Shown here one piece after another: positions 1-64,000 of a stretch of DNA of 64,000 bases (position 1 is its first letter; every line of letters starts with the position of its first letter). The notes beneath the pieces are model-generated. The model did not search any database and was not told the origin of the DNA. It worked only from the letters and a program-made list of their open reading frames with translations. The translations under genes were made by a program, and so were the position numbers. Where the stretch lies: assembly GCF_988243305.1 (NCBI RefSeq), contig NZ_OZ547136.1, one strand, 5' to 3'.

Positions 1-362
1 TCGCGCTGGGCAATACCATTGATTTGACTGTAATTGCCCAGACAGGTTTGCTGGGGATCCTGTTGGGTGTGGCAGTAATTATCGTGACCGGTATTCCGTT
101 GATTATCGCCGATAAATTGATTGGCGGTGGCGATGGCACTGCCGGAATTGCCGCTTCCAGTTCCGCAGGGGCCGCGGTAGCGACACCTGTGCTGATTGCA
201 GAAATGGTGCCTGCGTTTAAACCGATGGCTCCGGCAGCAACTTCGCTGGTCGCGACGGCGGTCATTGTGACTTCGATTCTGGTGCCAATTCTTACCTCTA
301 TCTGGTCACGTAAAGTCAAAGCCAGAGCAGCGAAAATCGAAATTTTAGGTACGGTGAAATAA
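1..362 (+). CDS. kdgT: 2-keto-3-deoxygluconate permease, C-terminal part (5' end outside window)
   Basis: Hydrophobic Gly/Ala-rich C-terminus, open frame from window edge to stop at 362; position upstream of yiiM as in K-12. Confidence 0.6.
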
Positions 363-510
363 ACCTGCTTCCTTAATCCCCACAGCCGGATGAACTAACG
401 TTCGTCCGGTTTGCTATTGAGTTCCTGCCTGGATACTTACCGCGAAAACAGCACGCCTGACATAAAATAAATATGGTCTAATGGGGAAATTTCTCGTGGA
501 GAGGGAACAG

Positions 511-1185
511 ATGCGATATCCGGTTGATGTATACACAGGCAAGATTCAGGCTTATCCCGAAGGCAAACCCAGCGCAATTGCTAAAATCCAGGTTGATGGT
601 GAGTTGATGCTGACGGAGCTGGGGCTGGAAGGTGACGAGCAGGCGGAGAAAAAGGTTCACGGCGGGCCAGACAGAGCGCTGTGTCATTATCCTCGTGAGC
701 ACTATCTCTACTGGGCGCGGGAATTTCCGGAACAGGCGGAGTTGTTTGTTGCGCCTGCGTTTGGCGAAAATCTCTCAACCGACGGTCTGACGGAAAGTAA
801 TGTTTATATTGGCGATATTTTCCGCTGGGGAGAGGCATTAATTCAGGTCAGCCAGCCACGCTCACCTTGCTATAAACTCAATTACCATTTTGATATCAGC
901 GATATAGCGCAGTTGATGCAAAACACGGGTAAAGTGGGGTGGTTGTATAGCGTGATTGCGCCAGGGTTGGTATCTGCTGATGCGCCGCTGGAGTTGGTTT
1001 CCCGTGTCAGTGATGTGACCGTGCAGGAGGCTGCCGCCATCGCATGGCATATGCCGTTTGATGACGAGCAGTATCACCGTTTACTCTCCGCCGCCGGGTT
1101 ATCGAAAAGCTGGACGCGGACGATGCAAAAGCGCCGACTGAGCGGCAAGATCGAAGATTTTTCCCGCCGGTTGTGGGGAAAATAA
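511..1185 (+). CDS. yiiM: MOSC-domain protein YiiM
   Basis: ATG at 511 (MRYPVDVYTGKIQ...), 224 aa; ORF-track frame 481..1185 trimmed to the recognised start. Confidence 0.85.
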   Translation: MRYPVDVYTGKIQAYPEGKPSAIAKIQVDGELMLTELGLEGDEQAEKKVHGGPDRALCHYPREHYLYWAREFPEQAELFVAPAFGENLSTDGLTESNVYIGDIFRWGEALIQVSQPRSPCYKLNYHFDISDIAQLMQNTGKVGWLYSVIAPGLVSADAPLELVSRVSDVTVQEAAAIAWHMPFDDEQYHRLLSAAGLSKSWTRTMQKRRLSGKIEDFSRRLWGK

Positions 1186-1193
1186 TCCCCGGA

Positions 1194-1254
<61 letters not shown>

Positions 1255-1255
1255 G

Positions 1256-2496
<1,241 letters not shown>

Positions 2497-3020
2497 TGAA
2501 CTGCACCCCAAATGTTGGACATAATCTGACATCTGAAGGTGCAGTTTATGAAACATTCATTTGAAGTAAAACTTGCCGCTGTAAATCATTACCTGGCCGG
2601 TCATGCTGGCATCATTTCTACGGCAAAACTCTTTCAACTTTCTCACACCAGCCTCTCACACTGGATTAATCTTTTTCTTCTTCACGGTCCTCGGGCACTG
2701 GATTGCAGACACAGGCGTAGCTATTCTCCTGAAGATAAACTTTGCGTGGTTCTTTATGCTCTCGGGCATTCTGAGTCTCTACCCCGGGTAGCTGCCCGGT
2801 TTAACATTCCCAGCCACAACACGGTTAAAAACTGGATAAAAGGCTACCGCAAATCTGGTGATGAGGCCTTTATCAGGCGCAGGAAGGAGAAAAGCATGAC
2901 CCGTTCTGATGATACCCATGAAAACGAGGCAAACATGACGCCGGAAGAGATGAAGAATGAGCTGCGTTATCTTCGCGCAGAAAATGCATATCTGAAAGCC
3001 ATGCAGGAGCATCTCCTGGA

Positions 3021-3026
3021 AAAAAA

Positions 3027-3027
<1 letters not shown>
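3021..3027 (+). promoter_or_regulatory. Programmed -1 ribosomal frameshift heptamer A AAA AAG
   Basis: In orfA zero frame; the -1 frame stays open from 3027 into orfB with no stop. Confidence 0.6.
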
Positions 3028-3928
<901 letters not shown>

Positions 3929-3931
3929 ATC

Positions 3932-3995
3932 AGCGTCGCATCAGGCATCCTGCTCAAATGCCGGATGCGGCGTAAACGCCTTATCCTGCCTACAA
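3932..3995. repeat. REP/BIME palindromic units between IS right end and cpxA
   Basis: gcgtcgcatcaggc and gccggatgcggcgtaaacgccttatcc consensus-like REP motifs. Confidence 0.6.
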
Positions 3996-4004
3996 ATGCG
4001 GAGT

Positions 4005-5378
4005 TTAACTCCGCTTATACAGCGGCAACCAAATCACCAGCCGTAAACCGCCCAGCGGGCTGTCTTCCGCTTTAACCCAGCCACGATGCTGCTGAATGGC
4101 GGTTTCAACAATCGCCAGCCCCAAACCTGTACCGCCAGATTCACGATCGCGTGCTTCATCGGTCCGATAGAACGGACGGAAAATCTGTTCGCGATCTTCC
4201 GGGCTAACGCCAGGACCATCGTCGTCCACCGTAATGGTGATACCGTCTTTATCTACCGCAAAGCCCACTTCAATCTTCGTATGGGAATAACGCAGAGCAT
4301 TACGAACAATGTTTTCCAGCGCACTTTCCAGGGCGTTCGGATTGCCGTACAGCGGCCACGGCCCAGGCGGGAAGTTAACCATCAACGACTTGCCCATCTG
4401 CTCGGCTTCGAACGCCGCGTTATCCAGCACTTCGCCCCACAACTGGTTAGCTTTCAATGTCTCGCTTACCAGCGCGTTTTTCTGCTGATTACGTGACATC
4501 ACCAACAGATCGTTAATCATGCTGTCCAGACGTTGCGCTTCGGTTTCAATACGCTCCAGTTCCTTGCTTTCACCGCTACGACGGCGCAGTAACGCCGTAC
4601 CCAGTTGCAGACGCGTCAGCGGGGTGCGCAGCTCGTGAGAGATATCAGAAAGTAGACGCTGCTGAGAGGTCATCATGCGCTCCAGCGCGGTGACCATCTG
4701 GTTAAAACTGGCACCTGCGGCAAGGAATTCCTGTGGCCCCGCTTCCAGTTCCGGGTGCTGGCGTAAGTTTCCCTGGGCAACTTCATCGGCAGCGTTTTTC
4801 AGCTTACGCGCCGGTTTTGCCAGACTCCAGGCCAACCACAACAGCAACGGCGTACTGACCAGCATGGTGACAATCAGCAGTAATAGCGGGCGGTCAAACA
4901 GTAAGTTAATGAAATCGGATTGAGAACTGCTGGCCGGACGAATCAGATAAAGTTGGTAATTATCTTCGCCATCACGCACGGAGAACGGACCGACCAGTTC
5001 CACGCGCCCATACTTTTTCTTCTGCGGATGATCGGCGTTATCGGCCTGACCAATAAAGTTACGAATGATCTGCATTTCGCTGCGTTCAGCGCCGATCACG
5101 CGGCCTTCGGTGGTCACCAATAACAAACGCTGTCCTGGCGGTGCCCACTTATCAATCGCCCGGAACAGACGCCGCCACCACATTAAATCATTGGGCGGAT
5201 CGTTCGCCAGCTCCGCTTCGACATGCTGCTCAATCATCAGACCCTGACGCTGTTCGCTATCCAGAAGCTCGGTCATCTGGCGTGAATCGAGCTTGGGTAA
5301 CATCAAAACCAACATCAACACCAGCGCCAGCGTCAGCCAGAAGATGGCGAAGATGCGCGCGGTTAAGCTGCCTATCAT
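4005..5378 (-). CDS. cpxA: Envelope-stress sensor histidine kinase CpxA
   Basis: 457 aa; 2 TM, HAMP, HisKA (HELRTPLTRL), HATPase; overlaps cpxR stop. Confidence 0.95.
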   Translation of the reverse strand: MIGSLTARIFAIFWLTLALVLMLVLMLPKLDSRQMTELLDSEQRQGLMIEQHVEAELANDPPNDLMWWRRLFRAIDKWAPPGQRLLLVTTEGRVIGAERSEMQIIRNFIGQADNADHPQKKKYGRVELVGPFSVRDGEDNYQLYLIRPASSSQSDFINLLFDRPLLLLIVTMLVSTPLLLWLAWSLAKPARKLKNAADEVAQGNLRQHPELEAGPQEFLAAGASFNQMVTALERMMTSQQRLLSDISHELRTPLTRLQLGTALLRRRSGESKELERIETEAQRLDSMINDLLVMSRNQQKNALVSETLKANQLWGEVLDNAAFEAEQMGKSLMVNFPPGPWPLYGNPNALESALENIVRNALRYSHTKIEVGFAVDKDGITITVDDDGPGVSPEDREQIFRPFYRTDEARDRESGGTGLGLAIVETAIQQHRGWVKAEDSPLGGLRLVIWLPLYKRS

Positions 5379-6073
5379 GAAGCAGAAACCATCAGATAGC
5401 CGCGACCACGCAAGGTTTTAAACCACGGGTGACCATCTTTACGATCCGGCAGTTTACGACGCAGGTTGGAAATGTGCATATCGATAGCGCGGTCGAAAGG
5501 CGTCAGACGTTTGCCCAGCACTTCCTGGCTTAAATGTTCACGGGAAACCACCTGACCCAGATGCTGTGCCAGCAAATAGAGCAGGGTAAACTCAGTACCG
5601 GTTAACTCCAGCGTTTGCCCGTCGAAGCTGGCTTCCTGACGGCCTGGATTCAGCACTAAGGCATCAACTTCCAGTGTCGGTGAACCGTTGTCGTTGTTTT
5701 GCTGTTGCTCGCTCCAGTGCGAACGGCGCAGGATCGCGCGAATACGTGCCACCAGCTCACGATCATTAAACGGTTTCGGGAGATAGTCATCTGCGCCCAG
5801 CTCAAGGCCGAGAACGCGATCAAGTTCACTGCCGCGCGCCGTCAACATAATGACAGGCGTCTGGTGTGTCTGGCGAAGTGCTTTTAATGTGTCGATACCA
5901 TTTTTCTTCGGCATCATTACATCAAGCAAAAGTAAATCAATGCTGTCGTCCAGAAGATCAAGCGCCTGTTCCCCATCGTGGGCAACAATCACATTGAAGC
6001 CTTCCATCTCGAGCAGCTCCTTTAATAGGGAAGTCAGCTCTCGGTCATCATCAACTAACAGGATTTTATTCAT
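5375..6073 (-). CDS. cpxR: Response regulator CpxR (OmpR family)
   Basis: 232 aa, MNKILLVDDD receiver + winged-helix C-terminus. Confidence 0.95.
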   Translation of the reverse strand: MNKILLVDDDRELTSLLKELLEMEGFNVIVAHDGEQALDLLDDSIDLLLLDVMMPKKNGIDTLKALRQTHQTPVIMLTARGSELDRVLGLELGADDYLPKPFNDRELVARIRAILRRSHWSEQQQNNDNGSPTLEVDALVLNPGRQEASFDGQTLELTGTEFTLLYLLAQHLGQVVSREHLSQEVLGKRLTPFDRAIDMHISNLRRKLPDRKDGHPWFKTLRGRGYLMVSAS

Positions 6074-6128
6074 TGTTTAAATACCTCCGAGGCAGAAATT
6101 ACGTCATCAGACGTCGCTAATCCATGAC

Positions 6129-6143
6129 TTTACGTTGTTTTAC
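6129..6143 (-). promoter_or_regulatory. CpxR box GTAAA-N5-GTAAA in cpxR/cpxP divergent region
   Basis: Minus strand reads gtaaaacaacgtaaa, exact match to CpxR consensus. Confidence 0.5.
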
Positions 6144-6222
6144 ACCCCCTGACGCATGTTTGCAGCCTGAATCGTAAACTCTCTATCGTTGAATCGCGAC
6201 AGAAAGATTTTGGGAGCAAATG

Positions 6223-6723
6223 ATGCGCATAGTTACCGCTGCCGTCATGGCCTCAACGCTGGCAGTCAGTTCATTAAGCCACGCTGCTGAAGTCGGTTCA
6301 GGCGATAACTGGCATCCGGGTGAAGAACTTACGCAGCGCAGTACGCAGAGCCATATGTTCGACGGCATAAGTTTAACCGAACATCAGCGTCAGCAGATGC
6401 GAGATCTTATGCAACAGGCCCGGCACGAACAGCCTCCTGTTAATGTTAGCGAACTGGAGACAATGCATCGCCTTGTCACCGCAGAAAATTTTGATGAAAA
6501 CGCTGTGCGCGCACAGGCAGAAAAAATGGCGAATGAGCAAATTGCTCGTCAGGTTGAGATGGCAAAAGTCCGCAACCAAATGTATCGCCTGTTAACGCCG
6601 GAGCAGCAAGCGGTTTTAAACGAGAAACATCAACAACGAATGGAGCAGTTGCGCGACGTGACGCAATGGCAAAAAAGTTCATCGTTGAAGCTATTGAGTA
6701 GTAGCAACTCACGTTCCCAGTAG
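6223..6723 (+). CDS. cpxP: Periplasmic adaptor/inhibitor CpxP
   Basis: 166 aa, signal peptide then LTXXQ-type repeats; divergent from cpxR. Confidence 0.9.
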
Positions 6724-6746
6724 TAAACCCTGTTTTCCTTGCCATA

Positions 6747-6793
6747 GACACCATCCCTGTCTTCCCCCACATGATGTGGGGGTTTTTTTTATC
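6747..6793 (+). repeat. attL core of prophage (47-bp direct repeat, includes cpxP terminator hairpin)
   Basis: gacaccatccctgtcttcccccacatgatgtgggggttttttttatc identical at 6747..6793 and 38352..38398. Confidence 0.8.
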
Positions 6794-6875
6794 AATTACT
6801 TACATGCAATCAAAAGTAAAAACAGGTACTTATCGAAAGCTGTAAGGGTTTGGAGCGGTTTCAAAATTTCTTGAG

Positions 6876-6894
6876 TGTGGACACTATGTGGACA
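6876..6894 (+). promoter_or_regulatory. Candidate Int arm-type binding sites (tandem TGTGGACA)
   Basis: tgtggacactatgtggaca near attL; similar tgtggacgctatgtggaca near attR at 38285..38303. Confidence 0.4.
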
Positions 6895-6909
6895 TTCAGA
6901 GGGGGAAAT

Positions 6910-7920
6910 TTATAACGTCACTCCGCCTTTTAGTGGATTCAGAGCGACGGCATTTTGCAGATAGTCAGGCGCAAGGTGCGCATAGGCCATCGTCTGCTGA
7001 ATGCTCGCATGTCCCAGAATCTGTTGCAGTGCGATTATATTGCCCCCATTCATCATGAAATGGCTTGCGAATGTATGCCGCAGGATGTGGGTTGCCTGAT
7101 TGGGTGGTATATCAGGTTTCACTCTGCGTAAAATCCCGCAAAATTTCTCATAATCAACTTTGAATAATTTGGCGCTGGCCTCCTCTTTAACTTTTTTCTC
7201 CAGTTCCTCAGAAATCGGCACGGTTCGCTTTTTACCGTTTTTGGTTTTCAGGAAGGTAACCCTGCAATTTGTAATCTGTGCTGGTTTTAGCGTGGCAACT
7301 TCCGTCCATCTTCCTCCGGTGCTCAGACATAAAAGCGCGACAAGTAAGTCATCACCAGCCAAAACATTTAACAGTTTTTCGATTTCTGCTTTTTCCAGGA
7401 ACGTCATTTCAGGGTTGGCCTCCGCCAGTGGCGGCAGTCCGTGAATTGGGTGTTGCCCGGAAAATTCATCCAATTGAATTAATTTTGTGAACATGCCGGA
7501 TAATCGGTACATGTCACGGTTTATCGTTGCGGCACTGATACCATCACGTAGTCGCATGGAACGATAATCCATCAAAGCCCTTTTGCTCATCCTGCTCACT
7601 GGTATATCACCTATGCCGCTGATGGTTTTGAGTAGATGATTAAACTCTTTTGTTCCATGCTCGTGGTTTTGCCCGTGATATTTCCACCAGATGTCCAGCA
7701 ACTCACTCAAAGTCCGGCGGTCTGCTCGCTGGCCTCCCCATTCTTTCTGACTGGCATTGGCGATTGTGTATCGCTCAAATGCTAGTGCTTCAGCTTTTCT
7801 TTCGAATTTCCTGCGGATGCGTTTTCCGTCGCGACCGCGAGGTCTAATGTCCACTTCATAGCGACCATCATCGAGCTTCTTAATTGCCATAAGAAAGCCC
7901 TCCGGCGCTGTATTCACCAT
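6910..7920 (-). CDS. int: P2-type tyrosine integrase
   Basis: 336 aa, adjacent to attL, C-terminal R..H..R..Y catalytic-domain pattern (HILRHTFASH...AYAHL). Confidence 0.9.
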   Translation of the reverse strand: MVNTAPEGFLMAIKKLDDGRYEVDIRPRGRDGKRIRRKFERKAEALAFERYTIANASQKEWGGQRADRRTLSELLDIWWKYHGQNHEHGTKEFNHLLKTISGIGDIPVSRMSKRALMDYRSMRLRDGISAATINRDMYRLSGMFTKLIQLDEFSGQHPIHGLPPLAEANPEMTFLEKAEIEKLLNVLAGDDLLVALLCLSTGGRWTEVATLKPAQITNCRVTFLKTKNGKKRTVPISEELEKKVKEEASAKLFKVDYEKFCGILRRVKPDIPPNQATHILRHTFASHFMMNGGNIIALQQILGHASIQQTMAYAHLAPDYLQNAVALNPLKGGVTL

Positions 7921-7959
7921 CTTGGTAGCAAATGGTAAAAATGTAATCTTTATATAGAG

Positions 7960-8253
7960 TTAGCCAATCCTTTTCGCGGAGTGGTTGGACTCTGTTGACT
8001 CTGGCCCAATGTGCGCGAGAGCCGGTGCGATTTGTCCTGCGTCCGGCGCGGTTTTATCTGTCATAAGCCATAGAGCATATTTTTGGAATGTGGGATGCAT
8101 AGTGATTTTTAGCAAAGCTGTGCCACCGGGTTCAAAGTTTCCTCCTTCATATTTTTTAAGTGTGCTTAGCGGTAACTCTATGATTTCACAGAATTTTGAT
8201 TGGCTTAGCCCTTCAGCCTCACGCAAGGCCTTAATCTTTTCGCTTAATTTCAT
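7960..8253 (-). CDS. P2 C-type immunity repressor
   Basis: 97 aa HTH protein; C-terminal QIAPALAH motif as in P2 C; divergent from cox. Confidence 0.8.
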   Translation of the reverse strand: MKLSEKIKALREAEGLSQSKFCEIIELPLSTLKKYEGGNFEPGGTALLKITMHPTFQKYALWLMTDKTAPDAGQIAPALAHIGPESTESNHSAKRIG

Positions 8254-8264
8254 TTGACATGGTG

Positions 8265-8308
8265 CCTATATAGGGACTAAATTCCCTCAAAACTGGAACC
8301 TATATAGG
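8265..8308 (+). promoter_or_regulatory. Candidate early operator: two CCTATATAGG palindromic 10-mers in C/cox divergent region
   Basis: cctatatagg at 8265..8274 and 8299..8308; TTGACA at 8254..8259. Confidence 0.35.
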
Positions 8309-8374
8309 TTCCATTGATTTGAGAATAAACCAGCATCTAAACGGTTTTGAGTGGTTTAGAAAGGGCTGGATCCT

Positions 8375-8662
8375 ATGAGGGTACCATATATGGACGCTGA
8401 AAATTATGTGATTCAGTATCCGCTTGATGCGGTTCATGTGGATAAATTTGCTGATTTATTAGGGAAGCCAAAGACAGCCGTCAGTGAAATGGTGAAGGCA
8501 AATAAATTACCAATTATTGAATTGCGTGATCCTTGCAAACCGAAGGCTCGTGCCGGTGAAAAATGGGTTTTCATTCCTGAGTTTAATCGCGCTGTACGTG
8601 AGGCGTTTTATAACCGACCGGTTGAACAGCGTGATGCATGGCTTTTGTGGATGGGGTTGTGA
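8375..8662 (+). CDS. cox: Cox-like excisionase/transcriptional switch
   Basis: 95 aa, position and similarity to P2 Cox (…LPIIELRDP…AGEKWVFIP…RDAWLLWMGL). Confidence 0.7.
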   Translation: MRVPYMDAENYVIQYPLDAVHVDKFADLLGKPKTAVSEMVKANKLPIIELRDPCKPKARAGEKWVFIPEFNRAVREAFYNRPVEQRDAWLLWMGL

Positions 8663-8835
8663 TTATGAATGAGCCGCGTTGTATTGCTCAGTTATTGCGT
8701 AACGAAAGCCCCAGGGCGATTGACTTCACTATCACCCACGGTAAGGGGCGTAAGGGAATCATTATCCGCACCAAAAAACAGAGTCCGTTAAAAAAGGCTC
8801 TGACCTTTCTGAAAAGCCGGAGGGTATGGAAATGA
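8638..8835 (+). CDS. Hypothetical early protein (P2 orf78 position)
   Basis: Small basic ORF between cox and B; likely starts at internal ATG 8665. Confidence 0.4.
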   Translation: MAFVDGVVIMNEPRCIAQLLRNESPRAIDFTITHGKGRKGIIIRTKKQSPLKKALTFLKSRRVWK

Positions 8836-9332
8836 CAGTGATGACGCTCAATCTCGTTGAAAAACAGCCAGCAGCTATGCGCCGGATAATTGGCAAGCAT
8901 CTTGCCGTCCCTCGCTGGCAGGATACATGTGATTATTATAATCAGATGATGGAGCGCGAACGGCTAACGGTTTGCTTTCATGCACAGTTAAAACAGCGTC
9001 ACGCAACGATGCGTTTTGAAGAAATGAACGACGTCGAACGTGAACGACTGGTTTGTGCAATTGATGAATTGCGTGGCGCATTCTCAAAACGCCGTCAGGT
9101 CGGCGCAAGTGAGTATGCATATATTAGTTTTTTAACAGTCAGTCAGCGTCGTACTTTATTTATGCATGCGGGATTGACAGAAAAAGAATTCAATCAGCCG
9201 TACTGGCGAATTAATGAAGAATCATGTTACTGGCGTGATGCTTTATTCCGTGCATTACGTGAATTATTCAGTCTGTTTGAGTATGCACCGACAATTCTGA
9301 CGTCGGTAAAACCAGAGCAATATCTGCATTAA
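8826..9332 (+). CDS. Replication protein B-like
   Basis: 168 aa at P2 gene B position. Confidence 0.55.
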   Translation: MEMTVMTLNLVEKQPAAMRRIIGKHLAVPRWQDTCDYYNQMMERERLTVCFHAQLKQRHATMRFEEMNDVERERLVCAIDELRGAFSKRRQVGASEYAYISFLTVSQRRTLFMHAGLTEKEFNQPYWRINEESCYWRDALFRALRELFSLFEYAPTILTSVKPEQYLH

Positions 9333-9395
9333 ATAATTAACCAGAGTTTTTAACGCACTTAATCGTGCGGGGCTTCTTTTTGCCTGGAGAAAGTC

Positions 9396-9620
9396 ATGCA
9401 TACAGTTTCTGAAAATCAGTGCGGTAAATACGCATTACTGCTGCAACAGGCCAGAACCGAAGCACAGGCCGACGCTGCGACGCGCTTTTCTTCTCATCTT
9501 GACGCCATGATTCGCCACATCACAAAGGCGGAGTTATCCCGCGTGGAGATAGTTGAGCTGCTCAGTCAGGAGTCGGAAAAATTTCACAATATCGGATTGT
9601 CTCGCGGGGAGGTGCTTTGA
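9396..9620 (+). CDS. Hypothetical early protein
   Basis: 74-aa ORF in early operon, translationally coupled series. Confidence 0.4.
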
Positions 9621-9922
9621 TGTCCTGTTCTCGTTCGGTTGTATTACTGAATAACGCCTTAAAAATCGCCGTTATGAAAAATGGTGATTTGTCTCTTATT
9701 CAACTTGGTATTGATAAAGAGAAGCGCGAAATAACTGAATCTGTTATCGCGATTTATCAGAGTGAATTAAACCTCCTGTCTGATGTGGTCAATTTACTTG
9801 TTAAACGCGCTGTATTCCACAAGCAAATTTCCTCAGTGGATGAACTGACAAAATTAACGACAGAACTCGCCAGTTATTGCGCTGATGAATTTAAGAAGCT
9901 GAACGACAAAAGGAGCTGGTAA
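9617..9922 (+). CDS. Hypothetical early protein
   Basis: 101-aa ORF, overlapping stop/start with neighbours. Confidence 0.4.
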
Positions 9923-10146
9923 TGCCGGACAACGTGGATTTTATTCAGGAACAACAGGCTGAATTACTGGAGCGCCAGATTAACGCGGCAAGGGTAAAAC
10001 ATTGCGGTGTTTCTGCGCTGGTTTGCGAAGAGTGTGACGCGCCAATACCTGCTGCCCGTCGTGCGGCTTATCCGTCAGCCACGCGTTGTGTTTCCTGTCA
10101 GTCAGTCTTTGAAGCAAAAAACAAACATTACCGGAGAACGGCATGA
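9922..10146 (+). CDS. TraR/DksA-family C4 zinc-finger protein
   Basis: CxxC...CxxC (CEECDAPIP...CVSCQ) in 74 aa. Confidence 0.6.
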   Translation: MPDNVDFIQEQQAELLERQINAARVKHCGVSALVCEECDAPIPAARRAAYPSATRCVSCQSVFEAKNKHYRRTA

Positions 10147-10418
10147 GTATTCGTATTGAAATTGGCGAACGTTATGTCGTTACCAGTGACAGCTTTCAGT
10201 TTATTCTCCACGAGAAAAAGAGAGCGGAAAGCGGTAAAAACGCCGGTCAGGAATGGCTGGCGGTGGTTGGTTATTACCCGAAATTAGGCCAGCTCGTTTC
10301 CGGCCTGATGCATCACGATATTCTGACCGGAAGCGCAAAATCTTTTGCTGATTTAAACGCGCAGGTTGAGCAACTCAGCAAGCGTTGTTCAGAGGCTTTT
10401 GGCTCATATGGCCGTTAA
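10143..10418 (+). CDS. Hypothetical early protein
   Basis: 91-aa ORF overlapping gene A start. Confidence 0.45.
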   Translation: MSIRIEIGERYVVTSDSFQFILHEKKRAESGKNAGQEWLAVVGYYPKLGQLVSGLMHHDILTGSAKSFADLNAQVEQLSKRCSEAFGSYGR

Positions 10419-12684
10419 AGCCTCCGGGCGTTTTGTCCCTCCGTCAGCATTTACCGCAGGCACCGGTAAGGCGTTTACCGGTGCTTATGCATGGAACGCG
10501 CCACGCGAGGATGTCGGGCGCGAAAGACCTCTTACACGTGACGAGATGCGTCAGGTGCAAGGTGTTTTATCCACGATTAACCGCCTGCCTTACTTTTTGC
10601 GCTCGCTGTTTACTTCACGCTATGACTACATCCGGCGCAATAAAAGCCCGGTGCACGGGTTTTATTTCCTCACATCTACTTTTCAGCGTCGTTTATGGCC
10701 GCGCATTGAGCGTGTGAATCAGCGCCATGAAATGAACACCGACGCGTCGTTGCTGTTTCTGGCAGAGCGTGACCACTATGCGCGCCTGCCGGGAATGAAT
10801 GACAAGGAGCTGAAAAAGTTTGCCGCCCGTATCTCATCGCAGCTTTTCATGATGTATGAGGAACTCTGCGATGCATGGGTTGATGCGCATGGTGAAAAAG
10901 AATCGCTGTTTACGGATGAGGCGCAGGCTCACCTGTATGGTCATGTTGCTGGCGCTGCACGTGCTTTCAATATTTCCCCGCTCTACTGGAAAAAATACCG
11001 TAAAGGACAGATGACCACGAGGCAGGCATATTCTGCCATTGCCCGCCTGTTTAACGATGAGTGGTGGATTCATCAGCTTAAAGGCCAGCGTATGCGCTGG
11101 CATGAGGCGTTACTGATAGCTGTCGGGGAGGTCAATAAAGACCGTTCTCCTTATGCCAGTAAACACGCCATTCGTGATGTGCGTGCGCGCCGCCAGGCAA
11201 ATCTGGAATTTCTTAAATCGTGTGACCTTGAAAACAGGGAAACCGGCGAGCGCATCGACCTTATCAGTAAGGTGATGGGCAGTATTTCTAATCCTGAAAT
11301 TCGCCGGATGGAGCTGATGAACACCATTGCCGGTATTGAGCGTTACGCCGCCGCAGAGGGTGATGTGGGGATGTTTATCACGCTGACCGCGCCGTCAAAG
11401 TATCACCCGACACGTCAGGTCGGAAAAGGCGAAAGTAAAACCGTTCAGCTTAATCACGGCTGGAACGATGAGGCATTTAATCCAAAGGATGCGCAGCGTT
11501 ATCTCTGCCGTATCTGGAGCCTGATGCGCACGGCATTCAAGGATAATGATTTACAGGTCTACGGTTTGCGAGTCGTCGAGCCACACCACGACGGAACGCC
11601 GCACTGGCATATGATGCTTTTTTGTCATCCACGCCAGCGTAACCAGATTATCGAAATCATGCGTCGCTATGCGCTCAAAGAGGATGGCGACGAAAGAGGA
11701 GCCGCGCGAAACCGTTTTCAGGCAAAACACCTTAACCGGGGCGGTGCTGCGGGATATATCGCGAAATACATTTCAAAAAACATCGACGGCTATGCACTGG
11801 ATGGTCAGCTCGATAACGACACCGGCAGGCCGCTGAAAGACACTGCAGCGGCTGTTACCGCATGGGCGTCAACGTGGCGCATTCCGCAATTTAAAACGGT
11901 TGGCCTGCCGACAATGGGGGCTTACCGTGAACTACGCAAATTGCCTCGCGGCGTCAGCATTGCTGATGAGTTTGACGAGCGCGTCGAGGCTGCACGCGCC
12001 GCCGCAGACGGTGGTGATTTTGCGCTGTATATCAGCGCGCAGGGCGGGGCAAATGTCCCGCGCGATTGTCAGACTGTCAGGGTCGCCCGTAGTCTGTCGG
12101 ATGACGTTAACGAGTACGAGGAAGAAGTCGAGAGAGTGGTCGGCATTTACGCGCCGCATCTCGGCGCGCGTCATATTCATATCACCAGAACGACGGACTG
12201 GCGCATTGTGCCGAAAGTTCCGGTCGTTGAGCCTTTGACTTTAAAAAGCGGCATCGCCGCGCCTCGGAGTCCTGTCAATAACTGTGGAAAGCTCACCGGT
12301 GGTGATACTTCGTTACCGGCTCCCACACCTTCTGAGCACGCCGCAGCAGTGCTTAATCTGGTTGATGACGATGTTATCGAATGGAATGACCCGGAGGTCG
12401 TGAGGGCGCTCAGGGGCGCATTAAAACACGACCGGAGAACGCCAAACCGTCAGCAAAGAAACGGAAGCCCGTTAAAACCGCATGAAATTGCACCATCGGC
12501 CAGACTGACCCGGTCGGAACGATTGCAAATTACCCGTATCCGCGTTGATCTCGCTCAGAACGGTATCAGGCCGCAACGATGGGAGCTTGAGGCGCTGGCG
12601 CGTGGCGCGACCGTAAATTATGACGGGAAACCTTTCACTTATCAGGTCGCTGATGATTGGCCGGGATTTTTGTTACCCATTTGA
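10408..12684 (+). CDS. P2 gpA-type rolling-circle replication initiator endonuclease
   Basis: ~758 aa from ATG 10408 (ORF-track frame opens 10366); HxH and tyrosine-containing motifs (PHHDGTPHWHMMLF, AGYIAKYISKN). Confidence 0.85.
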   Translation: MAVKASGRFVPPSAFTAGTGKAFTGAYAWNAPREDVGRERPLTRDEMRQVQGVLSTINRLPYFLRSLFTSRYDYIRRNKSPVHGFYFLTSTFQRRLWPRIERVNQRHEMNTDASLLFLAERDHYARLPGMNDKELKKFAARISSQLFMMYEELCDAWVDAHGEKESLFTDEAQAHLYGHVAGAARAFNISPLYWKKYRKGQMTTRQAYSAIARLFNDEWWIHQLKGQRMRWHEALLIAVGEVNKDRSPYASKHAIRDVRARRQANLEFLKSCDLENRETGERIDLISKVMGSISNPEIRRMELMNTIAGIERYAAAEGDVGMFITLTAPSKYHPTRQVGKGESKTVQLNHGWNDEAFNPKDAQRYLCRIWSLMRTAFKDNDLQVYGLRVVEPHHDGTPHWHMMLFCHPRQRNQIIEIMRRYALKEDGDERGAARNRFQAKHLNRGGAAGYIAKYISKNIDGYALDGQLDNDTGRPLKDTAAAVTAWASTWRIPQFKTVGLPTMGAYRELRKLPRGVSIADEFDERVEAARAAADGGDFALYISAQGGANVPRDCQTVRVARSLSDDVNEYEEEVERVVGIYAPHLGARHIHITRTTDWRIVPKVPVVEPLTLKSGIAAPRSPVNNCGKLTGGDTSLPAPTPSEHAAAVLNLVDDDVIEWNDPEVVRALRGALKHDRRTPNRQQRNGSPLKPHEIAPSARLTRSERLQITRIRVDLAQNGIRPQRWELEALARGATVNYDGKPFTYQVADDWPGFLLPI

Positions 12685-12942
12685 GTAAAAATACAGCGTG
12701 ATTTTATATGTCTTTGAATGGATTATGCGAAACACCTCTAAGGTAGATGAGGAGCAATAGCGTGTTGAATCAGAAGGCTAAATTGTATTGAATCGTTAGC
12801 ATGTAATTGAAGGCAGCTATTTGATTCGAGTCATAAAAGAGCATCTATTTCGGTTAATAAAACCATTGCGAGTGACTTTATGTCGAAGCATAATTCATCT
12901 CGAGCGAAGTCTTGCTAGTCTTTCATCGGATTGATGACGGGC

Positions 12943-12975
12943 GCAAAAAAACCACCCTGGCAGGTGGTTTTTTTG
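12943..12975. terminator. Bidirectional rho-independent terminator
   Basis: A-run, accacc-ctggca-ggtggt hairpin, T-run. Confidence 0.5.
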
Positions 12976-12986
12976 TTTGAAGCATA

Positions 12987-13100
12987 CTAAAGAAAAATAC
13001 TTACATGGATATTACTGACGTTTACTGACAAACCACTCGGACTACCATATGGATAGCCAAAGAGGGCCAGAACGAGAATGCAGTAATAGCACTTCTTCAT
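12987..13100 (-). CDS. Hypothetical 37-aa hydrophobic peptide (MKKCYYCILVLALFGYPYGSPSGLSVNVSNIHVSIFL)
   Basis: ATG with AGGAGG 5-10 nt upstream; terminator immediately downstream on the same strand. Confidence 0.3.
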   Translation of the reverse strand: MKKCYYCILVLALFGYPYGSPSGLSVNVSNIHVSIFL

Positions 13101-13822
13101 ATCGCCTCCTGTAAGCAGAGGGCAATTTCCGCCGATATATGCGCTTCTAAGGCGGAGTGACTATTGAGCGAAGTCTTGCCCTGAAATAATGCTCTGTTTA
13201 AACGCAAAGTGATCTGGCATATCACCGAACAGAGGACCTGAACAACACAACATATAGTATGTCGTTGTTTCTGGTTGCATTTTATGTTGTGTAATACTGG
13301 TTTTGCATCAAGGATGTTTGAGCTTTTTTTGATATAGCTCAAAGTAAAAAGCAGAGACTACGGATGATAAGGTCTTGAAAGCAATGTAAATTTTTTAAAG
13401 TTGTGAGTGGCTAGAAATGCACAGTTTCAATATGGCGGATTTAAACAAGTAATTAAAAATAGCGACACAAATTCCAATAAAATCATTAAGTTGCGTTTTC
13501 TGTGGAAACTTCGGTGACTCTGAAATTTTCTTTTAGTATCGCTGAGGTTTAACAACTCGCTGCGCAAGTAGTTAGTGTTTTTTTTAACTCAATATTCTGA
13601 TTTATAAGGTTTTTTATAAATCGTGGGCTGGTTGCGCATATTCATCTCGTGTTATCAGCAAAGATAAGCTCTATATGCAGAACTGAATGCATATATGATG
13701 TCGAAAATGTTATGGGAAAACGTGGATTAGTGTTATAGTAATGGCTGAAAAACAGCCTTGACATAAAATAACAACTGTGATATGGCTGTGCATACTTAAC
13801 TTTTTTAACGTAGGAGGCAACC

Positions 13823-14308
13823 ATGAGCTATGCAGCTAAAAAACTGCTTGACCGCTATTGGGATCGCCGACTACCTGTCGATCCGTTTAAGCTTGCTAAA
13901 GCGTGGGGTGCTCGTGTTGAAGCACTTGAGGAATCGGCTTATAACAACGATGGGTTAAGCGGTCTGGCTGTCATCAAAAAGGGTGTCCATAGGATTTATT
14001 TTGATTCTAGTGAACATTCTAATCGTCAACGTTTTACTGTTGCACACGAGTTAGGTCATCATGTGCTGGGGCATACCCAGGACGGAGAGTACCATCGGGA
14101 TAATGTCGGGAATTATTCAACAGGTGCTCGTGATTACCGTGAGGTTGAAGCAAACAAGTTTGCTGCTGAGTTGTTAATGCCTGAGTCTGCTATACGTCAA
14201 TTGGTATCCAGAGAAGGTATTGATAGCACTTTGAGATTAGCAAGCATCTTTAATGTATCAGAAGCCGCTATGCATTGGCGCTTAAAGAGCTTAGGAATGG
14301 CTTATTAA
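13823..14308 (+). CDS. ImmA/IrrE-family HEXXH zinc metallopeptidase-like protein (161 aa)
   Basis: HELGHHVLGH plus downstream E (FAAELLMPE); AGGAGG SD; promoter-like TTGACA at 13761; AT-rich cargo. Confidence 0.75.
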   Translation: MSYAAKKLLDRYWDRRLPVDPFKLAKAWGARVEALEESAYNNDGLSGLAVIKKGVHRIYFDSSEHSNRQRFTVAHELGHHVLGHTQDGEYHRDNVGNYSTGARDYREVEANKFAAELLMPESAIRQLVSREGIDSTLRLASIFNVSEAAMHWRLKSLGMAY

Positions 14309-14374
14309 TTAGCCTTTAACTTTTAACCTGTTTAAAATCACCTTTACGTTTGTACATGTAAGGGTGATTTTTTT

Positions 14375-14974
14375 ATGGCTGATATTGATTTATCTGGACA
14401 GTCCCCAGAGCAAGGAACCACTCCTAAGGGCGATTTAGATCCTGATATCCTTATAAGGCGAGATAGACGGGATGGTATAGAGCGTAGAAGTATGCGATTA
14501 GTGCTCTCTGCCGTTGTGCTTTGTTTTGCTTGTACATTTCTATGGCAGGGGCTTAACTTTGCTTTGGCTGTTGGAAATGGCTTGCTGGAAGCGAAAAGCA
14601 GTATTGCCGCAGCGATAACACAAAAAGTAGATACACAAACTTGTGTTTCAGCAGAAAAATGTTCTGCTTTATCTTCGGATCCGAAGATGGCTGATGAGAG
14701 GATAACACCATCTTCAGACACTAATAAAGTTAGAAAATCTATTTCTGGTTTATCCACCGATTGGTTATCGGCCAGTTCTCTAATAGCTATTGTTGCATTC
14801 ATCCTTGGTGTGGGTTTAACTTTGCTTTTGACTCTTCTTAAATCAGCATTTCAACACCCGACAGATAAAGACTTTAGAACAAAGTCGACATCTAATACTA
14901 TTGAGTTGGCCACGCCAATCAGTGAATTAATAATTGGTGTTCTGAATATAATTAAAGACAAACTATCTAAGTAA
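14375..14974 (+). CDS. Hypothetical membrane protein, two predicted TM helices (199 aa)
   Basis: Hydrophobic segments ~res 40-66 and 130-155; start codon sits in T-run of upstream terminator hairpin. Confidence 0.6.
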   Translation: MADIDLSGQSPEQGTTPKGDLDPDILIRRDRRDGIERRSMRLVLSAVVLCFACTFLWQGLNFALAVGNGLLEAKSSIAAAITQKVDTQTCVSAEKCSALSSDPKMADERITPSSDTNKVRKSISGLSTDWLSASSLIAIVAFILGVGLTLLLTLLKSAFQHPTDKDFRTKSTSNTIELATPISELIIGVLNIIKDKLSK

Positions 14975-15056
14975 AGCATTAGTTGTGATTTTTTATTGGT
15001 TTTAGTGATAATACATCTCCAGTACTTATTGTTACTGGAGAGTATTTTTAGTCGTT

Positions 15057-15998
15057 TTATATTTTTAATGTTAGTGAATGATATTCACGAGAGTTCACGT
15101 TCGATGTGATGTAATCGGGGGCGTTAACACCAAGAATCGCAACGAGTAATCGGCAAATTAAAGCCTGCATTTGTTGTAATATGTCATCTCCATATTGATA
15201 ATTGTTAATAGTGGTAAAGCCAAGTGGTTGACCATGAAACATAGCTTCATGAAAGTTTTCATTGCGGATGTTTGTAATGTTTTTTTTACCTGTAACCCAT
15301 GATGGTCGTGGTATTCCATAAGTTTTGCAGATCCACTTCAAGCGCCTGGAGTGATTTAGAGTCTTTTCTGTACACTTGTTCTTTTCTGCCCATGTTAAAG
15401 CAAAGCAACTATCCAGTGCCATATAAAGATACTGGAATTTTTCGAAGCTAAGGTATTGTGGGTTTTGGGATAAAAATAGTGCATGCACTATTGCTGCTAT
15501 ATTTATTGGTGCGTGTTTGGTTTTTGTCTCGCTAGACATGTATTTGAGTGCTAATTCTATAACCTCTTTTTCAGAGCACTTGACCAGAATAAAGTCAGTT
15601 AATTTGCTGGGTTTTATTGGGGTTGCGTCTAAAAAACCGGCATCAGTAGTTGTTAATCTTATCCCTTTGAAAAAAGACAGACACCACACAGCAAAATTGA
15701 GAGTTTCTAGTGAAGATGTATTTTTTAATTTTAGTGAGTGTGTTTTGGGTAAGCCAAATACTCGTTGGCTAAAAGGCATTGTGGATATGCCTCCATTGAG
15801 GTTATATACTTCTTGGTTTCCTGGGTATATCCAACCGTTAATAACATTTCTGTGATTGTTTATAAGATTTGTTTTTTCCGCTAGACCGGGTAAAGTAAGT
15901 AAAGAAAAATCATCAGTTTCAACGTTAACTTCTACTGGATAGTATCCAAACTCAGCTTCAATATCATTGGATTGCTGTTCGTCAACTTTACCTTGCAT
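15057..15998 (-). CDS. Hypothetical protein, 313 aa, unknown function (candidate phage-exclusion effector)
   Basis: Long ORF in AT-rich DNA (sampled lines roughly 35-40% GC vs >50% flanks), GGAG SD, convergent with membrane-protein gene; R-x4-H at ~245-250. Confidence 0.65.
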   Translation of the reverse strand: MQGKVDEQQSNDIEAEFGYYPVEVNVETDDFSLLTLPGLAEKTNLINNHRNVINGWIYPGNQEVYNLNGGISTMPFSQRVFGLPKTHSLKLKNTSSLETLNFAVWCLSFFKGIRLTTTDAGFLDATPIKPSKLTDFILVKCSEKEVIELALKYMSSETKTKHAPINIAAIVHALFLSQNPQYLSFEKFQYLYMALDSCFALTWAEKNKCTEKTLNHSRRLKWICKTYGIPRPSWVTGKKNITNIRNENFHEAMFHGQPLGFTTINNYQYGDDILQQMQALICRLLVAILGVNAPDYITSNVNSREYHSLTLKI

Positions 15999-16236
15999 AC
16001 ATTGCTCCGGTCAAAAATAGGCTCGATAATTCTCGTAAGCCTATCATGTTCGCAAAGTATCCATACCTGTGGATTTTGTAAATTTAAGTTGATTTGTCAT
16101 TAAATAAGCCGTTGCATGCAACAAGTGAATGTTTTTGCATGCGTCGGGGATGTCCGTTCAGGCTGCGTGCGGTCAGGACTGGTGCGGATCCATAGTATCT
16201 ATGCAACTGCATTAAAACCGCCCCATGAAGCGGGCG

Positions 16237-16255
16237 GGCGAGGCGGGGAAAGCAC
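16237..16255 (+). other. Phage cos site (19-nt cohesive end GGCGAGGCGGGGAAAGCAC)
   Basis: Matches recalled P2 cohesive-end sequence; located between cargo island and portal gene. Confidence 0.6.
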
Positions 16256-16395
16256 TGCGCGCTGGCGGTGGTGCTGATTTTATTTTTTCAGCGTCTCAGC
16301 GCGTCGTGACGGCGTTTGGATTGTGCGCCGGGGCGTTGGTGTGTCTGTGGGGTGTTTTGTGCGGTGGTGAGCGTGTGAGGGCGTGATGACGGGGT

Positions 16396-16420
16396 GTAAA
16401 AAAGCCGCCCGCAGGCGGCG
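16396..16420 (-). terminator. Rho-independent terminator downstream of portal gene
   Basis: gccgcc-cgca-ggcggc hairpin followed by T-run on minus strand. Confidence 0.45.
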
Positions 16421-16424
16421 ATGT

Positions 16425-17459
16425 TCAGCCGTTGTCGGTGTCCAGTGAGTAGTTTTTAAAGCGGATGACCTCCTGACCGAGCCAGCCGTTTATCTCGCGG
16501 ATCCTGTCCTGTAACGGGATAAGCTCATTGCGGACAAAGACCTTTGCCACTTTCTCAATATCACCCAGCGACCCGACGTTCTCCGGCTTGCCGCCCATCA
16601 ACTGAAAAGGGATGCGGTGCGCGTCCAGCAGGTCTGCGGCGCTGGCTTTTTTGATATTAAAAAAATCGTCCTTCGTTGCCACTTCACTGAGCGGGATAAT
16701 TTTAATGCCGTCGGCTTTCCCTTGCGGGGCATAGAGAAACAGATTTTTAAAGTTGTTGCGGCCTTTCGACTTCACCATGTTTTCGCGGAGCATTTCGATA
16801 TCGTTGCGATCCTGCACGGCATCAGTGACGTACATGATGTATCCGGCATGTGCGCCGTTTTCGTAATACTTGCGGCGGAACAGCGTGGCCGACTCATTCA
16901 GCCAGGCAGAGTTAAGGGCGCTGAGATATTCCGGCAGGCCATACAGCTCCTGATTAATATCCGGCTCCAGCAGGTGAAACACGGAGCCGGGCGCGAAAGG
17001 TGTCGGCTCATGGAAGGACGGCACCCACCAGTAAACATCCTCTTCCACGCCACGGCGGGTATATTTTGCCGGTGAGGTTTCCAGTCTGATGACCTTACCG
17101 GTGGTGCTGTAACGCTTTTCCAGAAACGCATTACCGAACACCAGAAAATCCAGCACAAAGCGGCTGAAATCCTGCTGGGAAAGCCACGGGTGCGGAATAA
17201 ACGTTGAAGCCAGAATATTACGTTTGACGTAAATCGGTGAGCTGTGATGTACGGCAGCACGCAGGCTTTTTGCCAGACCGGTAAAGCTGACCGGTGGCTC
17301 ATACCATCTGCCGTTACTGATGCACTCGACGTAATCCAGAATGTCACGGCGGTCGAGTACCGGCACCGGTTCACCAAAGGTGAATGCCTCCATTTTCGGG
17401 GCGCTGGCGGTCATTTTTTTTGCCGCAGGTTGCGGTGTTTTCCCTTTTTTCTTGCTCAT
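16425..17459 (-). CDS. Portal protein (P2 gpQ)
   Basis: 344 aa, P2 order and size. Confidence 0.9.
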   Translation of the reverse strand: MSKKKGKTPQPAAKKMTASAPKMEAFTFGEPVPVLDRRDILDYVECISNGRWYEPPVSFTGLAKSLRAAVHHSSPIYVKRNILASTFIPHPWLSQQDFSRFVLDFLVFGNAFLEKRYSTTGKVIRLETSPAKYTRRGVEEDVYWWVPSFHEPTPFAPGSVFHLLEPDINQELYGLPEYLSALNSAWLNESATLFRRKYYENGAHAGYIMYVTDAVQDRNDIEMLRENMVKSKGRNNFKNLFLYAPQGKADGIKIIPLSEVATKDDFFNIKKASAADLLDAHRIPFQLMGGKPENVGSLGDIEKVAKVFVRNELIPLQDRIREINGWLGQEVIRFKNYSLDTDNG

Positions 17460-19231
17460 TAGTAAAACTCCAGAATGGTGGATGTCAGCGGGGTGCTGAT
17501 ACCGGCGGTGAGTGGCTCATTTAACAGGGCGTGCATGGTCGCCCAGGCGAGATCGGCGTGGCTGGCTTCCTCGCTGCGGCTGGCCTCATAGGTGGCGCTG
17601 CGTCCGCTGCTGGTCATGGTCTTGCGGATAGCCATAAACGAGCTGGTGATGTCGGTGGCGCTGACGTCATATTCCAGACAGCCACGGCGAATAACGTCTT
17701 TTGCCTTGAGCACCATTGCGGTTTTCATTTCCGGCGTGTAGCGGATATCGCGTGCGGCGGGATAGAACGAGCGAACGAGCTGGAACACGCCGACACCGAG
17801 GCCGGTGGCATCAATTCCGATGTATTCGACGTTGTATTTTTCGGTGAGTTTGCGGATGGATTCAGCCTGGGTGGCAAAGTCCATGCCTTTCCACTGGTGA
17901 CGCTCAAGTATTCTGAATTTGCCACCGGCCACCACCGGCGGTGCCAGCACCACGCATCCGGCACTGTCGCCACGGTGTGACGGGTCGTAACCAATCCAGA
18001 CCGGGCGGGAGCCGAACGGATTCGCGGCAAACGGCGCATAGTCTTCCCATTCTTCCAGCGTGTCGACCATGCAGCGTTGCAGCTCCTCGAACGGGAACAC
18101 CGACGCCTTGTCGTCAACAAATTCACACATGAACAGGTTTTTAAAATCGTCGGCGCTGTTTTCGCGTTTAAGCTGCTCAATGTCGAACAGCGTGCAGCCA
18201 CCTTTCAGGGCGTCCTCAATGGTGACAATCTGCCGCCACTGACCGTCCGCACAGAGAAGCCCACCGGCAAGAGCGTTATGACTGACGTCGATTTCCACGC
18301 GTTCGGCGGCGCTGGCGCGTCCCCGGTTGAACAGTTCACCCGACCAGAACGGGTAGGCGTCGTGCGCCAGCGTGGACGGGGTGGAGAAATAGGTCGAGCG
18401 CAGGTGACTCTGTGAGGCCATACCTGATGCCACCTTACGCAGTACCTGAAAATTCGGTATCCAGAAAATCTCGTCGACGTACAGGTCGCCGTTATGGCTC
18501 TGCGCGGTGTTGGAGTTGGTGCCGAGAAAAATCAGTTTTGCGCCGTTATTGCCCAGGACAATTGGGTCACCGGTCAGGTCAACGTCAACCAGCCGGGCAA
18601 AGGCGATGATGTATTCGCGGAACACATACGCCTGCGTTTTACTGGCCGACAGAAAAATCTGGTTATGACCGGTTTTCAGGGCGCGCAGCAGCGCCTCGCG
18701 GGAAAAATAAAACGTCGCGCCAATCTGGCGGGATTTCAGGATATCGCGGATGCGGTGCTCAAGCCCTGCGCGATACCAGTGCAACTGATATTCGAAAGAC
18801 TGCTCAAAGAAAATCTGCTCCAGCTTTTCGATGGCCTCGTCACTGAAAAAATTCTTTTTCGGTTTGCGACGCCCGCCTTTGTTGCGGTTAGCGACGTTCG
18901 GATTAAAGTCTGCCTCGTTGCCGGTCTGACTGTAACGGTTGACCCGTGCCAGTCGTTCAATCTGGCGTCCGAGCAGGTCAATTTCCTTGAAGTCACCGCC
19001 GGTTTTCTGCGGTTTGATGATGAGCTGGGTCAGCCGCGCTTCCAGACTCATTTCGACACGGCTGATGGGGGCAACGCTGTCCCAGCCGTCGCGCTGTTTC
19101 CAGCTCTGCACCGTCGGGCGTTTCATCTGCAACATGGCGGCAATCTGCGGCACGGAAAATCCCTGCCAGTACAGCAGCGCCGCCTGACGACGCGGGTCGT
19201 GTAAAAGAGTGGTGTCTGTGGTGATGGTCAT
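17459..19231 (-). CDS. Terminase large subunit (P2 gpP)
   Basis: 590 aa from ATG at 19231 (MTITTDTT...); ORF-track frame extends to 19261. Confidence 0.9.
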   Translation of the reverse strand: MTITTDTTLLHDPRRQAALLYWQGFSVPQIAAMLQMKRPTVQSWKQRDGWDSVAPISRVEMSLEARLTQLIIKPQKTGGDFKEIDLLGRQIERLARVNRYSQTGNEADFNPNVANRNKGGRRKPKKNFFSDEAIEKLEQIFFEQSFEYQLHWYRAGLEHRIRDILKSRQIGATFYFSREALLRALKTGHNQIFLSASKTQAYVFREYIIAFARLVDVDLTGDPIVLGNNGAKLIFLGTNSNTAQSHNGDLYVDEIFWIPNFQVLRKVASGMASQSHLRSTYFSTPSTLAHDAYPFWSGELFNRGRASAAERVEIDVSHNALAGGLLCADGQWRQIVTIEDALKGGCTLFDIEQLKRENSADDFKNLFMCEFVDDKASVFPFEELQRCMVDTLEEWEDYAPFAANPFGSRPVWIGYDPSHRGDSAGCVVLAPPVVAGGKFRILERHQWKGMDFATQAESIRKLTEKYNVEYIGIDATGLGVGVFQLVRSFYPAARDIRYTPEMKTAMVLKAKDVIRRGCLEYDVSATDITSSFMAIRKTMTSSGRSATYEASRSEEASHADLAWATMHALLNEPLTAGISTPLTSTILEFY

Positions 19232-19404
19232 GAATACCTCGCCGTGATGAATACACGGCAAGGCTACTGAGTCGCGCCCCGCGATTCGCTAAGGTGCTGT
19301 TGTGTCAGTGATAAGCCATCCGGGACTGATGGCGGAGGATGCGCATCGTCGGGAAACTGATGCCGACATGTGACTCCTCTAATCACTATTCAGGACTCCT
19401 GACA

Positions 19405-20259
19405 ATGGCAAAAAAAGTCTCAAAATTCTTTCGTATCGGCGTAGAGGGTGACACCTGTGACGGGCGTGTCATCAGTGCGCAGGATATTCAGGAAATGGCC
19501 GAAACCTTTGACCCGCGAGTCTATGGTTGCCGCATTAACCTGGAACATCTGCGCGGCATCCTGCCTGACGGTATTTTTAAGCGTTATGGCGATGTGGCCG
19601 AACTGAAGGCCGAAAAGATTGACGATGATTCGGCGCTGAAAGGCAAATGGGCGCTGTTTGCGAAAATCACCCCGACCGATGACCTTATCGCGATGAACAA
19701 GGCCGCGCAGAAGGTCTATACCTCAATGGAAATTCAGCCGAACTTTGCCAATACCGGCAAATGTTATCTGGTGGGTCTGGCCGTCACCGATGACCCGGCA
19801 AGCCTCGGCACGGAATACCTGGAATTCTGCCGCACGGCAAAACACAACCCCCTGAACCGCTTCAAATTAAGCCCTGAAAACCTGATTTCAGTGGCAACGC
19901 CCGTTGAGCTGGAATTTGAAGACCTGCCTGAAACCGTGTTCACCGCCCTGACCGAAAAGGTGAAGTCCATTTTTGGCCGCAAACAGGCCAGCGATGACGC
20001 CCGTCTGAATGACGTGCATGAAGCGGTGACCGCTGTTGCTGAACATGTGCAGGAAAAACTGAGCGCCACTGAGCAGCGCCTCGCTGAGATGGAAACCGCT
20101 TTTTCCGCACTTAAGCAGGATGTGACTGACAGGGCGGATGAAACCAGCCAGGCATTCACCCGCCTGAAAAACAGTCTCGACCACACCGAAAGTCTGACCC
20201 AGCAGCGCCGCAGCAAGGCCACCGGTGGTGGCGGTGACGCCCTGATGACGAACTGCTGA
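19405..20259 (+). CDS. Capsid scaffolding protein (P2 gpO)
   Basis: 284 aa from MAKKVSKFF; divergent from P. Confidence 0.85.
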   Translation: MAKKVSKFFRIGVEGDTCDGRVISAQDIQEMAETFDPRVYGCRINLEHLRGILPDGIFKRYGDVAELKAEKIDDDSALKGKWALFAKITPTDDLIAMNKAAQKVYTSMEIQPNFANTGKCYLVGLAVTDDPASLGTEYLEFCRTAKHNPLNRFKLSPENLISVATPVELEFEDLPETVFTALTEKVKSIFGRKQASDDARLNDVHEAVTAVAEHVQEKLSATEQRLAEMETAFSALKQDVTDRADETSQAFTRLKNSLDHTESLTQQRRSKATGGGGDALMTNC

Positions 20260-20317
20260 CCGGCGTCAGTCAGTCCGGGAAAACCTTCACGATTAACCCT
20301 TAATTTCAGGAAAAACT

Positions 20318-21391
20318 ATGCGCCAGGAAACCCGCTTTAAATTTAATGCCTACCTGTCCCGTGTTGCCGAACTGAACGGCATCGACGCCGGTGATGTGTC
20401 GAAAAAATTCACCGTTGAACCGTCGGTCACCCAGACCCTGATGAACACCATGCAGGAGTCCTCTGACTTTCTGACCCGCATCAACATTGTGCCGGTCAGC
20501 GAAATGAAAGGGGAAAAAATTGGCATCGGTGTCACCGGCTCCATCGCCAGCACCACCGACACCGCCGGTGGCACCGAGCGTCAGCCGAAGGACTTCTCGA
20601 AGCTGGCGTCAAACAAGTACGAATGCGACCAGATTAACTTCGATTTTTATATCCGCTACAAAACGCTGGACCTGTGGGCGCGTTATCAGGATTTCCAGCT
20701 CCGTGTCCGTAACGCCATTATCAAACGCCAGTCCCTTGATTTAATCATGGCCGGTTTTAACGGCGTGAGGCGTGCCGAAACCTCTGACCGCAGCAGCAAT
20801 CCGATGCTGCAGGATGTGGCGGTCGGCTGGCTGCAGAAATACCGCAATGAAGCCCCGGCGCGCGTGATGAGCAAGGTCACTGACGAGGAAGGACACACCA
20901 CCTCTGAGGTTATCCGCGTGGGTAAGGGCGGTGATTATGCCAGCCTTGACGCACTGGTGATGGATGCGACCAACAACCTGATTGAGCCGTGGTATCAGGA
21001 AGACCCTGACCTTGTGGTGATTGTGGGACGTCAGCTACTGGCGGACAAGTATTTTCCCATCGTCAACAAGGAGCAGGACAACAGCGAAATGCTGGCCGCT
21101 GACGTCATCATCAGCCAGAAACGCATCGGTAACCTGCCGGCGGTACGCGTCCCGTACTTTCCGGCGGATGCGATGCTCATCACAAAGCTGGAAAACCTGT
21201 CCATCTACTACATGGATGACAGCCATCGCCGCGTGATTGAGGAAAACCCGAAACTCGACCGCGTGGAGAACTACGAGTCAATGAACATTGATTACGTGGT
21301 GGAAGACTACGCCGCCGGTTGTCTGGTGGAAAAAATTAAGGTCGGTGATTTCTCCACACTGGCTAAAGCGACCGCAGAGCCGGGAGCGTAA
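20318..21391 (+). CDS. Major capsid protein (P2 gpN)
   Basis: 357 aa. Confidence 0.9.
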   Translation: MRQETRFKFNAYLSRVAELNGIDAGDVSKKFTVEPSVTQTLMNTMQESSDFLTRINIVPVSEMKGEKIGIGVTGSIASTTDTAGGTERQPKDFSKLASNKYECDQINFDFYIRYKTLDLWARYQDFQLRVRNAIIKRQSLDLIMAGFNGVRRAETSDRSSNPMLQDVAVGWLQKYRNEAPARVMSKVTDEEGHTTSEVIRVGKGGDYASLDALVMDATNNLIEPWYQEDPDLVVIVGRQLLADKYFPIVNKEQDNSEMLAADVIISQKRIGNLPAVRVPYFPADAMLITKLENLSIYYMDDSHRRVIEENPKLDRVENYESMNIDYVVEDYAAGCLVEKIKVGDFSTLAKATAEPGA

Positions 21392-21394
21392 CCG

Positions 21395-22138
21395 ATGACG
21401 AGTCCCGCACAGCGCCACATGATGCGGGTCTCGGCAGCGATGACCGCGCAGCGGGAAGCCGCCCCGCTGCGACATGCAACTGTCTATGAGCAGATGCTGG
21501 TTAAGCTCGCCGCAGACCAGCGCACACTGAAAGCGATTTATTCAAAAGAGCTGAAGGCCGCGAAAAAACGCGAACTGCTGCCGTTCTGGTTGCCGTGGGT
21601 GAACGGCGTGCTGGAGCAGGGCAAAGGTGCACAGGATGACATTCTGATGACGGTCATGCTGTGGCGTCTGGATACCGGCGATATTGCCGGTGCGCTGGAG
21701 ATTGCCCGTTATGCCCTGAAGTACGGTCTGACCATGCCGGGTAAACACCGCCGTACCCCGCCGTACATGTTCACCGAGGAGGTAGCGCTCGCGGCCATGC
21801 GCGCTCACGCTGCCGGTGAGTCTGTGGATACCCGCCTGCTGACGGAGACCCTTGAACTGACCGCCACGGCTGACATGCCTGATGAAGTGCGCGCAAAGCT
21901 GCACAAAATCACCGGTCTGTTTCTGCGTGACGGTGGTGATGCCGCCGGTGCGCTGGCGCACCTGCAACGTGCGACACAGCTCGACTGTCAGGCAGGCGTC
22001 AAAAAAGAGATTGAACGACTGGAGCGGGAGCTGAAACCGAAGCCGGAGCCGCAGCCAAAAGCGGTCACCCGCGCCCTGCGTAAGACCCGGAGCGTGACAC
22101 CGGCAAAACGTGGACGCCCGAAAAAGAAAGCCAGTTAA
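21395..22138 (+). CDS. Terminase small/endonuclease subunit (P2 gpM)
   Basis: 247 aa, basic C-terminus. Confidence 0.85.
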   Translation: MTSPAQRHMMRVSAAMTAQREAAPLRHATVYEQMLVKLAADQRTLKAIYSKELKAAKKRELLPFWLPWVNGVLEQGKGAQDDILMTVMLWRLDTGDIAGALEIARYALKYGLTMPGKHRRTPPYMFTEEVALAAMRAHAAGESVDTRLLTETLELTATADMPDEVRAKLHKITGLFLRDGGDAAGALAHLQRATQLDCQAGVKKEIERLERELKPKPEPQPKAVTRALRKTRSVTPAKRGRPKKKAS

Positions 22139-22237
22139 CAACCGAATGCGCCCCGCGCCAGGGCGGCACGCCGGTCAGTGAGGGTGAATCACCTGACACT
22201 GCACCGGCGTCCACCGCCCGACTTTTCAGAGGTAGTC

Positions 22238-22747
22238 ATGATGACGCTGATTATTCCGCGAAAGGAGGCTCCCGTGTCCGGTGAGGGTACGGTGGTCATC
22301 CCGCAACCGGCAGGCGACGAGCCGGTGATTAAAAACACGTTCTTTTTTCCCGATATCGACCCGAAGCGCGTCCGGGAACGTATGCGCCTTGAGCAGACCG
22401 TCGCCCCCGCCCGTCTGCGTGAGGCCATCAAGTCAGGCATGGCGGAGACGAATGCGGAGCTGTACGAGTACCGCGAACAGAAAATTGCTGCCGGTTTTAC
22501 GCGTCTGGCGGACGTCCCGGCGGACGACATCGACGGTGAAAGCATCAAAGTTTTTTACTACGAGCGCGCCGTGTGTGCGATGGCGACCGCATCGCTTTAT
22601 GAGCGTTATCGCGGCGTGGATGCCAGTGCGAAAGGCGACAAGAAGGCCGACAGCATTGACAGCACCATTGATGAGCTGTGGCGGGATATGCGCTGGGCGG
22701 TGGCGCGTATCCAGGACAAGCCGCGCTGCATCGTGAGTCAAATCTGA
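22238..22747 (+). CDS. Head completion protein (P2 gpL)
   Basis: 169 aa from MMTLIIPRK. Confidence 0.8.
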   Translation: MMTLIIPRKEAPVSGEGTVVIPQPAGDEPVIKNTFFFPDIDPKRVRERMRLEQTVAPARLREAIKSGMAETNAELYEYREQKIAAGFTRLADVPADDIDGESIKVFYYERAVCAMATASLYERYRGVDASAKGDKKADSIDSTIDELWRDMRWAVARIQDKPRCIVSQI

Positions 22748-22950
22748 TGAAGACCTTTGCGCTACAGGGCGACACGCTCGACGCCATCTGTGTCCGGTAT
22801 TACGGGCGCACTGAGGGCGTGGTTGAGACCGTGCTCGCCGCAAATCCGGGACTGGCTGAACTGGGCGCGGTGCTGCCGCACGGCACCGCCGTCGAACTGC
22901 CCGACGTTCAGACCGCGCCCGTGGCTGAAACTGTCAATCTGTGGGAGTAA
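22747..22950 (+). CDS. Tail protein X (LysM-like)
   Basis: 67 aa MKTFALQGDTLDAICVRYYG...; start overlaps L stop. Confidence 0.8.
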   Translation: MKTFALQGDTLDAICVRYYGRTEGVVETVLAANPGLAELGAVLPHGTAVELPDVQTAPVAETVNLWE

Positions 22951-22953
22951 CGC

Positions 22954-23235
22954 ATGACAGCAGAAGAAAAAAGCGTCCTGTCGCTTTTCATGATTGGGGT
23001 GCTGATTGTTGTCGGCAAGGTGCTTGCCGGTGGTGAACCCATCACCCCGCGTCTGTTTATCGGGCGCATGTTGCTCGGTGGTTTTGTCTCGATGGTTGCC
23101 GGTGTTGTTCTGGTGCAGTTTCCTGACCTGTCACTGCCTGCGGTGTGCGGCATCGGCTCCATGCTGGGTATCGCCGGTTATCAGGTGATTGAGATTGCCA
23201 TTCAGCGCCGCTTTAAGGGCAGGGGGAAACCGTAA
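22954..23235 (+). CDS. Holin (P2 gpY)
   Basis: 93 aa, hydrophobic, basic C-terminus. Confidence 0.8.
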   Translation: MTAEEKSVLSLFMIGVLIVVGKVLAGGEPITPRLFIGRMLLGGFVSMVAGVVLVQFPDLSLPAVCGIGSMLGIAGYQVIEIAIQRRFKGRGKP

Positions 23236-23732
23236 TGCCGGTTATTAACACGCATCAGAATATCGCCGCCTTTCTCGACATGCTGGCCGTGTCCGAAGGG
23301 ACGGCAAACCATCCGCTGACGAAAAACCGGGGCTATGACGTGATAGTCACCGGACTGGACGGGAAGCCGGAAATTTTCACCGACTACAGTGACCACCCGT
23401 TCGCACATGGCCGACCGGCGAAGGTGTTTAACCGTCGCGGTGAAAAATCCACGGCCTCCGGTCGCTATCAGCAGCTTTACCTGTTCTGGCCGCATTACCG
23501 CAAACAGCTTGCCCTGCCGGATTTCAGTCCGTTGTCACAGGACAGACTTGCCATTCAGTTGATCCGCGAACGCGGTGCACTGGATGACATCCGGGCGGGA
23601 CGCATTGAGCGCGCCATTTCACGCTGTCGCAATATCTGGGCGTCCCTGCCGGGTGCCGGTTACGGTCAGCGTGAGCATTCACTGGAAAAACTGGTCACCG
23701 TCTGGCGTACCGCTGGCGGCGTACCGGCTTAA
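23235..23732 (+). CDS. Endolysin (P2 gpK lysozyme)
   Basis: 165 aa with AVSEGT motif. Confidence 0.85.
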   Translation: MPVINTHQNIAAFLDMLAVSEGTANHPLTKNRGYDVIVTGLDGKPEIFTDYSDHPFAHGRPAKVFNRRGEKSTASGRYQQLYLFWPHYRKQLALPDFSPLSQDRLAIQLIRERGALDDIRAGRIERAISRCRNIWASLPGAGYGQREHSLEKLVTVWRTAGGVPA

Positions 23733-23746
23733 ACGGAGTAAACACC

Positions 23747-24172
23747 ATGAAGAAATTATCCCTTTCACTGATGCTGAACGTGTCGCTGGCGCTGATGCTG
23801 GCACTGTCCCTGATTTACCCGCAGAGCGTGGCCGTCAATTTTGTCGCCGCCTGGGCGATTCTGGCGACGGTTATCTGTGTGGTTGCCGGTGGTGTCGGCG
23901 TGTATGCCACTGAGTATGTGCTGGAACGCTACGGGCGGGAGCTGCCGCCGGAATCGCTGGCCGTGAAGATTGTCGCGTCGCTGTTTTTGCAGCCGGTGCC
24001 GTGGCGCAGACGGGCGGCGGCTCTGGTGGTGATGGTGGCGACGTTTATCTCGCTGGTCGCTGCCGGGTGGATTTTTACCGCGCTGATTTACCTCGTGGCG
24101 TCGGTGTTCTTCCGGTTGATACGCACGGCCTGTCGTCAGCGTTTTGAGGGGCGGGAACCATGTCAAAGCTGA
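23747..24172 (+). CDS. LysA-like membrane protein (lysis timing)
   Basis: 141 aa, multi-TM. Confidence 0.7.
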   Translation: MKKLSLSLMLNVSLALMLALSLIYPQSVAVNFVAAWAILATVICVVAGGVGVYATEYVLERYGRELPPESLAVKIVASLFLQPVPWRRRAAALVVMVATFISLVAAGWIFTALIYLVASVFFRLIRTACRQRFEGREPCQS

Positions 24173-24585
24173 TGATTGTGCTGGTTGTGTTGTTATCACT
24201 GGCGGTGGCCGGTCTGTTTCTGGCGAAGCATGAAAACGCCAGCCTGCGCACCTCGCTGGACAGGGCGAACAACGTCGCCAGCGGGCAGCAGACGACCATC
24301 ACCATGCTGCAAAATCAGCTTCATGTTGCCATCACCAGGGCAGACAAAAACGAGCTGGCGCAGGTGGCACTGCGTCAGGAACTGGAGAACGCCGCGAAGC
24401 GTGAAGCACAGCGCGAGAAAACCATCACGAGGTTACTTAATGAAAACGAAGATTTTCGCCGCTGGTACGGTGCTGACCTGCCTGATGCTGTGCGCCGGTT
24501 GCACCAGCGCCCCGCCTGCACTGACGCCAGTGATTGTCGCCAACGCCTGCCCGAAAGTGAGCCTTTGCCCGATGCCGGGCAGTGA
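24160..24585 (+). CDS. LysB, Rz-like inner-membrane spanin
   Basis: N-terminal TM, coiled-coil periplasmic part. Confidence 0.7.
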   Translation: MSKLMIVLVVLLSLAVAGLFLAKHENASLRTSLDRANNVASGQQTTITMLQNQLHVAITRADKNELAQVALRQELENAAKREAQREKTITRLLNENEDFRRWYGADLPDAVRRLHQRPACTDASDCRQRLPESEPLPDAGQ

Positions 24586-24730
24586 CCCGCAGACGAACGG
24601 CGATTTAAGTGCCGATATCCGGCAGCTTGAGAACGCGCTGGCACGCTGTGCCAGCCAGGTAAAAATGATTAAACACTGTCAGGACGAAAACGATGCTCAA
24701 ACCCGACAGCCTGCGCAGGGCGCTGACTGA
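24440..24730 (+). CDS. LysC, Rz1-like outer-membrane lipoprotein spanin (overlapping lysB, +1 frame)
   Basis: MKTKIFAAGTVLTCLMLCAGC lipobox; Pro-rich. Confidence 0.65.
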   Translation: MKTKIFAAGTVLTCLMLCAGCTSAPPALTPVIVANACPKVSLCPMPGSDPQTNGDLSADIRQLENALARCASQVKMIKHCQDENDAQTRQPAQGAD

Positions 24731-25160
24731 TGCCGTCACGGTGCTGAAAACTAACCCCGATATGTTGCGGATATTCGTGGATAACGGGAGTATTGCCTCC
24801 ACGCTGGCGACGTCGCTGTCATTCGAAAAACGTTACACGCTCAATGTGATTGTGACCGACTTTACCGGTGATTTTGACCTGCTCATCGTGCCGGTGCTGG
24901 CGTGGCTGCGGGAAAATCAGCCCGACATCATGACCACCGACGAAGGCCAGAAAAAGGGCTTCACGTTTTATGCGGACATCAACAATGACAGCAGCTTTGA
25001 TATCAGCATCAGCCTGATGCTGACCGAGCGCACGCTGGTCAGTGAGGTGGACGGCGCGCTGCATGTGAAGAATATCCCGGAACCCCCGCCGCCGGAGCCG
25101 GTCACCCGCCCGATGGAGCTTTATATCAATGGTGAACTGGTGAGTAAGTGGGATGAATGA
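24693..25160 (+). CDS. Tail completion protein (P2 gpR)
   Basis: 155 aa. Confidence 0.8.
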   Translation: MLKPDSLRRALTDAVTVLKTNPDMLRIFVDNGSIASTLATSLSFEKRYTLNVIVTDFTGDFDLLIVPVLAWLRENQPDIMTTDEGQKKGFTFYADINNDSSFDISISLMLTERTLVSEVDGALHVKNIPEPPPPEPVTRPMELYINGELVSKWDE

Positions 25161-25605
25161 GTTTAAGCGTTTTGAAGACCGGCTGACCGGACTGATTGAG
25201 TCGCTGTCACCGTCAGGGCGTCGGCGACTGAGCGCCGAACTGGCGAAACGTCTGCGTCAGAGTCAGCAGCGCCGGGTGATGGCACAGAAAGCCCCGGACG
25301 GCACACCCTACGCACCACGCCAGCAGCAGAGCGCCAGAAAAAAGACCGGTCGCGTTAAGCGAAAAATGTTTGCGAAACTTATCACCAGTCGTTTTTTGCA
25401 TATCCGCGCCAGCCCGGAGCAGGCATCAATGGAGTTTTACGGCGGGAAGTCGCCGAAAATCGCCAGTGTGCATCAGTTCGGTCTGTCGGAAGAAAACCGG
25501 AAAGACGGTAAGAAAATTGATTATCCGGCGCGTCCTCTGCTCGGCTTTACCGGTGAGGATGTGCAGATGATTGAAGAGATTATCCTGGCTCACCTCGACC
25601 GTTAG
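25153..25605 (+). CDS. Tail completion protein (P2 gpS)
   Basis: 150 aa. Confidence 0.8.
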   Translation: MNEFKRFEDRLTGLIESLSPSGRRRLSAELAKRLRQSQQRRVMAQKAPDGTPYAPRQQQSARKKTGRVKRKMFAKLITSRFLHIRASPEQASMEFYGGKSPKIASVHQFGLSEENRKDGKKIDYPARPLLGFTGEDVQMIEEIILAHLDR

Positions 25606-25671
25606 TTGTGCCATTCCCGACACCTCATCGTCACATTGCCGCCGGTATGACCCGGCGGCATCCTTCCCGTT

Positions 25672-26307
25672 ATGAACACTCTCGCAAATATTCAGGAACT
25701 CGCGCGCGCACTGCGCAATATGATTCGCACCGGCATTATCGTCGAAACCGACCTTAACGCCGGTCGCTGCCGTGTGCAGACCGGCGGCATGTGCACCGAC
25801 TGGCTTCAGTGGCTGACCCATCGCGCAGGACGTTCGCGCACATGGTGGGCACCTTCCGTGGGGGAACAGGTGCTGATTCTGGCCGTGGGTGGTGAACTCG
25901 ACACGGCGTTCGTTCTGCCGGGGATTTATTCCGGCGATAACCCCTCGCCGTCTGTGTCGGCGGATGCCCTGCATATCCGTTTCCCTGACGGGGCGGTGAT
26001 TGAGTATGAACCCGAAACCAGTGCACTCACGGTAAGCGGAATTAAAACGGCCAGCGTGACGGCTTCTGATTCTGTTACTGCCACGGTACCGGTGGTCACG
26101 GTGAAAGCGTCAACCCGTGTCACCCTGGACACACCGGAAGTGGTCTGCACTAACAAACTGACTACCGGCACGCTGGAAGTGCAGAAGGGCGGGACGATGC
26201 GCGGCAACATTGAACACACCGGCGGTGAACTCTCATCAAACGGTAAGGTACTGCATACCCACAAACACCCCGGCGACAGCGGCGGCACAACCGGGAGTCC
26301 TCTATGA
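25672..26307 (+). CDS. Baseplate spike/assembly protein (P2 gpV)
   Basis: 211 aa. Confidence 0.85.
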   Translation: MNTLANIQELARALRNMIRTGIIVETDLNAGRCRVQTGGMCTDWLQWLTHRAGRSRTWWAPSVGEQVLILAVGGELDTAFVLPGIYSGDNPSPSVSADALHIRFPDGAVIEYEPETSALTVSGIKTASVTASDSVTATVPVVTVKASTRVTLDTPEVVCTNKLTTGTLEVQKGGTMRGNIEHTGGELSSNGKVLHTHKHPGDSGGTTGSPL

Positions 26308-26651
26308 CAGCGCGTTATCTCGGAATGAATCGCAGTGATGGCCTGACGGTCACTGACCTTGAGCATATCAGCCAGAGTATCGGCGATATCCTGCGCACAC
26401 CGGTCGGCTCACGGGTGATGCGTCGTGATTACGGCTCGTTGCTGGCGTCAATGATTGACCAGCCGCAGACTCCGGCGCTTGAGTTGCAGATTAAGGTCGC
26501 CTGTTACATGGCAGTGCTGAAATGGGAACCCCGCGTCACCCTGTCATCCGTCACCACTGAGCGCAGTTTTGACGGGCGAATGACGGTCACGTTAACCGGC
26601 CAGCACAACGACACCGGCCAGCCACTTTCGTTAACCATCCCTGTGAGTTGA
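26304..26651 (+). CDS. Baseplate protein (P2 gpW)
   Basis: 115 aa. Confidence 0.85.
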   Translation: MTARYLGMNRSDGLTVTDLEHISQSIGDILRTPVGSRVMRRDYGSLLASMIDQPQTPALELQIKVACYMAVLKWEPRVTLSSVTTERSFDGRMTVTLTGQHNDTGQPLSLTIPVS

Positions 26652-26655
26652 AATC

Positions 26656-27564
26656 ATGCCGATTATCGACCTGAACCAGCTACCCGCACCGGATGTGGTC
26701 GAGGAGCTGGACTTTGAAACCATTCTCGCCGAACGCAAGGCGACACTGATTTCCCTTTACCCGGAAGACCAGCAGGAGGCGGTCGCCCGTACCCTGACGC
26801 TGGAATCCGAGCCTCTCGTCAAACTGCTGGAGGAAAATGCTTATCGTGAGCTTATCTGGCGTCAGCGTGTGAATGAGGCCGCACGGGCGGTGATGCTGGC
26901 CTGTGCAGCCGGTAATGACCTTGATGTGATTGGTGCCAATTACAACACCACGCGCCTGATTATCACCCCGGCAGATGATTCGACCATCCCGCCGACACCG
27001 GCAGTGATGGAGTCTGACACCGATTATCGTCTGCGTATTCAGCAGGCGTTTGAGGGCTTAAGCGTCGCCGGGTCGGTGGGAGCCTATCAGTATCATGGTC
27101 GCAGTGCTGACGGGCGTGTCGCGGATATCTCTGTCACCAGTCCGTCTCCGGCCTGCGTCACTATCTCCGTGCTGTCACGTGAAAATAACGGCGTCGCATC
27201 CGAAGACCTGCTGGCCGTGGTGCGTAACGCCCTTAATGGCGAGGACGTCAGGCCGGTAGCCGACCGCGTGACCGTGCAGTCTGCCGCCATTGTCGAATAT
27301 CAGATAAACGCCACGCTTTACCTTTACCCAGGTCCCGAAAGCGAACCCATCCGCGCTGCTGCCGTGAAAAAACTGGAAGCGTACATCACGGCACAGCACC
27401 GGCTTGGGCGCGACATCCGTCTGTCTGCCATTTATGCCGCTTTGCATGTGGAAGGCGTGCAGCGTGTCGAACTGACTGCACCTCTGGCTGACATTGTGCT
27501 CAACAGTACGCAGGCGTCTTTCTGCACCGAATACAGCGTCGTGACCGGAGGCTCGGATGAGTGA
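26656..27564 (+). CDS. Baseplate protein (P2 gpJ)
   Basis: 302 aa. Confidence 0.85.
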   Translation: MPIIDLNQLPAPDVVEELDFETILAERKATLISLYPEDQQEAVARTLTLESEPLVKLLEENAYRELIWRQRVNEAARAVMLACAAGNDLDVIGANYNTTRLIITPADDSTIPPTPAVMESDTDYRLRIQQAFEGLSVAGSVGAYQYHGRSADGRVADISVTSPSPACVTISVLSRENNGVASEDLLAVVRNALNGEDVRPVADRVTVQSAAIVEYQINATLYLYPGPESEPIRAAAVKKLEAYITAQHRLGRDIRLSAIYAALHVEGVQRVELTAPLADIVLNSTQASFCTEYSVVTGGSDE

Positions 27565-28168
27565 TTCGCGCCTGCTGCCGACTGGCTCATCACCGCTTGA
27601 AGTCGCCGCCGCAAAAGCCTGTGCAGAAATTGAAAAAACGCCGGTCAGTATTCGTGAGCTGTGGAACCCGGATACCTGTCCGGCAAATCTGCTGCCGTGG
27701 CTGGCGTGGTCATTTTCGGTTGACCGCTGGGATGATAAGTGGCCGGAAGCGACAAAACGCGCTGTTATCCGCGATGCGTATTTCATTCACTGCCATAAGG
27801 GCACTATAGGCGCAATCCGTCGTGTGGTGGAGCCGCTCGGCTATCTGATTGAGGTGAGGGAGTGGTGGCAACTCAATGAGGAGCCGGGGACGTTCCGCAT
27901 CGTTGTTGGCGTGCTTGAGCAGGGTATTACCGAGGAAATGTATCAGGAGCTGGAGCGCCTCGTTGCTGATGCAAAACCTGCAAGCCGCCATCTGACGGGA
28001 CTGGCTATCAGTTTAAGTACAACCGGCAACATTTTTGCCGGTGCAGGATGCTATCACGGTGACGCCCTGACGGTTTATCCCTACACCCCGGAGGCCATTA
28101 TTGTCGGAGGGGATTATTTCCCGGCCTCGGCCATTCATTTAATTGATAACCTGAGAGTAAACGCATGA
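27557..28168 (+). CDS. Baseplate protein (P2 gpI)
   Basis: 203 aa. Confidence 0.8.
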   Translation: MSDSRLLPTGSSPLEVAAAKACAEIEKTPVSIRELWNPDTCPANLLPWLAWSFSVDRWDDKWPEATKRAVIRDAYFIHCHKGTIGAIRRVVEPLGYLIEVREWWQLNEEPGTFRIVVGVLEQGITEEMYQELERLVADAKPASRHLTGLAISLSTTGNIFAGAGCYHGDALTVYPYTPEAIIVGGDYFPASAIHLIDNLRVNA

Positions 28169-29529
28169 CAGTGAAATACTACGCCATTCTGACTATTCAG
28201 GGCGCAGCACGGCTGGCTAACGCGACGATGCTCGGCAGTAAGCTGAATCTGACGCAAATGGCCGTTGGTGATGCGAATGGTGTCTTGCCGACACCAGACC
28301 CGGCACAGACAAAACTGATTAACCAGAAACGCATTGCACCGCTGAATCTTCTTAGTGTTGACCCGAACAACCAGAGCCAGATTATTGCGGAGCAAATCAT
28401 CCCTGAGAGCGAGGGCGGATTCTGGATCCGTGAGATTGGGCTTTATGATGATGAAGGCGTACTCATTGCGGTGGCGAACTGCCCGGAAACGTACAAACCG
28501 CAGTTGCAGGAAGGCAGCGGTCGTACCCAGACTATCCGCATGATTCTGGTTGTCACGAATACCGAAGCCATCACGCTGAAAATCGACCCGTCGGTGGTAC
28601 TGGCGACCCGTAAATACGTGGATGATGAAGTCCTGGAATTAAAGCTGTATGTGGATGACCAGATGAGAAACCACATTGCCGCACAGGATCCTCATACCCA
28701 GTATGCGCAGAAACATAATCCGACATTTACCGGAGAACCAAAAGCGCCGACGCCTGCCGCAGGAAATAACACCACGCGGATTGCGACCACTGAGTTTGTT
28801 CAGGCCGCTATTACCGCTCTGATTAACGGTGCGCCAGCCACACTGGACACACTGAAAGAAATTGCCGCGGCCATTAACAATGACCCGAAATTCAGCACCA
28901 CCATTAACAATGCGCTGTCAGGTAAGCAGCCACTGGATGAGACGCTGACTCATTTGAGTGGAAAGGATGTAGCTGGTCTTCTCGCATACCTTGGTTTGGG
29001 AGAAGGTTCGGCATTACCCGTTGGCGTGCCTGTTCCGTGGCCTTCCGCCACTCCGCCAACAGGCTGGCTGAAATGCAACGGTGCCGCTTTTTCTGCTGAA
29101 GAATACCCGGAACTGGCAAAGGCTTATCCGACAAATAAATTGCCTGATTTACGTGGTGAGTTTATTCGTGGCTGGGATGACGGGCGTGGTGTGGATGCGG
29201 GACGTGCCTTGCTAAGTCTTCAGGATGACTCTTTTGAAGCGCACAGGCATGAGTCCTTTTTTTACGCGGGTATTTCTCGCAATGAAATACCATTAAAAAA
29301 TCTTCCAAGTTCAGACGAGATGCTGACTTTAAGTTCTACAACTAATGCCTTGTCCCCGGACGGTATTGATGCCACTAATTCGTTAATTGGTAATGATGAT
29401 TACAACTGTCTGATTGAAGGAAATAAAAATAACAAACGAACAGCGACGGGGTTGAGTACCAGTATTGTCGGTGCAGCAGAGACACGCCCACGTAATATTT
29501 CATTTAATTACATTGTGAGGGCTGCATGA
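28165..29529 (+). CDS. Tail fibre protein (gpH-like), constant N-terminus + currently expressed variable C-terminus
   Basis: 454 aa; contains inversion crossover site at 28991..29004. Confidence 0.85.
   Translation: MTVKYYAILTIQGAARLANATMLGSKLNLTQMAVGDANGVLPTPDPAQTKLINQKRIAPLNLLSVDPNNQSQIIAEQIIPESEGGFWIREIGLYDDEGVLIAVANCPETYKPQLQEGSGRTQTIRMILVVTNTEAITLKIDPSVVLATRKYVDDEVLELKLYVDDQMRNHIAAQDPHTQYAQKHNPTFTGEPKAPTPAAGNNTTRIATTEFVQAAITALINGAPATLDTLKEIAAAINNDPKFSTTINNALSGKQPLDETLTHLSGKDVAGLLAYLGLGEGSALPVGVPVPWPSATPPTGWLKCNGAAFSAEEYPELAKAYPTNKLPDLRGEFIRGWDDGRGVDAGRALLSLQDDSFEAHRHESFFYAGISRNEIPLKNLPSSDEMLTLSSTTNALSPDGIDATNSLIGNDDYNCLIEGNKNNKRTATGLSTSIVGAAETRPRNISFNYIVRAA
28991..29004 (+). repeat. Inversion crossover site, left (ttggtttgggagaa)
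   Basis: 14-bp perfect inverted repeat with 30904..30917; Hin/Gin-site-like AAACC...GGTTT core. Confidence 0.7.
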
Positions 29530-30131
29530 TGTATAACGCCATCTTGAATAGTAAACTTATTGCCACAAAGGCAGGAGAGATTACCGTTTATAACTATGAC
29601 AGTGAGACACGGGAGTATATTTCTGCATCAACTGAATATCTTGCTGTGGGTGTCGGTATCCCTGCATATTCCTGTTTAGATGCTCCTGGCACACATAAGG
29701 CTGGTTATGCAATCTGCCGTTCGGCAGATTTAAACTCATGGGAATATGTGCCAGACCATCGCGGTGAAATCATCTATAGCACCGAAACAGGAGAATCGAA
29801 AGAAATCACAGCTCCGGGTGATTATCCTGAAAATACAACCACTATCGCCCCGTTAACGCCATACGATGAATGGGATGGTGAGAAATGGGTAACAGATACT
29901 GTGGCACAGCATAGCGCCGCAGTAGGCGCGGCAGAAGCACAGCGCCAGTCACTGATTGATGCAGCAATGGCTTCCATTAGTCTGATTCAGCTGAAATTAC
30001 AGGCCGGACGGAAGTTGACGCAGGCAGAAACAACCAGCCTTAACGCTGTGCTGGATTACATTGACGCGGTGACGGCAACTGATACCAGCACCGCGCCTGA
30101 TGTCATCTGGCCTGAACTGCCGGAGGCGTAG
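29526..30131 (+). CDS. Tail fibre assembly chaperone (gpG-like)
   Basis: 201 aa following H. Confidence 0.8.
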   Translation: MMYNAILNSKLIATKAGEITVYNYDSETREYISASTEYLAVGVGIPAYSCLDAPGTHKAGYAICRSADLNSWEYVPDHRGEIIYSTETGESKEITAPGDYPENTTTIAPLTPYDEWDGEKWVTDTVAQHSAAVGAAEAQRQSLIDAAMASISLIQLKLQAGRKLTQAETTSLNAVLDYIDAVTATDTSTAPDVIWPELPEA

Positions 30132-30543
30132 GCCATTCAATATCTGGCGCACCGGAAGTATCGACCAGCTCCAGTGCGTCCAGATAATCCAGCCACAAAT
30201 TATATTGCGCCAGTTCCTCACCTTTCAGACGACCAATAGCCGCTTTACCAGGCCATTGTTTACTGTTCATGTATTCGTTGGCCTGGTTAATCAATTGCTG
30301 TTTTTCCAGTTCGGCTGCAGCAATCTGTTCCTCATGTGTTGGTGGTGGAATTTCAGACCATGCAGGAAAACCATTTTCTCCAGCGATGCGGATTTTCCCT
30401 TCCGGCGGTAATCCGGAAAACTCAATATACACCTGCTCGTCAACTTCAACAGCATCATCTGGCCATGATTCAGCTTGAGTGTAATCCTCTTTCATCTCCA
30501 GCGGATAGAAAGAGTTTGTAGTCGCGGAATATATATAATTCAT
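30103..30543 (-). CDS. Alternative tail fibre assembly chaperone (G') in invertible segment
   Basis: 146 aa, C-terminus resembles that of G, convergent and overlapping. Confidence 0.7.
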   Translation of the reverse strand: MNYIYSATTNSFYPLEMKEDYTQAESWPDDAVEVDEQVYIEFSGLPPEGKIRIAGENGFPAWSEIPPPTHEEQIAAAELEKQQLINQANEYMNSKQWPGKAAIGRLKGEELAQYNLWLDYLDALELVDTSGAPDIEWPTPPAVQAR

Positions 30544-30564
30544 TTCTCATTCCATATAGCTAAA

Positions 30565-30917
30565 TTAACAGCCTAACGCTAAAAATGAAGCGCCGAGACC
30601 TGGAGTACTGGCTCTGGATATAAATTTAACCGGGTCGGGACTAAAACCTGCACAGGCAATATAACCAACAGCCCCGCTATCTGGTGTGTAGTCTTGTGAG
30701 ACCAAAACACGCAGACATCTGTTTGGAAATGCAATCGGGAAATGGGTTACTACATCCTGTGCAATGCCTGGTGCGCCGATTGAGCCCCACTGAAGAATAA
30801 AACCTGATGGTAATTTTTGATATCCAGTACCTGAAACAGAAAGCGTGAAGCTACCCATATCAGGTATCTGATTCGCCCCTGTCCCTACATTCCTTTTAGC
30901 CGCTTCTCCCAAACCAA
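30565..30917 (-). CDS. Alternative tail-fibre C-terminal cassette (H' variable part), silent in this orientation
   Basis: Reads [14 protein letters not shown]... in same frame as H across the crossover repeat; upstream in-frame stop at 30967..30969. Confidence 0.7.
30904..30917 (-). repeat. Inversion crossover site, right
   Basis: ttctcccaaaccaacgtttatgaaaa resembles cix/gix/hix sites. Confidence 0.7.
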
Positions 30918-30984
30918 CGTTTATGAAAATGCAGAGATAACGGGCAACTGGCATCATCTCCGGTTTTTATTCAGGGGGATGCTC

Positions 30985-31578
30985 ATGCTTATTGGCTATG
31001 TACGCGTGTCAACAAATGACCAGAACACGGAATTGCAGCGTAACGCGCTGGAGTGCGCAGGATGCGAGCGGATTTTTGAGGATAAAATCAGCGGCACGAA
31101 GTCCGACCGACCGGGACTGAAAAAACTGCTCAGAACATTATCATCAGGTGACACTCTGGTAGTCTGGAAGCTGGACCGGCTGGGGCGTAGTATGCGGCAT
31201 CTGGTCATTCTGGTTGAGGAGCTGCGCGAACGCGGCGTTAATTTTCGCAGCCTGACAGATGCTATTGATACCAGCACGCCGATGGGGCGTTTTTTCTTTC
31301 ATGTGATGGGTGCCCTGGCTGAAATGGAACGAGAACTCATTGTCGAGCGGACTCGCGCCGGACTGGAAGCGGCCAGAGCTAAAGGTCGTATTGGTGGCAG
31401 ACGTCCGAAGCTCACCGCGAGTGAGTGGGAACAGGCAGGACGGTTGCTGGTTGCGGGTGAATCACGTCAACGCGTGGCGCTGATTTTTGATATTGGCCTG
31501 TCCACGCTCTATAAAAAATTCCCCTCATCAGCGGCAAAGAATAAATTGTGTCATCCCTTAGCCAACCGGGACAAATAG
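30985..31578 (+). CDS. Serine DNA invertase (Hin/Gin/Cin/Pin family)
   Basis: MLIGYVRVSTNDQ catalytic Ser motif, C-terminal HTH; adjacent to invertible segment. Confidence 0.9.
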   Translation: MLIGYVRVSTNDQNTELQRNALECAGCERIFEDKISGTKSDRPGLKKLLRTLSSGDTLVVWKLDRLGRSMRHLVILVEELRERGVNFRSLTDAIDTSTPMGRFFFHVMGALAEMERELIVERTRAGLEAARAKGRIGGRRPKLTASEWEQAGRLLVAGESRQRVALIFDIGLSTLYKKFPSSAAKNKLCHPLANRDK

Positions 31579-31637
31579 CCTGACATCTCCGGCACAACTG
31601 AAAATATCACTCACCCATTAACCACGGAGTTAAACGG

Positions 31638-32828
31638 ATGAGTGACTATCATCACGGCGTGCAGGTGCTGGAGATTAACGACGGCACCCGTGTCATTTCC
31701 ACCGTATCCACTGCCATTGTTGGCATGGTCTGCACGGCCAGCGATGCGGATGCGGAAACCTTCCCCCTCAATAAACCGGTGCTGATTACCAATGTGCAGA
31801 GTGCAATTGCAAAGGCCGGTAAAAAAGGCACGCTGGCGGCATCGTTGCAGGCTATCGCCGACCAGTCAAAACCGGTCACCGTTGTCGTGCGTGTGGAAGA
31901 CGGCACCGGCGACGACGAGGAAACAAAACTCGCGCAGACCGTTTCCAATATCATCGGCACCACCGACGAAAACGGTCAGTACACCGGACTGAAAGCCCTG
32001 CTGGCGGCGGAGTCTGTTACCGGTGTTAAACCGCGTATTCTCGGCGTGCCGGGACTGGACACCAAAGAGGTGGCTGTTGCACTGGCATCAGTCTGTCAGA
32101 AGCTGCGCGCTTTCGGGTATATCAGCGCATGGGGCTGTAAAACCATTTCCGAGGTGAAAGCCTACCGCCAGAATTTCAGCCAGCGTGAGCTGATGGTCAT
32201 CTGGCCGGATTTCCTCGCATGGGATACGGTCACCAGTACAACCGCCACCGCGTATGCCACCGCCCGTGCGCTGGGTCTGCGCGCTAAAATCGACCAGGAG
32301 CAGGGCTGGCATAAAACGCTGTCCAACGTCGGGGTAAACGGTGTTACCGGCATCAGCGCCTCTGTATTCTGGGATTTGCAGGAGTCCGGCACCGATGCTG
32401 ACCTGCTTAACGAGTCAGGCGTCACTACGCTGATTCGCCGCGACGGTTTCCGATTCTGGGGTAACCGTACCTGCTCTGATGACCCGCTGTTCCTCTTTGA
32501 AAACTACACCCGCACCGCGCAGGTGCTGGCCGACACGATGGCTGAGGCGCACATGTGGGCGGTGGACAAGCCCATCACCGCAACGCTGATTCGCGACATC
32601 GTTGACGGCATCAATGCCAAATTCCGTGAGCTGAAAACAAACGGCTATATCGTGGATGCGACCTGCTGGTTCAGCGAAGAATCCAACGATGCGGAAACCC
32701 TCAAGGCCGGAAAACTGTATATCGACTACGACTATACTCCGGTGCCTCCTCTCGAAAACCTGACCCTGCGCCAGCGTATTACCGATAAATACCTGGCAAA
32801 TCTGGTCACCTCGGTTAACAGCAATTAA
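31638..32828 (+). CDS. Tail sheath protein (P2 gpFI)
   Basis: 396 aa. Confidence 0.9.
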   Translation: MSDYHHGVQVLEINDGTRVISTVSTAIVGMVCTASDADAETFPLNKPVLITNVQSAIAKAGKKGTLAASLQAIADQSKPVTVVVRVEDGTGDDEETKLAQTVSNIIGTTDENGQYTGLKALLAAESVTGVKPRILGVPGLDTKEVAVALASVCQKLRAFGYISAWGCKTISEVKAYRQNFSQRELMVIWPDFLAWDTVTSTTATAYATARALGLRAKIDQEQGWHKTLSNVGVNGVTGISASVFWDLQESGTDADLLNESGVTTLIRRDGFRFWGNRTCSDDPLFLFENYTRTAQVLADTMAEAHMWAVDKPITATLIRDIVDGINAKFRELKTNGYIVDATCWFSEESNDAETLKAGKLYIDYDYTPVPPLENLTLRQRITDKYLANLVTSVNSN

Positions 32829-32840
32829 GGAGCCTGACCG

Positions 32841-33359
32841 ATGGCAATGCCGCGCAAACTCAAGTTAATGAACGTCTTTCTGAACGGCTACAGCTATCAG
32901 GGCGTTGCAAAGTCCGTCACGCTGCCAAAACTGACCCGTAAGCTCGAAAACTATCGCGGTGCGGGGATGAACGGCAGCGCACCGGTAGACCTCGGCCTTG
33001 ATGACGATGCGCTGTCAATGGAGTGGTCGCTCGGGGGCTTCCCGGATTCGGTTATCTGGGAGCTTTACGCCGCAACCGGCGTGGATGCCGTGCCGATTCG
33101 TTTTGCAGGCTCTTACCAGCGCGACGATACCGGCGAAACTGTGGCCGTCGAAGTGGTCATGCGTGGACGTCAAAAAGAAATTGACACCGGCGAGGGTAAA
33201 CAGGGAGAAGACACCGAGTCGAAAATCTCCGTGGTCTGCACCTATTTCCGGCTGACGATGGACGGTAAGGAGCTGGTCGAAATCGACACCATCAACATGA
33301 TTGAGAAGGTGAACGGCGTCGACCGGCTGGAGCAACACCGCCGCAATATCGGCCTGTGA
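32841..33359 (+). CDS. Tail tube protein (P2 gpFII)
   Basis: 172 aa. Confidence 0.9.
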   Translation: MAMPRKLKLMNVFLNGYSYQGVAKSVTLPKLTRKLENYRGAGMNGSAPVDLGLDDDALSMEWSLGGFPDSVIWELYAATGVDAVPIRFAGSYQRDDTGETVAVEVVMRGRQKEIDTGEGKQGEDTESKISVVCTYFRLTMDGKELVEIDTINMIEKVNGVDRLEQHRRNIGL

Positions 33360-33415
33360 TTTTCATCCGGTCAGCCTGGCTGACCGGTTAACCCCGATTC
33401 AGAAGTGAGAAAACC

Positions 33416-33691
33416 ATGAACAAAGAAAATGTGATTACCCTGGACAATCCGGTCAAGCGTGGTGAGCAGGTTATCGAACAGGTCACGCTGATGAAACCTA
33501 ATGCCGGGACGCTGCGCGGTGTCAGTCTGGCTGCGGTCGCAAACTCCGAAGTCGATGCACTGATTAAAGTGCTGCCGCGCATGACGGCACCGATGCTGAC
33601 CGAGCAGGAAGTCGCCGCGCTGGAACTGCCTGACCTTGTGGCGCTGGCCGGTAAGGTGGTCGGTTTTTTGTCGCCGAACTCGGTGCAGTGA
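33416..33691 (+). CDS. Tail assembly chaperone gpE
   Basis: 91 aa upstream of tape measure. Confidence 0.8.
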   Translation: MNKENVITLDNPVKRGEQVIEQVTLMKPNAGTLRGVSLAAVANSEVDALIKVLPRMTAPMLTEQEVAALELPDLVALAGKVVGFLSPNSVQ

Positions 33692-33843
33692 CGTTTCCGA
33701 AAAATCTGTCGGTCGATGACCTGATGGCGGATGTGGCAGTGATATTTCACTGGCCGCCATCAGAACTGTATCCCATGAGTCTGACCGAACTCATCACATG
33801 GCGCGAAAAGGCGCTCCGGCGAAGCGGAAACACGAATGAGTAA
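33416..33843 (+). CDS. gpE+E' frameshift fusion product
   Basis: TTTTTTG slippery run at ~33664..33670; -1 frame open to TAA at 33841..33843. Confidence 0.6.
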
Positions 33844-36283
33844 CAATGTAAAATTACAGGTATTGCTCAGGGCTGTTGACCAGGCATCCCGCCCGTTTAA
33901 ATCCATCCGTACAGCGAGCAAGTCGCTGTCGGGGGATATCCGGGAAACACAAAAATCACTGCGCGAGCTGAACGGTCACGCATCCCGTATTGAGGGATTT
34001 CGCAAGACCAGCGCACAGCTTGCCGTGACTGGTCATGCACTTGAAAAGGCACGGCAGGAAGCCGAAGCCCTTGCCACACAGTTTAAAAACACTGAACGTC
34101 CGACCCGTGCTCAGGCGAAAGTGCTGGAATCCGCAAAGCGTGCGGCGGAGGACTTACAGGCGAAATATAACCGCCTGACAGATTCCATTAAACGCCAGCA
34201 GCGGGAACTGGCCGCTGTGGGAATTAATACCCGCAATCTTGCACATGATGAGCAGGGACTGAAAAACCGTATCAGTGAAACCACCGCACAGCTTAACCGT
34301 CAGCGTGACGCGCTGGCGCGTGTCAGTGCACAACAGGCAAAACTTAACGCAGTAAAACAGCGTTATCAGGCCGGAAAGGAACTGGCCGGAAATATGGCCT
34401 CAGTGGGCGCTGCCGGTGTGGGGATTGCTGCTGCGGGAACGATGGCCGGAGTTAAGCTGCTGATGCCCGGTTATGAGTTTGCGCAGAAAAACTCAGAATT
34501 GCAGGCTGTGCTCGGTGTGGCAAAAGACTCCGCCGAAATGGCTGCACTACGCAAGCAGGCGCGCCAGCTCGGCGACAATACCGCAGCCTCGGCAGATGAT
34601 GCAGCCGGTGCGCAGATTATTATTGCGAAAGCCGGTGGGGATGTTGATGCCATTCAGGCGGCAACGCCGGTCACGCTGAATATGGCGCTGGCGAACCGTC
34701 GCACGATGGAAGAAAACGCCGCCCTGCTGATGGGGATGAAATCCGCCTTTCAGCTTTCAAACGATAAGGTCGCTCATATCGGGGATGTTCTCTCCATGAC
34801 GATGAACAAAACCGCCGCCGATTTTGACGGCATGAGCGATGCGCTGACCTATGCCGCACCTGTGGCAAAAAATGCCGGTGTCAGCATTGAAGAAACCGCC
34901 GCAATGGTCGGGGCGCTGCATGATGCAAAAATTACAGGCTCAATGGCGGGGACGGGAAGCCGTGCCGTGTTAAGTCGCCTGCAGGCACCAACGGGAAAAG
35001 CATGGGATGCACTCAAAGAGCTTGGTGTGAAAACCTCAGACAGTAAGGGAAACACCCGACCAGTATTTACCATTCTGAAAGAAATGCAGGCCAGTTTTGA
35101 GAAAAACCGGCTCGGTACTGCCCAGCAGGCTGAATACATGAAAACCATTTTCGGGGAGGAGGCCAGTTCAGCCGCCGCCGTGCTGATGACTGCCGCCTCA
35201 ACCGGAAAGCTGGACAAACTGACCGCTGCGTTTAAAGCCTCAGACGGAAAGACCGCAGAACTGGTAAATATCATGCAGGACAACCTCGGAGGTGACTTTA
35301 AGGAGTTTCAGTCCGCTTATGAGGCGGTGGGGACTGACCTGTTTGACCAGCAGGAAGGCGCACTGCGTAATCTCACGCAGACGGCCACAAAGTATGTGTT
35401 AAAACTCGACGGCTGGATCCAGAAAAACAAATCACTGGCGTCAACCATCGGCATCATTGTCGGTGGCGCGCTGGCGCTTATTGGCATCATCGGTGCCATT
35501 GGTCTTGTAGCCTGGCCGGTTATCACCGGCATCAATGCCATTATCGCGGCAGCAGGCGCAATGGGGGCAATCTTCACGACGGTTAGCAGTGCTGTTATGA
35601 CCGCCATCGGGGCGATTAGCTGGCCGGTTGTGGCCGTGGTGGCCGCCATTGTCGCCGGGGCGTTGCTTATCCGTAAATACTGGGAGCCTGTCAGCGCATT
35701 CTTTGGCGGTGTGGTTGAAGGGCTGAAAGCGGCATTTGCGCCGGTGGGGGAGCTGTTCACGCCACTGAAACCGGTGTTTGACTGGCTGGGCGAAAAGTTA
35801 CAGGCCGCGTGGCAGTGGTTTAAAAACCTGATTGCCCCCGTCAAAGCCACCCAGGACACCCTGAACCGTTGTCGTGACACGGGTGTCATGTTCGGGCAGG
35901 CACTGGCTGACGCGTTGATGCTGCCGCTTAATGCGTTCAACAAACTGCGCAGCGGTATTGACTGGGTACTGGAAAAACTCGGTGTTATCAACAAAGAGTC
36001 AGACACACTTGACCAGACCGCCGCCAGAACTCAAGCCGCCACGTATGGCAGCGGTGGTTATATTCCGGCGACCAGCTCTTATGCAGGCTATCAGGCTTAT
36101 CAGCCGGTCACGGCACCGGCTGGCCGCTCTTATGTGGACCAGAGTAAAAACGAATATCACATCAGCCTGACGGGTGGCACTGCGCCGGGGACACAGCTTG
36201 ACCGCCAGTTACAGGATGCGCTCGAAAAATACGAGCGGGATAAACGTGCGCGCGCCCGTGCCAGCATGATGCATGACGGTTAA
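33836..36283 (+). CDS. Tail tape measure protein (P2 gpT)
   Basis: 815 aa, coiled-coil N-terminus, Gly/Ala-rich hydrophobic segments. Confidence 0.9.
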   Translation: MSNNVKLQVLLRAVDQASRPFKSIRTASKSLSGDIRETQKSLRELNGHASRIEGFRKTSAQLAVTGHALEKARQEAEALATQFKNTERPTRAQAKVLESAKRAAEDLQAKYNRLTDSIKRQQRELAAVGINTRNLAHDEQGLKNRISETTAQLNRQRDALARVSAQQAKLNAVKQRYQAGKELAGNMASVGAAGVGIAAAGTMAGVKLLMPGYEFAQKNSELQAVLGVAKDSAEMAALRKQARQLGDNTAASADDAAGAQIIIAKAGGDVDAIQAATPVTLNMALANRRTMEENAALLMGMKSAFQLSNDKVAHIGDVLSMTMNKTAADFDGMSDALTYAAPVAKNAGVSIEETAAMVGALHDAKITGSMAGTGSRAVLSRLQAPTGKAWDALKELGVKTSDSKGNTRPVFTILKEMQASFEKNRLGTAQQAEYMKTIFGEEASSAAAVLMTAASTGKLDKLTAAFKASDGKTAELVNIMQDNLGGDFKEFQSAYEAVGTDLFDQQEGALRNLTQTATKYVLKLDGWIQKNKSLASTIGIIVGGALALIGIIGAIGLVAWPVITGINAIIAAAGAMGAIFTTVSSAVMTAIGAISWPVVAVVAAIVAGALLIRKYWEPVSAFFGGVVEGLKAAFAPVGELFTPLKPVFDWLGEKLQAAWQWFKNLIAPVKATQDTLNRCRDTGVMFGQALADALMLPLNAFNKLRSGIDWVLEKLGVINKESDTLDQTAARTQAATYGSGGYIPATSSYAGYQAYQPVTAPAGRSYVDQSKNEYHISLTGGTAPGTQLDRQLQDALEKYERDKRARARASMMHDG

Positions 36284-36297
36284 GGAGGTGACGAAAA

Positions 36298-36777
36298 ATG
36301 ATGCTCGCGTTAGGTATGTTTGTTTTTATGCGCCAGACGCTGCCACACCAGACCATGCAGCGTGAATCAGATTATCGCTGGCCGTCAAATTCCCGTATCG
36401 GTAAACGGGATGCCTACCAGTTTCTCGGTGTTGGCGAGGAAAACATGACGCTTGCCGGTGTGCTTTATCCCGAACTGACCGGCGGCAAGCTGACGATGAC
36501 CACGCTCAGGATGATGGCTGAGGAGGGGCGGGCGTGGCCGTTACTGGATGGCACCGGCATGATTTACGGCATGTATGTCATCAGCAGGGTGAGTGAAACA
36601 GGGAGAATTTTCTTTGCAGACGGCACACCCCGAAAAATTGATTTTACGCTGTCGCTCACCCGCGTTGATGAATCACTGGCCGCGCTTTATGGCGATATCG
36701 GTAAACAGGCAGAATCGCTCATCGGTAAGGCTGGCAGTATGGCGACTAAATTCATGGATATGACGGGGGCGGGATAA
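36298..36777 (+). CDS. Tail protein (P2 gpU)
   Basis: 159 aa. Confidence 0.85.
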   Translation: MMLALGMFVFMRQTLPHQTMQRESDYRWPSNSRIGKRDAYQFLGVGEENMTLAGVLYPELTGGKLTMTTLRMMAEEGRAWPLLDGTGMIYGMYVISRVSETGRIFFADGTPRKIDFTLSLTRVDESLAALYGDIGKQAESLIGKAGSMATKFMDMTGAG

Positions 36778-37940
36778 TGCTGGATGCACTGACATTTGAT
36801 GCAGGCAGTACGCTGACGCCGGATTACATGCTGATGCTCGACAGCAGGGATATTACCGGCAATATCAGCGACCGTCTGATGAGCATGACCCTGACGGATA
36901 ACCGGGGCTTTGAGGCTGACCAGCTTGATATTGAACTGAACGATGCCGACGGGCAGGTCGGGCTGCCGGTTCGTGGCGCTGTCCTGACGGTGTATATCGG
37001 CTGGAAAGGTTTTGCCCTGGTATGCAAAGGGAAATTTACCGTTGATGAGGTTGAACACCGGGGCGCGCCGGATGTGGTTACCATCCGCGCCCGGAGTGCA
37101 GATTTTCGCGGGACGCTCAATTCCCGCCGGGAAGGCTCATGGCATGACACCACGCTCGGTGCGATTGTTGAGGCGATAGCCTCCCGTAACAGGCTGGAAG
37201 CCAGTGTCACTCCGTCACTGGCCGGAATTAAAATCCCGCACATCGACCAGTCGCAGGAGTCTGATGCGAAATTCCTGACCCGTCTTGCTGAACGCAACGG
37301 CGGCGAGGTGTCGGTAAAAATGGGAAAACTGTTGTTTCTCAAAGCGGGGCAGGGGGTGACGGCCAGCGGTAAAAAAATCCCGCAGGTCACCATAACCCGC
37401 AGCGACGGCGACCGCCATCATTTTGCGATTGCTGACCGTGGAGCCTATACCGGCGTAACGGCAAAGTGGTTACACACCAAAGACCCGAAACCACAAAAGC
37501 AGAAGGTAAAACTGAAACGCAAAAAGAAAGAAAAACACCTGCGCGCACTGGAGCACCCGAAAGCAAAACCGGTCACGCAGAAGAAAGCGCCAAAAGTACC
37601 GGAAGCGCGCGAAGGTGAATACATGGCCGGTGAGGCTGACAACGTTTTTGCCCTGACTACGGTATATGCCACGAAAGCGCAGGCCATGCGCGCCGCTCAG
37701 GCGAAGTGGGATAAACTGCAACGGGGGGTGGCGGAGTTCTCCATCAGCCTGGCTACCGGTCGGGCTGATATTTACACGGAAACGCCGGTCAGAGTGTCAG
37801 GCTTTAAGCGCGTCATAGACGAGCAGGACTGGACAATTACTAAGGTGACACATTTTCTGAATAATAGCGGCTTCACGACGTCCTTAGAGCTTGAGGTCAG
37901 GCTTTCTGATGTGGAGTACGAAACAGAAGATTATGAGTGA
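36777..37940 (+). CDS. Tail protein (P2 gpD)
   Basis: 387 aa. Confidence 0.85.
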   Translation: MLDALTFDAGSTLTPDYMLMLDSRDITGNISDRLMSMTLTDNRGFEADQLDIELNDADGQVGLPVRGAVLTVYIGWKGFALVCKGKFTVDEVEHRGAPDVVTIRARSADFRGTLNSRREGSWHDTTLGAIVEAIASRNRLEASVTPSLAGIKIPHIDQSQESDAKFLTRLAERNGGEVSVKMGKLLFLKAGQGVTASGKKIPQVTITRSDGDRHHFAIADRGAYTGVTAKWLHTKDPKPQKQKVKLKRKKKEKHLRALEHPKAKPVTQKKAPKVPEAREGEYMAGEADNVFALTTVYATKAQAMRAAQAKWDKLQRGVAEFSISLATGRADIYTETPVRVSGFKRVIDEQDWTITKVTHFLNNSGFTTSLELEVRLSDVEYETEDYE

Positions 37941-38021
37941 TGTATTTTGTTTATCTGTTTGTTTTATAAGGATAAGTTAACTAAAATGGCACTATCAACA
38001 AAACTGGAAGAGGTGCTCGCG

Positions 38022-38240
38022 ATGTTTCATTGTCCTTTATGCCAGCATGCCGCACATGCGCGTACAAGCCGCTATATCACTGACACGACAAAAGAGCGTT
38101 ATCACCAGTGTCAGAACGTGAATTGCAGCGCCACGTTCATCACCTATGAGTCGGTACAGAGATACATCGTGAAGCCGGGAGAAGTCCACGCCGTAAGGCC
38201 GCACCCGTTGCCGTCAGGGCAGCAAATTATGTGGATGTGA
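38022..38240 (+). CDS. ogr: Late-gene activator Ogr (zinc finger)
   Basis: 72 aa from MFHCPLCQHAAH..., CxxC...CxxC; last gene before attR. Confidence 0.85.
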   Translation: MFHCPLCQHAAHARTSRYITDTTKERYHQCQNVNCSATFITYESVQRYIVKPGEVHAVRPHPLPSGQQIMWM

Positions 38241-38351
38241 TCACAAAAATAGCCCCTCAGTTGAGGGGCTTTATTTATGGTCGATGTGGACGCTATGTGG
38301 ACAGCGGTTGACATAAATCCATTTATATCATCAGGTTAGGTGCTTTTTTGT

Positions 38352-38398
38352 GACACCATCCCTGTCTTCCCCCACATGATGTGGGGGTTTTTTTTATC
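38352..38398 (+). repeat. attR core of prophage
   Basis: Identical 47 bp to attL. Confidence 0.8.
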
Positions 38399-38476
38399 CT
38401 CAATTTGCCTGCTGCTTAATGCATTGCAGATGATTTGCTTCCGTTATACTAGCGTCAGTTGATAGCGGGAGTATTT

Positions 38477-39379
38477 ATGAATCAATCTTATGGACGGCTG
38501 GTCAGTCGGGCGGCGATTGCTGCAACGGCGATGGCTTCACTGCTATTGCTGATTAAAATTTTTGCATGGTGGTATACCGGGTCGGTGAGTATTCTCGCCG
38601 CGCTGGTGGATTCGCTGGTGGATATCGGCGCGTCGTTGACGAATTTACTGGTGGTGCGATATTCCCTGCAACCTGCCGACGATAATCACTCGTTTGGTCA
38701 CGGTAAAGCTGAGTCCCTCGCGGCGCTGGCGCAAAGTATGTTTATCTCCGGTTCGGCACTATTCCTCTTTTTGACGGGTATTCAACATCTGATATCTCCA
38801 ACACCGATGACAGATCCAGGCGTCGGGGTAATCGTGACAATTGTGGCGCTAATTTGTACGATTATCCTTGTCTCGTTTCAGCGGTGGGTGGTGCGCCGGA
38901 CGCAAAGCCAGGCGGTGCGGGCTGATATGCTACATTACCAGTCTGATGTTATGATGAACGGCGCAATTCTGCTGGCGCTGGGGTTGTCCTGGTACGGCTG
39001 GCATCGCGCCGATGCTCTGTTTGCATTGGGAATCGGCATCTATATTTTATATAGCGCGTTACGCATGGGATATGAGGCGGTACAGTCATTACTGGATCGC
39101 GCATTGCCTGATGAAGAACGGCAAGAAATTATTGATATCGTGACTTCCTGGCCGGGTGTTAGCGGCGCTCACGATCTTCGCACGCGGCAGTCAGGGCCGA
39201 CCCGCTTTATTCAGATTCATTTGGAAATGGAAGACTCTCTGCCTTTGGTTCAGGCACATATGGTGGCGGATCAGGTAGAGCAGGCTATTTTACGGCGTTT
39301 TCCGGGATCGGATGTGATTATCCATCAGGACCCCTGTTCCGTCGTACCCAGGGAGGGTAAACGGTCTATGCTTTCATAA
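38477..39379 (+). CDS. fieF: Cation-efflux (CDF) transporter FieF/YiiP
   Basis: 300 aa from [11 protein letters not shown]. Confidence 0.9.
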
Positions 39380-39559
39380 TCAGTATAAAAGAGAGCCAGA
39401 CCCGCATTTTGTGTATAAAATACCGCCATTTGGCCTGACCTGAATCAATTCAGCAGGAAGTGATTGTTATACTATTTGCACATTCGTTGGATCACTTCGA
39501 TGTGCAAGAAGACTTCCGGCAACAGATTTCATTTTGCATTCCAAAGTTCAGAGGTAGTC

Positions 39560-40522
39560 ATGATTAAGAAAATCGGTGTGTTGACAAGCGGCGGTGATGC
39601 GCCAGGCATGAACGCCGCAATTCGCGGGGTTGTTCGTTCTGCGCTGACAGAAGGTCTGGAAGTAATGGGCATTTATGACGGCTATCTGGGTCTGTATGAA
39701 GACCGTATGGTACAGCTAGACCGTTACAGCGTTTCTGACATGATCAACCGTGGCGGTACGTTCCTCGGTTCTGCGCGTTTCCCGGAATTCCGCGACGAGA
39801 ACATCCGCGCCGTGGCTATCGAAAACCTGAAAAAACGTGGTATCGACGCGCTGGTGGTTATCGGCGGTGACGGTTCCTACATGGGTGCAATGCGTCTGAC
39901 CGAAATGGGCTTCCCGTGCATCGGCCTGCCGGGCACTATCGACAACGACATCAAAGGCACTGACTACACTATCGGTTTCTTCACTGCGCTGAGCACCGTT
40001 GTAGAAGCGATCGACCGTCTGCGTGACACCTCTTCTTCTCACCAGCGTATTTCCGTGGTGGAAGTGATGGGCCGTTATTGTGGCGATCTGACCCTGGCTG
40101 CGGCCATTGCCGGTGGCTGTGAATTCGTTGTGGTTCCGGAAGTTGAATTCAGCCGTGAAGACCTGGTAAACGAAATCAAAGCGGGTATCGCGAAAGGTAA
40201 AAAACACGCGATCGTGGCGATTACCGAACATATGTGTGATGTTGACGAACTGGCGCATTTCATCGAGAAAGAAACCGGTCGTGAAACCCGCGCAACTGTG
40301 CTGGGCCACATCCAGCGCGGTGGTTCTCCGGTGCCTTACGACCGTATTCTGGCTTCCCGTATGGGCGCTTACGCTATCGATCTGCTGCTGGCAGGTTACG
40401 GCGGTCGTTGCGTAGGTATCCAGAACGAACAGCTGGTTCACCACGACATCATCGACGCTATCGAAAACATGAAGCGTCCGTTCAAAGGCGACTGGCTGGA
40501 CTGCGCGAAAAAACTGTATTAA
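39560..40522 (+). CDS. pfkA: 6-phosphofructokinase I
   Basis: 320 aa from [22 protein letters not shown]. Confidence 0.95.
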
Positions 40523-40574
40523 TGATTTCGGAAAAAGGCAGATTCCTTTAGCCTGAAACCGATGACAGAAGCAA

Positions 40575-40670
40575 AAAGGCCTGATGCGCTTCGCTTATCA
40601 GGCCTACATGAATTCTATAATCTATTGAATTTGCAAACTTTTATAGGTCGGATAAGGCGTTTGTGCCGCA
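40575..40670. repeat. REP/BIME elements between pfkA and sbp
   Basis: gcctgatgcgcttcgcttatcaggcctac and ggataaggcgtttgtgccgcatccggca. Confidence 0.6.
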
Positions 40671-40841
40671 TCCGGCATGGACAAAGCGCACTTTGTCAGC
40701 AATATGAGGCGGATTTCTTCCGCCTTTTTAATCCCCCAACATATACCCGCAAGTTATAGCCAATCTTTTTTTATTCTTTAATGTTTGGTTAACCTTCTGG
40801 CACGCTTTGCTCATCACAACACAACATAAGAGAGTCGGGCG

Positions 40842-41831
40842 ATGAACAAGTGGGGCGTAGGGTTAACATTTTTGCTGGCGGCAACCAGCGTTATGGCAAA
40901 GGATATTCAGCTTCTTAACGTTTCATATGATCCAACGCGCGAATTGTACGAACAGTACAACACGGCATTCAGCGCCCACTGGAAACAGCAAACTGGCGAT
41001 AACGTGGTGATCCGTCAGTCCCACGGTGGTTCAGGCAAACAAGCGACGTCGGTAATCAACGGTATTGAAGCTGATGTTGTCACGCTGGCTCTGGCCTATG
41101 ACGTGGACGCGATTGCGGAACGCGGGCGGATTGATAAAGAGTGGATCAAACGTCTGCCGGATAACTCCGCACCGTACACTTCCACCATTGTTTTCCTGGT
41201 GCGTAAGGGCAATCCGAAGCAGATCCATGACTGGAACGATCTGATTAAACCGGGTGTTTCGGTGATCACGCCTAATCCGAAAAGCTCTGGTGGCGCGCGC
41301 TGGAACTACCTGGCTGCCTGGGGCTACGCGCTGCACCACAACAACAACGATCAGGCAAAAGCGCAGGATTTTGTTCGGGCACTTTATAAAAACGTCGAAG
41401 TTCTGGATTCTGGCGCGCGCGGCTCCACTAATACCTTTGTCGAGCGCGGGATTGGCGATGTACTGATCGCCTGGGAAAACGAAGCTCTGCTGGCAGCGAA
41501 TGAGCTGGGGAAAGATAAATTCGAAATCGTTACGCCGAGTGAGTCTATCCTCGCAGAGCCAACCGTGTCGGTGGTCGATAAAGTGGTCGAGAAAAAAGGC
41601 ACCAAAGAGGTGGCGGAAGCCTACCTGAAATATCTCTACTCGCCAGAAGGTCAGGAAATTGCCGCGAAAAACTACTACCGTCCGCGCGATGCTGAGGTGG
41701 CGAAAAAGTACGAAAATGCGTTTCCAAAGCTGAAGTTATTCACCATTGATGAAGAGTTCGGCGGCTGGACGAAAGCGCAAAAAGAGCATTTTGCTAACGG
41801 CGGTACGTTCGATCAGATTAGCAAACGCTGA
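40842..41831 (+). CDS. sbp: Periplasmic sulfate-binding protein
   Basis: 329 aa with signal peptide. Confidence 0.9.
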
Positions 41832-41937
41832 TTTCTCCAGGATAATTATCAAACCCGGTGGTTTCTCGCGACCGGGTTTTTTATTTGTCACGATTTTGCG
41901 TTACCCTTGCATCTCTTTGAGGTACAGGGAAAAAAAG

Positions 41938-42693
41938 ATGAAAAAAGCGGGTCTTCTTTTTTTGGTGATGATAGTTATCGCCGTTGTGGCTGCCGGTATT
42001 GGTTACTGGAAATTAACCGGTGAAGAGTCGGATACATTACGTAAGATTGTCCTTGAGGAATGTTTGCCCAATCAGCAGCAAAATCAAAATCCTTCGCCAT
42101 GTGCGGAAGTCAAACCCAATGCCGGATACGTGGTTTTAAAAGATCTTAATGGCCCACTGCAATATCTGTTGATGCCAACGTATCGTATTAACGGAACTGA
42201 AAGTCCTTTGTTGACCGATCCTTCAACGCCGAACTTCTTTTGGTTGGCCTGGCAGGCGCGTGATTTTATGAGCAAAAAATACGGTCAGTCGGTTCCCGAT
42301 CGCGCGGTTTCTTTGGCGATCAACTCTCGCACCGGGCGTACGCAAAACCATTTTCATATTCATATCTCTTGTATTCGTCCTGATGTGCGCGAACAGCTGG
42401 ATAACAATCTGGCTAACATCAGCAGCCGCTGGTTGCCACTGCCAGGTGGTTTGCGTGGGCATGAGTACCTGGCGCGTCGGGTAACGGAAAGCGAACTGGT
42501 ACAACGCAGCCCATTTATGATGCTTGCAGAGGAAGTGCCTGAGGCGCGGGAACATATGGGAAGCTACGGGCTGGCGATGGTGCGGCAGAGTGATAATTCG
42601 TTTGTTTTGCTGGCGACACAACGAAATCTACTGACGCTGAACCGTGCTTCAGCCGAGGAAATCCAGGATCATCAGTGTGAGATTTTGCGTTAA
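41938..42693 (+). CDS. cdh: CDP-diacylglycerol pyrophosphatase
   Basis: 251 aa from [13 protein letters not shown]. Confidence 0.85.
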
Positions 42694-42747
42694 GGCGAGG
42701 AGTTAAGGAAAGTAAGTGCCGGATATGAAATCCGGCACCTGTCAGAC

Positions 42748-59960: not shown

Positions 59961-60278
59961 TTAGTATTCCCACGTCTCCGGGTTAATCCCCATCTCACGC
60001 ATGATCTCTTTTGCCGCTTCCGGGATTTCGTCGCTGCGCTCTTTACGCAGATCGGCATCATCCGGCAAAGGTTGCCCGGTAAAGGCATGCAGAAACGCTT
60101 CGCACAGCAGCTCGCTGTTGGTAGCGTGACGCAGGTTGTTCACCTGACGACGCGTGCGTTCATCGGTGAGGATTTTTAACACCTTAAGAGGAATGGAAAC
60201 CGTAATCTTTTTGACTTGTTCACTCTTCTTGCCGTGCTCAGCGTATGGGCTGATATATTCGCCGCTCCATTCAGCCAT
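59961..60278 (-). CDS. metJ: Methionine repressor MetJ
   Basis: 105 aa from [18 protein letters not shown]. Confidence 0.95.
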
Positions 60279-60467
60279 GAGATACTTAATCCTCTTCGTC
60301 AATAAATTGAGACCAGACCACACAATTTATGTGGGTACTGACCGTAAACCCGCATAGTTTACCGTACAGGCGCTACCGTGACATCGTGTAATGCACCTGT
60401 CGGCGTGATAATGCATATAATTTTAACGGCTATTTGGGATTTGCTCAATCTATACGCAAAGAAGTTT

Positions 60468-60491
60468 AGATGTCCAGATGTATTGACGTCC
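60468..60491 (+). promoter_or_regulatory. Tandem met boxes (MetJ operator) in metJ/metB divergent region
   Basis: agatgtcc agatgtat tgacgtcc, 8-bp repeats near consensus AGACGTCT. Confidence 0.6.
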
Positions 60492-60554
60492 ATTAACACA
60501 ATGTTTACTCTGGTGCCTGACATTTCACCGACAAAGCCCAGGGAACTTCATCAC

Positions 60555-61715
60555 ATGACGCGTAAACAGGCCACCATCGCAGTGCGTAGCGGGTTAAATG
60601 ACGACGAACAGTATGGTTGCGTTGTCCCTCCCATCCATCTTTCCAGCACCTATAACTTTACCGGATTTAATGAACCGCGCGCGCATGATTACTCGCGGCG
60701 CGGCAACCCAACGCGCGATGTGGTTCAGCGTGCGCTGGCAGAACTGGAAGGCGGTGCTGGTGCCGTACTTACTAATACCGGCATGTCCGCGATTCACCTG
60801 GTAACGACCGTCTTTTTGAAACCAGGCGATCTGCTGGTTGCGCCGCACGACTGCTACGGAGGCAGCTATCGCCTGTTCGACAGCCTGGCGAAACGCGGTT
60901 GCTATCGCGTGTTGTTTGTTGATCAAGGCGATGAACAGGCATTACGGGCAGCGCTGGCAGAAAACCCCAAACTGGTACTGGTAGAAAGCCCAAGTAATCC
61001 ATTGTTACGCGTCGTGGATATTGCGAAAATCTGCCATCTGGCAAGGGAAGTCGGGGCGGTGAGCGTGGTGGATAACACCTTCTTAAGCCCGGCATTACAA
61101 AATCCGCTGGCATTAGGTGCCGATCTGGTGTTGCATTCATGCACGAAATATCTGAACGGTCACTCAGACGTGGTGGCCGGCGTGGTGATTGCTAAAGATC
61201 CGGACGTTGTCACTGAACTTGCCTGGTGGGCAAACAATATTGGCGTGACGGGCGGCGCGTTTGACAGCTATCTGCTGCTACGCGGGTTGCGAACTCTGGT
61301 GCCGCGTATGGAGCTGGCCCAGCGCAACGCGCAGGCGATTGTGAAATATCTGCAAACCCAGCCGTTGGTGAAAAAACTGTATCACCCGTCGCTGCCGGAA
61401 AATCAGGGGCATGAAATTGCCGCGCGCCAGCAAAAAGGCTTTGGCGCAATGTTGAGTTTTGAACTGGATGGCGATGAGCAGACGCTGCGTCGTTTCTTGG
61501 GCGGGCTGTCGTTGTTTACGCTGGCGGAATCATTAGGGGGAGTGGAAAGTTTAATCTCTCACGCCGCAACCATGACACATGCAGGCATGGCACCAGAAGC
61601 GCGTGCTGCCGCCGGGATCTCCGAGACGCTGCTGCGTATCTCCACCGGTATTGAAGATGGCGAAGATTTAATTGCCGACCTGGAAAATGGCTTCCGGGCT
61701 GCAAACAAGGGGTAA
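60555..61715 (+). CDS. metB: Cystathionine gamma-synthase
   Basis: 386 aa from MTRKQATIAVRSG; PLP-lysine region. Confidence 0.95.
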   Translation: MTRKQATIAVRSGLNDDEQYGCVVPPIHLSSTYNFTGFNEPRAHDYSRRGNPTRDVVQRALAELEGGAGAVLTNTGMSAIHLVTTVFLKPGDLLVAPHDCYGGSYRLFDSLAKRGCYRVLFVDQGDEQALRAALAENPKLVLVESPSNPLLRVVDIAKICHLAREVGAVSVVDNTFLSPALQNPLALGADLVLHSCTKYLNGHSDVVAGVVIAKDPDVVTELAWWANNIGVTGGAFDSYLLLRGLRTLVPRMELAQRNAQAIVKYLQTQPLVKKLYHPSLPENQGHEIAARQQKGFGAMLSFELDGDEQTLRRFLGGLSLFTLAESLGGVESLISHAATMTHAGMAPEARAAAGISETLLRISTGIEDGEDLIADLENGFRAANKG

Positions 61716-61717
61716 AA

Positions 61718-64000
61718 ATGAGTGTGATTGCGCAGGCAGGGGCGAAAGGTCGTCAACTGCATAAATTTGGTGGCAGTAGTCTGGCTGATGTGAAGTGTTA
61801 TTTGCGTGTCGCGGGCATTATGGCGGAGTACTCTCAGCCTGACGATATGATGGTGGTTTCCGCCGCCGGTAGCACCACTAACCAGCTGATTAACTGGTTG
61901 AAACTAAGCCAGACCGATCGTCTCTCTGCGCATCAGATTCAACAAACGCTGCGTCGCTATCAGTGCGATCTGATTAGCGGCCTGCTACCCGCCGAAGAAG
62001 CCGATAGCCTCATTAGTGCCTTTATCAGCGATCTTGAGCGCCTGGCGGCGCTGCTCGACAGCGGTATTAACGACGCGGTGTATGCGGAAGTGGTGGGCCA
62101 CGGCGAAGTGTGGTCGGCGCGCCTGATGTCTGCGGTGCTTAATCAACAAGGGCTGTCAGCGGCCTGGCTTGATGCCCGCGAGTTTTTACGCGCTGAACGC
62201 GCTGCGCAACCGCAGGTTGATGAAGGGCTTTCTTACCCGTTGCTGCAACAGCTACTGGTACAACATCCAGGCAAACGTCTGGTGGTGACCGGGTTTATCA
62301 GCCGTAACAACGCCGGTGAAACGGTGCTGCTGGGGCGTAACGGTTCCGACTATTCCGCGACACAAATCGGTGCGCTGGCGGGTGTTTCTCGTGTAACCAT
62401 CTGGAGCGACGTCGCCGGGGTATACAGTGCCGACCCGCGTAAAGTGAAAGATGCCTGTCTGCTGCCATTGCTGCGTCTGGATGAGGCCAGCGAACTGGCG
62501 CGTCTGGCGGCTCCCGTTCTTCACGCCCGTACTTTACAGCCAGTTTCTGGCAGCGAAATCGACCTGCAGCTGCGCTGTAGCTACACGCCGGATCAAGGTT
62601 CCACGCGCATTGAACGCGTGCTGGCCTCCGGTACTGGTGCGCGTATTGTCACCAGCCACGATGATGTCTGTTTGATTGAGTTCCAGGTGCCCGCCAGTCA
62701 GGATTTCAAACTGGCGCATAAAGAGATCGACCAAATCCTGAAACGTGCTCAGGTGCGCCCACTGGCGGTTGGCGTGCATAACGATCGCCAGTTGCTGCAA
62801 TTTTGCTACACCTCAGAAGTCGCTGACAGTGCGCTGAAAATTCTCGACGAAGCGGGATTACCTGGCGAACTGCGCCTGCGTCAGGGGCTGGCGCTGGTGG
62901 CGATGGTTGGGGCGGGCGTAACCCGTAACCCGCTGCATTGCCACCGCTTCTGGCAGCAACTGAAAGGCCAGCCGGTCGAATTTACCTGGCAGTCGGATGA
63001 CGGCATCAGCCTGGTGGCAGTACTGCGCACCGGACCGACCGAAAGCCTGATTCAGGGGCTGCATCAGTCCGTCTTCCGCGCAGAAAAACGCATCGGCCTG
63101 GTATTGTTCGGCAAGGGCAATATCGGTTCCCGCTGGCTGGAACTGTTCGCCCGTGAGCAGAGCACGCTCTCGGCGCGTACCGGCTTTGAATTTGTGCTGG
63201 CAGGCGTGGTGGACAGCCGCCGCAGTCTGTTGAGTTATGACGGGCTGGACGCCAGCCGCGCGTTAGCCTTCTTCAACGATGAAGCGGTCGAGCAGGATGA
63301 AGAGTCGCTGTTCCTGTGGATGCGCGCCCATCCGTATGATGATTTAGTGGTGTTGGACGTTACCGCTAGCCAGCAGCTTGCTGACCAGTATCTCGATTTT
63401 GCCAGCCACGGTTTCCACGTCATCAGCGCCAACAAACTGGCGGGAGCCAGCGACAGCAATAAATATCGCCAGATCCACGACGCCTTCGAAAAAACCGGGC
63501 GTCACTGGCTGTACAACGCCACCGTCGGTGCGGGCTTGCCGATCAACCATACCGTGCGCGATCTGATCGACAGCGGCGATACTATTTTGTCGATCAGTGG
63601 GATCTTCTCCGGCACGCTCTCCTGGCTGTTCCTGCAATTCGACGGTAGCGTGCCGTTTACCGAGCTGGTGGATCAGGCGTGGCAGCAGGGCTTAACCGAG
63701 CCTGATCCGCGTGATGACCTTTCCGGCAAAGACGTGATGCGCAAGCTGGTGATTCTGGCGCGTGAAGCGGGTTACGACATCGAACCAGATCAGGTGCGCG
63801 TGGAATCGCTGGTGCCTGCCCATTGCGAAGGCGGTAGCATCGACCATTTCTTTGAAAACGGCGATGAACTTAACGAGCAGATGGTGCAACGACTGGAAGC
63901 GGCCCGCGAAATGGGGCTGGTGCTGCGCTATGTGGCGCGTTTCGATGCCAATGGCAAAGCGCGTGTGGGCGTGGAAGCGGTGCGTGAAGACCATCCGCTG
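61718..64000 (+). CDS. metL: Bifunctional aspartokinase II / homoserine dehydrogenase II (3' end outside window)
   Basis: ATG at 61718 (MSVIAQAGAKGRQLHKFGGSS); frame open to window end. Confidence 0.9.
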   Translation, partial: MSVIAQAGAKGRQLHKFGGSSLADVKCYLRVAGIMAEYSQPDDMMVVSAAGSTTNQLINWLKLSQTDRLSAHQIQQTLRRYQCDLISGLLPAEEADSLISAFISDLERLAALLDSGINDAVYAEVVGHGEVWSARLMSAVLNQQGLSAAWLDAREFLRAERAAQPQVDEGLSYPLLQQLLVQHPGKRLVVTGFISRNNAGETVLLGRNGSDYSATQIGALAGVSRVTIWSDVAGVYSADPRKVKDACLLPLLRLDEASELARLAAPVLHARTLQPVSGSEIDLQLRCSYTPDQGSTRIERVLASGTGARIVTSHDDVCLIEFQVPASQDFKLAHKEIDQILKRAQVRPLAVGVHNDRQLLQFCYTSEVADSALKILDEAGLPGELRLRQGLALVAMVGAGVTRNPLHCHRFWQQLKGQPVEFTWQSDDGISLVAVLRTGPTESLIQGLHQSVFRAEKRIGLVLFGKGNIGSRWLELFAREQSTLSARTGFEFVLAGVVDSRRSLLSYDGLDASRALAFFNDEAVEQDEESLFLWMRAHPYDDLVVLDVTASQQLADQYLDFASHGFHVISANKLAGASDSNKYRQIHDAFEKTGRHWLYNATVGAGLPINHTVRDLIDSGDTILSISGIFSGTLSWLFLQFDGSVPFTELVDQAWQQGLTEPDPRDDLSGKDVMRKLVILAREAGYDIEPDQVRVESLVPAHCEGGSIDHFFENGDELNEQMVQRLEAAREMGLVLRYVARFDANGKARVGVEAVREDHPL

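Follow-up and report, generated by a model that had tools for sequence, protein, structure and literature searches.

Organization of the tail genes around the E/E' overlap

The window analyzed here, a 64,000-nucleotide stretch of contig NZ_OZ547136.1 (NCBI RefSeq assembly GCF_988243305.1), contains a set of P2-type tail genes in which gene E, located between the tail tube gene FII and the tape measure gene T, overlaps an open reading frame in the −1 frame, designated E'. The following features were identified at this locus.

31546–31637, + strand: pF late promoter region of the FI-FII-E-E'-T-U-D operon, by alignment to P2 positions 17555–17651
32841–33359, + strand: gene FII, tail tube protein, directly upstream of E (Pfam Phage_tube, E=2.3e-60; 100% identity to P2 FII)
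33416–33691, + strand: gene E, zero-frame tail assembly chaperone of 91 aa (ORF, Pfam and identity to P2 gpE)
33664–33670, + strand: slippery heptamer T_TTT_TTG, with TTT at 33665–33667 in the P site and TTG at 33668–33670 in the A site
33670–33843, + strand: E' segment, 57 codons plus TAA, with G33670 read twice (translation and Pfam)
33416–33843, + strand: composite E+E', predicted 142-aa fusion, join 33416..33670,33670..33843, with the junction of the curated P2 protein
33836–36283, + strand: gene T, tape measure protein of 815 aa (ORF; Pfam PhageMin_Tail, E=1.8e-45; 98.3% identity to P2 gpT over its full length)

Both reading frames encode recognizable protein families. Residues 7–85 in the E frame match PF10109 (Phage_TAC_7; E=2.6e-12, 47 bits against a cutoff of 25), a family described in Pfam as 'tail assembly chaperone proteins E, or 41 or 14'. 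Residues 104–139 of the fusion match PF06528 (Phage_P2_GpE; E=1.2e-21, 76.3 bits against a cutoff of 23), and this match is present only via the −1 frame. The flanking Pfam domains occur in the order of P2, i.e., sheath (FI), tube (FII), tape measure (T), gpU and gpD. None of the NCBIfam models matches E or E', and a search of solved structures yielded no homologue, with no PDB sequence match at E≤1. The exact 91-aa gpE sequence is recorded on at least 1000 public contigs, and about 1000 have the 51-aa E' ORF annotated as a protein in its own right ('GpE family phage tail protein'). Compared with four relatives, substitutions in E' favor the third position of the −1 frame (e.g., 4/2/11 and 19/8/27), indicating that the −1 frame is under coding constraint.

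A TTTTTTG run near the end of gpE had been predicted originally, and the run is located at 33664–33670, in phase with gene E. By direct reading, the zero-frame codons are GGT (33662), TTT (33665) and TTG (33668), so that the run reads T_TTT_TTG; it is the sole in-phase X_XXY_YYZ heptamer across the gene. Position 33662, from which the original prediction counted the frameshift feature, is the start of codon GGT, the final T of which opens the heptamer. Gene E ends with TGA at 33689–33691, 19 nt 3' of the heptamer. In the −1 frame, a TAA at 33652–33654 precedes an open stretch that begins at 33655 and is terminated by TAA at 33841–33843. The stretch in which both frames are open therefore covers 33655–33691 (37 nt), with the heptamer inside it. 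The tape measure gene starts with ATG at 33836, so the −1 frame does extend just past this start, as had also been predicted, and E' and T overlap by 8 nt (ATGAGTAA).

TTTTTTG occurs 24 times in the window, counting both strands, compared with 19.3 ± 4.2 in dinucleotide-preserving shuffles, showing no enrichment, and the bare count was rejected as evidence by itself. The case for a frameshift site rests on the phase and position of the heptamer, the domain in the −1 frame and conservation.

Identity with the E/E+E' site of phage P2

The 601 nt around the site are 95–99% identical to 74 Peduovirus records, with 99% identity to P2 DNA. In the alignment with P2 (NC_001895) and L-413C, the sequences are identical for at least 36 nt upstream and at least 37 nt downstream of the heptamer. 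At the homologous position, a misc_feature of the P2 reference record reads 'site of -1 translational frameshift', and the joined E+E' CDS of this record is annotated 'shares amino terminus with gpE; -1 frameshift; essential tail protein'. The predicted fusion junction in the window (...KVVGFL|VAELGAVTFPK...) is the same as that in the curated P2 E+E' protein (GFL|VAELGA; NP_046780.1 / UniProt O64312, 'Tail assembly protein E''). Over the whole 142-aa product, the window differs from NP_046780.1 by a single substitution, N29S; gpE shares 98.9% amino acid identity with P2 gpE, and E' is 100% identical to P2 E'.

The genes, their order, the T_TTT_TTG heptamer, the 37-nt overlap, the 91-aa and 142-aa products and the 8-nt overlap with T are thus common to P2 and the window, the differences at this locus being N29S and a few silent changes. 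Elsewhere, the prophage in the window differs from P2 in the immunity/integrase region, the tail fiber cassette and the cargo genes. As described in PMC3091744 and PMC3931495, a −1 shift at TTTTTTG in P2 yields the 91-aa E and the 142-aa E+E', and the E' frame reaches 37 nt back into E; both cite Christie et al. (2002, J Bacteriol 184:6522) for the operon FI-FII-E-E'-T-U-D and for the production of E+E', reportedly at a low and fixed ratio, and its essentiality for tail assembly. In PMC3931495, E' of P2 is described as having no ribosome-binding site. By its sequence, the site in the window is the programmed −1 frameshift site of P2 E/E+E', already known and characterized in P2 in 2002.

Conservation of the frameshift site in Peduoviridae

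A tblastn search with the fusion was performed against 50,697 phage records. A total of 418 records match the fusion, with a query coverage of 80% or more in 401 of them, and almost all of the matches listed are in two pieces corresponding to two frames. A comparison set of 20 loci was assembled, comprising the window and 19 retrieved loci with 33–100% protein identity. The hosts in this set include Escherichia, Klebsiella, Yersinia, Salmonella, Burkholderia, Ralstonia, Pseudomonas, Stenotrophomonas, Halomonas, Aeromonas, Vibrio, Acidovorax, Mannheimia and Arsenophonus.

Every one of the 20 loci has E' in the −1 frame with respect to E and an in-phase slippery heptamer within the E/E' overlap. 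This heptamer is T_TTT_TTG in 16 of the 20, including phages of GC-rich hosts; the other four loci are those of Smp131 (T_TTT_TTT), Vibrio MAR (T_TTT_TTC), Mannheimia PHL101 (G_GGA_AAG) and P88_4B11 (A_AAT_TTT). The nucleotides flanking the heptamer diverge freely, and the codon supplying the first T varies (GGT, ACT, CTT, GAT, AGT) and always ends in T. The joint probability of NNT-TTT-TTG, calculated from the codon usage of each locus, is about 0.0003–0.02 per locus, and the combination is kept even in phages with a G+C content of 64–67%. Its retention against codon usage indicates selection on the nucleotides and not on the peptide alone.

No conserved E' start codon was found across the 20 loci, and four of them have none before the conserved core. 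Only one candidate E' start in the set, an ATG in Smp131, is preceded by a Shine-Dalgarno (SD)-like sequence; in the window, none of the in-frame E' start codons has one.

Homologous E/E' proteins, with 33–77% amino acid identity, are encoded by gene H of phage 186 (orf51/orf52) and by Burkholderia phages KS5, KS14 and KL3, Smp131 and phiCTX-like phages. As in the window, E and E' of 186 and other Peduoviridae are located between the tube and tape measure genes, with E' always in the −1 frame and T_TTT_TTG the usual heptamer (PMC3091744, PMC3931495). These phages differ from the window in that some carry T7, T6C, G_GGA_AAG or A_AAT_TTT, and in how long the overlap and the zero-frame tail are (5 to 22 codons).

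Sequence elements flanking the heptamer

Escherichia coli dnaX and IS911-type frameshift sites rely on an SD-like element about 10–14 nt 5' of the heptamer and on a hairpin or pseudoknot about 5–9 nt 3' of it. The site in the window resembles those of dnaX (tau/gamma) and IS911-type elements in having an X_XXY_YYZ heptamer suited to tandem slippage on bacterial ribosomes, but differs in that it has no conserved hairpin at stimulator distance and in that its SD-like sequence, AAGGTGGT, lies just 3 nt upstream. Folding of positions +1 to +45 after the heptamer gave z = +0.4 in the window, and no consistent hairpin was found in this region among the 20 loci. In line with this, PMC3091744, citing Xu et al. 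(2004), describes the P2 site as having no downstream structure.

A 127-nt fold is moderately significant (z=−2.2), which is due to a hairpin at 33721–33763. This hairpin, located inside E', consists of a perfect 10-bp stem (CTGATGGCGG / CCGCCATCAG) and an inner helix; in it, codons of the conserved LMAD and PPSE motifs pair with each other. It begins 51 nt 3' of the heptamer, lies about 70 nt ahead of the T start, and is kept in P2, L-413C, 186 and Kp4886-2 and lost in YenM06.16-2, Kp4871-2, RE2010 and the Arsenophonus locus. It was rejected as a frameshift stimulator, being too distant and restricted to close P2 relatives. A weak terminator-like hairpin with a T-run at 33643–33670, obtained from a consensus scan, was also rejected: four of its eight pairs are G-U, it is apparently weaker in 186 by sequence inspection, and the total number of such sites is close to the shuffle expectation.

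The SD-like AAGGTGGT occupies 33653–33660 and includes the −1-frame TAA. Similar GAGGTG/AAGGTG motifs occur in many relatives, and for 12 of the 20 loci the 18 nt preceding the heptamer fall within the top 10% for anti-SD pairing. After synonymous-codon resampling, pairing is above expectation in 5 of 18 loci, with a median rank of 0.32. The SD-like element is therefore probably, for the most part, a by-product of the conserved (K/E)-V-x-G-F-L peptide. It is rather unlikely that AAGGTGGT pairs with the 3' end of 16S rRNA and tunes slippage (probably dampening it, given the spacing), or that the T6 run supports low-level transcriptional slippage giving a second isoform with a GFFV junction.

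Proposed expression of gpE and gpE+E'

The geometry and phase of the site, the family membership of both frames, the identity to P2 and the deep conservation are observed features, and their best explanation is, with little doubt, a programmed −1 ribosomal frameshift in a P2-type tail assembly chaperone gene. Most ribosomes would read through T_TTT_TTG and stop at TGA 33689, producing the 91-aa gpE. A minority would slip back by one base, with tRNA-Phe in the P site (UUU) and tRNA-Leu in the A site (UUG) re-pairing with UUU UUU. The slipped ribosomes would continue at GUC 33670 and end at TAA 33843, producing a 142-aa gpE+E' in which the first 85 residues, common with gpE, are followed by a 57-residue C-terminal domain. 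A ribosomal −1 shift predicts the junction tryptic peptide VVGFLVAELGAVTFPK.

The lambda G/GT system has the slippery sequence G_GGA_AAG and belongs to a phage with a non-contractile tail. By analogy with G/GT, the N-terminal part shared by gpE and gpE+E' may coat the tape measure protein gpT, encoded immediately downstream, and the E' domain of the rare fusion may recruit the tube protein FII and thereby start its polymerization, the slip frequency setting the E:E+E' ratio for tail assembly. This chaperone mechanism is carried over from lambda to proteins that share no detectable sequence similarity with G/GT: the window proteins match PF10109 and PF06528 and none of the lambda families. Work on lambda G/GT (Levin et al. 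1993; Xu, Hendrix and Duda 2004, 2013, 2014) is summarized in PMC5009743. According to PMC5009743 and PMC3091744, the lambda locus likewise has a pair of overlapping ORFs flanked by the genes for the major tail (tube) and tape measure proteins. The summary in PMC5009743 also describes a −1 shift that occurs at a low level close to where the first ORF ends, a common N-terminus and a fixed ratio of short to long product, with both products absent from the virion.

Three other explanations were weighed against a programmed frameshift. In one of them, E' is a free 51-aa protein whose own translation begins at GTG 33688, with no frameshift involved. This codon is indeed present in the −1 frame, but it has no SD-like sequence upstream and is confined to the closest P2 relatives, being replaced by ATA or TTA in 186 and Kp4886-2. 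The four loci lacking any E' start codon ahead of the conserved core also argue against an independent start, as do the residues between the heptamer and GTG 33688 (V-A-E-x-G), which are conserved in the −1 frame. In P2-type loci, moreover, the −1 frame opens 9 nt before the heptamer, and the heptamer is kept against codon bias. Free translation of E' agrees with the annotation of the 51-aa ORF on about 1000 contigs and of a separate E' CDS in many phage records, but we regard it as highly improbable, and P2 E' has no ribosome-binding site according to literature cited in PMC3931495.

Efficient transcriptional slippage in bacteria is associated with A/T runs of about 8–9 or more and is independent of phase. 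If RNA polymerase stuttered on the T6 run and added one U, the same downstream frame would be reached with the junction ...GFFVAELGA..., and the predicted junction tryptic peptide would be VVGFFVAELGAVTFPK. The T6 run is, however, shorter than those tied to efficient slippage in bacteria. What is conserved is the full X_XXY_YYZ heptamer in the correct phase, which polymerase slippage does not need; the G_GGA_AAG and A_AAT_TTT of relatives fit tandem tRNA slippage and not polymerase stuttering, and the curated P2 product carries the ribosomal junction GFLV. These points make transcriptional slippage a very poor candidate, even though the site consists of a homopolymer, with T7 in Smp131 and T7C in the relatives of Smp131 (PMC3931495), and database proteins with a GFFV junction (RJK13013.1, QTN08932.1) show that the run length is labile, either in the genome or in sequencing. 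In the last explanation, both the heptamer and the openness of the −1 frame are due to chance or are relicts, without function in a defective prophage remnant. This explanation agrees with the count of TTTTTTG in the window, which at 24 copies is about the chance level, but is opposed by the −1-frame Pfam match (E=1.2e-21), the coding-type substitution bias, the full length and 82–100% identity of all essential P2 genes, the intact att repeats and the retained pF. The domain match, the coding signature and the intactness of the element effectively refute a chance or relict site.

RJK13013.1 and QTN08932.1 are 142-aa E. coli proteins whose source assemblies carry T7 at the run, with E and E' fused in one frame. 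The extra T is either a sequencing error in the homopolymer or a true +1T mutation, which would leave the long form as the sole product.

The main value of the site lies in annotation. The 142-aa E+E' belongs in the record as a joined CDS, in place of which automatic pipelines usually call a free-standing 51-aa 'GpE family' ORF. The site raises no new biological question, as it is identical in sequence to that of P2.

The P2-like prophage carrying the site

The element carrying the site is a complete P2-like prophage of E. coli, probably functional and not a remnant, a view supported by the frameshift site together with a gene-by-gene map of P2 proteins on the window. In this map, Q, P, O, N, M, L, X, Y, K, lysABC, ogr and B are present essentially over their whole length with 82–100% amino acid identity, and P2 A, within the same identity range, is aligned over 754 of 761 residues. 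The P2 tail genes X, R, S, V, W, J, I, FI, FII, E, T, U and D are all full length, with 82–100% identity. The match to P2 H is limited to the N-terminal 255 residues (42% identity), and P2 G, fun(Z), orf30, orf91, tin and old were absent from the window. Among the tail genes, only the fiber genes H and G have been replaced, by a different, probably invertible fiber cassette.

Upstream of FI, the homology to P2 resumes at about 31546. The P2 segment 17555–17651, which includes the activator site and the transcription start, is nearly identical from TTGTG...TTAGCCAACCGGGACA on, and pF and most of the activator site are kept. At either end of the prophage, at 6747–6793 and 38352–38398, lies a direct repeat of 47 bp or more, GACACCATCCCTGTCTTCCCCCACATGATGTGGGGGTTTTTTTTATC, which represents a putative attL/attR core. 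When the right flank was searched, E. coli chromosome was found beyond the right-hand repeat. No tRNA gene is present anywhere in the window.

The original prediction had assigned the run to the conserved tail assembly chaperone frameshift, and this assignment is upheld by the P2-identical sequence around the heptamer, the site annotated in the P2 record and the −1 relation in 20 of 20 loci. It had further taken the site to argue for an intact tail module. The module is indeed intact, with full-length tail genes of 82–100% identity, pF and att repeats, but concluding this from the site alone was an over-reach; it is the gene-by-gene P2 map that establishes the intactness.

In the region 6868–8641, int, the C repressor and cox share just 43–51% amino acid identity with their P2 counterparts, compared with 95–100% for the rest of the early region. 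This low identity indicates that the prophage is heteroimmune to P2. The data also point to an integration site different from that of P2. The att repeat GACACCATCCCTGTCTTCCCCCACATGATGTGGGGGTTTTTTTTATC includes a terminator-like hairpin. At 25602–25672, the non-essential P2 orf30, located between S and V in P2, is absent, leaving an S-V gap of about 70 nt.

Cargo genes and tail fiber cassette

Two regions in which the prophage departs from P2, the uncharacterized cargo and the probable fiber switch, are of more interest than the frameshift site. The cargo lies between the replication gene A and the portal gene Q, at 12685–16424, in place of P2 orf91/tin/old. It includes an M78 peptidase of the ImmA/IrrE type at 13823–14308 (Pfam E=3.8e-21; the best PADLOC match is capP, 1e-30). 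The cargo ORFs at 14375–14974 (+ strand, 199 aa) and 15057–15998 (− strand, 313 aa) have no match in Pfam, NCBIfam or PADLOC. The cargo could be an uncharacterized defense or lysogenic-conversion module at the variable old/tin locus of P2.

The region 28165–31578, which replaces P2 H/G/fun(Z), is a probable invertible tail fiber (host-range) switch and contains the following features.

28165–29529: fiber gene, its 3' part bracketed by the inverted repeats
29526–30131, + strand, and 30103–30543, − strand: Caudo_TAP fiber-assembly genes in opposite orientations, between the repeats
30565–30957, − strand: alternative fiber C-terminus, between the repeats (Pfam Gp53-like_C)
30979–31578: Hin/Gin-type serine invertase, just outside the repeats (Resolvase + HTH_7)

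The inverted repeats are 27 nt long, are located at 28979–29005 and 30903–30929, and apparently resemble crossover sites of the cix/gix type. The stop codon of the serine invertase gene lies 60 nt from FI.

What the first reader, a model, noticed from the sequence alone, without database searches (positions are those of the whole stretch)
40598..40608. Unoccupied perfect copy of the IS621-type target (ATCAGGCCTAC) in the pfkA-sbp REP
The 11-mer present at the occupied IS621 junction recurs intact in the REP downstream of pfkA. It is a candidate second insertion site for the resident element and a natural control for target preference.
Basis: seen in the sequence. Interest (0 to 1): 0.3.

Follow-up and report, generated by a model that had tools for sequence, protein, structure and literature searches.

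The report
Empty IS621 landing site in REP
The 11-base motif downstream of pfkA is a genuine but ordinary, already documented landing site for the RNA-guided insertion sequence IS621: it is empty in this genome and holds IS621 in about 2% of complete E. coli genomes.

Summary
ATCAGGCCTAC is present once in the window, at 40597-40607 (+), one base left of the stated coordinates. It forms the 3' arm and tail of a REP palindrome in the pfkA-sbp spacer. A complete IS621 lies on the minus strand at 1198-2476. Its recombinase is 326/326 identical to PDB 8WT6 and its bridge RNA region is 174/174 identical to the published wild type. Its junctions (ATCAGGC-CT|IS...CT|AC) rebuild the same 11-mer, so the motif is split there, not intact. 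Chimeric junction queries show IS621 inserted at exactly this pfkA-sbp position in 110-112 of 5,426 complete E. coli genomes. Two of these, strain R1 and FDAARGOS_1059, have the same 14-nt context (…TAC-ATG) as the window. The flank mismatch to the extended guide (GCA) therefore does not block use. Durrant et al. 2024 already established this 11-mer as the natural IS621 target: 129 such sites were hit in BL21(DE3), and their natural-target list contains the 50-nt sequence of this site as found in R1 and K-12. The site holds about 0.8% of IS621-like matches, about what one of ~130 equivalent sites would give.

The parts
40597..40607 (+). Unoccupied IS621 target ATCAGGC-CT-AC: left target 40597-40603, CT core 40604-40605, right target 40606-40607. 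Positions 12-14 are ATG (40608-40610).
   Evidence: Searches give the sequence and its uniqueness. One search shows it is the only CT-core site in the window within one mismatch of the target. Searches show the same position occupied by IS621 in 110-112 genomes.
40577..40607 (+). REP palindromic unit (Z-type by my own knowledge of REP consensus sequences) that carries the target in its 3' arm and tail.
   Evidence: One search finds a 9-nt perfect inverted repeat. One search gives a DNA hairpin of -11.4 kcal/mol, z = -5.95. One search shows the same left part, CTGATGCGCTTCGCTTATCAGGCCTAC, with different right flanks in Durrant's natural-target list (seq404-410 shown), so it is a multi-locus repeat.
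40647..40676 (-). Second, inverted REP-like palindrome (GGTCGGATAAGGCG...GCCGCATCCGGC) that makes the region a composite BIME. It is not a good IS621 target.
   Evidence: One search gives a hairpin of -7.5 kcal/mol, z = -1.95. One search lists no site here within 2 mismatches of the target.
40707..40730 (+). Terminator-like hairpin AGGCGGA/TCCGCCT followed by TTTTT, downstream of the BIME. It is the likely pfkA terminator, so the target would lie inside the pfkA 3' untranslated region.
   Evidence: Searches give -8.1 kcal/mol, z = -4.26. The simple terminator scan did not call it, so this is my reading of the sequence.
1198..2476 (-). Resident IS621, 1279 bp counting one CT core, inserted in the REP between yiiM and cpxA.
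   Evidence: One search gives the junctions and the length. One search shows zero differences from IS621 copies in strains R1, FDAARGOS_1059, M19 and RM10809-3. One search shows the same yiiM-side junction in 142 genomes.
1305..2285 (-). IS621 recombinase gene, 326 aa.
   Evidence: One search finds Pfam DEDD_Tnp_IS110 and Transposase_20. One search shows 326/326 identity to the IS621 transposase of PDB 8WT6.
2286..2459 (-). Bridge RNA coding region. LTG AUCGGGCCU is at 2413-2405, RTG GUAG at 2386-2383, the possible RTG extension UGC at 2389-2387, and the handshake guide AU at 2382-2381.
   Evidence: One search shows 174/174 identity to the wild-type bridge RNA sequence in Durrant's Supplementary Data 1. 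Guide positions are mapped from the numbering in Hiraizumi et al. onto the sequence.
2477..2485 (-). Left half of the occupied target (ATCAGGC plus the CT core) abutting the IS621 left end.
1196..1199 (-). Second CT core copy (1199-1198, counted as the last two bases of the element) and the right target AC (1197-1196) at the IS621 right end. The next three bases, positions 12-14 of this target, are ACT.

Best explanation
The motif is a competent, currently empty target site for the bridge-RNA-guided recombinase of IS621. It exists because it is part of the consensus of one class of E. coli REP elements, which is the sequence IS621's guide has evolved to match. The mechanism is taken from published work and inferred for this copy. 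The resident IS621 excises as a circle. Its bridge RNA's left target guide, AUCGGGCCU, pairs with the bottom strand of ATCAGGCCT, with an rG:dT pair at position 4. Its right target guide, GUAG, pairs with the top-strand CTAC. The recombinase then exchanges strands at the CT core. The element would be inserted between 40605 and 40606, with its left end next to pfkA, in the same orientation as pfkA and sbp. Positions 12-14 (ATG) add no Watson-Crick pairing to the optional guide extension (UGC, which would pair with GCA), and this pairing is not required. The site is one ordinary member of a set of more than 100 equivalent sites per genome.
For: Shown here: (1) The exact 11-mer sits in a REP hairpin. 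(2) The resident element looks intact. Its recombinase is 326/326 identical to PDB 8WT6, its bridge RNA region is 174/174 identical to the wild type, it is 1279 bp with CT at both junctions, and it is identical in sequence to copies at other loci in other strains. (3) IS621 occupies exactly this site in 110 genomes by the left junction and 112 by the right junction, out of 5,426. This was verified base by base in 9 loci. (4) Occupied sites include the window's own 14-mer context, ATG, in R1 and FDAARGOS_1059, as well as GTG and ATT. (5) About 115 genomes lack a contiguous empty site, which matches the occupied count. From the literature: ATCAGGCCTAC is the natural target, 129 such sites were hit in BL21(DE3), the RTG is 4 bp, and extension with GCA is optional. 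The LTG/RTG pairing scheme and the rG:dT pair are. The 50-nt sequence of this site as found in R1 and K-12 is seq407 in Durrant's natural-target list (compared). Among the unique natural ATCAGGCCTAC targets in that file, position 12 is A in 238, G in 294, C in 58 and T in 6.
Against: No occupied genome carries the window's particular spacer haplotype (…TCTATAATCTATTG…). The best right-junction identity is 98.0%. That haplotype is in a minority: 199 genomes are at least 99% identical over 301 nt, and at a 2% rate only about 4 occupied genomes would be expected, so the absence is uninformative. Occupied sites are mostly of the GTG allele (about 92 of 112 by identity class), so G at position 12 may favour use and the window's A allele may be a weaker target. 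Activity of the resident copy in this strain is inferred, not shown.
Confidence: 0.9

Rival explanations
1. The site is refractory in this genome because the bases outside the 11-mer (positions 12-14 are ATG, where the guide extension would pair with GCA), or the divergent spacer, prevent productive pairing. On this view it is a look-alike and not a usable target.
For: Position 12 is A opposite C76, a mismatch. Positions 13 and 14 could form only G·T and U·G wobbles (guide numbering, sequence). Extended RTG pairing improves on-target specificity in reprogrammed guides. Exact-allele counts are at most 917 for GTG, 2,571 for ATG and 275 for ATT, against about 92, 6 and 14 occupied (identity classes). 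That gives roughly 10% occupancy for GTG and 0.2% for ATG.
Against: R1 and FDAARGOS_1059 carry IS621 at this site with the identical 14-mer, ATCAGGCCTACATG. The ATT allele also has A at position 12 and is occupied at about 5-8%, so position 12 alone does not explain the pattern. The resident copy's own site has A at position 12 as well (ACT). In BL21(DE3), 129 sites with the bare 11-mer received insertions and the wild-type RTG is 4 bp. A is at position 12 in 238 of 596 unique natural targets. GTG-class loci have IS and flank divergences compatible with vertical descent from few events, which would inflate that allele's count.
Confidence: 0.07
2. The site is empty because IS621 once sat there and excised precisely. 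IS110-family excision restores LT-CT-RT without a scar, so on this view it is a former site and not a naive one.
For: IS621 moves through a circular intermediate formed by recombination at the two CT cores, which would regenerate exactly ATCAGGCCTAC. An intact resident copy lies 38 kb away.
Against: Scarless excision leaves nothing to detect, so there is no positive evidence. No occupied genome has the window's haplotype. About 98% of genomes are empty at this site, so never occupied is the simpler reading.
Confidence: 0.03
3. The 11-mer is a chance match with no relation to IS621 targeting.
For: A single short motif. Four of 100 shuffles of the window contain one.
Against: It is part of a REP palindrome whose sequence recurs at many loci. 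It is also physically occupied by IS621 in 110-112 genomes.
Confidence: 0.005

Closest known systems
Natural IS621 target sites in E. coli REP elements (Choi, Ohta & Ohtsubo 2003, cited in PMC1525189; Durrant et al. 2024, PMC11208160; Hiraizumi et al. 2024, PMC11208158)
   Same: It has the identical 11-nt target, ATCAGGC-CT-AC, with a CT core and A at position 4 (rG:dT with the guide). It lies in the 3' arm of a REP. The 50-nt sequence of this site as found in R1 and K-12 is in the published natural-target list (seq407), and the locus is occupied in 110-112 complete genomes.
   Different: Nothing mechanistic differs. In this genome the site is empty. Positions 12-14 are ATG and not the best-pairing GCA. 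The spacer after the REP is a minority haplotype (TATAATCT where most genomes have TGCAATTT).
IS1397 / ISKpn1 targeting of REP palindromic units (IS3 family; PMC1525189)
   Same: This is another insertion sequence that specifically lands in E. coli REPs. A copy lies in this window at 2497-3928, in the same REP as the resident IS621.
   Different: IS1397 is a DDE transposase element that inserts in the REP loop and makes a 3-bp duplication (GAT here). IS621 is RNA-guided, inserts at the CT in the 3' stem, and makes no duplication beyond the shared core.
ISPpu9 / ISPpu10 of Pseudomonas putida (IS110 family inserting in REPs; PMC12288879, bioRxiv 10.64898/2026.03.19.712850)
   Same: These are IS110-family bridge-RNA elements that use the host's REP repeats as a multi-copy landing pad.
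   Different: The host, REP consensus and guide sequences are all different. They were not compared here beyond the listed abstracts.

Membership tests
IS621 target site | 11-nt match to the bridge RNA target-binding loop specificity, ATC(A/G)GGC-CT-AC | tested here: met
   Exact ATCAGGCCTAC at 40597-40607. The resident LTG is AUCGGGCCU and the RTG is GUAG.
IS621 target site | CT core dinucleotide at positions 8-9 | tested here: met
   CT at 40604-40605. All nine occupied loci have the element directly after this CT.
IS621 target site | Located in a REP element | tested here: met
   9-bp perfect palindrome, hairpin z = -5.95. It is extragenic, between pfkA and sbp. The same REP left part recurs with different right flanks in the natural-target list. 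The K-12 record in this collection lists no repeat features for this stretch, so there is no curated REP label to cite.
IS621 target site | Actually used by IS621 | tested here: met
   Left junction contiguous in 110 genomes and right junction in 112, out of 5,426. Nine loci were checked base by base, two of them with the identical 14-mer.
IS621 target site | Extended RTG pairing (positions 12-14 are GCA). This is optional and not defining. | tested here: not met
   Positions 12-14 are ATG: 0 of 3 Watson-Crick pairs and 2 possible wobbles. The published wild-type RTG is 4 bp, and 129 sites with the bare 11-mer were used.
IS621 target site | Recombination at this exact sequence by the resident element in this strain | not testable with these tools
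   Needs an in vitro or in vivo assay, or population sequencing.
IS621 (IS110 family) element, for the resident copy | DEDD RuvC-like domain plus Tnp domain recombinase | tested here: met
   Pfam PF01548 (E = 1.5e-24) and PF02371 (E = 2.4e-26). 326/326 identity to PDB 8WT6.
IS621 (IS110 family) element, for the resident copy | Bridge RNA encoded in the left-end non-coding region, with target-binding and donor-binding loops | tested here: met
   174/174 identity to the published wild-type sequence. Rfam 15 gave no match, so it appears to hold no model for this RNA.
IS621 (IS110 family) element, for the resident copy | 1279-bp element bounded by CT cores, with donor halves ACAGTAT-CT and CT-TGTAT at its ends | tested here: met

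The most novel reading that the evidence does not exclude
Natural allelic variation just outside the 11-mer tunes how often a given REP is hit. At pfkA-sbp, the allele with G at position 12 pairs with C76 of the bridge RNA and extends the right target guide. It is occupied in roughly 10% of genomes carrying it, against roughly 0.2% for the K-12 and window-type ATG allele. That would be population-level evidence for extended-RTG selectivity of wild-type IS621. At least three independent insertions (one per flank allele) would also make this REP a recurrent target.
Probability: 0.2. Interest if true: 0.3.

Novelty: already known. Interest (0 to 1): 0.1.

Why it matters
It matters little beyond annotation. 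The result confirms that the window's genome carries an apparently intact IS621 and one perfect empty target 38 kb away. An insertion there would sit between the pfkA stop codon and its likely terminator, in inverted orientation to the resident copy. The two copies would then bracket cpxAR, a P2-like prophage, fieF and pfkA as a segment that homologous recombination could invert. IS621 targeting of this REP motif, the guide rules, and the 50-nt sequence of this site as found in other strains are all already published. The site could serve as a convenient PCR-scorable marker of IS621 activity in this strain, but it is no better than more than 100 other REP sites in the genome.

Tried and rejected
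- **Rfam:** I searched the IS621 region at a permissive E-value and got no match, so the bridge RNA was identified by identity to published sequence instead.
- **Choi et al. 2003:** the original IS621 paper (PMC166490) is not held, so I could not check whether it listed pfkA-sbp.
- **BL21(DE3) insertion map:** Durrant's Supplementary Table 3 is truncated in the held copy and contains no ATCAGGCCTAC string. I could not tell whether this locus was hit experimentally.
- **K-12 annotation:** the K-12 record in this collection shows only CDS features for this stretch, so there is no curated REP label.
- **Promoter and terminator scan:** it found nothing in 40450-40900. The hairpin at 40707-40725 plus its T-run is my reading, supported by folding.
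- **Position 12 as an explanation of occupancy:** I considered it. The ATT allele is also well occupied, and GTG-class loci look vertically related, so the signal is confounded and I do not claim it.
- **Other candidate targets:** the other REP arm (40575-40585, minus strand, ATCAGGCCTTT) and the second REP each have at least 2 mismatches, so I rejected them.

Full report
**Observation.** ATCAGGCCTAC occurs once in the window, at 40597-40607 on the plus strand. That is one base to the left of the stated coordinates. No other copy exists, even with one mismatch allowed. An exact copy is expected 0.04 times per shuffled window. The motif lies in the 319-nt spacer between the pfkA stop codon (40520-40522) and the sbp start (40842). 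Both genes are named from RefSeq annotation under matching DNA. It forms the 3' arm and tail of a perfect 9-bp palindrome, AGGCCTGAT/ATCAGGCCT. That palindrome folds as a DNA hairpin of -11.4 kcal/mol, z = -5.95. A spacer, a second inverted REP-like palindrome (about 40647-40676) and a terminator-like hairpin (40707-40725, followed by five Ts) come next. So this is a composite REP/BIME in the pfkA 3' region.

**The resident element.** A 326-aa ORF at 1305-2285 on the minus strand has both IS110-family domains. It is 326/326 identical to the IS621 transposase of PDB 8WT6.
- Read on the minus strand, the junctions are …cttATCAGGC-CT|TGTATTATCC… and …ACAGTAT-CT|ACactcc. The element is 1279 bp, spanning 2476 down to 1198.
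- Its left-end non-coding region contains the published wild-type bridge RNA sequence, 174/174 identical.
- The numbering of Hiraizumi et al. maps as follows: LTG A50-U58 (AUCGGGCCU) is at window 2413-2405, and RTG G77-G80 (GUAG) is at 2386-2383. Bases U74-G75-C76 (2389-2387) could extend the RTG if the target continued with GCA.
- The 11-mer at the occupied junction is therefore a reconstruction, with nine bases on one side of the element and two on the other. The reconstructed site is ATCAGGCCTAC-ACT and the empty site is ATCAGGCCTAC-ATG.

**Is the empty site really a target?** I built chimeric queries that join the pfkA-side flank ending in ATCAGGCCT to the IS621 left end, and the IS621 right end to ACATGAATTC….
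- Against 5,426 complete E. coli genomes, the left junction is contiguous in 110. The best-listed hits cover 400/400 at 99.8% identity and are annotated 'pfkA | IS621 family transposase'. The right junction is contiguous in 112.
- This matches the roughly 115 genomes in which the empty spacer is not contiguous.
- Nine occupied loci were fetched. All have the order fieF-pfkA-IS621-sbp, with the element directly after ATCAGGC-CT, followed by AC, and in the orientation of pfkA. Eight copies are 1279 bp, and strain C5 has a frameshifted 1277-bp copy.

**The 14-nt context.** Among the occupied loci, positions 12-14 are:
- GTG in ETEC 120899, WAT, KSC207 and RM10809-3
- ATG in R1 and FDAARGOS_1059
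- ATT in M19, C5 and A1

The ATG loci have exactly the window's 14-mer. K-12 MG1655 has the same ATG allele, empty. The literature agrees on several points:
- The wild-type RTG is 4 bp.
- In BL21(DE3), 129 sites with the bare 11-mer received insertions. Together with two ATCGGGCCTAC sites, they account for 96% of detected insertions.
- Pairing with a GCA flank is an optional extension.
- In the paper's list of natural targets, position 12 is A in 238 and G in 294 of 596 unique ATCAGGCCTAC sequences.
- The entry CTGATGCGCTTCGCTTATCAGGCCTACATGAATTCTGCAATTTATTGAAT (seq407) is identical to the R1 and K-12 pfkA-sbp site.

**How special is the site?** IS621-like copies covering at least 80% of the element are present in 1,635 genomes. 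In all there are 13,175 matching places, with a median of 5 per genome that has any. The pfkA-sbp site therefore holds about 0.8% of these places, some of which are partial matches. That is close to 1 in 130, the share expected for one of about 130 equivalent sites. This is my arithmetic, using the BL21 count. The site is an ordinary member of the target set. Within the 64-kb window it is the only CT-core site within one mismatch of the target.

**One insertion or several?** The IS copies of R1, FDAARGOS_1059, M19 and RM10809-3 are identical to each other and to the window's yiiM copy. Their flanks differ by 17-25 positions in 2,300 nt across allele classes, including the bases directly next to the junction.
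- If there had been one ancestral insertion diverging at the flank rate, about 10 differences would be expected in the 1,279-bp element, and none is seen. This is inference, and it ignores recombination and gene conversion.
- At least three independent insertions, one per flank allele, is the simplest reading.
- Within the GTG class, IS and flank divergences are similar, which is compatible with vertical descent.

**Allele and occupancy.** Exact 55-nt empty-site alleles are found in at most 917 genomes (GTG), 2,571 (ATG) and 275 (ATT). These upper bounds may include partial hits from occupied genomes. By identity class, anchored by the nine verified loci, occupied sites number about 92 GTG, 6 ATG and 14 ATT. 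G at position 12 would pair with C76, so the GTG excess could reflect extended-guide preference. However, ATT also has A at position 12 and is well occupied, and the GTG class may be largely one inherited event. I treat this as an unresolved lead, not a result.

**Mechanism (published, inferred for this copy).** The element excises as a circle. The LTG pairs with the bottom strand of ATCAGGCCT, with rG:dT at position 4. The RTG pairs with the top-strand CTAC. The donor-binding loop holds the RE-LE junction, ACAGTAT-CT-TGTAT. Strand exchange occurs at the CT core. Insertion here would place the left end next to pfkA, between the pfkA stop codon and its likely terminator. The new copy would be inverted relative to the resident copy 38 kb away.

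**Verdict.** The finding is ordinary and already known, so interest is low.

**Side observations.**
- The REP between yiiM and cpxA that carries the resident IS621 also carries a 1,432-bp IS1397 (2497-3928) in its loop, with a GAT duplication. No complete genome in the collection has both elements contiguous at this locus.
- A P2-family prophage lies between cpxP and fieF.

Noticed in passing
window 2477-3946 (IS1397 at 2497-3928): The single REP between yiiM and cpxA hosts both REP-specific insertion sequences of E. coli. On the minus strand it reads GCCTGATGCGACGCTGAT[IS1397, 1432 bp, tgaactg…cagttca]GATAGCGTCTTATCAGGCCT[IS621]AC. IS1397 is in the loop with a 3-bp GAT duplication, and IS621 is at the 3' stem CT. 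The yiiM-IS621 junction is shared by 142 genomes and the IS1397-cpxA junction by strain ST2747, but no complete genome has both contiguous. The order in which the two insertions occurred is not resolved.
   Followed up: partly
window ~6910-38300: A P2-family prophage lies between cpxP and fieF. It has an integrase (6910-7920, minus strand), replication protein GPA (10366-12684), a portal protein (16425-17459, minus strand), a P2-type major capsid protein (20318-21391), a tape measure protein (33836-36283) and gpD (36777-37940). ETEC 120899 also has P2-like late genes (gpD, ogrK) directly upstream of fieF, which suggests a shared attachment site. The exact att boundaries were not determined.
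   Followed up: partly
window 40608-40625, compared with L001-L010: The spacer after the target is polymorphic. The window has ATGAATTCTATAATCTATTG, K-12 and R1 have ATGAATTCTGCAATTTATTG, and other strains have GTG… or ATT…. The window haplotype is rare: 199 genomes are at least 99% identical over 301 nt. It is never occupied by IS621. GTG alleles are over-represented among occupied sites, which could reflect pairing of G12 with bridge RNA C76 or simply phylogeny.
   Followed up: partly
window 40578, compared with K-12, R1 and the other occupied loci: The window has G where the other strains have T (AAGGCCTGAT against AATGCCTGAT). This lengthens the perfect REP stem to 9 bp, so that it includes the base opposite the core T. 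The effect on IS621 targeting, if any, is unknown.
   Followed up: no
L005 (E. coli C5, NZ_CP010122.1), locus 1615-2593: The IS621 copy at pfkA-sbp in strain C5 is 1277 bp and is annotated as a frameshifted pseudogene. It is a decayed copy at the same site.
   Followed up: no
window 40707-40730: There is a terminator-like hairpin with a T-run downstream of the BIME. This puts both REPs inside the probable pfkA 3' untranslated region. The simple terminator scan did not report it.
   Followed up: partly
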